Below are positions 1 through 64,000 of a stretch of 64,000 bases of DNA, piece after piece. The notes under the pieces were generated by a model. The model worked only from the letters and a program-made list of their open reading frames with translations. It ran no database searches and was not told the origin of the DNA. The position numbers and the translations under genes are program-made. The stretch spans positions 742,371-806,370 of the forward strand of contig NW_002060959.1 in NCBI RefSeq assembly GCF_000150275.1. The letters run 5' to 3'. Origin of the DNA: Trichoplax adhaerens. Taxonomy: Eukaryota > Animalia > Placozoa. Numbering within the stretch: the first letter of the stretch is position 1; each line of letters starts with the position of its first letter.

Positions 1-1813
1 TGAACCAGTTTTAATTCACTTTCAATTCTGGCCAGTAATAGATAGTGCAGTGTATTTATTAAACCAGCTTCCATCCAAACTGCTCACCATACCATGTATG
101 CTGTTAATCAGCAGCCGGTGCTTGCAACTATGATGCTCTCAGTGACATAACTGTAGAAGTTAATACTGACCTGGCATCAAAGTTTTATTTCCAATTCGAG
201 CATATTGCCGCTCTTTCTTATAGACAAGTATATTATCATTTTTTATTTTTGTCTCTGCTATCACGTAATGTATGAAATGATCATCAACCGATAAACATTA
301 CTGTGTAAACTTATCTCGAAACCGATCAGACCTCTGCAAAATGCAGACTTATACATTACCGATGTATAATGAATTAATGTTGATGTGCATTTACTATAAA
401 TTGACTGGCTTCTCAATAAAGTTTGGATCTAGTGTTGCGGGTACTGCTCCTCCTGACGATAGGAGATTGTCAGTATTTAGAGTCGTTCAGTAGGTAGGTG
501 CTAGGGAGAACAAAGCTGACAGTAGGCGCGTGGTGCTGTGGTTTTCTGTAGTTGTTTAACTTTTCCTCGATAATAATTTCCATTTGTTATCGATAAAAAC
601 AAGTGTACTATTTACACTGAACTTCCACATTTACAGTTACACACATAAAAGTAGTTTGTTCGTTGTTATTTCCTTTCTACTTTGATTCTACAGCTGGTAT
701 ATACAAAAGCTTCATTTATTTTATGGTATATTATTTGCAATCAAGCAAGCAAAAAATTCCAACCTATCAACAGAATGCATAGATTCCCACAACGAATTGA
801 ATAATACTTAACTTAACAATGGTTAAAGTACTTCCATGGGCTCCTTTCAAAAGATCCGTTGTAACGAAAATTACGTCAATTTGATGCCATACATAAATGA
901 TTATGTTCAAATTATCCAGTGATACTACAAACATGCGTCAGCAAGTTATCAACCAATTAAGGTGCAATAAATTAATAGTTTATTACTCAAGTATATCATT
1001 CAGCCATCCACTTTTCATTCCAAAATAAGGGACATGAATGTTAATTCAAATTGGATGTTACTAAATATACTGGTACAATAATAAAAATATTTCGCAATAG
1101 TTACTATATTTAGTCTCTAACAGCCTCTACTATGTACTTGCTGTAATATTCTCTGCTATTAAAAAGAGTAAAACATACAGATTAAGTTGCCCAATTTTGG
1201 TAACATTAAATAAGCTACAGAACACTGCACTTCAATAACGTGCGAACATGAATTTTTTATGACTATCTATTTAGAGTATAATGTAACATTTACGAGAAAA
1301 TACAATCACTGTATCGAAATTGCCAATACTAGCAACTACTCAAAAATATCTATTTTTTGAGTAGTTCCTGCCAATGCTTGAGTATTAATCAAAATTTCTA
1401 CATCAAGCTGATTGCATGACTGAGTCATTGCGACAAAACCAAATCTATTGCGTATGCACATTTCTCGACATAGCTTTAGTCATACAATATGATGAGGCAA
1501 AGAAGAAGTAACCAGTAGCGAAAGATATCGGATACGAAATAATGATTACATACATTTTAGAAATACCAACAACTTTATGAGAGGATAAAAGAATGAACCC
1601 AAATGTACTTGGTTAATGGACCACATCCATTGCTATCGTTACCTATCAATATTCTCAAGACCTCAACCCTAATATAAATACGATAGGAATGTTTAGAATA
1701 TGTTTGTTAAAATTAATATGAGTAGTAAACAGGCTGCCAATCAAGCATGAACAGCATCAAGTCAGTAGATTGCTAATTCATCCACATACCATTTTGTAAG
1801 CCAAGATTAAAAA

Positions 1814-4156
1814 CTACCATGGTATTATATCACCATTGATTTCGTAAAATCCTCCACTTTTATCTATTGTTAACTGCTTTACTAAGTCAATAATAGCTCT
1901 AGCTGATTCTTCTGGAAGGCCTGGAGCATCTGATCCACCCATATCGGTTGCCATCCAACCAGGATTCACAGCCATGGTGGCAATGTTTTTACTTTTTAAG
2001 TCAATACTTAAAGTTTTTGTAATCATATTTAGTGCAATCTGTAAATAGAGCAAGAACATCACATGTGGAAGTAACTTCAAACTCTGCAACAATAATATCT
2101 AGAAAAGATGAGTATTCATTGTACAAAGAATAGTATCTACCCTATCTTATAGTTTACAGGGTATAATCATACGAACTTTGCTGCATTTACACGGATATCT
2201 ATCAGGCAACGGTGACGAATTAGATAAAGATCCGTTTATACTGCTAATGTTCAAAATAGCAGCATTGATAGGATTGGCTTTGGGCTTTTCTAGTAGTGGA
2301 AGAAAAGCCTATAACATAAGAAACACATTGCAATACAATGTAATTATGGGCACAACCATAATAGACCAGTTAACAAGTTATAACCAACATGACGCTGTAG
2401 ATTTATAAAGGATGATATTATGAGTTTATATCATAAAACTGCATCGATAGCTTGAAGTTCACGACCAAAGATGGGAAAGAAATAATCATAATACAGCACT
2501 ATTTATTAAAGCAGAGTTCAAGATAGTAGTATGTAGGATGCAGTATCTACAAGTCTTTTATCCTATATTTGCAAACAAGCTCTTGATGCCTAGATGTAGG
2601 TATCAGTTCGACAATCCACGCTAAAAAAAGCGAAATGAAAAAAAACCTAATGAGTTCTTTACTGTTACCTTCACCATCATCAATGGGGCTACTGCATTTA
2701 CTCGATAGGAATATTCCATCTTTTCAAATGTAACTTCATACAGATTTGATTTATCAAACATTGCAGCATTGTTGATCAAAACATCTAGTCCATCATTTGA
2801 TATATTCGATTCTACAGCGTTAAAGGCCTTCTGAATTCCTACGTCGCTTGTAGTATCTGCACGGATAGATATTGTGAAGATAAATATCATCAAAAGTCGA
2901 TAAAACTTTATTTATTTTCAAGTACGTAAGACATGAATGTAAAAGCTGTAAAGTCATTATCCTTAGCATTTAGCTTTGATGCTTAGTATTACTTACCCAG
3001 CTCAATCAGCTTCAAATTAGAATGCTCAGATGCCAATCTTTGTAAATTCTAAGTAGGTGTCAAGCAATAGAACCAATATCGTCAAAAATATACGCGTATA
3101 TTATGCAGTAATAAGTCATAAGCAATTAAAAGTAGTGTTACAGGTTACAAAATATAATGCTGTATTTAGGGTAGCAATGATTTCATCTAATATTACTATT
3201 GGTGTTCTAAAATTATTGTACTCATTTCAGCTTATTAGATAACTACAATTACTAATTCCTTTTTATCAGTAACACATTGATGATACTGTATTCGTTTGGC
3301 AGCACATATCATGGATAAGCTTTCTCAACTGTAGATGCAGCGATGAAGTAAAGAAATAAAATGAGATGTAGCCTTGTTTTCAATAATATTAATCACACAA
3401 CGTTAAAATATTCGGTTATCGAACTGGAATGCTTACAGTTTGTCGTCCTAATGTACTATACCTAATGTTCAGAATCAATTCGTCGTGTAAGAGCTCGATA
3501 GAATGAAACTTGTAGCACTAAATCACTTCTTACTGTATAGAGGTAAAGGAAAAGACTTTCTACACGTAATGCTGTACTGTCCATCTATGCTTCGGTTTTA
3601 TACTCCATAGATTGACAATCTAGTCGTAGCTGCAGTACCTGAAATTGATTGATCATTGCAGTCGACAAACAACGTTCTTCTTTTTGCCACTACTACACTA
3701 TGTCGTACTCATGTACGAGTTTTATACAACAAAATGCAGTTCGAGTATGCTTCAAACAAGTAAACTGCGTATTTTGTTCTATAAACAGTATACTGTACTG
3801 TACTACTAAAATAATATCAATTTTATTATCCCAGCATAGATGATAGGCCCTTGAGAACTATAGGCACTGCGAATTCATTATTACTGTAGACCGTATGATG
3901 AATTCAAGCTAGGGGTTATCAATACATCTGGCAAGGATAGAAGCCATGCCTCAAGATCGATAAAAATTAATTAAAATCGATACGTAATAGTTTGAACGCG
4001 ATGAAACAGTACCATCGTCTTGGCAACATCTCGGTAGGAAGCGAAGACATGTTTTGGAGGATTCTTCGTCGACAGTAAGGTCTCAACCAGCTTTAACCCT
4101 AAGCCACGATTAGCTCCAGTCACTAATACCGAATTGATGTGAAATAACCGCGCCAT
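1814..4156 (-). CDS. Short-chain dehydrogenase/reductase, CsgA/C-factor/sniffer-like (SDR-A), 5 exons, ~246 aa
   Basis: Exons 4156-4013, 3048-2997, 2856-2669, 2308-2177, 2038-1814; all introns GT-AG with consistent phases (0,1,0,0). Motifs: VLVTGANRGLG (Rossmann), LDVLINNAA, VNAVAPL, AAILNISS, VNPGWMATDMGG, C-terminal IPW. The catalytic motif reads YPCKCSK. Confidence 0.93.
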
Positions 4157-4860
4157 CAAAGATTAGATATAGACTGTAGAGTAAACAGTCACTACTGATT
4201 GTGAATATGTTCAATTGTAAAATTTTCTCTTCGTGTCCCAACAGAAGCAACGAAAACAAGGTCGGAAAATAATTCAGGAAATGAGCCTAATGACCAATTG
4301 TAAATATTAGACGATATAATACATACGAATAATAACATACGGTTGATCACAGAGCAGTAGTTCCATAGTTCCAACTACCAACAGGAAATTGCATTAATGA
4401 ATTAATTATACAAGATAAAATCTGTCCGTCTGCATTTTTTTATTAGCAAATCAATTAATTAATTAATGGCACTTTTTACTTTTTACTTTTTACAATGGTA
4501 AAACTCTAGTTGAATCGCTATGTACAGTATAATGCATATAGAATATCAACTGCAATAATACAGAATAATATAATTGTATTTGCATAGCCGAGTTAAAGTA
4601 CTATAAGCAAAAGAAAATGGCCTGCTGGTAAACAGTACTCGAAACTACTTTTTCGAGTATTAGGAACCAATACATAATTAAGAACGGTATCTTAGTACAG
4701 TGTATACTGTACGCGTTGTCTGTGTAAGAGAATTACTTTGCGGTCTTGTCTAATATCTCCATTTTAGGAGTATATAGGATGTTGATATGATGGTTGGTAA
4801 GTTGTAAAAGAGGCATCGTCATTTTCGGTCGGCCAGGTTTTAAAAATTGTGCCCAAATCA

Positions 4861-6932
4861 ATGGCAAGCATAAAAAGCAGCAGTCACGATGAGGCAATAT
4901 TACGCGCCCGCTCGGTCTTCATTACTGGAGCTGCAAGCGGTATTGGTTTCGCATTAGTGCAAGAGATGCTAGTGATGCCAAGTACGATAGAACACATCTT
5001 TGCAAGCTATCGATCTTTGGATTCTGAATCCGGCAAGGTAACAGCATCTCTATGATGCAGATAGGATTTGAACTAGCTAATCTTGCATTACTAGCTGCTC
5101 TACGTTGTTAGTAACAAGCTTTCAGCGTGTCTTTTACCTGCAACTTTAGTTCGGATTCACCTGGATTTGGAGTTATAATCAAACTTCAAACTTGTAAATA
5201 AATCTTCATTTAGTGCCATAGCTTAATTCTCAAGTACTGTACTGCATACCATCCAATCGTGAACACTGTCGTTTGGCATCAAGGACTATTTTACTGACGC
5301 ATTGTAATTATCCATCTGTTATATATTAGCGCCTCTTAGACCTATCCAAAACTCATACACGATTAACTTTAGTAGAAATGGGTAAGTAGTAATAATACAT
5401 GTATCTGGCAGAAAAGAATAGCCGTATAGTATCCATGAAATACGTAGGCCATCAATGAATTATAATAATCTATTCTAGTACGGGTAGAAATGATGACGAC
5501 TTGTTCAATACAGATATTACATGCGAAAATTCCATAAAGAGAGCCTTCGAAACTGTTCAAGCATGTCTTAGTAATCTTGGATTACATTTACTCATCAATA
5601 ATGCTGGCATTGGAGATCATGACACGTTTCTAACCGCAACAACTAAATCCATGGAACTATTTTATAAAACCAATGCTATCGGACCTATGCTGGTTGCTCA
5701 GGTATGAATTGCTATTGATCACTGGATAATCGAAACATCTGCGTACCTATAACTATTAGAAGATACAGCATAGAAGTATGTGGTGCTAATGGCCTTTAAT
5801 GTAAAGTTTTACAGCGTCTAGTTGTAAGATTATAATAAATGAGTTTCTAGTTACTACCATACACGTCTATTCCATAATTTCATTTTGCATGTCCGTAACA
5901 CTGAAGCGATAATAATCTACACTTTATGATCTACAGTACTTGCTGCATGCCATAGTGTGCCTAAAGTACAAATTATACATAGTGTTATAGTTCGTTACAG
6001 GATAACAATCTACGCTTTATGATCTGCAGTACTTGCTGCATGCAATAGTGTGCCTAAGGTACAAATTATACATAGTGTTCTAATTCGTTACAGGATAATA
6101 ACCTACTTTTCATATCTGCAGTACTTGCTGCATGGAATAGTTTGCCTAAGGTACAAATTATACATAGTGTTACAATTCATTACAGGATAATAATTTACGC
6201 TTTATGATCTACAGTACTTGCTGCATGGAATAGTGTGCCTAAGGTACAAAATAATTATCCATAGTCTTATAATTCATTACAGGTTAATAATACAACCCTA
6301 GAATATTACAAACTTATCAGATTGTATAGCCTAATGTCTTGTATTTAAGATGCTGCAATTACTAATCATCGCTTGTTTAATGCCCCTACACAGCACGGTA
6401 ATATAAAATAAATTTGTCCTTTCATAATGTAGACATTCTTGCCGCTATTGAAAATTGGAAAGGAAACTAACTATACCAAGGGTAGATCTTTCAAGGCAGC
6501 AGTAGTTAATGTATCTTCTCAAGTTGCATCTTTATCTTCACCTAGGACTAACTACTTTTCTTACGGTTGTAGCAAGGTAAAAGCAGATTACAATTACAGT
6601 AATTCTATTTGATTCCAACAATACCATCATGACATTATAAATAGTATAGTATACGTAAAAGCTGACTTGACTAATGTGTTCAAAATAAACCGTTTAATAA
6701 ATAATTATAGGTAGCTTTAAATATGATTACAAGATGTATGAGCCTAGAACTAAAACGGGAGGAAATTGTGGTAATTCCAATACATCCAGGTAGCGTCAAG
6801 ACTAAATCTAACGAAGGCGGTCGTATGAATCCTGGTGATGCTTCCCTGCAAATTCTGAATGTAATATGTAACCTTCAATTAAATAAAACTGGAAAGTTCC
6901 TAAGTTATAATGGATCCCAGCTGCCTTGGTAA
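4861..6932 (+). CDS. Short-chain dehydrogenase/reductase, CsgA/C-factor/sniffer-like (SDR-B), 5 exons, ~260 aa
   Basis: Exons 4861-5037, 5330-5381, 5514-5701, 6433-6576, 6711-6932; GT-AG introns. Motifs: VFITGAASGIG, LLINNAGI, TNAIGP, AAVVNVSS, intact catalytic YGCSK, IHPGSVKT, C-terminal LPW. Exons 2 and 3 (52 and 188 nt) match SDR-A in length. Confidence 0.93.
5908..6282. repeat. Minisatellite, four ~93-bp tandem units in intron 3 of SDR-B
   Basis: Units start at about 5908, 6001, 6094 and 6186: GATAATAATCTAC..GATCT(A/G)CAGTACTTGCTGCATG..TAGTGTGCCTAAGGTACAAATTATACATAGTG..TTACAG. Confidence 0.92.
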
Positions 6933-8103
6933 CTCTTTTACATTTTAAACGCTGGTTAGGGTATTTTTGGCAATAGAAGTTCTGTATTAGTAGACACTTT
7001 ATTTTTACGAATATTAATAAAAAATACGTAGTACTTGGTTATTTTGATCACTGCAGTTAGTACAAAATCAACGACGATCGATTTTATCTTGGAATCGACG
7101 TAAATATTCGATCAATACTATAGCGCATTCTACAGTCGTTTATTGCAATACTTCATTGCAAATATTTCGTTGAGGCTTCTTGTAAAAATTAGTAATTTTC
7201 TAAGTATTTTTAGGTAGCACAACATAAACGATTAATCATAGTTTTACTTAGTTAAAATTGTGCGTTAATACCGCGGTACAGCTCTAATTATTCCAAACTG
7301 TAAACGAATACTAACAGTCTCTGCTAAATGCTACTGTTCCGTACACTGTGCTGCAGCAGACTATTATTATCTACTAACTGAAACCTTGTGAACGCAAAAC
7401 TATGTCCATGAATATCAAGCTTAGCTTAGCCGCAAGGACTGTTGTTGTTATAATAGTAATTTTCGTAAAATGTTCAATACCGAGGGTATCCCTGTATTTA
7501 TTAATTTTTAGTCAAGACATTTACAGCCCAATCTCTTGTGACGCTATCAATAATCGTAATTCAATAAATTCTAAAGACGATGCATGGAATTTATCCAGCA
7601 TGATTTAAAATGGTTTAAAATTATATCTTACGTATGTTATTATTATATTCTATCAGAATAAGAGCTTTAACCATGACTGTTCTTAAACTATCTTTAATAA
7701 AACGCTCACTTTCCAGAGATAAAACTCAAATAAAACCATGGTCCTTCAAGACGAAAGCTGTGCATCAATAAAGAGGGTAGACTGCATATACCGAATGATA
7801 TATAACTATATACATAAGAAACAATCCATTTTAACGTAAACAGAAGTATAACCATACTATACTGCTATCTCCTAATGAAACCATGTAATCTACAGTACCA
7901 ATATATCTATGGCTAATTTATGTCAAACTATAAAATAATCAGTGATGCAATACTTCGCTCTCATTTTTCAATCATTGCATTTTGCTGACAAACCCTCTGA
8001 ATCCTCCGATAATGTACATAGTATAATAATATTAATAAAGCAAAACTATCAGATTACAAACAATATTAGATATTTCATGGACTAAGGTGGCGTTCTTTTA
8101 TGC

Positions 8104-10190
8104 CTACGGCAAATCGCTAAACAGATCATCCGGGTCGCCAATTTCAGCAGAAGCTTCAACTTTTTCTCCAGTACTACCATCGTGATTACTAGAGATTGAT
8201 AGACACAAGAGTTATATTAATAAATTACAGTTGCTCCCTTATGCTTTTATTTGGCTATATCAAACTTGCCTATCAGTTTCGTTAGCATCACTCATCATTA
8301 TATCGCCATTACAGTCCAGTGGCAAACTTAAAAACTCTTCATTACTTCGTTGCGTTTCCCAAACTTGCTTGATTTCTGGTGGATCAAATTCATGTAATTT
8401 CTTCCTCCAGAGTTTAATTTGCATGTCAAAGGAGCGTCTGCTAACTTTAATATTTTTATCTGGTGTCCTAGGATGATCCTTCGTCCTCTCCTGTCTATTA
8501 ATTACAGAGATTGTACAGGTAAGTACAGCGCAACATTAGGATAAAGTTTTCACTTAATAATGGCACTATAATATATGATTATACTTATACAAGTTGCAGT
8601 ACATGCAACAATTAAACATAAGGTAAATGATTTTAGAAATACACTAAAAGCTTTCAACGAAGTTGGTTAAAGCCCCTACTTTGCAACAGTCTTGCAATAT
8701 CGATCATATCCCAAGGTATTCTTCCCGTAATCTATTTGTTTCTGCCTCCTTGACAAAATTTTGTCGTCATATTCACGCTCTCTGGGCGTACCACTAAAAC
8801 TTCTACAGTTTAATAAAGTTGTTATAATATTATTGATAACAATATGAATTACTGGAAGTATTCTTAGGAGAATTGAACCTCTTCAACCCTTTTGGAGGAG
8901 GAGAAACACTGGCTTTTGAATCATCTTCAAATGATCCGAATTCCGATAAATGTAAACGGCGTCGTGTTCTAAAATCAATATTGATCAATTTATGAACTAC
9001 CTTTGCGTAAAATTGTCGATCAAAATCAAACTAAAAGTGCTCCAATAAGTTACATACAGACTAAGAAATAGAAAAATGCATGAGTGCGGAATGTAAATGT
9101 ACAGTGTCTGCTAATATAATTTCAATAAATTGAAAATATGCATAATTTTTAATTTTTATAATCAAACAACGAACCCATTCAATTTGCTCTTTTTATTAGC
9201 GATTTTTCGCGCTAACAAACTTTCACGTCCTTCCGGAGTAGCCCTAAGATACATGGTGATTATACAGGTGACAAAGTTAACGTTACAGCCATAAAAAGGA
9301 ATTGTGCAATAACAGTATTCCTTGCAACGATTAACTAATCTTACATAGAATTGAAAACATTAAAATTATATGGTCGATGCAGTACTAGTCATCTACCGTA
9401 TGTCAAAGAGTAGTTTTAATTGCACCAATCAGTTATGCAAGAAATACAAGTTTCTTTCAACGGAGGTAACAACACAAGCTACCAAATAAAGCTAGACACT
9501 GAAATAGAATAGAATATGACATACTTCTTATGTAGATCCTCCTCGTCCATAAGATCTGCCCAGCTTTTGCTTACTTCAGCGGTTTTATTATTCCTGCAAG
9601 TAGTGAAGAAACTGTCATGAACAATTTTTGCGTACTGCGAAATACTTTTAACAACTGTTCCCATATACGTAAATGATCTTAACTAACAGTAAGGTAAAAT
9701 TTGAATTCAAAGTGATGTCAAACAAAGAGTGCACCCTGCATAACAGGTCACTTTTCATTCCTTTATCCATACTTCAAACTTTATAAATTTCTCTTACCAC
9801 GAAAAGTCCAATGAAGATGTACTATCATCAAGTGTCGGAAAGTCCTCTTCATTGAAAAGTGGCTGTTCAAGAGGGCTGGTAGCCATAACGATATCATCAG
9901 GATCACATTGTTCGTCTCCATTAGCGTTATTGCTAGACATCATCCTGTTTGTCGGCTGAAAGTAAAGCTGACGCTTTCGTTGGCAACTCCTTTTCGGTTT
10001 ACATGGTGTACTGCTACTTAATGGACTACTCTTGACAGGAGCATAGTCGGCATGTTTTGTATGATAGTGTTTCCGAGCGAATTTCTTTCGTTGGTGATCT
10101 TCTTTTGGTGAATCATCTTCGTCTTGATGTTTGGGTGTGGTATAATTTTCTAGATTGTTTGAATTCTGAGAGGTAGCATATTCGGTACAA
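8104..10190 (-). CDS. SLBP: Histone mRNA stem-loop binding protein (5' end/start codon not resolved)
   Basis: Exons 10190-9798, 9593-9525, 9243-9175, 8968-8879, 8802-8680, 8494-8270, 8188-8104; all junctions phase 2. The spliced RNA-binding domain [54 protein letters not shown] matches the SLBP RBD. Also SWADLMDEE (SLIP1-binding-like motif) and NYTTPK (SFTTP-like). Confidence 0.93.
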
Positions 10191-11560
10191 CTAGGAAATG
10201 GAAATATATATGAAATTTAAATAACAGGCCAATTTAACTCCTGATGACATAAAGCATCAGAATTGATATTGTACAATCTGATAAATGAAGGCATAATCAT
10301 ACACTACAAATTGGTGAATACTCAATTTAGGATCACCTATCGTGACTCCATTACCATACCGATCGATATACGAGAATAGTCAATGCCACAGCAAAGTACA
10401 AAAAGTGATGCACATAAGGTCTACTGCACAAAGTCGAATAAGAAAAGAGCTTAATCTTTCCAAATCGTAGTTAATCCAATGGCATATGTATCTACCGACT
10501 ACGTCGAGCGTTCGTATAGTATTGCAACAAAAACGCATTGTGCTAGTATCTCATCTTGAAAGAAAGCTAAAAAGCAGTTTAAGAGTATAATTTGAAAGAC
10601 TGTACGTTTTCATTAATGTTCTTCCATATCGCGCTATCGATGGGAAAAAGTACTTTGAAAGCGTTCCTCTCAACTAAGAGTCAGTGTCGAGAATGGTTCT
10701 ATTCCTACTTCATTTTAGGGTATCTTTCAGCAAGTTTCAACATTTTCCACGAAATAGATACTATTCAAGCAGGATACTCATGCAAGTTGATATTGTCCAT
10801 TTCCAAAGGGCAATTGTAACATTAATTTGAGCTGTTTTGAATACTTGTCGATTGCATTTAGATCTACAGTAGCAAGTAAATGTTTCATTGTGCACAATTT
10901 CAATAGTCTAATCACGTCGATGGCGTGGATGAGATTGGTTACTACTAGACATACTGTATAATCGTACTCTACGCAAGCTTCTAATCGCGGCATTGAACAT
11001 GAAAGTAGTCTAAAAGGTGTATTCCATCTCTTGCAATGACATTGATCGAAACATGCAGTATTACGTTCAATACGGCGAATTAAGTAGATGATAAGTTACG
11101 TATACAGTATGTTGCATCTGTTCCTAGTAGAATCTCTTGTTGGTTACAAGTATAGTCTAGCAAAACGGTGTCAAAAGCGCGGAATCAATTTTAGCCTCTC
11201 TTGGACGATTTTTTTTTATTGCACGGCCGTCTCCATAGCAGCAGCAGACGTAGCAGCCTAAGTGAACATTGGATCGTCATCGCTTACCTACCGCTAGGAC
11301 TACTGCAAGAAAAGAGAGAACGTCCAACCAGTTTTGCTAATCCTCTCTCTTGCTATTAGTAGTTTTTGCAGTAGAAATTAGAATCAACTTAGTCAATGTC
11401 AGCATCATGGTGAATCAATGATTACTGACCACTAGTCTTAGCGCTGGAGTTGTGGCAATATTGTACACAGTTATGTAATCGATTGGACTCTACTACCTGT
11501 ACTGTATCGTTACCGTTGCATATTAATATTGATATTACGCCAGTCTACAGTACCGTCTAT

Positions 11561-12855
11561 GGATGGCGCAAAGCGCCATTTTGACAATGCTGTTTTTGTT
11601 TCAGTATTGTGTACATTAGTGGGGCACTGTCAATAAAATGTTCCAGTTATATCCTACAAAATAAGTTATTGTTTGCGTACAGCATGTTGCAAGAAGTGAA
11701 TTGAAATGGACAAGACTATAATTTGGCGGTTAAGTATCAAGAATGAAAAATGATGGGGGGGAGAGATTTGCAACTATTGGCATGGATTTAGTCGGATACT
11801 ATCAAAATGGATCATCATGTCATCGTGCTGTAGGCTATGACGATGCAAGATGATTTAGACGTAGCTGATCGGATACAGCTCTATCGCTAAATGGTTGATG
11901 ATGCCTTTTATCCATTTCAATATTATGTATACGCAACTGTGCCGCTGTGGTACTAGGGCTAATCATGACAAAGTGCATTGAGGTAAAAGCAAGCACCGAT
12001 ATCGTTTGGTCTTTTCTGCTTTTTTCTTTATAGCTAGTCAATCACAAACACTCACTTTCTGGAGCGATTGGCTACCAAACTGACCGACCGTATCAGCTCC
12101 ATGGATTAGCATTTCCTACTACTAGACGAGGTCTAATCCAAGTTTAATCTACCACAGCTAGGCATCCAATTCGTAACAAGTCGGTTACAGCCTTATACGG
12201 TAGTATGCTATCAAAAGTAGATTGGGAAACCTTGGCTCGCTTGAGCACCAACTCGATGGATAGACCCTTGTATAGTCGTGCATTGAGCTAGTCAAGAAAG
12301 GATCAAGGAATAAGCTCATTTCTTACGCTAAGAGCAACTTTCCAAATAAAGTATGAATTGAACAATTCTGCCTGCATGAACATCAGACAGTAGGCACCCA
12401 TGGGAAATCATCTCCCCATTTTTTTCTCTTCTTTGATGAGGGAAAAAGAGTCTGATTACACCATTACAACAAATCGAAGATGAAGTCATTGCACTGCCTA
12501 CCTGATGCCGACCCCTAGTTGATCGTTGACCTTGTTAATCCCTATGGTGGACATAACCAATCTTGTAGTGCAAGTCAATTTTTCGTGCTTCAACCTGCAA
12601 CGACAACGACGAATCACTTCAAGGAGAATCCACTTCAATCGCTCGCTTCAAATGCAACCAAGAGTGAATGCAACGCTATTCAATATAGCTTAGGTGAAAC
12701 GTTGAAATGCTTGATGCTGGTGAACTGCAAAGGATTTGGATCCACCACGTTGAAGCAGTGGAGCGTTTGAAGGTTGAATAAAGCAACGCTAAACGTTAAG
12801 CTTAATATAAACGAGGCGTAAGTGGGTACCCGTAACAAGATTTGTTGGCGCCAAA
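11561..12855. promoter_or_regulatory. E2F-like sites in the divergent SLBP/MZT1 intergenic region
   Basis: GGCGCAAA at 11565-11572, TTTGGCGG at 11722-11729 and palindromic TTGGCGCCAA(A) at 12845-12855 resemble the E2F TTTSSCGC consensus. Motif match only. Confidence 0.35.
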
Positions 12856-12957
12856 TTTTAAAGTGCGCCTTTTGTGGCATTGCATGATCAGGCTCCTTTA
12901 CTCATGCTCAAATGGGTTGGCAGATTCTGTCAGTCCAGTGCCGTGATTGTCCACTGT

Positions 12958-13842
12958 AAACAGTATCCGAGATTTCGAGCGCGATACTGTACAGTGTACT
13001 GTACTGTACACTGTACACTGTACAGTACGGTCAGTTCAAAATTGTACACAGTACAGTACTGTAGGGTTTCAGACGGACGTACAGTACAGTACTGCACAAT
13101 GTACTGTAGTGATTTCGTGCGCGATACTGTACAGTACTGTACAGTACAGTACAGTGTACAGTACAGTACTGCACAATGTTCTGTACTGTACTGTACAGTA
13201 CTATAGTGATTTCGTGCGCGATACTGTACAGTACAGTGTACAGTACGGTCAGTTCAAAATTGTACACCGTACTGTAGGGTTTCAGACTGACGGACTATAC
13301 ATCATGATCATCTCTCTTCGGAGATATTCTTCTATGGGTATATATGTACTGTACTATACTATACAGTACTGTACAGCAATTTCAACGGAATGCAACTTTG
13401 ATTGATTTTGGAACGAAGGGGAGACATGGAAAATAATCAGATTGTACACTGTTCAGTGTACAGTATTGCACAATGTACTGTAGTGTAGTCTACAGACACA
13501 CTAGCTGAAAAAGCCAACAAACGACCGCTGAAAATAGTTCAAACACCCGCGGTGGGTAAAATGGCAAATTCAAGCATTTTGTTTGTCATACTAAAGCCTA
13601 TTAACTCCTTTACAATGAAGTTCATTCCTATGATACAGTATGTACTGTACGCAGCCTAGACACAATACAGTACAGTACAGTACTGTAGTGTACAGTACAG
13701 TATACAGTACAGTACAATCCACTACAGTACAGAACTGTGCTGTGTACTGTACAGCACTGTACTGTACTGTAGCGTATGGACGTTGACTTTGATACCGACC
13801 GTCAATCAAGTACTGTACGGTGCAGTACGTTAGTGTACAGTA
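12958..13842. repeat. TACAG/CTGTA-rich palindromic low-complexity repeat block with internal duplications
   Basis: Dense (TACAG)n/(TACTG)n arrays at about 12958-13376, 13441-13490 and 13631-13842. GATTTCG(A/T)GCGCGATACTGTACAGT recurs at 12971, 13111 and 13208; CAGTACGGTCAGTTCAAAATTGTACAC recurs at about 13023 and 13241. Confidence 0.9.
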
Positions 13843-13876
13843 CTTAGCCAACTACTGGAATCCAAAAAAGTCCAAA

Positions 13877-15410
13877 ATGGCGGAAAAAAGTCTTGCAAGC
13901 GATGGCGGTTTCCCCCGTCAAACAACCAGCAATGTCAATGTCAATGCAGCAGTAGAGACATTAGATAGTAAGTTGAAATTTCATAGTCATATCAAGTGCC
14001 ACTTTTTCTACTGTACCAGATTATCTCTCTATCTAGCACCCTGAAGAATAAACCCGGATCATATTGCGCCACATAATCATCCATCCCTTTGTCGATACAG
14101 TATATATATATACAGTAGATAGCCATTTTCAATCTCCAGTCCAGTGATGGCATAACAAAATTACAATTTGCCTGGTACATAGCCAGCTTGAGTCAATTTT
14201 GAATCATAATCTTACTATCAGGCAAGACAGTGAGTCAAAAGACGTAGAGTTCGCTTTGATGGACGGTCAGAGTATTTTCCACATTTTCTATTAGCGACCA
14301 TTTGGATTAGCGGACGAGCAATGATCGTCAAAGCTGATCATTGTCATTACGTCATCGACGTGCAAAGAGTTCTTGCTGATCAGCATCAACAAAACTAAAA
14401 TACACCAATGGCGTTACTTATCGTCAATCAGAGCACGAGTAATGCTCGTGGCTGTTGGTAATCAATTTACTTTTGCTGATGAAAGGGGATTACAATAGTT
14501 GCAATACAGTAAGTGACCGTCCATATCACGATCAAGTAGAGGAGATACGACACTTGATCAACTTCAGGAAGTTGATTAATTTGTAATGATGTCTTATTGG
14601 AAACTCTTTAAATTATTCTAATGGATTGTTGACGCTATTAAAGTTGGGCATTTTCTTCATAAGGCTTTTGATCACTGTGGTATTTCTGCCATTGTTAGCT
14701 CTTAATCAGCTGGATGTTTTCACGCCTTAATGCTGCAGCCGTCATGTTACTGATTCATTCGTGATAATGTTCATCTTTTATTATTCTAGTTGTTCAAGAA
14801 ATATCCGATCTACTTAATACTGGATTAGACCGTAAGACATTATCGATATGTGTGCAATTGTGCGAAGCTGGCATCAATCCTGAAGCGTTAGCTTTTGTTA
14901 TCCAAGAGTTGAGACGCGAAACGCAGAAATTTAAGGTGATCATGATATGTGCCGATGTAATTGTCAGTTGCAAGTTGATCTTGCCTAATCGTTGTATGAT
15001 TCAAAATTGCTTGCGCATAAATTATTTAATCATGTCTCATGTTAGCAATGAGTAATATAAAAAAATAATAATTGTAACAGAAAGATAGTTGTATTCTTAT
15101 CGGCTTATCCTTCATCATCTTAGCAATCAACTTTGCAGTAGTAAACGAACATCGCTTCTGATGGTGACACATATCGACCGATGCCAGCGGTAGAAATAGC
15201 TCAAACTGTAAATAAAAGACAACCAATCTCCTCTTCTTACAAATTTCGCTATGGCTATAGTAATCAAGCAATTTCCTAGGGATAAGATCATTGGCGACGA
15301 AGATAGCATTTCTACTAATTCCAGCAGTAGTCAATGTCAACTGTTGGTGGCTTTATGTTCATCTTCTATAGATGATTGATTTGCAGCTGGCATCGACTTC
15401 AAATTCATAA
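13877..15410 (+). CDS. MZT1: Mitotic spindle organizing protein 1 (MOZART1/GIP), gamma-TuRC component
   Basis: Exons 13877-13967 (..AAVETLD, gtaagt donor), 14790-14935 ([44 protein letters not shown], the MOZART1 signature) and a probable last exon 15387 (or 15372)-15410. Confidence 0.92.
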
Positions 15411-16846
15411 TGGAACTATTTGAATGTCATCATTAATTCATATTCTATTGACTCTCAATTATACGATTAAAGTGTCCGTATGGGACTGCGTTGATAGCCG
15501 CGATCGAATAGGCCTCATGACGAGTATGCTTGCTAAGATATGCACCATGATGTTTCACACTACAATCAATAATATCATTGGAATGATCATTTTGATACTT
15601 TCTGTCTCTATAGACATCTTCTATGAATCGGTCTCTACTTTAATTTTTGCTTGCTAACAGTTATAACCTTTTCTAACTATTCTGAGGTAATCTATTCCAG
15701 TTCTAGGCAATTCATAATATTACTGTAAAGTATGCAACAATGAAATGTTTTATAGTTTATCAATTTGAAGTTGGTAATTGCACACCACCCACAGTTTGGT
15801 TTGTGAAAATCAATGTTAATTATTCACGAATTATTGAAAAATTCCCTGCCACCATGACGATGTTTGTATTTATTTATTCGACCTTGTTGGATTAATTAAA
15901 AGTTTTAGACGGATAGTTTGGCTTAAAACCTTTGTTAAATTTTGATCTGGCCAAAGTGTAAACGATGAACTATAGTCTATTTCTGCTGCTTATAAACCTC
16001 ATGATAATTGTCCTTGTCTGATAATATGGCTTATGCAATGGCTGTTATTTAACATAGGAAAAAACAAATCCGTTAATTACTATTAATGAGACCAATGCAT
16101 CATTTTTAAATTTATTCGTCTCTTAGATTAGACAAGCAAAGAAATAATACTGATGCTTACATGCTCAGTCTTGGTATTACAGTATAACATTGCATACTCG
16201 AACGCTAAGTTATAGCATCAAATTTAACGTCGCCCGAAGCGAAGCGTATTAACAAAGTTTGCAGAAAGACAGATTGATAGACTACAATCAAATCTTAAAT
16301 TAGCCACAGATTATTAGAATAGATTACGGTATTTCATTCCTCTGTCGCAATTATCAAATAATGACTGCAGGACGAGTAACTTTAAATCGACCAACATAGA
16401 GAACTCGCTATATCTCACACTTGATGAACAATACACAGTATAAGAAGAAAAATGTAGGAAGAATAAATTCAATTCCTGTAGAAACATGGGCTGTACTAGC
16501 CACAAGTGACTGAGTAACCACCTTAAGTGTTAATATATAAGGATTAAAATGGTAAAAATATAAGAAATGAATGCAATACAACAGCAAGGATAACTTAGTA
16601 CAGGCTACGCTTTCGCATACGTATTAGATAATTGAATACTGTTTGTAAAATAATATTTTATGGCAACCAGGAAGACTAGCCGTGATACAGCGGACCGGAC
16701 AGTAGTCAAAATGTTTATCGATGCTTGATTCTACACTAGCCCATCAATCCTGTAGTTGAACGTTTAAAGATACCGTAGGCCGCATCTTATAGCCTTCCTA
16801 TATGAATCCTATGATGTAAAGTACCCGTTCGCAATATCAGTAATTC

Positions 16847-19030
16847 TTAATGATGTGGTTGACTTTTTCGCCATTTTGTACGTCGGTTCTGGAACCAAAC
16901 CTTAACTTGATTTTCAGTCATCCCCAGCACGAAAGCTAAGCGTGATCGTTCTGGTCCCACCACGTACCTAGTTTTTTGAAAAACGTTTTCCAAGGCCAGT
17001 ATTTGCCTACCCGAAAATGTAGGTCGGGAATGTTTATCTGACGAATCAGGAGAGGAGTTGCTACGTATTTCATTTCCGGTACCTACTAAAAATGCAATAT
17101 TATATTAGTATACTCAGCAAGCCAAGAACCTTCACATTACGCGTAAAAGAGAAGAACTGTAGAATTATTCATTATCGTATACTCCAAATGGATTATGACT
17201 GATTCATCACCGTTTGCATTGTCTATTTTTAGCTAAGTGCATATAATTTTTAAGTGACCTGTCTTAATCAATCATGTTATGCCGTTGATGGCCTCTCGAT
17301 ACTGCTAATCATGGCATAAAATGACCAATGATACCGACCGATATTATAGCGAGGCACGGTAAAAAAGACATCATTTTCTTAAAATGTTGGGAAAGTTGAT
17401 GTATGTCTGTGGCGCACCTGCCGGCATGGGGACGATTTTTATCGCAGACACTTCTTTACTGGTTTATGGTTTACTTGACCGACCGTAGAAATACGAATAT
17501 GTTTCATTATGTACTGAATGACTGAGTACCATAAAAGTTTGAATCCTTAAGGCGACCAATTCTAAGCTTTCAATACGATGTTTGTGTGGCTACCGCTACT
17601 AAAACTATTCTATCTAATTACTGACCATAAAAGTGCCCATCAGTATTTTAATGTAGGTCTTTATACTAGTAAATCTATTACAGGCAACAATCCTAATTTT
17701 TTATAACAAATTTCGCGTAATAGGGACTAAGGATACTCTCTTTTTAGTTAATCAAGATACTAATAGCTTAAGCAAGTTCATATAGCAGTTGTGGATAACT
17801 TGACCATGACACTAGGTTCGAAATTTATATCTTATCGTTTTACTTCTAATTTAGGTCAACAACATCAATAGATACACCCAATATTCCTACCATATTGTAT
17901 GTAGGTAAGGTATCTACTAGTTTATATGGGTTCAATTTCAATCTGAGAATAACCAGGAAATTTTACTGTTGCTAAAGCAACTACCTTCTATTAGGCTTTG
18001 ATCGAACGTCAAACTAAAGTTGATTCACTTAATTGAATTGTCAATTTTTTAATATGTTTAATGAAAATAAAGTTGTACCAATAGGGTGCGAATCGATTTC
18101 GTATAGTTACCAGAGGACATAGAAACTATTTTTATAAAGGCGTCATGATCGGATGATCTATGGATTTATCCATTAATTATTGTATTAGAAATAAAAGCTA
18201 TCAATTTATTGAAGCGAAAGAAAAATGATTTCTTATTTATTACAGCTTAACGAATTTCAGGTATACGTACTACTATTCTGGTAGTATCAACTGAATACTT
18301 TCAATCATGATTCTTGATTTATGCACGAGACCGTAGATCAGCTTATCACTTCTCAAGACCTTAATTAATTTTTTAAGTTAAGTTTTTCGATCATAGAAGA
18401 TGGCTTCGTAGCCAACCAATTTTACTCTGTAATTGGTGCTATATTTCACCTTCATTATAGTTTCCAAAATGGAATAATGGCATCAAACAAAACAAGAAAA
18501 ATGACGGTGCAGTTTTGAAAGTCATTTTCTAGGTTTACTATTCTATCTGATATTTCATTCAATGGAACAAAAATTAGCTGATTGAATTAACAAAATATTC
18601 AAAAAAATGTCTACCTACCTAAAGTAGACTGTTGAGATGGCAGCCAGTAATTAACATTTCGATGTTTACTTGTCGTGTAGATATCGTTTAATGCCACTGG
18701 ATCACAGTTGGAATCGATAGAATTAGGAGAAATTTCATCGCGATCATAGTGATGACACAGATTAGAGTTACTATTATATAAGTAGTTATTATTGCAGCTG
18801 TTCGATTTACTACCACTGTTGCTACTAGTACAAGTAGTATTTATGTTCTGATTCAAGAAAGATTTATCATATCGGGTAAAATGCGATGATGGTAGAGCTA
18901 AGTCATAGGGTGGGATTAAGAAATGATTACTGACATCATTGCTGTATGAGTATGGAACGATGGAATTGGATGCAGCTGCCATAATTAAATTATTATTATA
19001 ACGCGAATAAGATGATGGAGTAGTAAGCAT
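16847..19030 (-). CDS. NK6: NK6 (Nkx6/HGTX-family) homeobox transcription factor, 2 exons, ~200 aa
   Basis: Exon 1 is 19030-18619 (Ser/Asn-rich, ends ..[12 protein letters not shown]|gtaggt). Exon 2 is 17037-16847 and encodes [60 protein letters not shown]. KHxRPTFSGxQI, GPER, [21 protein letters not shown] is diagnostic of NK6. The homeobox exon is absent from the supplied ORF track. Confidence 0.93.
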
Positions 19031-19180
19031 TTTTTTAATAGTGAAACGGTAAAGCTTCGGAAAAACCCTTCTAAACAAAGAAAAATACGAAATAGATGAT
19101 ACCACAAGTTAACTTTGCGCCGTTGGCTTTCTCACTGCCAATGTTATCAAAATCGTTCTGAAAAGTTCGAGAAGATGACT

Positions 19181-19187
19181 ATTTATA
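19181..19187 (-). promoter_or_regulatory. Candidate TATA box of NK6
   Basis: TATAAAT on the minus strand about 150 bp upstream of the ATG at 19030. Weak evidence in AT-rich DNA. Confidence 0.35.
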
Positions 19188-22100
19188 ACGTCGCCAGGGC
19201 CAAAACGTTAACTTATTACTGTAATAGTACGATTATGTTAAGAGCATTTATAGAAGATTGAAAGGAAAACGATGACTTAATCAATAAATTCATCATTTCC
19301 TGAATACCTAATGATATGAGTCCCTTTTGATTGTCAATTTTGGATTAATAATTCAATAATCGAGTTTACGTTGATAAATATTTGAACACTTTTTCCCGGC
19401 AACATTGGACTAAGAGGAGGAGACAATCATTTGTTCAACTTTTGCTTCATTAGTTTACACATAGAGAGAAATAATGCAATTTACAACATACAATTTGAAC
19501 TATTATGTAATATTAGTAATTTATGGATAAGATCAACATAATCCATAAGATAATGGATCAATATCAAAATGATAATCATCATCATTATCATTACGCAACA
19601 ACTACAACCAGTGCTAAATTAAGAAGAAGAGAAAATAATGGAAATAGTACAATAGCTAAAAGTCTGAAATCAAAGAGGAGGAAACTGCTCTTAGGTTTCC
19701 AATTGCAAAACAATTGTACGCCTGAATTAGTTATAACGAGAACTAGAGTACGCTAATGTTGACATCATGATCATTAGATTCGAGATAAGCTACATTAGAA
19801 GACTGATAATGTCATGATTGATGTCGACAAGTAATTTATCAGTTAGAATTCAATAATATTATATCATATCATGGGTGAAAACGACAAGTAGGCAAATTTA
19901 GGGATTAGGTTTACATAGCCATTAGGGCAAACGGTACCAATGATGAATGATTTTAGCCCAGTACTGTACAATGTGAAATAAGTATTTGTTATCAAAATAT
20001 CATTATGGATAATTGGATACATTTGATCAAGTAGTATTTCTCTAAGTTTAAATGTATACGCTAGTTTGTTTTTTTTAATAATAAACATTCTTAAAGACAA
20101 CTAAAGCCAGTTGATTAAAATTTAGATCATGACAGCCTTCATTCACAAGTCAAGTTATTATCGGGTAGTATTAATAGAAAAAAATGAATCATTTTACTTT
20201 AATTTATGCTTATTGTTATATTCATGATCATCAATAAATATATCATTCTATTATATACTATTAGTTTAATGAATAGTTTATCAATTGTTATGTGTTCTCA
20301 TAACTCCCATGTACATTTTATAAATGAATATAATGGATCTAATGTTGCACTACCCTGATGTGATGCAGTAGACTAAAGTAGTAAATAATATCTTAGCAGC
20401 CGCTTATAGACCTTTTTCGCCTTTGCAGTACTGAAGAGTCTAATTACTGGCAATCATTTGATTAACAAAGTTGAGAAAACACTTAATTTTAGATAGATTT
20501 TTCTCTTCGATTGTATCTCTATTAGTTATTTTCAACCGTAAGAAACAATAAGAAATTCAACACGGTAGTAATTAACGACTAAGTCAACACGGTCCCCTAA
20601 ATATCTTCCAGAAAAGATTAGATTGAGATATAACTTATTTAAAGATGCATGACAAACTATGTCTATATGGTATATTATATATATTGGCATATATGCAACT
20701 GTTAGAAATAGATTTCGTTGAACTACTGTAACTGGGAATCTTCCCAATAGAATACAAATTATGAAAATATTCCTATTTCTTCAGCATTGTTCAATTGCCA
20801 CGTATTATAATATCTTCAGTAGTAAAATTTTTAGTCGCTGACTGATAAGCTATCGAAAGCCTTTGGTATTCTTAAATATCAAAAATGCTAAAAAATATAT
20901 AAAATTAAAATAGCGGTGTTACTGTTAGGTATTATATGCAATTACTCGAAATTATTAATAATAGATGATGATATCTATTTAATATTGTTATCTCTGATGC
21001 TGTCAAATTCGTGTACACAGTACAGGTGGGGCAATTGAAGTCATTCCAATAATTATATTATTGGTATTACAATTCATTTGCTGAAGACAACCGCTCACAG
21101 TATCTCATCTTAAGGAGATTCAGCAATTCTCTGTAATCAATAGCAATTATAATATAACACCAAATACATCTACAGCCATTATCGTACCAACTGTTTTAAT
21201 TTGTTTAATTGCGATAATATAAGAATAGGCAAATTGAATGACTTTTTTTCATTACTCGCTACAAGAAATAAAAGATGAATCATTTTAAGCATAATACGTT
21301 TATACTTTAATTGCAAAGAAAATCCTAAATTCTAAACCATAAATCACTTATATTACCGTACCAAATTCTGAAAATCGATAGCCATATAATGCCGTAAACC
21401 TTATCAGTTCACACCATTAATCTAGAATTCTAATCTAAAAGAAGGGCTTTGGGAGCTTATAAGTTGATATAGTAAGAGGTAGAAAATCAAGCGTTAATTT
21501 CGCACGCAATGACCGTTAGTTTCGGTCTACAATTTGCGAACACACTAGAAATAAGTTTAAAAGCTAAATCTTGCCAATTACTTCATCATGTTTATCCATT
21601 CTGGCCACCTTATGGCAATCTGTATACTCTGTTTAGAAAGCAATATTCTCTACCGATTGATTAAGGCATAATTTTCCATAGGATAATTTAAATTTGGTAA
21701 CGGCACACAAAAACTAAATGCTGCTACAATTCTAGTAATTAATTCCTGACCTATGAAACATCTAGAGTGAAGAATAATTCGATTGTTACATGTTGTAATC
21801 TCATTATGCTTTATGCTAGCATTATTTTCAAAATTTGATATATCATAGCATAACATAAGCGCTTTAAGCTAATCTATGATCAGAGATCTTCAGTACTAAT
21901 GAAAATACATTCCTAGTATCCTTTTAAGCGGTTTTTTCAACTTAGATGACCATCATACGTTCGGTATATCATGGCAGATCATGATGCTCCTGCTATTGAA
22001 TTAATGTAATTACAACCCATTTTTTTAAATTAAGTTTCATTCTATAATTTAACTTTACATCATAAAATCCTTGATAAGTACGTAAATTTTCTCAGTTACT

Positions 22101-24516
22101 GCTGAATAGAATATTTAATAATGTTAATTTTAAAATTAATGCATCCGTTTAATCCTGTCTTAATTTATAATAATTACAAGATCGACTACCACAAGCCAAA
22201 CTGGCGGAATATGTATTATTATATTGTTGAAAGCCAACTAATGGAACCATTTGAACGAATCTTAATGCTCACCAGCCGTCTATTATAATACATTTCCCCA
22301 CTTTAAATTAAATAGAATAAACAACTAGGACAATTAAGTTTATTGTAAAATGGCTTTATTGCGCAATGTCAATTAATTTCAATCGTTTAATAATCTATTT
22401 CTTGAAGGACTTCATTAGAATAGTTAATGTATACGACATTTTAAAGTGGCTCGTAAACATTTTTATTGGTGCACTGAATATAAGTAGTTGTTAGAATACT
22501 TATCAATTATTTTCAAAAGCCGATATCAGATCATTGTAATCTTAGTAGATATTGCAAATTACAACAGACATCAAAATACGCGAAAAGTTTAAATTAACAA
22601 AAATATTGGCTTATTTTGATAAAGTAGCTGACACTGGCGATAATTTTTTTAGGCTAGTTATTCAAATTTTAATACTGCTAAATCTTAAGTTATGATTTCA
22701 TCTAAAGTAGCTTTTTATTTATCTGCAAAAAAGATTTAGTGTAAAAATGTAGTCTACCTGCTACCTGAAAAGAATAACTTAAACTTGCTTGAATTAAAGA
22801 TAGGACCGATTAAATATTTTAATAGTCATGCAAAAAATAATTTCATCTCCAAATTAACACTATTTCAAAGGAAAAATTGTATTAATTCTGTCATATGAAT
22901 CTTATATTATCACTATAATTTAGGTAATAACAAAACTATCTTACAAACATTCTGCTCACAAATATCTAAATTATGATATTAAATACAGAATGCATATTAA
23001 TTGAGAATATCGGTTACAGATTGAGTTGCAACCTGAATTTAAATTTAATAAAAGATATGAAAAAACGCATAAGTACACTTATGAGGTTTCATAGGTTTGA
23101 AAGTGTTACACGAAGATTATCCTGTCTCTTAATTTTGACTACATGAAAGTTAATAGAATTAACTACCGGAAAATTTCGTTTAAAGAATCACAAATATGAC
23201 CGTCTGTCAATCATTATGTACTTTATTGGAATATAAAGAATCGAAAAGGTTAACCATTCCATTATTATTTATTGCCATATTGAAATGGGTATAGTAGAAT
23301 ACACTTACATAATGATAATGATGTACTATACCTGAAAATACTATAAGTTTCGAGAAAAAAGCTCTGCAAGCAAAATTCCCATTAACAATTTAACGTTAGC
23401 TGCTCTTGAATATTTAAGGTATAAAGTCATTTACTGCAATTTCTGGGCTCCTTACTCTTAGCTTGTGAGATGCAGTAGCTTGCTTGCTTAGAATATTGAT
23501 ATAAGTTAGAATATTAATGTTTCCACAAGTCCGTTGAAAACATCGTAAACTGGTAAGAAAATTCTAAGTAAATCGATTAGAAATCATTTTTACGATACAG
23601 AGACTATTCTGTCTACCAGAACTCCAACATGACTGAATATTTTAAGACATATACTAATTTTTATCTATTATGTACTAAAATCTCGACAAAAACATATATT
23701 AGAGGCGTAAAATTTCGTAAAAGTGAATCATTACGGCCATGAAAGAGATCTATCTCATCTATGTATCGTTGACAGTCGAATCAATTTTCAATATATATTT
23801 AGATATATTGCATAACGTACTGGTATACAAAGTCCGAATTATATTTTTATATTCTGATACTGTAAAAGACCTGCTTAAAGTTTCACAGCACGAAATATGA
23901 ACCTTGAAAAACATTTATTTATATATTATACCATTTATAATTATCAGTTCTATAGCAATCGTTTTTGGGAAAGAAAACTTTAACGTGTCATCAGATGTGT
24001 TACAAGCGCACTAAAGGGAAGCATTGCCGTAATTAACCGGATTTTACCGTAACAATGTTATTTTCTATCGGTAACAATGCGGTAGTCGTAGTAAATTTCA
24101 GTCTAATATATATCTACGCTTGTGCTATATGATGAAAATTTATCATAATGTGGGCTACAGCTGCTAATTATAATCTTTATTTCTCATAGTAAAATGTAAC
24201 GTAATAACAGATTTGGTGAAATTTTCATTTTCTTTAATTGTATTCACAAATTTAATTTAATTAGCATAAGAAATATTCTTTATTAATTAGTTTAGTATTA
24301 ACTGTAATTTACTAGTGACAAAATATAAGATCGTAAGTGTTACGATTATTCAATTCGTTAGGCTACTAGTATTCCTGCGGTTATTAAATGCTTTATTATG
24401 TGAGGAAGTAAACTTGTGATAAAACTTAATATAAATGTTTAAACGAAATCAATTCTTAAGGCGTAGTTATAACAATATTATAATAAACTGATAAAAATAT
24501 TTTCAAAGTATAGAGT

Positions 24517-25073
24517 TGTCACAAAACAGTTTTGCAACAAGATAACGCAATATACGATCAATAAGTCAATTCCTTGAACCACGTATCAAGGAACGATATC
24601 TGCACTATCACAAACACTTTTGCTCTACTAGCAGACTACACAAAGACTTAAACGCCTCGTATTTTACGTTAAACACTAAGTTAGACAATTCTTCTTTATT
24701 TCACGATATACTGCATTTATATACTATTCCTCAATAGTTCACGAGTCATAGTTAATACAATTAACATTAGAATCATTTACTGAATTAGATATTAATTTTA
24801 GCTACTGCTCCCTTAATGCAGACAACAGTATTTACGAACATAGACATGTAATGAAAGTAAATTACAATCACAATGATTCGAACTGTAAGCAGATGATTTG
24901 CATTCCCTAACTATTATAATTTCAGTATGTGTATAAGTGTCACTGTCATAAAAAGTCAGTGCTATATTAAAATACAGTATATCCAAATTAGAAGTTAACT
25001 AAATAAGGATAGTCTAACAGAATTATCCTAACATAGTTATTTCTACTGTAATACAGTATTTAACACTGTAACA
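24517..25073 (-). mobile_element. Solo LTR, family 1, copy a (557 bp)
   Basis: Plus strand reads TGTCAC...GTAACA, flanked by the 5-bp TSD AGAGT (24512-24516 and 25074-25078). Reverse complement of the copies at 36955 and 37977, with an internal deletion of about 70 bp. Confidence 0.88.
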
Positions 25074-26800
25074 AGAGTACTAATAACTCCATATTGCTTG
25101 TTATGTTTTGATTGAGTGATATAGCTTAAGGAATTTGGTCGATTGTTATCCCTTATCATTCGGTGCATGTCCATAGAATTCTTAACAAGCTAATAGTATT
25201 ATTGGAAATTCAACAAAATTCCCAGTCGATGTATATGATATTCCCTTACAATTGTAAAATCCCTGCAAGTACTAATCCAAGATAAACTGCAAAGAAATAA
25301 TAACATTATAATACTCCCAAGCATACGCATAACGTAGTCGTATGGATAACTACCAAGGTAAACATTTACTTAAAGTAATTCTGGGCAAGGTTAATCAATG
25401 CAAACATTCTCTTTCCTAATTAAAATGACTAGATTCAATTCCTATCACTGTTTGATTCTTACCTATGAAGATACAAGCTACTTTTAATTTGTACTTTATA
25501 TCCTTCATCGAACGCTAGCTATGGCACCAACTGTACAAATTTTACAATTAATTTTATACATAATTTCTATAAAAACAAAAATTATTTAAATACGAGCTAA
25601 TTTTCCATATTTTATCCACAATTTATGCAATAATTTTCCAAAATCACCAGCGTTAGCACTATAAATAAGGAAGTCAGTCGAAACGATATACAATGAATTA
25701 ATCGAAAGCGCGTAGAATCAAATTCCAATTTATTAACTTATTCTAGCTAAATTTTGAATATTTCATGGGAAATTGCTCAGTCTTCTTAGATAACGAAGTG
25801 AGAATATTAAGAATTAGAGGCAAAGAAAGTAAACAGCTATATAGTATCATTTAATATTACCTTATTGTATAGGAAAATTACATTAATGTACTAGCGACGA
25901 ATAAATCCTACGGCAAATCGTGCCATTACTAGGTATTAAGCATCCTGGGTTTGATATTAGGATCAAGTAGGCTGGTTACGGAATGACTATTTCAAAAACA
26001 CACGAAGTTGGTTTCCGAGTAATACAATCTATAACTTCAATATTATCATTTTAATTCTTGATAACTGCGTGCTTATAAAGTTTGTGTGGATAACATAACT
26101 TATGGTAAGATTTAAGTTTAATAAACGATCCACGATAATAATTTAGACATAATCTTAACAGTGAAGTTTAATTTCACAGCGATTTCTTTCAAATCCACAT
26201 CGTTGTTAATATTATGTTACATGTTTGACAATTTCAACTTTTAGCCTCAACATTTACTAAATTTATCCTAAGAACAAGTATGTTACGGTATTACTTCATC
26301 CTAGAATTATAGGATTTTAGCAAGCATCACTCTAGCATAGTTAACGATCCATTTTATTCCGTAGATAAATTCATAGAAATGTCGTTTTCTATTTATAATA
26401 ACAATAAATTTAACGTTCATAAAAGCTATTCGATAAGATATAATCCTAACTTATAACAGAATTTTAAACAAAAACGAGTCTATCGGCAGAAACGTAAATT
26501 ATAGAATGCTTCAATATATATTCGTTGCTTCCATTTATTCTACTGTATCTCGTGGAATTTATAACCATTACTTTTTACAACGAAATCACATTTTAGATAT
26601 AAGATTACTTTGTATAATTTAATAATATTCTATCCGCATTTGCAATATGAATATATTCATCTGGAAACGATAATAATTCTGTTCGTAGTATACTATACAC
26701 AAACCACGGAAAATTCTTAAATCATTGACTACTCGGTTATAAATTTAAATGATACATTTGTCACATACAGTTAGATAAATCGAATAAGATACTGCTCTAT

Positions 26801-27750
26801 TCAAATCTTGGTTACTGACGAGAATGGAGCTTGGCTAGTTTGCGTATTAAAAGTAGCATTGCTGCCTTCTTCTTCGCTAACAGTTATATTGGGATTATTT
26901 GAAGATGACGACGTGGACGAATCATAGTCGCCGAGAGCACTACTGCCGTTCAAATTATTTAAAGTTACCCTTTTCTCTTTGGCTCCTAAATAGAATGATA
27001 AATCGGTTGTATATGTGAGATAGACAAAATGTCTGATTATTCAGTACGTCTTTCATAAAAATCGATTGTTAATCTCTATTCTAAAGTAGTAAACCGTTCT
27101 CAACCGTCAGGATTAATAGTATTCTTCAACAGACATACAACACTAAGAAGCTGTGATTGCTTAAATAAAAGAAACTTTAAAGTGATAAAGATAATGATTT
27201 ATTTGTATTAAACTGTATGTCATCGTTAGTAAAGTTCTTTCAATCTAACTGCTTATCATATAGACTAATATCTAAGTAATGCAAATAATTATCTCTTAAA
27301 TAGCTCGAAACGATGATCTATTGTATATCTAGTCTAGATAAAAAGTACTTTACTACTTTGTAGCCCTTATTACTTAACCATTTAAGGCATGACAAGACGC
27401 TTTATGCTGCCAATGTAACAAACTACAATGCTCTGATAACTTACGGACTGCTAACAAATGGATCACTATCAAAAATTTTGATTAGCTATTCTTATAAGTC
27501 AGTATAGATTGCTATTATCATTAATATGTGGTTGAATATGTCAACCGGTAATTTTACTCACGTTTATTTTGAAACCATGTGCTAACTTGTTTGCTAGATA
27601 CATTAATTTTACTAGCAATAGCGATACCCCTTTTGCCAGGACAATATGGATTGAGCGTGAATTCATGGCCTAAAGCATTCAGTTGATCAGGCGTAAAACT
27701 AATCCGACGCAGCTTGGAGCCATAACGGCGCCGACCTGACCTTCTTTTTC
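26801..27750 (-). CDS. Divergent ANTP/NKL-like homeobox gene: homeobox exon and last exon
   Basis: Exon 27750-27562 (acceptor catgtAG, donor C|gtgagt) joins exon 26985-26801 (acceptor tatttAG, TGA stop) in frame. Homeodomain: SKLRRISFTPDQLNALGHEFTLNPYCPGKRGIAIASKINVSSKQVSTWFQNKRAKEKRVT, with R5, F8, L16, F20, Y25, W48, F49, Q50, N51, R53. Confidence 0.88.
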
Positions 27751-30700
27751 CTACATGAGAATGATGTAAAATAATGCCTAATATTAATATTGTCTTCTTT
27801 CTTAGTAAATGTTGCAATGTCTAGAGCCAAGGCTAGAAATCAACGCAATGTAGATCTTTCAAGAAAAAATGTAAAACACATTGCACACTGAAGAATTAAG
27901 AACGTTCTTTATCAAAATCGCCCTTACTAGTAACTCAACTGCCGGAGAAAATTCTAGTTTGTATTAACTGAATAAAGATTGGTTGGAGGTCAAGATCAAT
28001 CAGCTAAACAAATTTTAAAAGTGTGTCAAATCTTCATCGATAATACTTCAAGTCTTTTCCTTGTCATTTATAATACTGAACTTAAAACACTTTAATTGCA
28101 TTATTCTGAGATTTTGAAAACTAATGATCATTGTAATCAATTTAATCAAACTGCATACATGTAACTATGCAGCGATAACGCATACAATTTAACAAAAAAT
28201 AAGAGTAAACTACTAGCGTTTTGCAATTCAAACTAGAAAGGTGTTTCACTCAGTAAGGGAAAAAATTTAAGCATTCGATAAAACTTAATAATGGTTAACG
28301 GGAAATAATGGAGTTAGATAATGAACCTGAACTGTTTGTCTGTTCATATATCAAGGCCCCAAATCTATATTCATAAGGCTTTTATCTCGTAAAATGCCAG
28401 TGCATTGAACCAAATTTGTAAAACTTTAGTATGAATTCGGTAAATTAGTATTAACAGTTCAGGATAAATCTAATTTGCATACGTCAGACATTTTTCAAGT
28501 CAAATCAGAGCGCTCTCTAACTTTTTACCATACTAAACGTGTCAATCTCAATGACTAAAAAGATCTTCATACTATATACGTAGACGAGCAATCTTTCAAT
28601 AATTTGGCAATGCCTAATCAATATATTTGCAATAGTTCAATTTTGTCATTTGAAATAATTGCATGATAATAACATCTGTAAACGTCTACCATCAGATATT
28701 TCTACAATCCATTCTACTATCCATATCGAATTATATTGTAACTGTACTGTTTGCATCCTATTTAACAAAACAATATCTATATTTAGCCTAAAGTAATACC
28801 ACTTACTAGGAAGAAATTCAAGTTAATTTACAGGCAATAATGTTAACTTCAATCGACTCTAATGGAAATATATCAAAAATTGCTGACGTATCCCTACAGC
28901 CTATAGTAGTACATTACAAGACGTAATTGGTGAAATTGTTATGGAAGTTGTTGGAATATATCTGATCTATTTTATTGCAGTAATCCGTCAATGTTTTGAT
29001 GTAAATACCAATGATCTAAATTATTTTTTTCGTTAGTGAAAAAATAAAGGCGAAAATTTAACTCAACCAAAGATAAAATCATGATAAAATGTGGGTTTGA
29101 TATCGTTTTTAATAAGTAGAAGGTAATCTTGATGGACAGAATTTTCAGCGATACGAACGAAAAGTATGCTTGCGAATACATCGCTAAGCGTAATGTTGAT
29201 TAAGACATTTTGTACTCTACAGGAAATAATCGTCTTATTGCATTCATCAGACCCATGTTACCCATCGGAGTAAATAAGCACATTAAAGTACTCTTTAAGG
29301 TACTCCATAAACAGCCAATTTAATAGGGTATTAAAACGGATCTTTCCTGTTTCTCTGTTATTTAATGATTATATCATATTCGTAAATCAAAACTTTTCAA
29401 TCAATACATAGTGAAATATTGAGTAAACAACCTTATGCCAATATAATTGGATAGCTGAATTATACCAATATTTATGTCCTTATAAATATTTTCGACTTTT
29501 AAAGAGTGTATATTTATTAATAAGATTGGTCAGTAAAATTCAATAGACGGCTGTCAATAAGAGATAATTTAAAATTACTAATATTCTACCAACTATCACT
29601 CTGTGCAAACTTGTCTTAGATTTCAAATTTAGAAATGTCCTAGAGCTTGGTAATACCGTATCCCTAATTAAGGTAGCTCTATCTATTTATATATGCTTAT
29701 CAGAATAGGCTTTAGTAACACGTCAGCATCGCTCTCACACTAATGGATTCTACCTTATATTTATAGTTGATGATTGTTCAATCCAAATAGATGAATTTTT
29801 TTATCCATTAATACTTCTGGATAATTCAATATTTTGATATATTATAGTTTATTATTTCAAAATGGATGTATATCCAATGCTATCTATGGCACAGATTTAT
29901 ACTAATACAAATATAGTCAATTTTCAACTTTCGGATAAAATAAAAATTAATGGCAAGTTGTTTAAGCTTAAAATGACTTTTTCTCTGGATTATTTTTCTT
30001 TGACACATACAATGATTTAGTCAACCCAACTTGCCTCCACTACTAACAGAAGGAAGAGTAGAAGAGTAGAAATTAGATTTTTCGGATTATCAAAGGGAGA
30101 AAAATTTTTGCAAAATGAACTAAAAACATGCTAGGATGTGATTTGAAAATGACCAAGGTCTTAATTTAGGGTAGTACAGCTAATTTCTATATCATTGCTG
30201 TATCAAATAGCATGGTCATAAAAAGAAACGTAAATAGCATCAAAATGCTGGGAAACTAAAACTCTATAGTTTTAAAGTTAGTAACAGTCAATTTCATCAA
30301 TTATATTGATATTGCCCGATAATATTAAATTCTACTAACTTGACAATTAAAACTATCATTGCCAAGTCAGCAGCAATTAATAGTAACATCACGAATAGTC
30401 ACTAAATAAAATTACCCATCATTGAATCTTCCCAATTTAATACATTAATTGTCATGTCATAATTAGGATATACTGAACAGGCAGCATGATTCCTTCATAC
30501 TGTTTTGTTCAGAATAAACTACCTAATTACCTTAAACTACGATACTTTATTACAAAGCAAAGCAGTGAACTAATTTTATCAATTAATTATCTATAGTTGT
30601 TATCGCAGTACCAATTTTAAGAGCACCATTATTACTTCTCATTTGTAAATTATGTCTCTTACCAATCAAAGATTCACTATCATCTTTTCAAAAACCCAGT

Positions 30701-30934
30701 AATTTAAATTTTTGGTGAAAGTTATAAGCACTGTTCGTAATCTAGCATTGATTTGAAACCGTCTCTATTTTAAAATGAAATATTTTTTCGGATTCCAGTG
30801 ATTCTAGAAGCTGTTAAGCTCCCAAATTCTCAACAAATAAAAATAAGCATTCCCTTCAATTATTTCATCTGTTATTTGATTAAATGCAATTGATTTTAGC
30901 GTCATTAGGAATGCACTACTAACTAGTCGAAATA

Positions 30935-31261
30935 TTAATTTGCTGATTGAGATACAGTATCTTCTTGCAGATTGAATTGATTGTCAATTTGCTGATAGCA
31001 TGATTGCGGTGGTTGTGGCTGCAGTTGGCTTAATTCGTTATGATTTAGCATTAAATTAGCCGGCGTATTAGTTGAAGGCGTCGAAATAGGCAAATGTGGT
31101 CGATAATAATAATAATAGAATGGCGACGATGGATATGATGGATAGTATTGCGATGGAAAGACGGGAGGGGGTACAGTGTTGGGATAATATGAATTAGGTT
31201 GTGGACAATGAACAATCGGAAAAACTAAGCGTTGATGTTGCAATGAACTATCGTCATCCAT
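30935..31261 (-). CDS. Pro/Tyr/Gln-rich probable first coding exon of the divergent homeobox gene
   Basis: ATG-initiated 108-codon ORF with activation-domain-like composition (PPPVFPSQYYPSYPSSPFYYYYYRP), on the same strand 3.2 kb upstream of the homeobox exon. The only evident donor (ACT|gtatct) is phase 0 while the homeobox acceptor is phase 1, so the junction is unresolved. Confidence 0.6.
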   Translation of the reverse strand: MDDDSSLQHQRLVFPIVHCPQPNSYYPNTVPPPVFPSQYYPSYPSSPFYYYYYRPHLPISTPSTNTPANLMLNHNELSQLQPQPPQSCYQQIDNQFNLQEDTVSQSAN

Positions 31262-34200
31262 TTCAATTTAAGATTCGTATTCGATGATAAAGTAGCAAGA
31301 AGTATTAATACAACCAAAGGAATGATGCTCTAACGGAAAAAATTGTAGTCAGGTAAATTTTGTACTCGAGGCGTACGATAGGACTAACAACTACCTGGAA
31401 CTGAAATTAATTTAGTAGAAGTAGCGATTATAAAGTAGAGTCAATTTGTTTTTATTACAATTTGTACGATTGCATCAAAAGATGAATAGTATGAAAATAA
31501 TAATCAACAAGAATGGATAAAAATTTCTTTCTCTAAATGCTTTAAATAACAACAGTATAATAATCAACAGCCTTAGTATCCAATTAAGGTTGAATATTGT
31601 CTACAACGGTGCTTATATAGCTATGTATAAACAATTAAAATTCTAATTTACCTTATAAGCAAATACACATCTAAGTGACCCCTGCTGCTATCACATACGA
31701 CCACCTAATTAAGAATAATTGAAAAAATTAAATATTCAATCAATGGAATTAGATCGAATGTAATTAGTTATGAAACTATAGTCTGAAAATTATAATTAGA
31801 ATATAAGCAATTATTGGATATCATAAAAGATCAATGCATTATTATATTATTCTCACCTATATTGGATGATAATTAATGATTGCGATATGCTACAATTTAT
31901 CGTCCATACCGGTACTTGTTATTTTTTTCTCACTACCAAAGTAATTCCGAGTTGCATCTTCGATATCAATCACAACCAATATGTCTATATATTGAATTGG
32001 GTTAAATTAAGATAATGGTGAATGGAAACATGTCGATAATTGAGTCAAAATAATAAATAATTTAGAATCAGCTAGATTAATTAGGAGTGAATATATCAAA
32101 AACATAAAACTAATGATAATCAATAATAGACTTAAAAATGCGGATGGAAGATATTAGTTATGAAGCAATTTTTATTTTTTCTCAATTTTCTTGATATTGA
32201 GTGGTTATGCCAAGCTCTTTCCTCCTCTAATCTGTAAATTTGAAATGCTATCAATTTAAGCTAGAAGAAATTTTTGCAGTGATATATAGCCAAATGATAA
32301 TATAAAAGATGACTCAGTTATAAACCATTGCTGTTGTCTAATTTAATGTAAGAAAATTCAAATAAAAATGATATAGAATATATTCCTTTATTGCAAATAG
32401 GCTTCATACATTAATCCTTTTAGTCTGAATCAGTATCTGGTCTGTTGCCGTTATTGTTGACAACCATAAATTCTCACATTTGTCCTTCTAAAATATGCTT
32501 GGTTTACATAACAAATGAGAATGGATAGAAAATACCGTAATAGGAGCAATTCTTTAGAATTCTATAGCATCTCCCAAAATAAATTAACTGTTAATTTAGG
32601 ACTTGAATATTCAATTCAAACGATAAGTTGAATGATGTAATTGATGACACAAATCCTATTTCTATTATCCAATTATTTGCAATTACTTCTGATATAATAC
32701 TAATTTAGATTAATGTCATTCTATGTTGTGTATTAATCTAGCCGTCAGTACACCTTATTTTAGCAGTGGTGACTTATTTTTATTTGGCGTAGTCATTGAT
32801 GTCATCATGGATATGAACAACATGAGCGAGTTTTTTTATCGAAGGTTGCCACTATGCTAAATCAATTAGTAAAGTATATTGTTGAAGATAAAGGTTTGGT
32901 ACTTTAATGGGGATAATTTTAGATTATCTCAATTTATCCTCGAAATAACAAATACATATTTAATTTCTCTATTATTTTTCAATGAGTCATACGATATTCG
33001 ATAGCGCTTACAATCACCTAATTAATCCAATTTATGTAATCCTTCCAATATCTACAAATTAAATATATCAAATCACATTCTATTAGTTTTTAATTCGATT
33101 CTAATGTGAACGACGTTGACATTTCTCATTGACGTTTCAAATATTAAGGACAATATTTTAATGAACTCGTACTAAAGTAAAACACTTTTTAAAAAGATGA
33201 TAGCAACTAAAAATGACATTTTAGGAAATCTTCACTGTTTTTATTCAGTTCTGCTTTCTATCGGCTTCCTAAAGATATAACATTTAGCTCCTTTAGTTAT
33301 TATTTATCTGAAACGATGGACGATATTTGAACCTATTTTTCTATATCTTTTAACAGCTATATGAAGCAGCGATTTCCTCAGCGGTGAAATAAACATATTT
33401 ATTGAATCGGGTACAGTTGATATGTATTTTCATATTATTGTCTTATACGGCTATAAAAAAACGCTTATCTTACTATCTTATCTTGTTTAATACTATCTTA
33501 TCTACAATATTGGCATTCTCTTAAACAATAATAACAATGGCAATAATAGCAAATATCAATGACGTTAATAAGGGCAGGAGAAAATGACAGTCCGCTTTAA
33601 CTGATGTAGATAAACAAAATCTTCATCGCATGCGCAGCCTAATTGGTAATTTCTTACGCAATCTCTGTTAAGAATGGAATTCTGGTTATATAATCATGCT
33701 GAACCCATCTGCTTAAATCCATTTGGTATGATCTATTTGTTAAAAATTACGTTCAAAAAGTAACTGAAGACAAAGATTAGTCATGTAGAATAGAATTGAC
33801 GATGAATAACTTTGTGAATTGGCTGAGCGATTGGGCATTGTGATGACATCAATTCTAGCGTTGTTCACAGGCTCTCGCTGAGTGTGAGAGTAGTTAATGA
33901 AGGGCAGATGTTGACACCAAGGCCTTACTATTTGCGGTAGTGGATTGATAATGTATGGCATAGAAGGACCAGATCGGTGAATTTAATCTCAGTAGTCACG
34001 ATCAAGAAACAATAGAAAGGTTATTAATTATTTCCATAGTCACATTAAACACATGAGTAACGTTTGAAAGGTAGATTCAGGTTGGGAAGGAATACTGGTG
34101 AAAAATAGTCTATCGTCTTACCAAAATGAAAACTTTTACTCTCTCAATTACATTAATCCTTACTCAAGCGCAAATACAACGTTATCAATGTATACGTATT

Positions 34201-35991
34201 GTTCTCTAATTGATTGAATTTGGTTAGTAAATAACAGCTGATTCCGTTTGTAATTTCAAAATAAATCACAATGTTTCCCTTGAAAAGATACTTGAGACAA
34301 GATTTTAGTTAGACAATGGATATCAGCTCATTAATCTATAACAATTAAAAGTCAATAGATAAGTAAAAATAGATTATGTGACCATTCTTTAATGCAGGAC
34401 CCATTTAAAATAATGTTTTACTGTGTAAAATTATTGGCAAAGAAATCTGGCTGATTGAAGATCAATTAGATTATTTGGTTGCAAATTGGATTATTACTGA
34501 TTCAATTGATGATAAACGCCTATGCTTTGATACAATGATTATTATTGGTAGTTAGCGCTCGAATGATAGTCTCTGCAATCAGATACTTATAAATGGTGTC
34601 AACTAGAATTGACAATTAATACCACGCGATTAAATGGGTATGGTGTACATTTATATGAATGATTTTTCAATTTAATGGATCTCAATACCCTTGCTTACTC
34701 ATTAGTGTTATCTAGGCTTCGCTAAATTGGCAATCTACGTCAATCTTTATAAATTTGATTCATGTAATGAAATGCTAGCAGAGAATTCATAATTAAAATT
34801 CAATTTTCTTGCTCTATTGATGGAAATCAAAAGATAAAATATGAGCGATCTACGATAGTCGTAATCTCACCATTACCTTAATTCTTGATAATTTCAAAAT
34901 AGAAATAAACATCATAGTCCAATCAATGACATAATTGCTTCATGATTACATAACATCAATAATTAATACTTTAAAATGGTTTACTTTGATCGTCAATATA
35001 GTTTGATTTTGTAAATCTTGCAAATTTGTAATAAAGAAATAACTCTGAAACATTCTCTAACCAATCCGTTTATATTTAAAAATATTCGATCAAATGAAAT
35101 CTATTCGTCAAATTGTCAATGTAAGTCTAAACTTAAAAATTTTTTCAAGTTAAGACAACTTCCTATTCCAATATTTTCACTAATATCTATCATTTTAAAC
35201 CTTTCATGGCCGATTTCTTTCTGGATCATAAAATTTCTAACAAATTTAGAGCTCATGCTGTAAAATATACTCGTAATGACATTTTGTCGATCTCTATCAT
35301 AATCATGACAACCGTAGGACTACAATATTGTTTATTGAATTAATAAATACTTAAATTGCGTAGTGGCAATGATCGTATCTTAGTCAAATTAAATAAGTGA
35401 TGTCAAATTAAGATGATTCAATCATTTCAAGATATTTATTGTGCTAATAATTATGATTCACAACTATATCGCCTTTACTATTAATGTTTTATCGAAAATT
35501 GCTATAGCAACTTCGAAATGCAATCGCTTTTCTATCACAACCAATAATAACTTCGAATCTTTATTTAAAGAATTTGATAGAACATAAACGTTAATCAGAG
35601 GTTATACAATTAAAGATGTAAGATTTAATTTAATCAATTCGTATATGGATAAAGTTTATATTATTACTGAGAATTTTCGCTATCAGTCTTATAAAAACTA
35701 CATTAGATATAATAAATATTCGTAAATATTGGACTGGTAATTAGTTAGAAAGTAGACAATTTATCGTAATATTAAGCAGATGTGAGGTATCATCTTAATC
35801 TCTATATTAATGACAATTTGTCAAAGTGATCTTTGTTGATGATTGCAAAACAACTGCAAGGAATTGTTTAAATTAACTTACTGCAGTAACTGCATTGAAT
35901 GACTTCTAAGCTGATATAAATTTAAATCGATACAGATTTATATTTATTATGCGACAATTTTAACTAAATTACTTCAACATCAGCATCATCT

Positions 35992-36309
35992 TGTTACGAT
36001 GCGTAAGCTCGTCTTAAGTATTATTCCTTTTTAGTTAGTTAGTCGGTTGGATAGTCAACTAGTTTTCAATTGATATTTAATTGTAAAGACTATAATCTTG
36101 GGTGCCAAGATTCCTTCAGTAATAAATGATAGTAAATCTCTGACTATCTCGTCTACATCATCTGTGACGCTATAATTATACCATAATATTCGGTCGTTGG
36201 AACTGAATTATTTGATGATATAGCTAATCTCGCCTCTTTAAGTTAGTAAGTGGCGTTCTCCGCAAGGATTGGCGTGTGTAGACTACTTTGTCACTAGTGG
36301 TGTGTGACA
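35992..36309 (+). mobile_element. Candidate solo LTR, third family (318 bp)
   Basis: TGTTAC...GTGACA termini; near-perfect flanks CATCT/TATCT; 3' end TTGTCACTAGTGGTGTGTGACA resembles the terminal hairpin of the other LTRs. No second copy in the window. Confidence 0.45.
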
Positions 36310-36954
36310 TATCTACACGCATTAAATGAAGGCTAAAGCTATCCAATTTCTGTATTAATAGGTCTATATTTTGCGTGCGTTTAGTTCGAAACAGTTTAGG
36401 CAATTTCCACTGATAAACGAATAACATATACAGCACGCATCGTACTGTATTTCTGCGATAGCTATAACCTAATTTTTGTTATTGAAAAGAAAAACTAACT
36501 AGGATAAATCAAGATTTTGAGTAAATTTTGAGATAGAAAACTCAATACCAATAAAATAAGTTATTACACATATCTGTGCAAGTTTCAGCGACGCAATTTG
36601 AATCGATAAGGATCCCATATCAAGCTGTGATAGAGTAAACAAATTCATGCGACCATGCGGTTAGTAAATTTAAGTGTGAGATCATGAAGTACCAGTATTG
36701 ACGTAAATGCGAATTACGTACTATATCTGAAAAGCTATAAATATTTTCAAATTTGTCAAAATATCAGCATTATGAATAAACGGTGAGATAAAGCCAATCT
36801 ATATTATCACTTAATTACTATTTTTTCGTGATAAAACTGATATTAAAATTTAGGATTTCTGACACTTGGTCAATAATGAATAAAATATAGGATCTAATGA
36901 TGGAATATTCACTGAATTTATTTAATATCAAACCATGAATTAATATTGTGTTAC

Positions 36955-37603
36955 TGTTACAGTGTTTTATACTGTATTACAGCAGAAATACCTATGTTAG
37001 GATAATTCTGTTAGCCTATCCTTATTTAGTTAACTTCTAATTTGGATATGCAGTGTTTTAATATAGTACTGACTTTTTATGACAGTGACACTTATACTGT
37101 ACACATACTGAAACTGATAGACTATCAATGATAGTTATAATAGGGAATGCAAATCATCTACTTACAGTTCGAATCATTGTGGTTGTAATTTACTTATGGT
37201 AGATTGTAAATTATAATGGAAGTGTTCCGTGATAGGACATATCGTAATTTGGCTATTCTGTATTAGTCTTTACATGTCTATGTTCGTAAATACTGTTGTC
37301 TGCATTAACGGAGCAGTAGCTAAAATTAATATCTAATTCAGTAAATGATTCCGAGGTTAATTGTATTAACTATGACTCATGAACTATTAAGGAATAGTAT
37401 ATAAATGCAGTATATCGTGAAATAAAGAGAATTCTCAAACTTAGTGTTTTACGTAAAATACGAGGCGTCTAAGTCTTTGTGTAGTCTGCTAGTAGAGCAA
37501 AAGTGTTTGTGATAGTGCAGATATCGTTCCTTGATACCTGGTTTAAGGAATTGACTTATTGATCGTACATTACGTTATCTTGTTGCAAAGCTGTTTTGTG
37601 ACA
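36955..37603 (+). mobile_element. Solo LTR, family 1, copy b (649 bp)
   Basis: TGTTAC...GTGACA with TSD GTTAC on both sides. TGACTCA at 37373, TATATAAA near 37398, then AATAAA. Confidence 0.9.
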
Positions 37604-37976
37604 GTTACACTGTTTTATAATATCGCTAACGTAGTCCATAATTTTTATAGAAAAGTTATGCAAAAGGTTATAAGCATAGATATAAGTTAACAGTTTAAAT
37701 TGCCAAAAACATTACTGCTACTAAATTACACATATTTTAGAAGGTTTCTAGTTTTGCCTCTGAAGAAAATTAGCAGTTTTGGGCTTCTCATCCATAAAAT
37801 ATCGGATTTTATAAATCCTTATCGAAATAGAAGCTACAAGCATATTTAATAATAGCGTATTACTAAGTCTGTTTCTGCATTGCATCCAAATGCAAGCCTA
37901 TTCTCTAGGATATGCACTTGATTAGTTGAAAATAGTAAAACTAATGCTGAAGGTGTTCGGGAACGCTGTACACTTG

Positions 37977-38606
37977 TGTGACAGTGTTATATACTGTATT
38001 AGAGTAGAAATATCTATGTTAGGATAATTCTGTTAGCCTATCCTTATTTAGTTAACTTCTAATTTGGATATACTGTGTTTTAATATAGCACTGACTTTTT
38101 ATGACAGAGACACATAAACACATACTGAAATTAATAGTTATAATAGGGAATGCAAATCATCTACTTACAGTTCGAATCATTGTGATTGTAACGTACTTAT
38201 GGTAGATTGTAAATTATGGTGAAAGTGTTGCGTGATAGGACATATCGTAATCTGACTATTCTGTATTAGTCATCAGATGTCTATATTCGTAAATACTGTT
38301 GTCTGCATTAAGGGAGTAGTAGCTAAAATTGATATCTAATTCAGTGAATGATTCCAAAGTTAACCGTACTAACTATGACTCATGAACTATTAAGAAAGAG
38401 TATATAAATGCAGTATATCATATAATAAAGTCGATTCTTAAACTTAGTGTTTAACTTAAAGTACGAGGCATCTAAGTCTTTATGCAGTCTACTAGTGGAG
38501 CAAAAGTGTTTCTGATAGTGCAGATATCGTTCCTTGATACTTGGTTCAAGGAATTGACTTATTGATCGTACATTACGTTATCTTGTTGCAAAGCTGTTTT
38601 GTGACA
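37977..38606 (+). mobile_element. Solo LTR, family 1, copy c (630 bp)
   Basis: TGTGAC...GTGACA with TSD ACTTG on both sides; colinear with copy b. Confidence 0.9.
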
Positions 38607-38788
38607 ACTTGATACATTTATGATAGCCTACATAAAGTTTCTCTTTAATTGTCCATGTTGTCGAACTATTTGTGAATTTGCAAAGTGTAAGCCAAGCAAC
38701 TTGTGTTTTAGATATAATTCAGAAGTGAATTAGTTTAGATCTCAAACCTATTTGTGCAGCCCTTGCTGAACTTAGGCTGACAGCTAGG

Positions 38789-39283
38789 TGTCAGGGTAAA
38801 ACTATCGTGAAGAATGAAAAGACGAAAATATAGCGAATTAAACGATTATAAATGGTGATTACAATTACTTACAGTAGGAATCGCTGTAGTTACAATTTAT
38901 TAAAGTAAATTTTCAATTGTACCGTAATAAACATTTTTGTATTTTGACAATAATAAGACTATACGAAAGCAATATTGGAAATTTAATTTATCTTACACAA
39001 CTAGAATCAGTCAACGGATGTCTAGTATTATAAGTATTTCTGTATTAATTGAGCTATTAGGTAAGACTTACTTATTAGAGTCTCAAGATGATCGTCAATG
39101 TTAGCTGCTGCTGACGGGTATATAAGCTTGGCAGATAGTTGAGTGAAATCAATTTTCTTATTGGGTATCATAGAAGCAGAGGCCTCCAGGTTCTTGGGTG
39201 TAGTTGAGGGATACTGAATCCCAGAGATTTTACAAATTTGGAGATTTGTTTTACATAGCTTGTTATAAAGCTGTTTTATGATA
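38789..39283 (+). mobile_element. Solo LTR, family 2-related diverged copy (495 bp)
   Basis: TGTCAG...ATGATA with TSD CTAGG on both sides. Its 3' half (AATGTTAGCTGCTG..GGGTATATAAGC..CAGATAGTTGA..GGGATACTGAATCC..GAGATTTGTTTTAC) matches the 42610 and 49649 copies. Confidence 0.82.
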
Positions 39284-42200
39284 CTAGGATACTGGATTGT
39301 GATCCCTTCAAATTTTTATATATTACCTCCAGCGATCTCTTATAAGCATGCTATTTTACACAGCACTTGGTTATTTCTTTCTCTTATCCTATACGAGGCA
39401 TAGAATTGGTTGTGGTACCCTGATCAGTGCTAACATTCAGCCTTTAGCTATCGATATGATCTTGATGCAGGAAAGAAAGAAGTAGTTTACTCCATAATCC
39501 ATTTTGCGAGGTAGAACTAACGTTTCTAAAAATTGTAAGTTACAAGGTACGTACATTGGTAGGACAATGTGTTAAGGCAACTATTTTTACCTGGGCTAGA
39601 GCAAAGCTCAAACTAATATTCCTGTTACCAACATACTATATCAACTACTTGAACTGAAACATGCATGCTGGTCTTAATTGGAGGTAGTGAACTTCAGCAG
39701 CATCTTAGCGGCGTACCTTATAAGATATTACCTGAATAACCTGATAATGACAACCTATCTATAGCATATTAGTATTTCTTACGCCAATCTACAGTAATCT
39801 CCATCTATTTATGACAAAGTTCCGTTTTAAGTTACAAAAAGCCTTATTCAAACACCTATTCTACAAAAATAACAACGATAGTATTTTCTAAAGAATAAAA
39901 ATATAGAAGATTTTCTTAATCAAACTAAGCCAAATCCAAATCTTTTGAGAAAACACCTTTGTAGCTTAAAATCAAGCTTAAATAAAATTTATGATATCAG
40001 GTTATATTATATATCGTATAATGAAATTAAATAAATTCTACTATTATTTATGACAAAATCGATTATCATGTCTAGTTATATGAGGTTTAAGTAAAGATCA
40101 ATTATCAAAATTTTGGCAAAAAATCTCGTATTACAGCATCAAGCTTACAGTAAACTGTTGCATTTTGCCTAAGTTTATAAATTGAAATATAAATCACTAA
40201 TGCCTGTTTTACTATCGTAACGTGATACATAAAATATTCGTTTATCTGATGCTTTGGATTTACCTATAATCCACTCGTCGCAGTGCTAAATATGTTTGAT
40301 TAATGCATATGTGGTATATGATCCCAGTACTTACCAAAAATATATAATACGGTTTGGATACTCGCCACAAATTTCTTACTTGCAGGGTTAAGGTATACAA
40401 GTATTTTACAAAATAACTATTAAATTTTAATGTTGCTTCCATTATAAAGTACGATTTCTGCCTGAGCTAAATAGATTGCCTTTAAAAATGCTCATTTACT
40501 TCATCAGTAACCTAATTGCCGATAAAGTCAATATTGCTCAAGTCTACCTTGAAGCTTTCGGCTGCAACTTTTTAATTATTTTATTGATTAGACTGCTACT
40601 GATCGAAAGTTAGACTTATAGCATTTTAGCTTCATTTCGCGCTACGTTAAGCTAATATCTGAAGCAAATTTCATACATTTAATGCATAAAGATAATGAAA
40701 CTATTAAATTACAATCTATAAAAGATTTTTTTCCTCCTTAATTTTACATTTTCAAGTTATGATTTTTAATTGACGCTTAATTAAAGCTAAGCCATAGTTT
40801 AATCGCTTAGATAGCCATTATAGATCATAGCTAAATTTTTATTTTATATTATTCTTGCTTTTTAAATTCTTGCCTTTATGTTTTTAACGCTATAGATAGT
40901 TAGCCAACATATTTTTTGTCATTGGTATTGCATGAAATAAATAATTGGCTATGATTAGAGGTGTTCTATGTGATAAGTTTCCATTTGACTATTTAAACGT
41001 GTAATAGCAGAATGAGATTATGTGTATGATTTACTATATAGCAAATAGTTATCCAAATTACGGAAGGTGAGAATTATAAAAGCTTCTAATCGGTGGGGTC
41101 ATTGGTAAACATATTGGCTTACGATCGTATTAGCTAGTAATTTGGTAACCTCAATACTATGATTCAAAGCTACCTTTCAAATATTAAATGTTGATATAAC
41201 ATGGTGAGACACGACGGTGTCAGTATATCAATATTAATTAAGATATTATACTAAAATCTAAAGGCAGAGCTCACAAAAATAACTGTATTGGTGATGCGCT
41301 AAACGCATTTTTTTTTTCTATAAAAGTCGTTACTGTCACGGATGGATACGTGCATAAATATGCTAAAGATATAATGGCATCTTTATTAGTAACAAAAAAT
41401 GCTATTTTTCAGCCAAAAGCTTACGGCACCGTTAATTTCGAATATTTTAAAACAATTGATGCAACAGATTAACAGATTGCTGCGAGAACTTAACTTGAAT
41501 AGAATGGTAGCATAAAATCCATCGCTATCACTTCTGATCCTTAATATAAAGGTATATGTAATAATGATACAATATTTATTTATGCTGTACCTATTTATCC
41601 ACTGATGAAATGATGTAATAAATATGCATAATTGATATTCAACTATTACGTACATGATACCTAATATCGATATGTAAGTGCTAATGATAACATCTCATGA
41701 TGTCTATTTTTATGAATCCCTTAAAGCAGTATAATATCGCGCACAAATACGATTTCGCCAATGAAGACAATACCAAGTTGCAAAGGTATCAATGAAATTC
41801 TTGTTAGGGTTATATTTTATAATTTTATGTAATATAAACCATTTGATATTCTAATTCAATAATCTTTTTCGGTTGTACTTCATGCTGTTAAAGGATTTGT
41901 TGATATCTTGAAAGGAATCATGAAAAGTGACAACAGCAAATATTTTGAGTACTAAGAATTGTCTTTCTGAGATGCAACTATCTCACATTAAAATGATAAT
42001 AAAAATTTTACGGTAATATTTTTGTATAATGCAAGTATTTTTGGTTAAGAGAATCACATCCATAATTTTATAAAATGTATCAGAAACTCATACTGTATAA
42101 GACACGAAGAAGAATGCTCATACACATGATATCCTTACTTAGATACAAAAGCCTACAGCTGCATTATTTTGCTAGCTTAACTAAAGTTGGAGAATTAGAA

Positions 42201-42609
42201 CATTACATCAGCTCTTTCATATTACCCTAATACAACCAATAATTCGCATTTATACCCGTAATCTAAACATCTCTATACAGATATACCGATATAAAGATTT
42301 AGGCTTTTATAATATCTCTTTTCATATTGTGGTTGTTGGTGCGGTTTGTGAACCCTTATCGTATAAGACATAAAGAAGAATTATTATCAATACGATACTC
42401 TTAAATAAATGTAAAGCCTATAGCTATATTTATTTGTTGGGTAAATTAGTTTTGGAGCTATGCAATATTATATCAGCTGCTTCATATTGGGGTAATACAT
42501 GTATAACTAAAATTTGCATATTTACCTACTGTAGAATCTGTAAATCTCTCTATCGAATGCCTAGTAATTTTACAAAATGATGGATTCTTTAATAAACTCT
42601 GTAACATCG

Positions 42610-43104
42610 TGCCATCGTATGAACTACCGTGAAGAAATAGCTATCTAAATTTGGTGAATATAATATAGTGATAATTTATTACAACTACTACTACACAGTA
42701 CACGGTATAAAGTTACTGAACCTCTGACAGGTCTACGACAAATGGTAATACTATCTGTTAAATGAGCACATTATCGTAAACCGTCAGCAAAGTGACGGGA
42801 GTTTGCACTAGTGTGCACTGAAATGATTCTGTGGATGAACATGTTGTAGTCCGACTGTGAAAAATTAGTTAGTAGATCTTCTCACCTAAATATTTTTATA
42901 AGATGACTCATGAATGTTAGCTGCTGTAGAAGGGTATATAAGCCCGTCAGATAGTTGAATAAAGTAGTTCTCAATTGTCTAGTTGAGTTTAACGTAGAAT
43001 CAAAGGCGTCTAAATCCTTGTGAGTAGGGATACTGAATCCGCAGATTTTAAGAGATTTAGAGATTTATTTTACGTTATCCTTGTCACGAAGCTGGTTTGT
43101 AACA
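42610..43104 (+). mobile_element. Solo LTR, family 2, copy a (495 bp)
   Basis: TGCCAT...GTAACA with TSD CATCG on both sides. TGACTCA at 42904, then TATATAA and AATAAA. Highly similar to the 49649 copy. Confidence 0.88.
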
Positions 43105-46100
43105 CATCGATATACCGATGTTAAGATTTTGGATTTATAATATACCTTATCATATTGTGGTTTGATAATTTAACTTATATGCTGTAGAGACTTGATACTA
43201 CATCATTTATGTTTATCACAAGTATTTTGTTAGTGCTTTGTGAATATTTATTTAAGTCGTCTTAAATGGGTTATTAATGGAGGCAGTACGTGCAAATGAT
43301 AAAATTAGTATATTGAGTATTATAATTATTATTGCTGCTTTCAAGTGACTACGGTTAACACATTAGCTGTAAATAAGGATTCATTAGAATTCCTTAAATT
43401 GATTGGTTTTGTAATCTAACACTCTTAACTAACTCGTTTATCTATTTGACTTATACTAATTTTTGTTTTGAAGCCTCATAGTAAGCCTGTGAGGAAAGTA
43501 ACGAATAGTTGCTTTCATTGATAGTGTGCACGAAGGTTGTAGTGCTACAACTATAAAAGGACATAGCAGATCGCTGCAATTTTAATCTTATTTTGTTTGA
43601 TTTCATTAATCAACAACCGTAATAAACTATAGTATCTTTTTATCCCTTTGGAGTGATCTCGCTGTGAGACCGTCGAGCACCCTAATCCCAACCAACTGAT
43701 TGTCGAAGAAGGCAATTGTTTACGGTAGAATTGGGCAAATTCTACATATGCATTGAAAAGATAATCTTTTAATGCATTCTTTAAAACTGTATCTTCAAAA
43801 ATTATACGGTAGTATGTCAATTAGAATGGAATCAATTTATATATCTTCAATGAACGTTCACATTATTGTAGGTTTATTATGGTATAATTTAGAGCTTGGC
43901 TATTAAATAGCTTAGTAATATTCGCTAACTTCTACTTTTTATCAAATTTAAGATGTTATAGTACTTAATCAAATCTTAACAGTGATTGAGAACAAATTAG
44001 CTGTAGCTCTGAACGAATTCGCAAGCAGTTTCTAATGATTCTACTCGCTTTCACGCGCTAAGCGAAAGAAAATAATATACATCTTTATTTAGATTAATAT
44101 TATTTTACATATTAGATTAGCGTTACCTGGAAACTCATCCGTATCTTACAATTTATCTTAGTCTGCTACTAAATTCTGAACATACTGTACGTATGCGTAG
44201 GCGAAGATTAATTTGAAAATTAGCTATAGAAATTTTACTAGTTATATAAAACAGAGAACAACTGTTACTTCCGTTAGAGATTATCAATGTTAAAAAGTTG
44301 GACAAATGAAATTTCAGACTAAATTATGCTAGTTCTAAAACGTTTGATTTGAAAATACTGACAGAAACTGATAATATATGATAAAACATGCCTCTGTGAC
44401 TATACTCGTACAATAAACATTACTATATTTTTACATGTTCTAGTACCTACAGTTATTTTAGCTATTAATATAAGTAATTTGTAACTGAGTTAATATGCTT
44501 TCTTGTACTGTATATCACCTATAAAACTGTTAAACTCCATAAAAGTCAGTCTTTATCGTCTTTAGATCACCTGGAATTATTCAGGACCGGAATAAAGATT
44601 GTAACCAAGTTGTATTAAGTATACAATGATTAGGCGAATCTTCTTGCATTACTTTGCAATGTTGATAGTTGCATAAATTTACTCAATTGTAAATATAACA
44701 CAGCAGTATAACATTAATTTCGTCTCTGTAGTCTCTTCGTCTTTACCTAGAGAATCAAATATTTTAAAACCTTGTCTATAAATTTTAGTCAGTATTTGAA
44801 GTTTAAAATGCACCAAAATACCGCGTCTTTGTGTCTAAGAAATAAAATCATGAAACAAACTCGTCTAGCCGTCTATGCGTAATATCGGGATAATTTTAAG
44901 TTATGAGTAAAGTTAATTATAACGTACCCGTAATTAATTACCGATAGGCAAGTAATTTCTTTGGTAATTCATTGTGTCATTGAAGAAGTACACTTAATTT
45001 CATGTGATTTCGTTCACATACTATAGCTGATCAAACTAATACGCTTGATAAAAAAGCCAATGATTAAAATCATTGCTTGAATATTTTGTAGATAGAAGTA
45101 TCTCAGTTTATTTTATAAACTACCGTACTTAATACTCTATCTAGTCTATCAAATGAATATCTGCAAAATGTAATCGAAAAAAACTTACTTGTGGCACCAT
45201 ATAAGTTTACCTCTTTAATCAATGATTTTTTGAAATTCATTTCTCATGTAGCAAGGGTGCGGAATGGACTACTTTTTGTATGAAAAATGATCTTGATACA
45301 TTTGCATTATAAACATCCGGTGATTGATATTAACATAATAAAAGATCTGCTGAATTTTATTGTATCGGTAAAAGCATTTATAAATAAGGTTTTCTAATCT
45401 GATGTTTTTCTCACAGTTACAGAAAATGGCATTATTCTGATAATAATTTTTTGTTATAGTATTCTAGTGGTACTCGCCAACAATACTTTACAAAAATAAA
45501 GCCAAAGAGAAAATTCCGGATGCCATTGTATTGGAAGCCAAAGATTGTATATTACGGATGATTCACGGTACTTTGTACAGTTTTAATAATGTTTAATGAT
45601 TCTTACTGTCATGCTTGTTTACGGACGTGACTGTTACTAATCCCAATTTCATACTATCATCATAAGTGGTATACAGTACATTACTTTTCGTAAAAGCAAG
45701 TAGGACATCTAGTTAGCGAAAACAGCGAATCTAGGGGTAATCAAAGTATATACTGAGTCGTTACATATTGATATATAAAAACAATGTAGACCAAGCAGAT
45801 ACATCAATTTTGGGCAAAATTGTCAATCTTTTGCCTATTAATTATAGGGCATAGCTAACTTCCATATCACTAGTATGCAATCTTTTCAATTAATAATGCT
45901 ATCCCTTAATTTGCTTTTGGACAACTATAAGTTAATCTATGCTACAAAGAGTTCTATGTTTCAATCATGAATACAATGCCATCAAAGATGGTATGAATAA
46001 TAAGATAGGTGAAAATGAGATTCTTAATTGAATTTTCAACCTTTAATAATAAGACGTGGGTTATTTATCACCTTGACTAATATGTTATCTTTTCCATTAT

Positions 46101-47220
46101 TGATTTTCCAATATTAATCTATCATCAAGGTTGAAGGCCTGTTAACGATCATCTATGCATTTGCATACAGCAATTAATCCTTAAATTTTCAACAAAAAGC
46201 TTGCAAGACAATACAAACAAATAATTGTCTTAAACTAACATTTATGCTAAACCTTTGCTCTGTTGTTATTTTTACTATTGTTTTATTGCTTTAATTCTTG
46301 CCTTTCAAAGATCAGCGTCATTATTATTTCTTTTGAGTCATATTATATTACACTATAATGGATTACTGATTATAAGAATTAGAGGAAATATTTTTTCCGA
46401 TATATTAAAAAGGCATTTTGTTTGCAGCTAAATATATTTAATTTCCTTAAAGACACAAATGTACTATGGAACCGATAAAATTGTCTGTTTTCGCATCAAG
46501 TAATGGCGGTGGATGCTGTGCCATAGTTAATTTGAGATTTTAAAAATCTGGGAAAGTAAATTGCTTACAGAAATTTTTCTATCTTTATTGAAATAGATCG
46601 CATTATTAGGCATGATCGATAGATAATGTTTTAGCCTCTATTATTGAAAATTTAAATTTTTCGATTTGATGCCAAAATTGTATACCGGTTATCTTAATTA
46701 GTTGTAGACCTTCACCATATTACATCACCTTCTTTCTTTTATTTTATATCATTAGCTTAGCTAATCTTTCAAATGTTGACTCAAGAAAATAATCAAATAG
46801 TTTTGTCGATATTTTATTTATTTTAAATATCAATATTAACAACTTTTTACTTACATTGACTCAAGAAATGTAGTTAGTTCTGTTAATTTTATTATATTCT
46901 ACCAAATCTACATAGATAATATTCCCAATTATAAAAGATACAATTGTTTTTAAGTAAAGATTCTTATTAATTTTGCGGATTTTTCTGTTCTTACCAAATC
47001 TATTGCGTAATAGCTACTAATCTACCATATCTTAGCAACATCGTATTTTATGCATTGAATAGCTATCCGGAATGCCTTATACGTTTTCCATCAATTTTGA
47101 TAAATAACTTTAGTGAGCAGATAATATCCATTGTAACTGTAATTAAAATCTCTTTAGTCAGATTGAACTCAATAAATATAATAAAATGTGAGAAATAAAA
47201 ATATTATGGGTAAAGCTTAA

Positions 47221-47279
47221 CCTGTCAATAGTAAACTTAATATAGTACTGTACACTATATTAAGTTTACTATGGAAAGG
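47221..47279. mobile_element. 59-bp palindromic micro-MITE with TTAA flanks (piggyBac-like)
   Basis: TTAA|CCTGTCAATAGTAAACTTAATATAGT-ACTGTAC-ACTATATTAAGTTTACTATGGAAAGG|TTAA: 26-bp arms with 2 mismatches, CC..GG ends, TTAA on both sides. Confidence 0.55.
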
Positions 47280-49648
47280 TTAAGCAGGTGATGCTAATTA
47301 ATATACATCAATGGTAGAATTGATGTCTATTTTCGTCTTTTCGTTAATTTTTACTAGCATAGTACTACTTATTTTTAAATTAAAAATAAAAGCCATTGCC
47401 ATATATTATAATGAGGATCAAGCATTATATATATATGGCAGTAGCAGATAATACGATAAGCAAAACAAGAATCAAAATACAAAAATTATCTGTATCACGT
47501 TGTTTTGCTTACGTAACATTTAGAAAATTAGAAGATCCTGCCGTAGTTGTATTTGTTGATATTTCAATTGACAGATTTATTATGTAGCTAAATAAAAGAA
47601 TATTTATATTTCATTAAATAATTTAGCATCTAAAAGTTATAATCTTTTCTGGTAATTAACGCTGGGAATATGATCATCTTACTGCAGTGTCAATACATAA
47701 TTAAAATTCCTTTCATACCTTACCAGAATTATTAATTTCATTAATACTAGCATGTAATCTTGTATTGTTTGCTTTTAGTGGACGATCTGCTCTTTAGTGT
47801 TATTTTTAACAGAATCAAAAATTGAATCACTTGTGCAAGAAACATTTTACAGTTATAAATGATACTCAGGCATTGAAATGATAGGATATTTCGCAACTGT
47901 GCATTTAGCTTAGACATAACTCAGCCACAATAAATAATACTAGTATCGTTAAAATTTTATTTATGATATTTGGACTAAATGGATTGCAACGTTAAAATTG
48001 ATTACGTTTATATATGGCTTATACATATTGTGCAACAATTTTTCCATTTGTCTCACATAAGTAGGTATTGCTCCTCACTATACTGTAAATTACCATGTTT
48101 ATCAGCAGGATAAACCAATACCAATAAAATTCTTTTTTAATTTTATAACTTTTTATAATACTTGGCCGCTAATTCTTAACATCTAGAAAAAAATATTTTG
48201 AGCCTATTATATATAATAAATAATTGCTGATAGAATACAAAGTATATTATAGCAAGTAAATGTTGAATCTCTCCAATACATTGCCATACTATAGCTTGCA
48301 ATATAAAGCACAACAGAAATTCGGCCACAATTGCGCAATAATCGAATAAAGAAAATTGCTTGATTAAGCAAATTTCAAATAATCACAGTTAAAATAGGGC
48401 TTAGTGATATAATTAAGTTATCAGCAACAATTATGAACCATGATGTAACTTAAAGTAGTACGAGTTTGCCTTAACTAATATTAATGTCCAAGTTATGTAA
48501 AATTAAAAGGTTCCTGTATATTGTAACTATGAAGCAAAAACGTTAACAGGCATCATTATAAACTCATAGATGTTTTCACTAAATTATTAAGGAGTATTGT
48601 TAGATGCTAAACGTGTCATGAATGTTTTTATAAAATTGAATTAAATTGTTAAAGACTGATTGAGCTGTTATTTTTCTCCAATAACAATGTCTGAGTGATA
48701 AAATATTTGTTGAATAAATATATCTGGTCAAGGTAAAGACTACTATAATTTACAGGTTTTCTTTTAGTCTAGCCATGACGCCAGAGAATAAAGCTGATTT
48801 AATATTTTAATTAAATATTTATTATGTTATTCAAAAATTAAAATGGATATCGAATTGTCGTAGCTAATCAAAAATTGCTAAGTAGGTCAAGATTTGATAT
48901 TAGATGTTAATGGCATCTGCATAAGACATATTGACAGTAAGAATATCGATAATTCTTCGTAGGAAAATTTGCATTTACACTATAATGTCCGCTATATTGT
49001 GCATGTGCATTTTACTGATCTTATTTTATAAAAGGTTATAAAATTACGGCATCATAAAATGCTTAAAATGATTAGTCAGTGAAAGCGACTATTGAAGCTG
49101 TTAGAATGCATATGTGCATATATTTGTCCAAGTTATTAACCCGAATTATTATATTTCTACATCAGTAAGCAATAATACTAAAAATTTATCTACACTTTCG
49201 ATGTTTACAAACAGTTGCAGGCAAATTTTTTTTAATGCTAAAATTTCTAGGCCTGTTAAGGCTTGATTATACAGCCTTCTAAAAAAGAGAATAACATTAG
49301 AAATGAATGTTTAAATACTGATAAGTCACATTTTTATTTCCGGATAGTTAAACATTTCATGTACATCAAGTCAACAACGATTGAACACCTTAGACTGGTG
49401 GATGATGATTAAATTAAAATTAAAATAGACAACTGAAAAGTTGTCTCAGACCAGTCATGTCTAACGGAAATTTGATTAGCTTTCGGCTATAAGTTAAATA
49501 TATTGTGTTCGCTACTCTTTCATTATTGTCTATCTGTGGTGTAGAACATAGAATTTGAAATAATTAAAAAAATGGAAATTTTATTAAAAGAGCAATGGCT
49601 ACATCTATCAAATGCAGTAAATCGTTTATGCGATGGCTTTTGTGACCG

Positions 49649-50090
49649 TGTCACGGTCAGAACTGCCGTGAAGAAATAGCTATCTAAATTTGGTGAATAT
49701 AATATAGTGATAATATATTACAACTAGTTCCTTACAATAGGAATTACTCTAATTATAAATGTGTTACAGTAAATTTAATGCTGTGCTGTAATGTGTACTG
49801 AAATCATTCTGTGAATGGACATATTGTAGTCCGACTGTGAAAAACTAGTTAGTAGATGTTCTCACCCAAGTATTTTTATAAGATGACTTATGAATGTTAG
49901 CTGCTGTAGAAGGGTATATAAGCCCGTCAGATAGTTGAATAAAGCAGTTCTCAATTGTCTAGTTGAGTTTAACGTAGAATCAAAGATGCCTAAATTCTTG
50001 TGAGGTAGTTAAGGGATACTGAATCCCGGAGACTATAGTAATTTAGAGATTTGTTTTACGTTACCCTTGTCACGAAGCTGGTTTGTGACA
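49649..50090 (+). mobile_element. Solo LTR, family 2, copy b (442 bp)
   Basis: Perfect TGTCAC...GTGACA termini, TSD GACCG on both sides, TATA and AATAAA present. Confidence 0.9.
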
Positions 50091-53000
50091 GACCGCTATT
50101 GCTGTTTCAGCACAATATATCTACACAGAACTAAGTTTAATAGTTATTAGGTTAAAATGATGAAGATACTTAACTAAAGTCAGAAATAATATAAATTTGC
50201 TAATGGTAAATATTCTAGACCACTTTTGTATGTCTGTAAGTACTGTATTAGATTATTGGCTAGCTTAAATAGTGTTTTAAGTAAATTACAGTAATAATAA
50301 GTGTAAAAAATGCAGTATTAATATGAAATAAATACAATATCATATTGAAAAATCACTATACATAATAAAGGAAATTGTAGATGATTATTCATATAGCATA
50401 TATAATAGGCCATAACCGACGGATTTATAAAGATCAATTTTTAAGCATTACAATAATATGATTCTTCATTCCTGAGTAGAATATTGTAATGAAGTATTTT
50501 ATCGTGTTTTAAATTAATCTAAAATTACTGTCGTAGAGTTTAGTCGATTATCTTATTATCTTAACTTCTTTTAACTGTTCTTATAAGGGCTAGAACAGCG
50601 GATTTTTTCCCCTCAGGCGGACTCAATATAAATGTTACCTTCTCAGTTAAAAGCATTTGTTGCTCTTCATACTTTTATTTCTTTTGCTTAACAGCATAAA
50701 TTCTTTTTGTCCGTCACAATTGAAACTATGCAATAAGGAAGCGTACACTACAAGTCTATAAGCAACTACTGACTTAAACGCTCTTCTACTAAACGTACAA
50801 CACTCAGCGAAGTGCAGCAAAGATAGAACTTTTATTGGCTTAGACACATCCACAACTTTTCACTACACTATTCAACTCATATGTTAACGTTTGTATAGGA
50901 ACCGTCTAATCTGTAAAGAACAATAGTATTATTATTATACCATTACTAGAAGAGATATCTCGAATTGAGATGTTCCTTATATAGCTATCTATCAGTGAAT
51001 ATTTTAATCTCATACTTATACTAAGATTAGCTGGAACTTGAATCATTTTACATCTACACATAATAACAATCAATATCAAATATGCAATAAACTATCACAA
51101 ATAATATCCACGTTAAGGCATTACTTACCTTACCTAGCACTACAAATACGGATATTTCCATATTAGCTAATAATGTACTAATTAAACAATCCTAAAGGCA
51201 AGGTAACACCTTAAAAGTGTCACATTAGAAATCTTTTTTCTCCATCTTAACTCAAATTTTGAGTTAATAGATTGCGAACCTAAGTGATTAGGACTACTTT
51301 CTTCTTCATAACAATTACTTTTACCTAAATATTAATAGTTGTATGTAAGAGCGAAAGTCTTTCTATTAAATAGAATATACCATGCTTTGCAGGTATCGAT
51401 ATGAGTGTAATAATCCATTACCTACAAAAAACTATTTTATATAAGCTTAGAAAGCGCTAGTGCTACCGTTAGAGTTCAAAATCTTAAAACTCGTGAATAT
51501 TTCCTAGGTATGGTCTAAATTGGCGATTACTACTTGTCAAGCCTTGGCAATAGCCATATCCCGTAGAGCCATCAACGAAATACTGAAATTTGTATGCGTT
51601 AATTGCAATCAAATGCTACATAGACAATAGCAGAAAACATTAAATAAAATTTTAATTTCTTTGGAATCAACAAAAAATGATTTTTAGCCATTTTTCATAT
51701 AAATTGTCATTTACAGATAAAAACATTATCGTTCAATTATATATATTTATGTCATTTCGAATACAAATGATGTGTTTTAGCCTTATTTAATAACTTAGTC
51801 TGATGACCTCTTCACATCCGTTGTACAGTACTATTAGCTGTTATAATTAAATTTGAAATATTGGAATATTTTAATAGCCTGCAAGACCTTAAATCATTAC
51901 AATTCAACTGTATAAAAGGTCCGAGTGCATGTAAGTAAGGTTTTTTTATAACATATCGTAGTGAAGATTAATTTTCAGAATTCTCTTTCGAATTTCTGTA
52001 TTGCAATAAGGTTAGTATTGCAGCTTGAAAAATTACTAATTTGGTTTGCTTACACTAGATTCTATATAGTACCTTAGTATATTATGAACTGAGCTACTCT
52101 ATTTACGTTAGAATTTAACAATATTCGGCAAAATAATTTACTTAAAAATTATACAATTTAAGATAGTAATTTTAGCGATATATTTAGTTAATACAATACT
52201 CATATTTCAATTATAATGTAAGCTTGCAGCTAATTTTGATCACAGATGCAGTAGAAGTTATGTTACTTGCAATAGAAAGCAGTGTAAATCCGAGCGTTTT
52301 GATCTACATTCTAATTTGAGATTGCTGATCTGCCTGACAATATTTATATAATTATACTCTGTATATCGTAGAAAAAGACACAATTTATAGTTGAATTATG
52401 ATTATTATCAATTTAATAATTTTTAAAATCTAGGGTAATATTTATCTTATCATATGTGAATAAGTTCTAGTTTGGTTTGAAATATTTTAGGACGATAAGT
52501 TGGTAGTCTGGTTCTACTAACCACTCTACATAGGATATAAAAGTTGATATAATCCAGTAGTTTATGAGTAGCGTAGTGCAGTAAGGTAAATGATTAGGAT
52601 ATTTCTAAAATCGTGACTAATCTCATTTAAGTTACAGTAGTTGATTAAGGCAGTAGTTCTGCCTTTTTTAATTCTTTTAAGTAATTTTTAAAGTTGTTGC
52701 TAATAGTTAAAGTGAATTGAGGCTTTCTCTTACATTGAAAGCTGTTCATTTTAATGATTTTAACGTCATTGTAAGTATCACTTTATCTTTGATTCACAAT
52801 TAATAAGCAAAATATTTTTATTATTTCAACTTCTCGATTGTATTATATGCCGCTATATAGTAAAACAGTTTATTATTAACTACGTAGCAACCGTATCAGA
52901 CCATATGTTTAACACTTTCTGAACGTTTCCGATTGTAAAATGGAATGGACTATTGTATTCTAGATTCTTAGAATGGTTTGGCTAAAGTAAATGGCTTGAT

Positions 53001-54405
53001 TTGTATTCCTATTCTGCAATGATCACATTTTCAAGGTTTTAATTTTAATTTCATATACCAGGATCCGCTTAATTACTTATTTTAATCTTATATATCTAAC
53101 GCTAAATCATCAACTTTTATAAGATACAGCTATTCAAAATCGGTTATTCGAAACCGTTTAAGTAATATAACAGATAGTAAGTCTAGGCTAAATTATTTAC
53201 TGCTTTAGCATATAATATACTGTCGGGAAACTTATCCTGTATAATATATCGCTAAGATCCGAACGGTAATAATTGCGAAATACAATTAATTACATTTATT
53301 TATTTATGGGCAGGCAGAATGCTAATTGTTAGTTTATGACTCATCATACAATTTTTGACAAATTTAATTCTGGAATATAAGATTAATTGATTTTGCTTCC
53401 TAGAATGCCGTCTCGAACTGTTACAATATTTATATATCTAATTACAAATAATCAGATCTTTTATTTTAGCGTTCTAACTTATTTTTTCTAGTGGAATTTA
53501 AGACAGGAATAAATCATGCATTTATTTCCATCGATTTGCTGGAAATTACATTTTACAGTTGTATTTTTTGAAGTATCACGGTGGCAATAAGAAATTATGT
53601 AAAGACGTCGTGAAGTACAAGAAGTGGTGTGATTTTTATTGTTGCTTTATGACATCATATCGTCAACAGATTTTAAGTTTTCCTCATCTTGAAATATCAT
53701 GAATGGCTGCATCAAATGCCTGCAAAATAATGTATCCATCTGAAGTACAGCAGTTGAGAAAGATAGTTTTAATTTTTGTTCCCTATTTATCGAAAAACTA
53801 GGATAAAATAAAGTCATAGCATTTTTAATTAATTATATTATAGTTTGAGTGATGGCAAGATAGAGAAATCTCATATAACAGAAATTATAGTAACAACCTC
53901 ATTTATTTCAATGATCTACAAAAGCAGGATTTTTCTTAAAACTTTCATCGATTTACCCGGGCCTGGTTATTTCATTGATGAGCAATATGAATTTTCGAAT
54001 GAATATTGATTTTTAGAGAAATTATCAAGACATTCTTATCTTGTGTTATGGCCTATATCAAGTGCTAATTTAGTGAGCAAAATTTTTGTCTAGCATTAAT
54101 TTTATTAATTTGAGTTTATAGTACAAATTACGTGATCATATTACTTGATTATCAATTTCTTCTGCCCACGAAAAAATTTTGGTTCATACTACAATTCATT
54201 GCTAATATCCAAAATATTTCTAGCGATATGTATTCGTTCGAATAGAAATCGAAAAAACCAATCAATTAATCAATGTTTTGGTATTTGTTAACAAAGATAT
54301 GTAGCATGTTTTCTGCAGCATAAAATTTGTGTTTTGGATTGAAATATAGACATAGTGATAATTTCTAGTACATATTGCAACTCCAGAAATCATATATATA
54401 TGTTA

Positions 54406-54510
54406 CGGCCATTCCTAAGAATGATTTTGTCCTTAAGATTGATCACGGCCAATGCTAAGACTCCGGCCATTCCTAGGAATGGCCGGCCATGAATGCGGCC
54501 ATTCTTAATA
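54406..54510. repeat. GC-rich short repeat cluster with a 24-bp perfect palindrome (possible MITE remnant)
   Basis: Five CGGCCA-initiated units (CGGCCATTCCTAAGA-like) at about 54406, 54446, 54464, 54484 and 54496. CCGGCCATTCCTAGGAATGGCCGG at 54463-54486 is a perfect palindrome. Confidence 0.7.
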
Positions 54511-57500
54511 TACGTAGCTTTAATGTAATACTAGAATACGAATGTAAATTCTGTCCCGGTATATTTCCGCTTTATTAGATAAAATATTTCTCCAGTATAA
54601 CATTTGAAGTGCTATACCAATAATTATGCCAAAAGACTGTCAAAAGTACTTCAAGTAAGTCTCTCTATAGTTTATTAGTAGCCATAATATAATATTCGAC
54701 TTTCTTCTGTAAATCATATGTTGCCCAGAAGATGACTAAGATGTAATAAAGCAAAGTGCATTCTATGTGGTGACTAACTTTTCGATTTTTATAGCAAATC
54801 TACTTAGATCACTCAAATATTGGTGTTGAAAAGAAATGTGAAAATTATTCGTGAAAGAAATCTGAAATCCGATTGTTAATTCGATCTAGTTATAGCAACA
54901 TCGGCAGTACTTGATAGACTAGATTAGTAATATTGGACTGTATTAAAATATTTGAACCCCAACCATGGAATTTAAGAGTAGATTGTAATGACAGAAAATA
55001 AGACATTAAATTTCGACCTATAAATATCAATAATATATCATAAGTTAGCACCAAACGGCTTGTATAGTGCTAAATTATGCCTATTTAGTCGAGAATATCT
55101 GGTAATATTTCTTTAAAAGCTATAAAACTAGAAGTAATACTTTTAAATATCGCCGTGACAATATGCATATCGCGTCTTATCTTTATGTTCTTGCTTTAAG
55201 AGATGAATCAATTTAGCAATCATTGACTTAATATTTAAACCACATTCACAAATTTTATGATTTTATCTTACTTTTTAATTGGATAAAATTCAAACTACAA
55301 ATTTAGTATATTGAATGGAATTGAACATTTGATAGGAGTCTAAGTGCAGTCAGGGATTGCTAGACCCATATTTACTCACTAGCACAGCTAGTTAAGTTAT
55401 ATCAGAATTATTGACGTCTTGAAATTAATTTATCTTAATGAGTGATTGATATTAATGTAGAGAAAATGTATGTCATGCATCAGCAATGTTCCTTTTCAGT
55501 ATAATTTTGCATGAAATATTTAGCATCTTGGACTGTTACTGGTTGTAACACCCTGTCATTTCCATTTCTTATTAGTAAGCGTTAATTACTTCTAGTGCTG
55601 TGTTAACAGAATTTTAAACTAGACGACGTTAGTTGAAAGTTTTCGAGAACGATATCAGAGGGAAATGATGCAACAAAATTCGAACAATATCAACAATAGA
55701 AGTACAGAAATAGTGTCAGCTGATTATAGAAAAATAAGCCTTGATAATTAAATCATGATTAAGCTAAATCAATTAGTAAAGCAATGTGGTCAATAGGGAT
55801 AAAGAAGTTAGACCGGATGGTCTATTGATGATTGTTAGTGTATGATTGATAATCATCGCAGTAACCAAGTGGCATTAGTAAAGTATAGAGATGCTATTGA
55901 TGTCTCACCATGTGGGAATTCTATTTTCCCACCGAGTATTAATTTCAATTAAAACTATCGAATGAGACGACTGGAATAAACTAATTAGGATACATACAAT
56001 GCCGATAATAATGATTGAATGGAGTTGATCCATCCGCAGAATGTAATTACATCATGTATGCTTTCTATCCAGCATGGTTATCACTATCTTTACAGCTAAT
56101 TTTGCTGTAACTGACATCGGATAGAAAAGATCACAAAGAGATAAAAACTAGTAAATACTAAGATAAGCTTTGCCTCTGCTTTTGAGCCGCGTATGTGCTA
56201 AAGACTGGTCGAAATTACTTAATATTAAATATTATTTTGAGAACCAAAATCTAAACCGTACTAATTGATACCTGTCTTATTAGACGATTAAAGTATATTT
56301 GAAAGAAATTCTCATCCCGATCGCCATCAATACTCATTTCAATCGTGATATTTTCATTTTTTATTTATCGAATAAACCTTTTAAAGATTTTATATCATGC
56401 AAAAGATGTGATGGTTGGCATTTTAAAATAATATTAAATTAATCACGTATTAAATTGAGACATGTATGGATAAAGAAAATAGTAGACATAAAGTTTTAGT
56501 ATCTTACTCCGCCTATTATACTCTTTGATCAATCTCCACCCATCACAGAAAGATAATATAATGCTATTCTCATCAAAACCATCATTATCTCGTTGATAAC
56601 AAGTGGAAAGAAATAATAGATTTAATTAAAGCTGGGAATTGTTACATTTGCCTCCGTTTCTACAAAAAAAACTATTAAATATCAGATTCCTTTTTACGTG
56701 AGATGATCATATTTGATTATCTAATTACTCTATATTAAACATAGAGAAAAATAAGAATGCTACCTTTAATATAGTAAAATTAGGCCCTAAAATATAACAT
56801 CAAATAATAATTATCAAATGGTAACGATGAGAATCTGACAAATGGTTCTTGCCTAAATATTTGCTCGTAATCACAATTAACCTTATAGATGATCATCTAA
56901 TTGTTAACTGCTAAATATAAGATACGCTACACTAAAACATTAAAGCAGCATTCTTATTCGCGAGATCATGCGATTGGATTTTGAGAAATAATAGAAAATT
57001 TAGTGTATTGGAGAGACAACATATATATGAAGTAAAATTCGAACTAAAAATTTGGTATTGACGTTACAATTCTAAAAATGGTTGGATAAAGCGTCATAGA
57101 TCGAGCATCGTATGTCTTTCATGTTGTAATATGCAAGATACTATGATTAATGGTGATCGGAGAAAGGTTGATTAAAATTATCATTTCAACTATAGAGAAT
57201 TAGAATGAAGCGGATGATTATAATTTAATGCAGGTTTATCTATCAAATGCTTAGAAAATATTCTTAAAATAATTAAATTTTAATTCAATCCTTGCTATGA
57301 TGAAAAATTTAAAACACCGCATTCTTTTTTTCAACATCAATTAAAAATTAAATTAAAAGATAAGCCAGTAAATCAGTCTCCAAGTGATACTTTTCTTCAC
57401 TTTAGTTCAAGTAAAATAAACACATAGCTCTTCCTACTATTCTGTCAACAAGGTGGCAAAACAAATCAATTACAAAGCAATAATTGATTTACTATTTGCT

Positions 57501-60048
57501 TGGTACTGTCTGCATACCTGTCAAAAATTATTATAATTTATTTCTGACTTCAAATAATTCAATATAGTACATTTCTTTGCATAATCATGATTACTTTTTG
57601 AGTAAATAGTAAATGGATTAAAGTTTCTAATACGATTTAGTTATTCATCTCTGGTTTTTACTTTAATAATGAGAAGCATAATGGTGCTACTGAAACCTTT
57701 TGATTGCATCAAGATATAAATATATATTATAAAGGTGAATTATTTATAATAAGAAGATGATATGGAAAGATAGGGATGAGCTTTAGACTGATTTCATCAG
57801 CATACTTTATGATATTTTCTTTCATGCAATGGGGTAGGAAAAATATCGATTGTTATTCATAACTAAAACTTTATGTCATTCTAGCTCGTAGCCTGCTTAT
57901 TCATTTTTGCCTATTCTTTTTGCTTTCTAGTTTGCCGATGATACTGTCTAGTCGTCGCTCAAAAATTGAATAACTATATAATATACTACTCTCTCTAGGG
58001 AATTATTATTTTAATCTTAAGCAATACACAGTTTGCATTAATTTAAAATGTTTATCAGTCGGATGACAGCAACCCATTTCAAATTTGAACATATTGATAC
58101 ACTGATCGCTTGAAGATTGTTTAATCAATTGATCTATGCGCGTTATCAGACGATATTAAAGATCAATTGCAGATGATGTAACTTCAATATAATATCAGTT
58201 TTCGATTTACACCTTAAACAGTCATAGAATTACTTCCTTTAAATTTTCCTTCAATACAAGTATTAACATCTCGAAATTACCAGCAACTAACCCATCAAGA
58301 GGACTGATTAGAAACTGCTGAATGAAACAAGATAATCTTTTATGGTCGATTCGGTTGTGATTGAATTGCCCACCCTCGCTCATTCATCATTTAAGGCAAA
58401 ATAGAATGAATTAACTATTGTAGATTATGGATGATAACTTTATATCCATTTTATCGATCAATAATATATATACAGAGCGTTTGAGATGATTGCTTGATTG
58501 AAGACCAATTCTTATTTATCTTCTATTTAATATTGGCCAACTGCTCCTGAATGTATTTATGGCAGCCATGCAACCTGCCTTATTCTCATGATGCTAATGA
58601 TGATTGCTGATAAAAATTAATAGCTTCACAGTTGAATAAAGAATAGTTCACATAGCTTACTTGGAAAAGAAAAATGTGTTATTCAAGTTGTTTATCGATT
58701 GTTTGAAAATTAGTATGATCATCGCTCTAAAATTAGAAAACAGTGAGATAACAATGACAGAAGGAAGTTATATGATCAGTTCTACTGAGCACGAAGATCT
58801 ACTTTACGTGGGAAATGTACTCGTAAAGTCATTTCAACTTCTAGTATTACTTAAGTAGCATTTTTGGGGGTATTTTTCTTCATGTACAGTCTATCAAGTT
58901 GATCGAAACTTGACTTAACTAACTATAATAGATAGCACTATTAATTGATATCCAATAGTGTCAGCAAGATGGAGTATAACATGTCTATTATATTTTTCCA
59001 ACCCAAACTGTCTATTGCTATTATCAACATTACATTGAATGTCTTGTCTCATTTTTTAATACGTCTAATCTTCATTTGTTAGGTTGAAATAACATATATC
59101 ATCATTCTATTCAATCATCAAGTAATAACAACTGGACTATCTCTATTCAATTAGTCTGATGGCTATTCATGACAACGATAGACCTATTAATCCATCATCA
59201 TTATTCCTTCATCTCCATAATAATAGCAGATAATTTTTAGCCATGTTGTAGCTTTACATGATGATGTCTTTCATGCCTTGAACTCATGGGATCTATTGTA
59301 TGTCTATTATCCAAATGATAGTATTGTTTGATCTTTAAGTTATTTGTTGGTTCAAGGCACCCTGGTGATTTGATGATATTGGACAAGAAGTTAAGGCATA
59401 CTGTCTATTGGAAATTAATACACATTTTGTCTTCATGGGGTGCTGAGGGTAGGAAATCAATGGGGGTGTGAGTGATCAAGATAGAAACTGAGAAAATAAC
59501 TTAAATATACCCATACAATCAGTATTACAAAGTGAAATAACAGATTAAACTTGTAATAATAATTCCTATCAACAATTAACCGACTGTTCATCATACAGTT
59601 AAAATGCTGAATAGAGGACAAAAGACAAGCCAAAGAGGTGGGGGGGAATTTAAATTAGTTCAACGATTGCAGACCACATTGAAAACAGTCGGCTATACTT
59701 ACCACCTTATGACAAAGGAAAAAGAACAGCAGGTAGAAAGCCTTTAAATGAGTCAACTGTAAGGCGTATTACCTCAGTTACTTTCATCGCTACATCAAGT
59801 TCACATCGATCAATATTGCAATTTACCATACTTTTACCTACTTCTCTATTTTTACTAGATTGACTAACTTTTCAATTGCTGTATTAGTACTATTCCAGTA
59901 GGCATCCTTGAACTACTTTTTGGGATAGAGTTGCAATCATAGCCGAAATTACTTTTTTTATGCAACAAATTTGCCTTGTCCATCGATAGTGTCTTATCGT
60001 AAGTTATTTGCCCCTAGCAAAATTTCATTACAACTATTTCTTAACATA

Positions 60049-63000
60049 ATGACAGAAGATAGTCAGGAGAGAAAGCAAAATGCCTTTTCCATCAGCAATT
60101 TACTTTCCAAGAATCCAGCATGTCATAATGATGCTCATGTAGCTAAAGACAATTATCCAAGTCGTGATGGTAGTGAATCACCTGGAGATGAAGATAGTTC
60201 AGATTCTTGTTCCGTTGTATCATCCGATGGATCACCATCACAAGAAAATCAACTTGAAGGTAAATAATGTTTCATAAATTCAATTGACCAAATATTTATT
60301 TTTCGTCGTCATTTGAGCTATTTTTTCAAGTTGATACTTTATTTGATGAAGTGTTATCGCATTTGATCCTCGATTGCATACTCTCTTTGATAGCTAAAAA
60401 TTTAGTTCAATATCCATTATTGAATTTCGTTGACAAAGAAAGTAGCAGATTATTGCTGCTGTTATTAGTACTGAATCTTAGTTTATACTTCAACTAACAG
60501 TAATAATAGCAATTCTTTCCGTTTCCATATTGCTCGTATTTGCTAATTCTCTCTCAACTGACTGACAATCTACCCTATTGAATTAATCGACTAGAAGGTC
60601 GTCGACTATAATAGCATTAGGCTATTCTTGATTCTGATTACTAAAGACATCTGCATTATTTCCAATTAGGTCATGAATATTAATAATGTTGCCATATTAA
60701 TCAGTCGTTAAAACTGCGTTTGTGTTAGAATTAAAGACTGAAACAATAGCTTTGACTTGATGACACAAGTTTCGAGTATTTCACCATATTCTGTCATTAA
60801 GATAATCCACTTAGTAAATTACTATTTTTATTATTTTAATCTTAGATTAACGTCATCGTTGTGTCGATAATTTACTTTATCCAATTTTATTTAATTAATT
60901 ATTTGCAGGAAGACCATATTTTCTCCGTAACATAATTCAGTTAATTTGCGGATCGAATAATTAGCATAGGATTTCAATCTTATTCGATCATTTCAATCTG
61001 AAATCAATCACTTCTGACCAGCATCAGTAGAAAATGGTAATCATCATCGATGATTTGATCTAGAGTTATCGGAAATAGTTAAATATTAAATAAGAGTCGA
61101 AATTGTAATAGCATTTGCCAATTTATCCTAACTCTTACCCAACTACGGTAATAAAAACTGTACAGGGTAGAATCAATCGACCAAGATGACAAATATAATT
61201 TTTATTTATCAAATAAATTAAAATCTATCAAACCGCAAACAGTAAAGAATTATCCGCAGCTTTCTCGATTATTCAAACTAAGATATTTTATTTACCACTG
61301 AAATAATCCTAATCCATGCGAAATGGATGTAAAAGTATTGTTCAACCACAATAAAAGCTTAGTGGAGTGTAACTTGGAATGAAATTGATTCTTGCGCAAT
61401 TATACTCTATATTACTTTCATCGCCTTTGTGATACTAACGAATCTTAAATTCATGCTATATGACCACCGCGATTAAACGTTCAATGTCCTATAATACAGA
61501 TTAATGTTAATAACTCGTCAATTCGCATAAATTTTGAATCAGGCCTCATCTATCTTTACTATCAATTCGCTGATTGATTAGATTAGATTTTGTTTATAAA
61601 AATCTTAATGACCAAGTATTGATATGATGCGTACAATTTTATCCTTTCTTCGACTTGAAACAAAAGTTGATTACAATGAATAAATTATTTTAAATAGTTT
61701 GCTGATTAGATCTTATTTTGATTTTCTTTTTACTTTTAATTTTTCTACTTCGATACCGTTTACGACAGGAATCGGAAATATTTACTTAACTTTGATTTTT
61801 GATTACTAACGATAACATCTGTTCAATTATCTGAATTAACTGCGACATTATGATTTTATTTTACGGCAAAAATTTCCAGAATCTCTTATTGATTATTTGT
61901 TTATCCTGGAAACGATATTATAAGATTGAGAAAGAAAATTTATTTATAGATTCTAATGATAGGCCGAATACACTATACAGTATCAGTATGAACACAGAGT
62001 CAGAAAATAGGACTTATGAGTCTCTTAGCGTACAAATATAAATTAGATATCTTATATATATATATACAGTATAGTGCTATAACATTTCATGAAATCTTTA
62101 TAACGTGCGCAAACCAGAAAAAAAATAGGGAGGCGTAGTTTCTCTGCAGTACAATTGTTTCTTATTCCCAAATTTTCTTGCCTGAAAAAAATTTCGATAC
62201 GATTGTCAATATCGTCATCATTCCTGAGTTTTGGCGCTATATTGTTCAATTATATCGATCTGATCTAAGCCTTTGACAATATTTTGTAATGGCTGAAATT
62301 GGCGATGAAATGCTGTATTTATTCAGTAATGGATAAATCTTTTTTCAACGCAATACCTTCGCTAAGGCAGTATCTGTGAACGCTTTTAGTCTATAGCAAG
62401 TCTTAAAATGTTTAGTTCAATATGCGTAGGAATGACTATGACCTTTAATGCCGTGATGATTATTACATCAACACTAATTATATACAGATATAGCTAAGCT
62501 TACCAACATTATTCCAATGGGCTAAAATACTTTCTTTAAATTTAACCATTAGGTAAACCTAATGGCCAAGGCCATCATCGCCATCATCGTCATCATGATC
62601 ATTCTTCTCAATCTAAAAAATTAAAAAAGAAAAATAAGAAAAAGAAGACCAGAACTGTCTTTTCACGAACTCAAGTTATTCACTTAGAAGCAACATTTGA
62701 TCAAAAGAAATATTTATCATCAGCTGAACGCGCTGGTTTAGCTAATTTGTTATGCTTAACGGAACAACAAGTTAAAATTTGGTTTCAAAATCGCCGTAAT
62801 AAATTGAAACGTCAATTAGCCGAGATGAAAGCAAGTAATATGATGACATTAAGAGCACAAGGTTTCAATAATGGTGTATCACCAGTCTATTATCAAGAAA
62901 GAACGCCAACTGGTATTAGCATGTCCAATGCTGAAATTATTCGAACACTACCTCAGGCAGCATTACCGCATCCATCACCAATCCATTATCCTCAGGCTCA

Positions 63001-63070
63001 TCATTTACCTCATCATCCACATCCACTTTCTTTTGCTTCAATGGCACAACTACGCGCTATGATGATGTAA
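60049..63070 (+). CDS. HMX: NK5/Hmx homeobox transcription factor, 2 exons, ~242 aa
   Basis: Exon 1 is 60049-60259 with the eh1 motif FSISNLL and donor G|gtaaat. Exon 2 is 62553-63070 with a His-rich stretch and [60 protein letters not shown] (Hmx signature TRTVFSR, ERAGLA, RRNK.KRQL), followed by PVYYQE (resembles the Hmx PILYHE motif). Confidence 0.95.
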
Positions 63071-64000
63071 AATGATCGTCATTTCCTATTTTGGTAAAGC
63101 CAAAGAGTAATGGGTACTAAGAATGTCGAATATCACCACAATTCCTGGTATGGTGGTCTATGATGAGAAAGAAATCTTCACGCTCTAATAAAGCCTCACG
63201 TTAAATTAATCATCGTTATGCCATCTTGTATCCCCTAATTTTCAATCACTGCATTTCTTGCTTATAAAATATATATTAGTAATAATATAATAATTCATTG
63301 GATAGATATAAAAATTTCAAAACTGAAAGAATTGATCGTATTTATTGCAAACAACAATTCGTAATTTTAACAAGATCCATATCTATTTGTTGTTAGTGAC
63401 TGCTCAGATTAATCGTATGATTGAATCTAATTTATTGCTTTCAAGTCCAACTATCATAACGTAAACAGAATTTGTTCTTATGTTGATTAAGGACAAATTT
63501 GATAAAATGTACAATTTAGGAATTTAGGAATTCAGCCCAATTTGTTATAGCCTGATATTTCGATTAGCTATCTTTGTTGTATTCTAAGTTGCTTTCGATG
63601 AGTTAACCGATATATCTTCTGCCTTATCTAATTTAAAGAGGTAATTTTTAGTCAAATGATAGACTATTGGTTTTATTTATAACTCTGTTCTACATTTCAC
63701 GATACTTATGATTGATATTCCGTTGCTGATTCGCTAACTCACTGGTTCATTTATTTAAAGCGTTGTAACATACAGTCTCCATTACTCCTCTCCACCTTAA
63801 CAATTTTAAAATTATAGACACAAATATTTACCTAGCAAATAGTAGAAAGTTACAAAGGGCAAACATCACTGATGGTGTTAAGGATAGAAATTGGTTAAAT
63901 TGACTGATTTTCAATATAAGCTATTGCACGCCCAAGATAAGATATTAGTTGATAATATCAGTCTGTAAGAGGTTATTATATTAAAACTGGATTGGAAATG

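Follow-up and report, generated by a model that had tools for sequence, protein, structure and literature searches.

The Trichoplax homeobox catalogue of 2008 includes a homeodomain encoded on scaffold 17 at 770088-769333 (accession EU700385), flagged there as intron-split (Table S1 of PMC2515636) and named "Hox/ext.Hox-related" by Schierwater et al. (2008). The same homeodomain is called TaHoxlx in the supplements of Ryan et al. (2010; PMC2959044). In the trees available from the latter study, TaHoxlx has a very long branch (0.74-1.73) and is placed, depending on the tree, as sister to the Gsx clade, by Vax, or by Emx/Vax/Not at a bootstrap of 7; in those available trees that include Lbx, Lbx and TaHoxlx are not paired. 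A negative residue 19 and a positive residue 30 define HOX-like polarity, and proline 26 serves as a criterion against the ANTP class (both bioRxiv 10.1101/2023.03.14.532566). For HOXL2, Ryan et al. (2010) give LE[AGKNR]E as the signature of positions 16-19. Literature searches with accessions, gene-model identifiers and names found no papers or expression data on TaHoxlx beyond those of 2008 and 2010.

We analysed a stretch of 64,000 nucleotides of T. adhaerens scaffold 17 (742371-806370; the window). The gene at 26801-31261 is the published TaHoxlx, very probably an orphan homeobox gene of the ANTP class that is placozoan-wide, leans to HOXL and has lost part of exon 1 in this assembly. Its 60 homeodomain residues are identical to those of EU700385, and the published interval corresponds to window positions 27718-26963 (offset verified separately); homeodomain sequence, scaffold coordinates and intra-homeobox intron all match, and the two are the same gene. 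The initial annotation had considered the gene possibly cryptic and hidden from simple ORF searches by its intron. TaHoxlx is, on the contrary, already known and has been catalogued since 2008: it was recovered by tblastn in that year, it is deposited (EU700385; H1 records XP_002116774.1, EDV20833.1 and UniProt B3S8U6 in a cluster look-up; gene model TRIADDRAFT_60748), and it is detected at 49.2 bits when the genome is scanned in six frames with Pfam. The Trichoplax sp. H2 record is RDD43517.1, with the automatic product name "Homeobox protein Ht-En". For H1, the published and GenBank entries are limited to the homeodomain or to exons 2-3 (125 aa), whereas the 263-aa, three-exon form has been seen in H2 alone. 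The present analysis adds an ortholog from a distantly related placozoan, as well as a 289-bp deletion at the end of exon 1 in the reference assembly (Table 1).

Table 1. Features of the TaHoxlx locus and neighbouring homeodomains (window positions)
Feature	Position	Strand	Description
NK6 homeodomain	16865-17035		
Exon 3	26801..26985	-	Homeodomain residues 53-60 (RAKEKRVT), Ser/Asn-rich acidic tail, TGA at 26803-26801
Intron 2	26986..27561	-	GT..AG, phase 1 in homeodomain codon 53; donor C/GTGAGT at 27562/27561, acceptor ttag/GA at 26986/26985
Exon 2	27562..27750	-	Homeodomain residues 1-52, preceded by the basic linker KRRSGRRRYG and followed by the first base of codon 53
Homeodomain (60 aa)	27718-27562 + 26985-26963	-	Spliced from exons 2 and 3
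Former intron 1	27751..30934	-	No matching donor left here; acceptor tag/GA at 27751/27750
TAA stop	30935..30937	-	Arises at the deletion junction 30937/30936
Exon 1, surviving part	30938..31261	-	108-aa ORF from ATG, Pro/Tyr-rich N-terminal region, 3' end missing
Three conserved non-coding blocks	32506-32450, 32062-32025, 31770-31707	-	450-1250 bp upstream of the ATG
Hmx homeodomain	62642-62812		

The locus was compared with H2 and with a divergent placozoan used as outgroup (Logan SRR30664517, contigs L002 and L003), and searches used single exons or the database proteins P0002 (the GenBank H1 model) and P0151 (the 263-aa H2 protein). The spliced 60-aa homeodomain that had been proposed on the minus strand was confirmed by the translations and by Pfam PF00046. 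Direct reading of donor and acceptor likewise confirmed the phase-1 intron in codon 53, and the last exon is open up to its TGA. The claim of intact splice sites holds for the homeodomain intron but not for exon 1, which runs into the TAA stop at the 289-bp deletion and has no donor. PF00046 matched exon 2 alone (46.2 bits, E 4.1e-12), the full H2 protein (60.4 bits, E 1.4e-16) and the outgroup exon (49.7 bits), all three over the curated 22.9-bit threshold. The homeodomain has 60 residues without insertion (no TALE-type 3-residue insertion), and the core residues L16, F20, W48, F49, N51 and R53 are present, as they are in H2 and the outgroup. It was the sole Pfam domain of the 263-aa H2 protein, with no LIM, POU, PAX, SIX or CUT domain. 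Exon 3 matched residues 66-125 of P0002 at 100%, the exon 1 ORF was 99% identical to residues 1-108 of RDD43517.1, and former intron 1 aligned with the H2 locus (L001 10615-13799) at 98.7% identity. Intron 2 has the same position and phase in H2 and the outgroup; in H1 it carries 169 bp (27539-27371) that are absent from H2.

The 289 bp present in H2 (L001 10326-10614) and in the outgroup (L002) are absent from the H1 assembly, where the flanks of the deletion are contiguous both in the window and across the whole assembly. The lost segment comprises the C/GTAAGT donor of exon 1 together with the 94 nt that end this exon. In H2, this piece codes for 31 further residues followed by the phase-1 C/GTAAGT donor, which fits the phase-1 acceptor of exon 2; L002 retains both. 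The H2 exon junctions lie at L001 10419/13800 and 13988/14400. No copy of the 31 residues was found in any of the six frames of the window, in agreement with a deletion, and the 289-bp sequence was not found elsewhere in the H1 assembly. Neither the 108-aa H1-type nor the 160-aa H2-type exon 1 ORF gave a match in exact look-ups, and the outgroup ORF was the sole match in a word search with the H1 exon 1 ORF. The three-way comparison indicates that the 289-bp loss in H1 is a derived deletion. As the donor was removed, the splice between exons 1 and 2 is broken in this assembly, and the allele shown here cannot yield the full-length protein via the ancestral splice. The GenBank H1 model reaches only 125 aa because the reference copy lacks the end of exon 1. 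The H1 assembly merges the haplotypes of a polymorphic diploid into one unphased consensus (PMC6057997), and the deletion may lie on just one of the two H1 haplotypes. The lost end of exon 1 matters for probe design, knock-downs and expression analyses based on the H1 reference.

Given these data, there is perhaps one chance in a few that TaHoxlx, or at any rate its assembled allele, is a young pseudogene in H1, its sole ATG-bearing exon having been uncoupled from the homeodomain exons. The deletion both takes out the donor and makes the TAA stop, exons 2 and 3 lack an in-frame Met, P0002 starts at a non-ATG codon (GTA) slightly upstream of exon 2, and the missing sequence has no second location in the assembly. 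H1 and H2 differ by four non-synonymous substitutions and one synonymous substitution, including homeodomain M21T, which is H1-derived when polarised with the outgroup; this looks neutral, but the counts are very small, too low to demonstrate relaxed selection. Moreover, both exons of the homeodomain are wholly intact, as are their splice sites, and the other haplotype of this polymorphic diploid may be intact too. A weak in-frame alternative also exists on paper, in which a phase-0 donor in exon 1 (ACT/GTATCT) might be joined to an acceptor at 27797/27796 (aaag/AAG).

Beyond H1, TaHoxlx is conserved. All three of its exons are present on L002 and L003, and their splice phases are unchanged. 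Exon 2 shares 82% amino-acid identity with the outgroup, with acceptor and donor phases kept, and dN was 0.088 while dS was saturated (24 synonymous vs. 11 non-synonymous codon differences). Exon 1 is 62% identical to the outgroup ORF (approximately 75-80% across the first 75 residues), with a dN/dS of about 0.21-0.27. By contrast with the exons, introns of the window and the outgroup did not align. Because the distant ortholog keeps the gene structure, with low dN and saturated dS, these comparisons indicate that TaHoxlx is a placozoan-wide gene under purifying selection and not a relic or a recent duplicate. This conservation speaks against "recent duplication and rapid divergence", and the earlier suggestion of a fast-evolving relic or a recently born gene is contradicted by this ortholog and by the purifying selection. 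Several placozoan orthologs could also shorten the long branch that has blocked classification of TaHoxlx.

Regarding family affinity, G17, C26, G31, S46, T47, K52 and A54 read as initially reported; all of them except position 17 are common to the distant placozoan ortholog, in which position 17 is A and P24 is replaced by R. All three orthologs have Cys at position 26 and hence no proline there. E19 and R30 are found in H1, H2 and the outgroup, so TaHoxlx shows the negative 19/positive 30 pattern of HOXL/extended-Hox homeodomains; the pair recurs in TaGsx and TaMnx, in contrast to the E30 of NK6, Hmx and Hex. The HOXL2 signature was not found at positions 16-19 (LGHE in Trichoplax, LAKE in the outgroup). 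The best single-domain matches in PDB were GSX2 (36 bits) and EN2 (30 bits), followed by Ftz, HoxB1, Scr and Pdx1, and matches in PDB at E <= 1e-3 numbered 50, mostly Engrailed, Hox and ParaHox homeodomains. Among 1.84 billion representatives, the best single-homeodomain proteins were Gsx1 types (46-47% identity) and an engrailed E60-like protein (43%). The closest Trichoplax paralogs were Not (21/49 identical, top-scoring) and Gsx (22/49); Not, Gsx, NK2c, Mnx and Dlx were all closer to TaHoxlx than Hex (14/45), Hmx (14/49) and NK6 (16/49), the lowest identities among the ANTP paralogs. In our own tree, built with Trichoplax homeodomains only, TaHoxlx shares a polytomy with Gsx, Mnx, Not and NK6 and belongs to neither the PRD nor the LIM/POU clade. 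AU tests rejected none of the groupings with Hex (p 0.46), NK6 (p 0.48), the NKL clade (p 0.26), LIM/POU (p 0.19), Gsx, Not or Hmx (p 0.19-0.48 overall). Any family assignment of TaHoxlx is weak; judged by its residues and matches, it leans towards HOXL/extended-Hox (Gsx, Not and Engrailed-like features) despite its location among NK6, Hmx and Hex.

With Gsx (Trox-2 in Trichoplax; GSX1/2 in vertebrates), a ParaHox gene of the HOXL group that gave the best single-domain match in PDB and in the protein search (45-47% identity), TaHoxlx shares E19/R30, Q50 and an "LSEKQV"-like start of helix 3. However, true Gsx homeodomains are far closer to each other, G17, C26-P27-G28, G31, S46, T47 and K52 of TaHoxlx are non-Gsx residues, and Trichoplax Gsx lies on another scaffold with a homeobox that, unlike that of TaHoxlx, has no intron. 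TaNot has the FTPDQL motif, G28 and E19 in common with TaHoxlx, but just 21 of the 49 residues are identical and its homeobox is also intronless. Membership of a divergent TaHoxlx in the Engrailed family, as the automatic H2 name implies, is highly improbable. The end of helix 3 (WFQNKRAK) is the same as in Engrailed, which also has E19/R30 (bioRxiv 10.1101/2023.03.14.532566), and a fish engrailed-like protein was the sole non-placozoan match when the full H2 protein was used in a word-based search (41% identity, E 5.9e-5). Yet GSX2 outscores EN2 in the PDB search, and the published trees that are available place TaHoxlx elsewhere (PMC2959044). The Engrailed C-terminal signature PF10525 did not match the 263-aa protein in Pfam, and neither this search nor the H2-outgroup alignment revealed the EH5 flanking motif; the conserved N-terminal region in that alignment contains no EH1, EH2, EH3-like or tryptophan motif.

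An origin as a fast-evolving NK-cluster relic of Lbx or Hhex type, suggested by the initial annotation, or as a duplicate of a cluster neighbour, seems unlikely, though somewhat less so than the Engrailed assignment. T47 and A54 also occur in Trichoplax Hex (QVKTWFQNRRAKWRR), its place is between NK6 and Hmx on the scaffold that also carries Hex, and the AU tests are compatible with clades of Hex, NK6 and NKL. Against this, identity to the three NK neighbours is low, and the HOX-like E19/R30 stands against their E30 (TaHex has a K19/E30 polarity). HHEX and LBX chains were absent from the 50 matches in PDB (E <= 1e-3); the nearest sequences were of Gsx, Engrailed, Hox and Not types, although the AU test did not reject a Hex grouping. 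The comparison of intron positions, put forward as a check, does not favour a Hex origin either: in Hex, NK2a, NK2b, Dbx/Hlx and NK-related1 alike, the intron falls at 50/51 in phase 0, whereas that of TaHoxlx is in phase 1 in codon 53. K52-R53-A54-K55 is equally the pattern of Engrailed and TaLim3/4 and is thus not diagnostic for Lbx/Hhex. What stands is a real, divergent gene without an assignable family within the NK6-Hmx-Hex linkage group, in agreement with Schierwater et al. (2008), who called it "highly derived".

The homeodomain positions of both neighbours confirmed the location of this HOXL-leaning gene between NK6 and Hmx; Hex lies approximately 58 kb further on in the same scaffold. 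A selected, placozoan-wide HOX-like orphan at this place might be a witness of an old HOXL-NKL linkage (the ANTP mega-cluster), with the laboratory reference strain, if homozygous for the 289-bp deletion in exon 1, as a naturally occurring truncated or null mutant, but we regard this combined reading as rather doubtful.

In its intact form (H2, 263 aa, three exons), the protein comprises a conserved Pro/Tyr-rich N-terminal exon of 139 residues, followed by a basic linker, a Q50 homeodomain and a Ser/Asn-rich acidic tail. TaHoxlx would most likely be a transcription factor with sequence-specific binding. Its DNA-contacting core (R5, Y25, W48, F49, Q50, N51 and R53) is kept and a TAAT-type site is therefore to be expected, while T47 and the missing R31 are likely to alter specificity or affinity. 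Its conservation and the evidence-based MAKER model of H2 (PMC6057997) suggest that TaHoxlx is expressed. Upstream of the ATG, the three non-coding blocks are collinear with L002 at 80-92% identity, the sole parts of the locus besides the exons that align with it, and may represent promoter or 5'UTR elements.

The minus-strand homeobox gene between NK6 and Hmx is already known. Its 60 residues are identical to 'Hox/ext.Hox-related' in Table S1 of Schierwater et al. 2008 (PMC2515636), listed on scaffold 17 at 770088-769333 (GenBank EU700385) with the remarks that an intron splits the homeobox and that the prediction came from GenomeScan/Genscan. The window covers scaffold 17 (G000:C1398) from 742371 to 806370, and with this offset the listed coordinates become window 27718-26963, with the same splice. 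The same table places NK6 at 759408-759229, NK5/Hmx at 805009-805188 and Hex at 828801-827558 of scaffold 17, and the gene was counted among three 'highly derived' ANTP genes. Ryan et al. 2010 included it in alignments and trees as 'TaHoxlx' (PMC2959044), the name used here. GenBank and UniProt hold the Trichoplax adhaerens (H1) protein (TRIADDRAFT_60748, XP_002116774.1, EDV20833.1, B3S8U6; 125 aa), and the Trichoplax sp. H2 protein (RDD43517.1, 263 aa) carries the automatic name 'Homeobox protein Ht-En'. TaHoxlx also emerges from an ordinary six-frame Pfam search of the genome (49.2 bits, rank 30 of 35 homeodomain matches). The gene is therefore not cryptic and its intron does not conceal it, contrary to the initial annotation; that interpretation was partly right, but of a known gene. 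This analysis adds the full gene structure, a distant placozoan ortholog and an exon-1 deletion in the reference assembly.

The homeodomain itself had been read correctly, far above chance level: exon 2 alone matched the Pfam Homeodomain model with E 4.1e-12 (46.2 bits), and residues G17, C26, G31, S46, T47, K52 and A54 were all confirmed in the translation. The window is AT-rich (~30% G+C). Exons were searched separately by reference, or database proteins were used as queries. The donor and acceptor positions define a phase-1 intron within codon 53.

Features of TaHoxlx and NK6 in the window, and amino-acid identity of the divergent placozoan (outgroup) to H2
Feature	Window position	Strand	Basis or identity
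Exon 1, first 108 codons surviving in H1	31261-30938	minus	99% identity to H2
Premature TAA ending the H1 exon-1 frame	30937-30935	minus	reading frame
Exon 2, basic linker and homeodomain residues 1-52	27750-27562	minus	translation
Intron-2 donor, C/GTGAGT	27562/27561	minus	sequence
Intron-2 acceptor, ttag/GA	26986/26985	minus	sequence
Final exon, open as far as TGA	26803-26801 (stop)	minus	translation
NK6	16859-17038		
Exon 1, outgroup vs H2			58%; first 75 residues ~75-80%
Exon 2, outgroup vs H2			82%
Exon 3 (assembled part only), outgroup vs H2			46%

Placed on the homologous H2 locus (L001), the H2 protein falls into three exons. Exon 1 runs for 139 codons and one further base up to C/GTAAGT, a donor in the phase required by the exon-2 acceptor; exons 2 and 3 are arranged as in the window. 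The H1 exon-1 frame stops at a TAA because 289 bp of the H2 sequence (L001 10326-10614) are cleanly absent between window 30937 and 30936. This gap removes the donor together with the final 94 nt of exon 1 and 195 nt of the intron. No copy of the missing piece was found elsewhere in the whole H1 assembly. The divergent placozoan retains the homologous 31 residues and an A/GTAAGT donor, and the deletion is therefore the derived state, carried by H1. In exons 2 and 3 there is no in-frame Met, and the 125-aa GenBank model begins at a non-ATG codon. Given these features and the deletion, the assembled H1 allele cannot yield the ancestral full-length protein. H1 is a polymorphic diploid assembled as an unphased consensus, and one allele is often common to H1 and H2 (PMC6057997); the deletion, known from this consensus, may be heterozygous. 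A further 169 bp within intron 2 (window 27371-27539) are present in H1 and missing from H2, so that, with the 289-bp deletion, this 4.5-kb gene has two large indels between genomes ~99% identical.

The divergent placozoan was reached through a word-based query with the H2 protein, which matched a 160-aa Logan ORF (P0176). All three exons lie on its contigs L002 and L003 (SRR30664517 and SRR30664516, respectively; 30.6% G+C), and their splice phases are identical, that of the codon-53 intron (phase 1) among them. The introns have lost alignment. The dN/dS check proposed in the initial annotation did not give the value near 1 named there as refuting, with ~0.21-0.27 in exon 1; in exon 2, where dS is saturated, dN was 0.088 (24 synonymous and 11 non-synonymous codon differences). 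An ortholog of the same structure with low dN indicates, at sequence level, that TaHoxlx has a long history in Placozoa and is maintained by purifying selection, which argues against a recent duplication. Between H1 and H2 there are 4 non-synonymous changes and 1 synonymous change, counts too small for interpretation; among them, the homeodomain replacement M21T is the derived state in H1. The reported loss of the E17-R52 and R31-E42 salt bridges is real in the sequence (G/A17, K52, G31, S42) and is conserved in the outgroup, and is therefore a stable family feature rather than decay. Besides the exons, only three short upstream blocks align to the outgroup (window 32506-32450, 32062-32025 and 31770-31707). 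These non-coding blocks (31707-32506, minus strand) are 80-92% identical and collinear with L002, while the other flanks are unalignable; lying upstream of the ATG, they may belong to the promoter or the 5'UTR.

The initial annotation had suggested an Lbx/Hhex-like relic of the NK cluster. Among 1.84 billion representatives, only TaHoxlx's own cluster exceeded 50% identity, and the gene appears to have no close relative outside Placozoa. The best single-homeodomain proteins were Gsx1 types (46-47%), a Not-like millipede protein (44%) and an engrailed E60-like protein (43%); the rest of the top of the list were multi-homeodomain proteins with scores summed over domains. Solved structures ranked GSX2 (36 bits) and EN2 (30 bits) ahead of Ftz, HoxB1, Scr, Pdx1 and Eve, and no HHEX or LBX chain occurred among the 50 matches. 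The nearest Trichoplax homeodomains were Not (21/49 identical) and Gsx (22/49), with fewer identities in the cluster neighbours NK6 (16/49), Hmx (14/49) and Hex (14/45). The Lbx/Hhex lead thus found no support. Engrailed shares the K52-R53-A54-K55 pattern with TaHoxlx, but so does TaLim3/4, and the pattern is therefore not diagnostic; Pfam detected no Engrailed signature, and no domain beyond the homeodomain, in the 263-aa H2 protein.

An E19/R30-type polarity has been proposed as diagnostic of HOX-like genes (2023 preprint, bioRxiv 10.1101/2023.03.14.532566). TaHoxlx has this pair, as do TaGsx and TaMnx, and it is kept in the outgroup, whereas NK6, Hmx and Hex all carry E30. Intron position points the same way, because the phase-1 codon-53 intron differs from the phase-0 intron between codons 50/51 (TGG TTT CAG/GTAAG) of Trichoplax Hex, NK2a, NK2b, Dbx/Hlx and NK-related1 (G000:C1414 and C1398; L039-L043). 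The latter may be a synapomorphy of these NKL genes. An intron in codon 53, although unusual, is also on record in the ctenophore ANTP gene MlANTP71. In the trees of Ryan et al. that include TaHoxlx, its branch is very long (0.74-1.73) and its position shifts: sister to the Gsx clade, beside Vax, or by Emx/Vax/Not with bootstrap 7 (one tree each; PMC2959044). In our maximum-likelihood tree of Trichoplax homeodomains and the three TaHoxlx orthologs, the orthologs grouped together with 100/100 support on a long stem. Their clade shared a polytomy with Gsx, Mnx, Not and NK6 and lay outside the supported NKL, PRD and LIM/POU clades. AU tests rejected none of the groupings with Hex, NKL, Gsx, Not, NK6, Hmx or LIM/POU (p 0.19-0.48). 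TaHoxlx would thus be an orphan of the ANTP class leaning towards HOXL/extended-Hox, the same statement as that published in 2008.

Core and main DNA-contact residues are intact (R5, Y25, W48, F49, Q50, N51, R53), and TaHoxlx is a putative sequence-specific transcription factor that would bind a TAAT-type core via Q50 and N51. T47 and the lost R31 phosphate contact probably shift its preference or affinity. The conserved Pro/Tyr-rich N-terminal region, which has no known domain, may be a regulatory or partner-binding part; the C-terminal tail is Ser-rich and acidic.

Kamm et al. 2018 (PMC6057997) reported dN/dS >1.5 between H1 and H2 for the neighbouring NK6, with divergent alleles within each lineage, and allelic divergence may be unusually high at the NK6/TaHoxlx locus. 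Two solo-LTR-like elements with termini TGTTACAG...TGTGACA lie 1.7-3 kb downstream of TaHoxlx, one in H1 only (window 24517-25073) and one in H2 only (L001 17097-18027). A perfect 5-bp target-site duplication flanks each insertion (ACTCT in H1, CCGTA in H2), and the other genome has the corresponding empty site; members of the family have therefore transposed since H1 and H2 diverged. Elsewhere in the genome, a homeobox next to Mnx (G000:C1399:1319836-1319988) is likewise known already, matching 'NK-related2' in coordinates and sequence (scaffold 16, 1319833-1320012; EU700383; PMC2515636).
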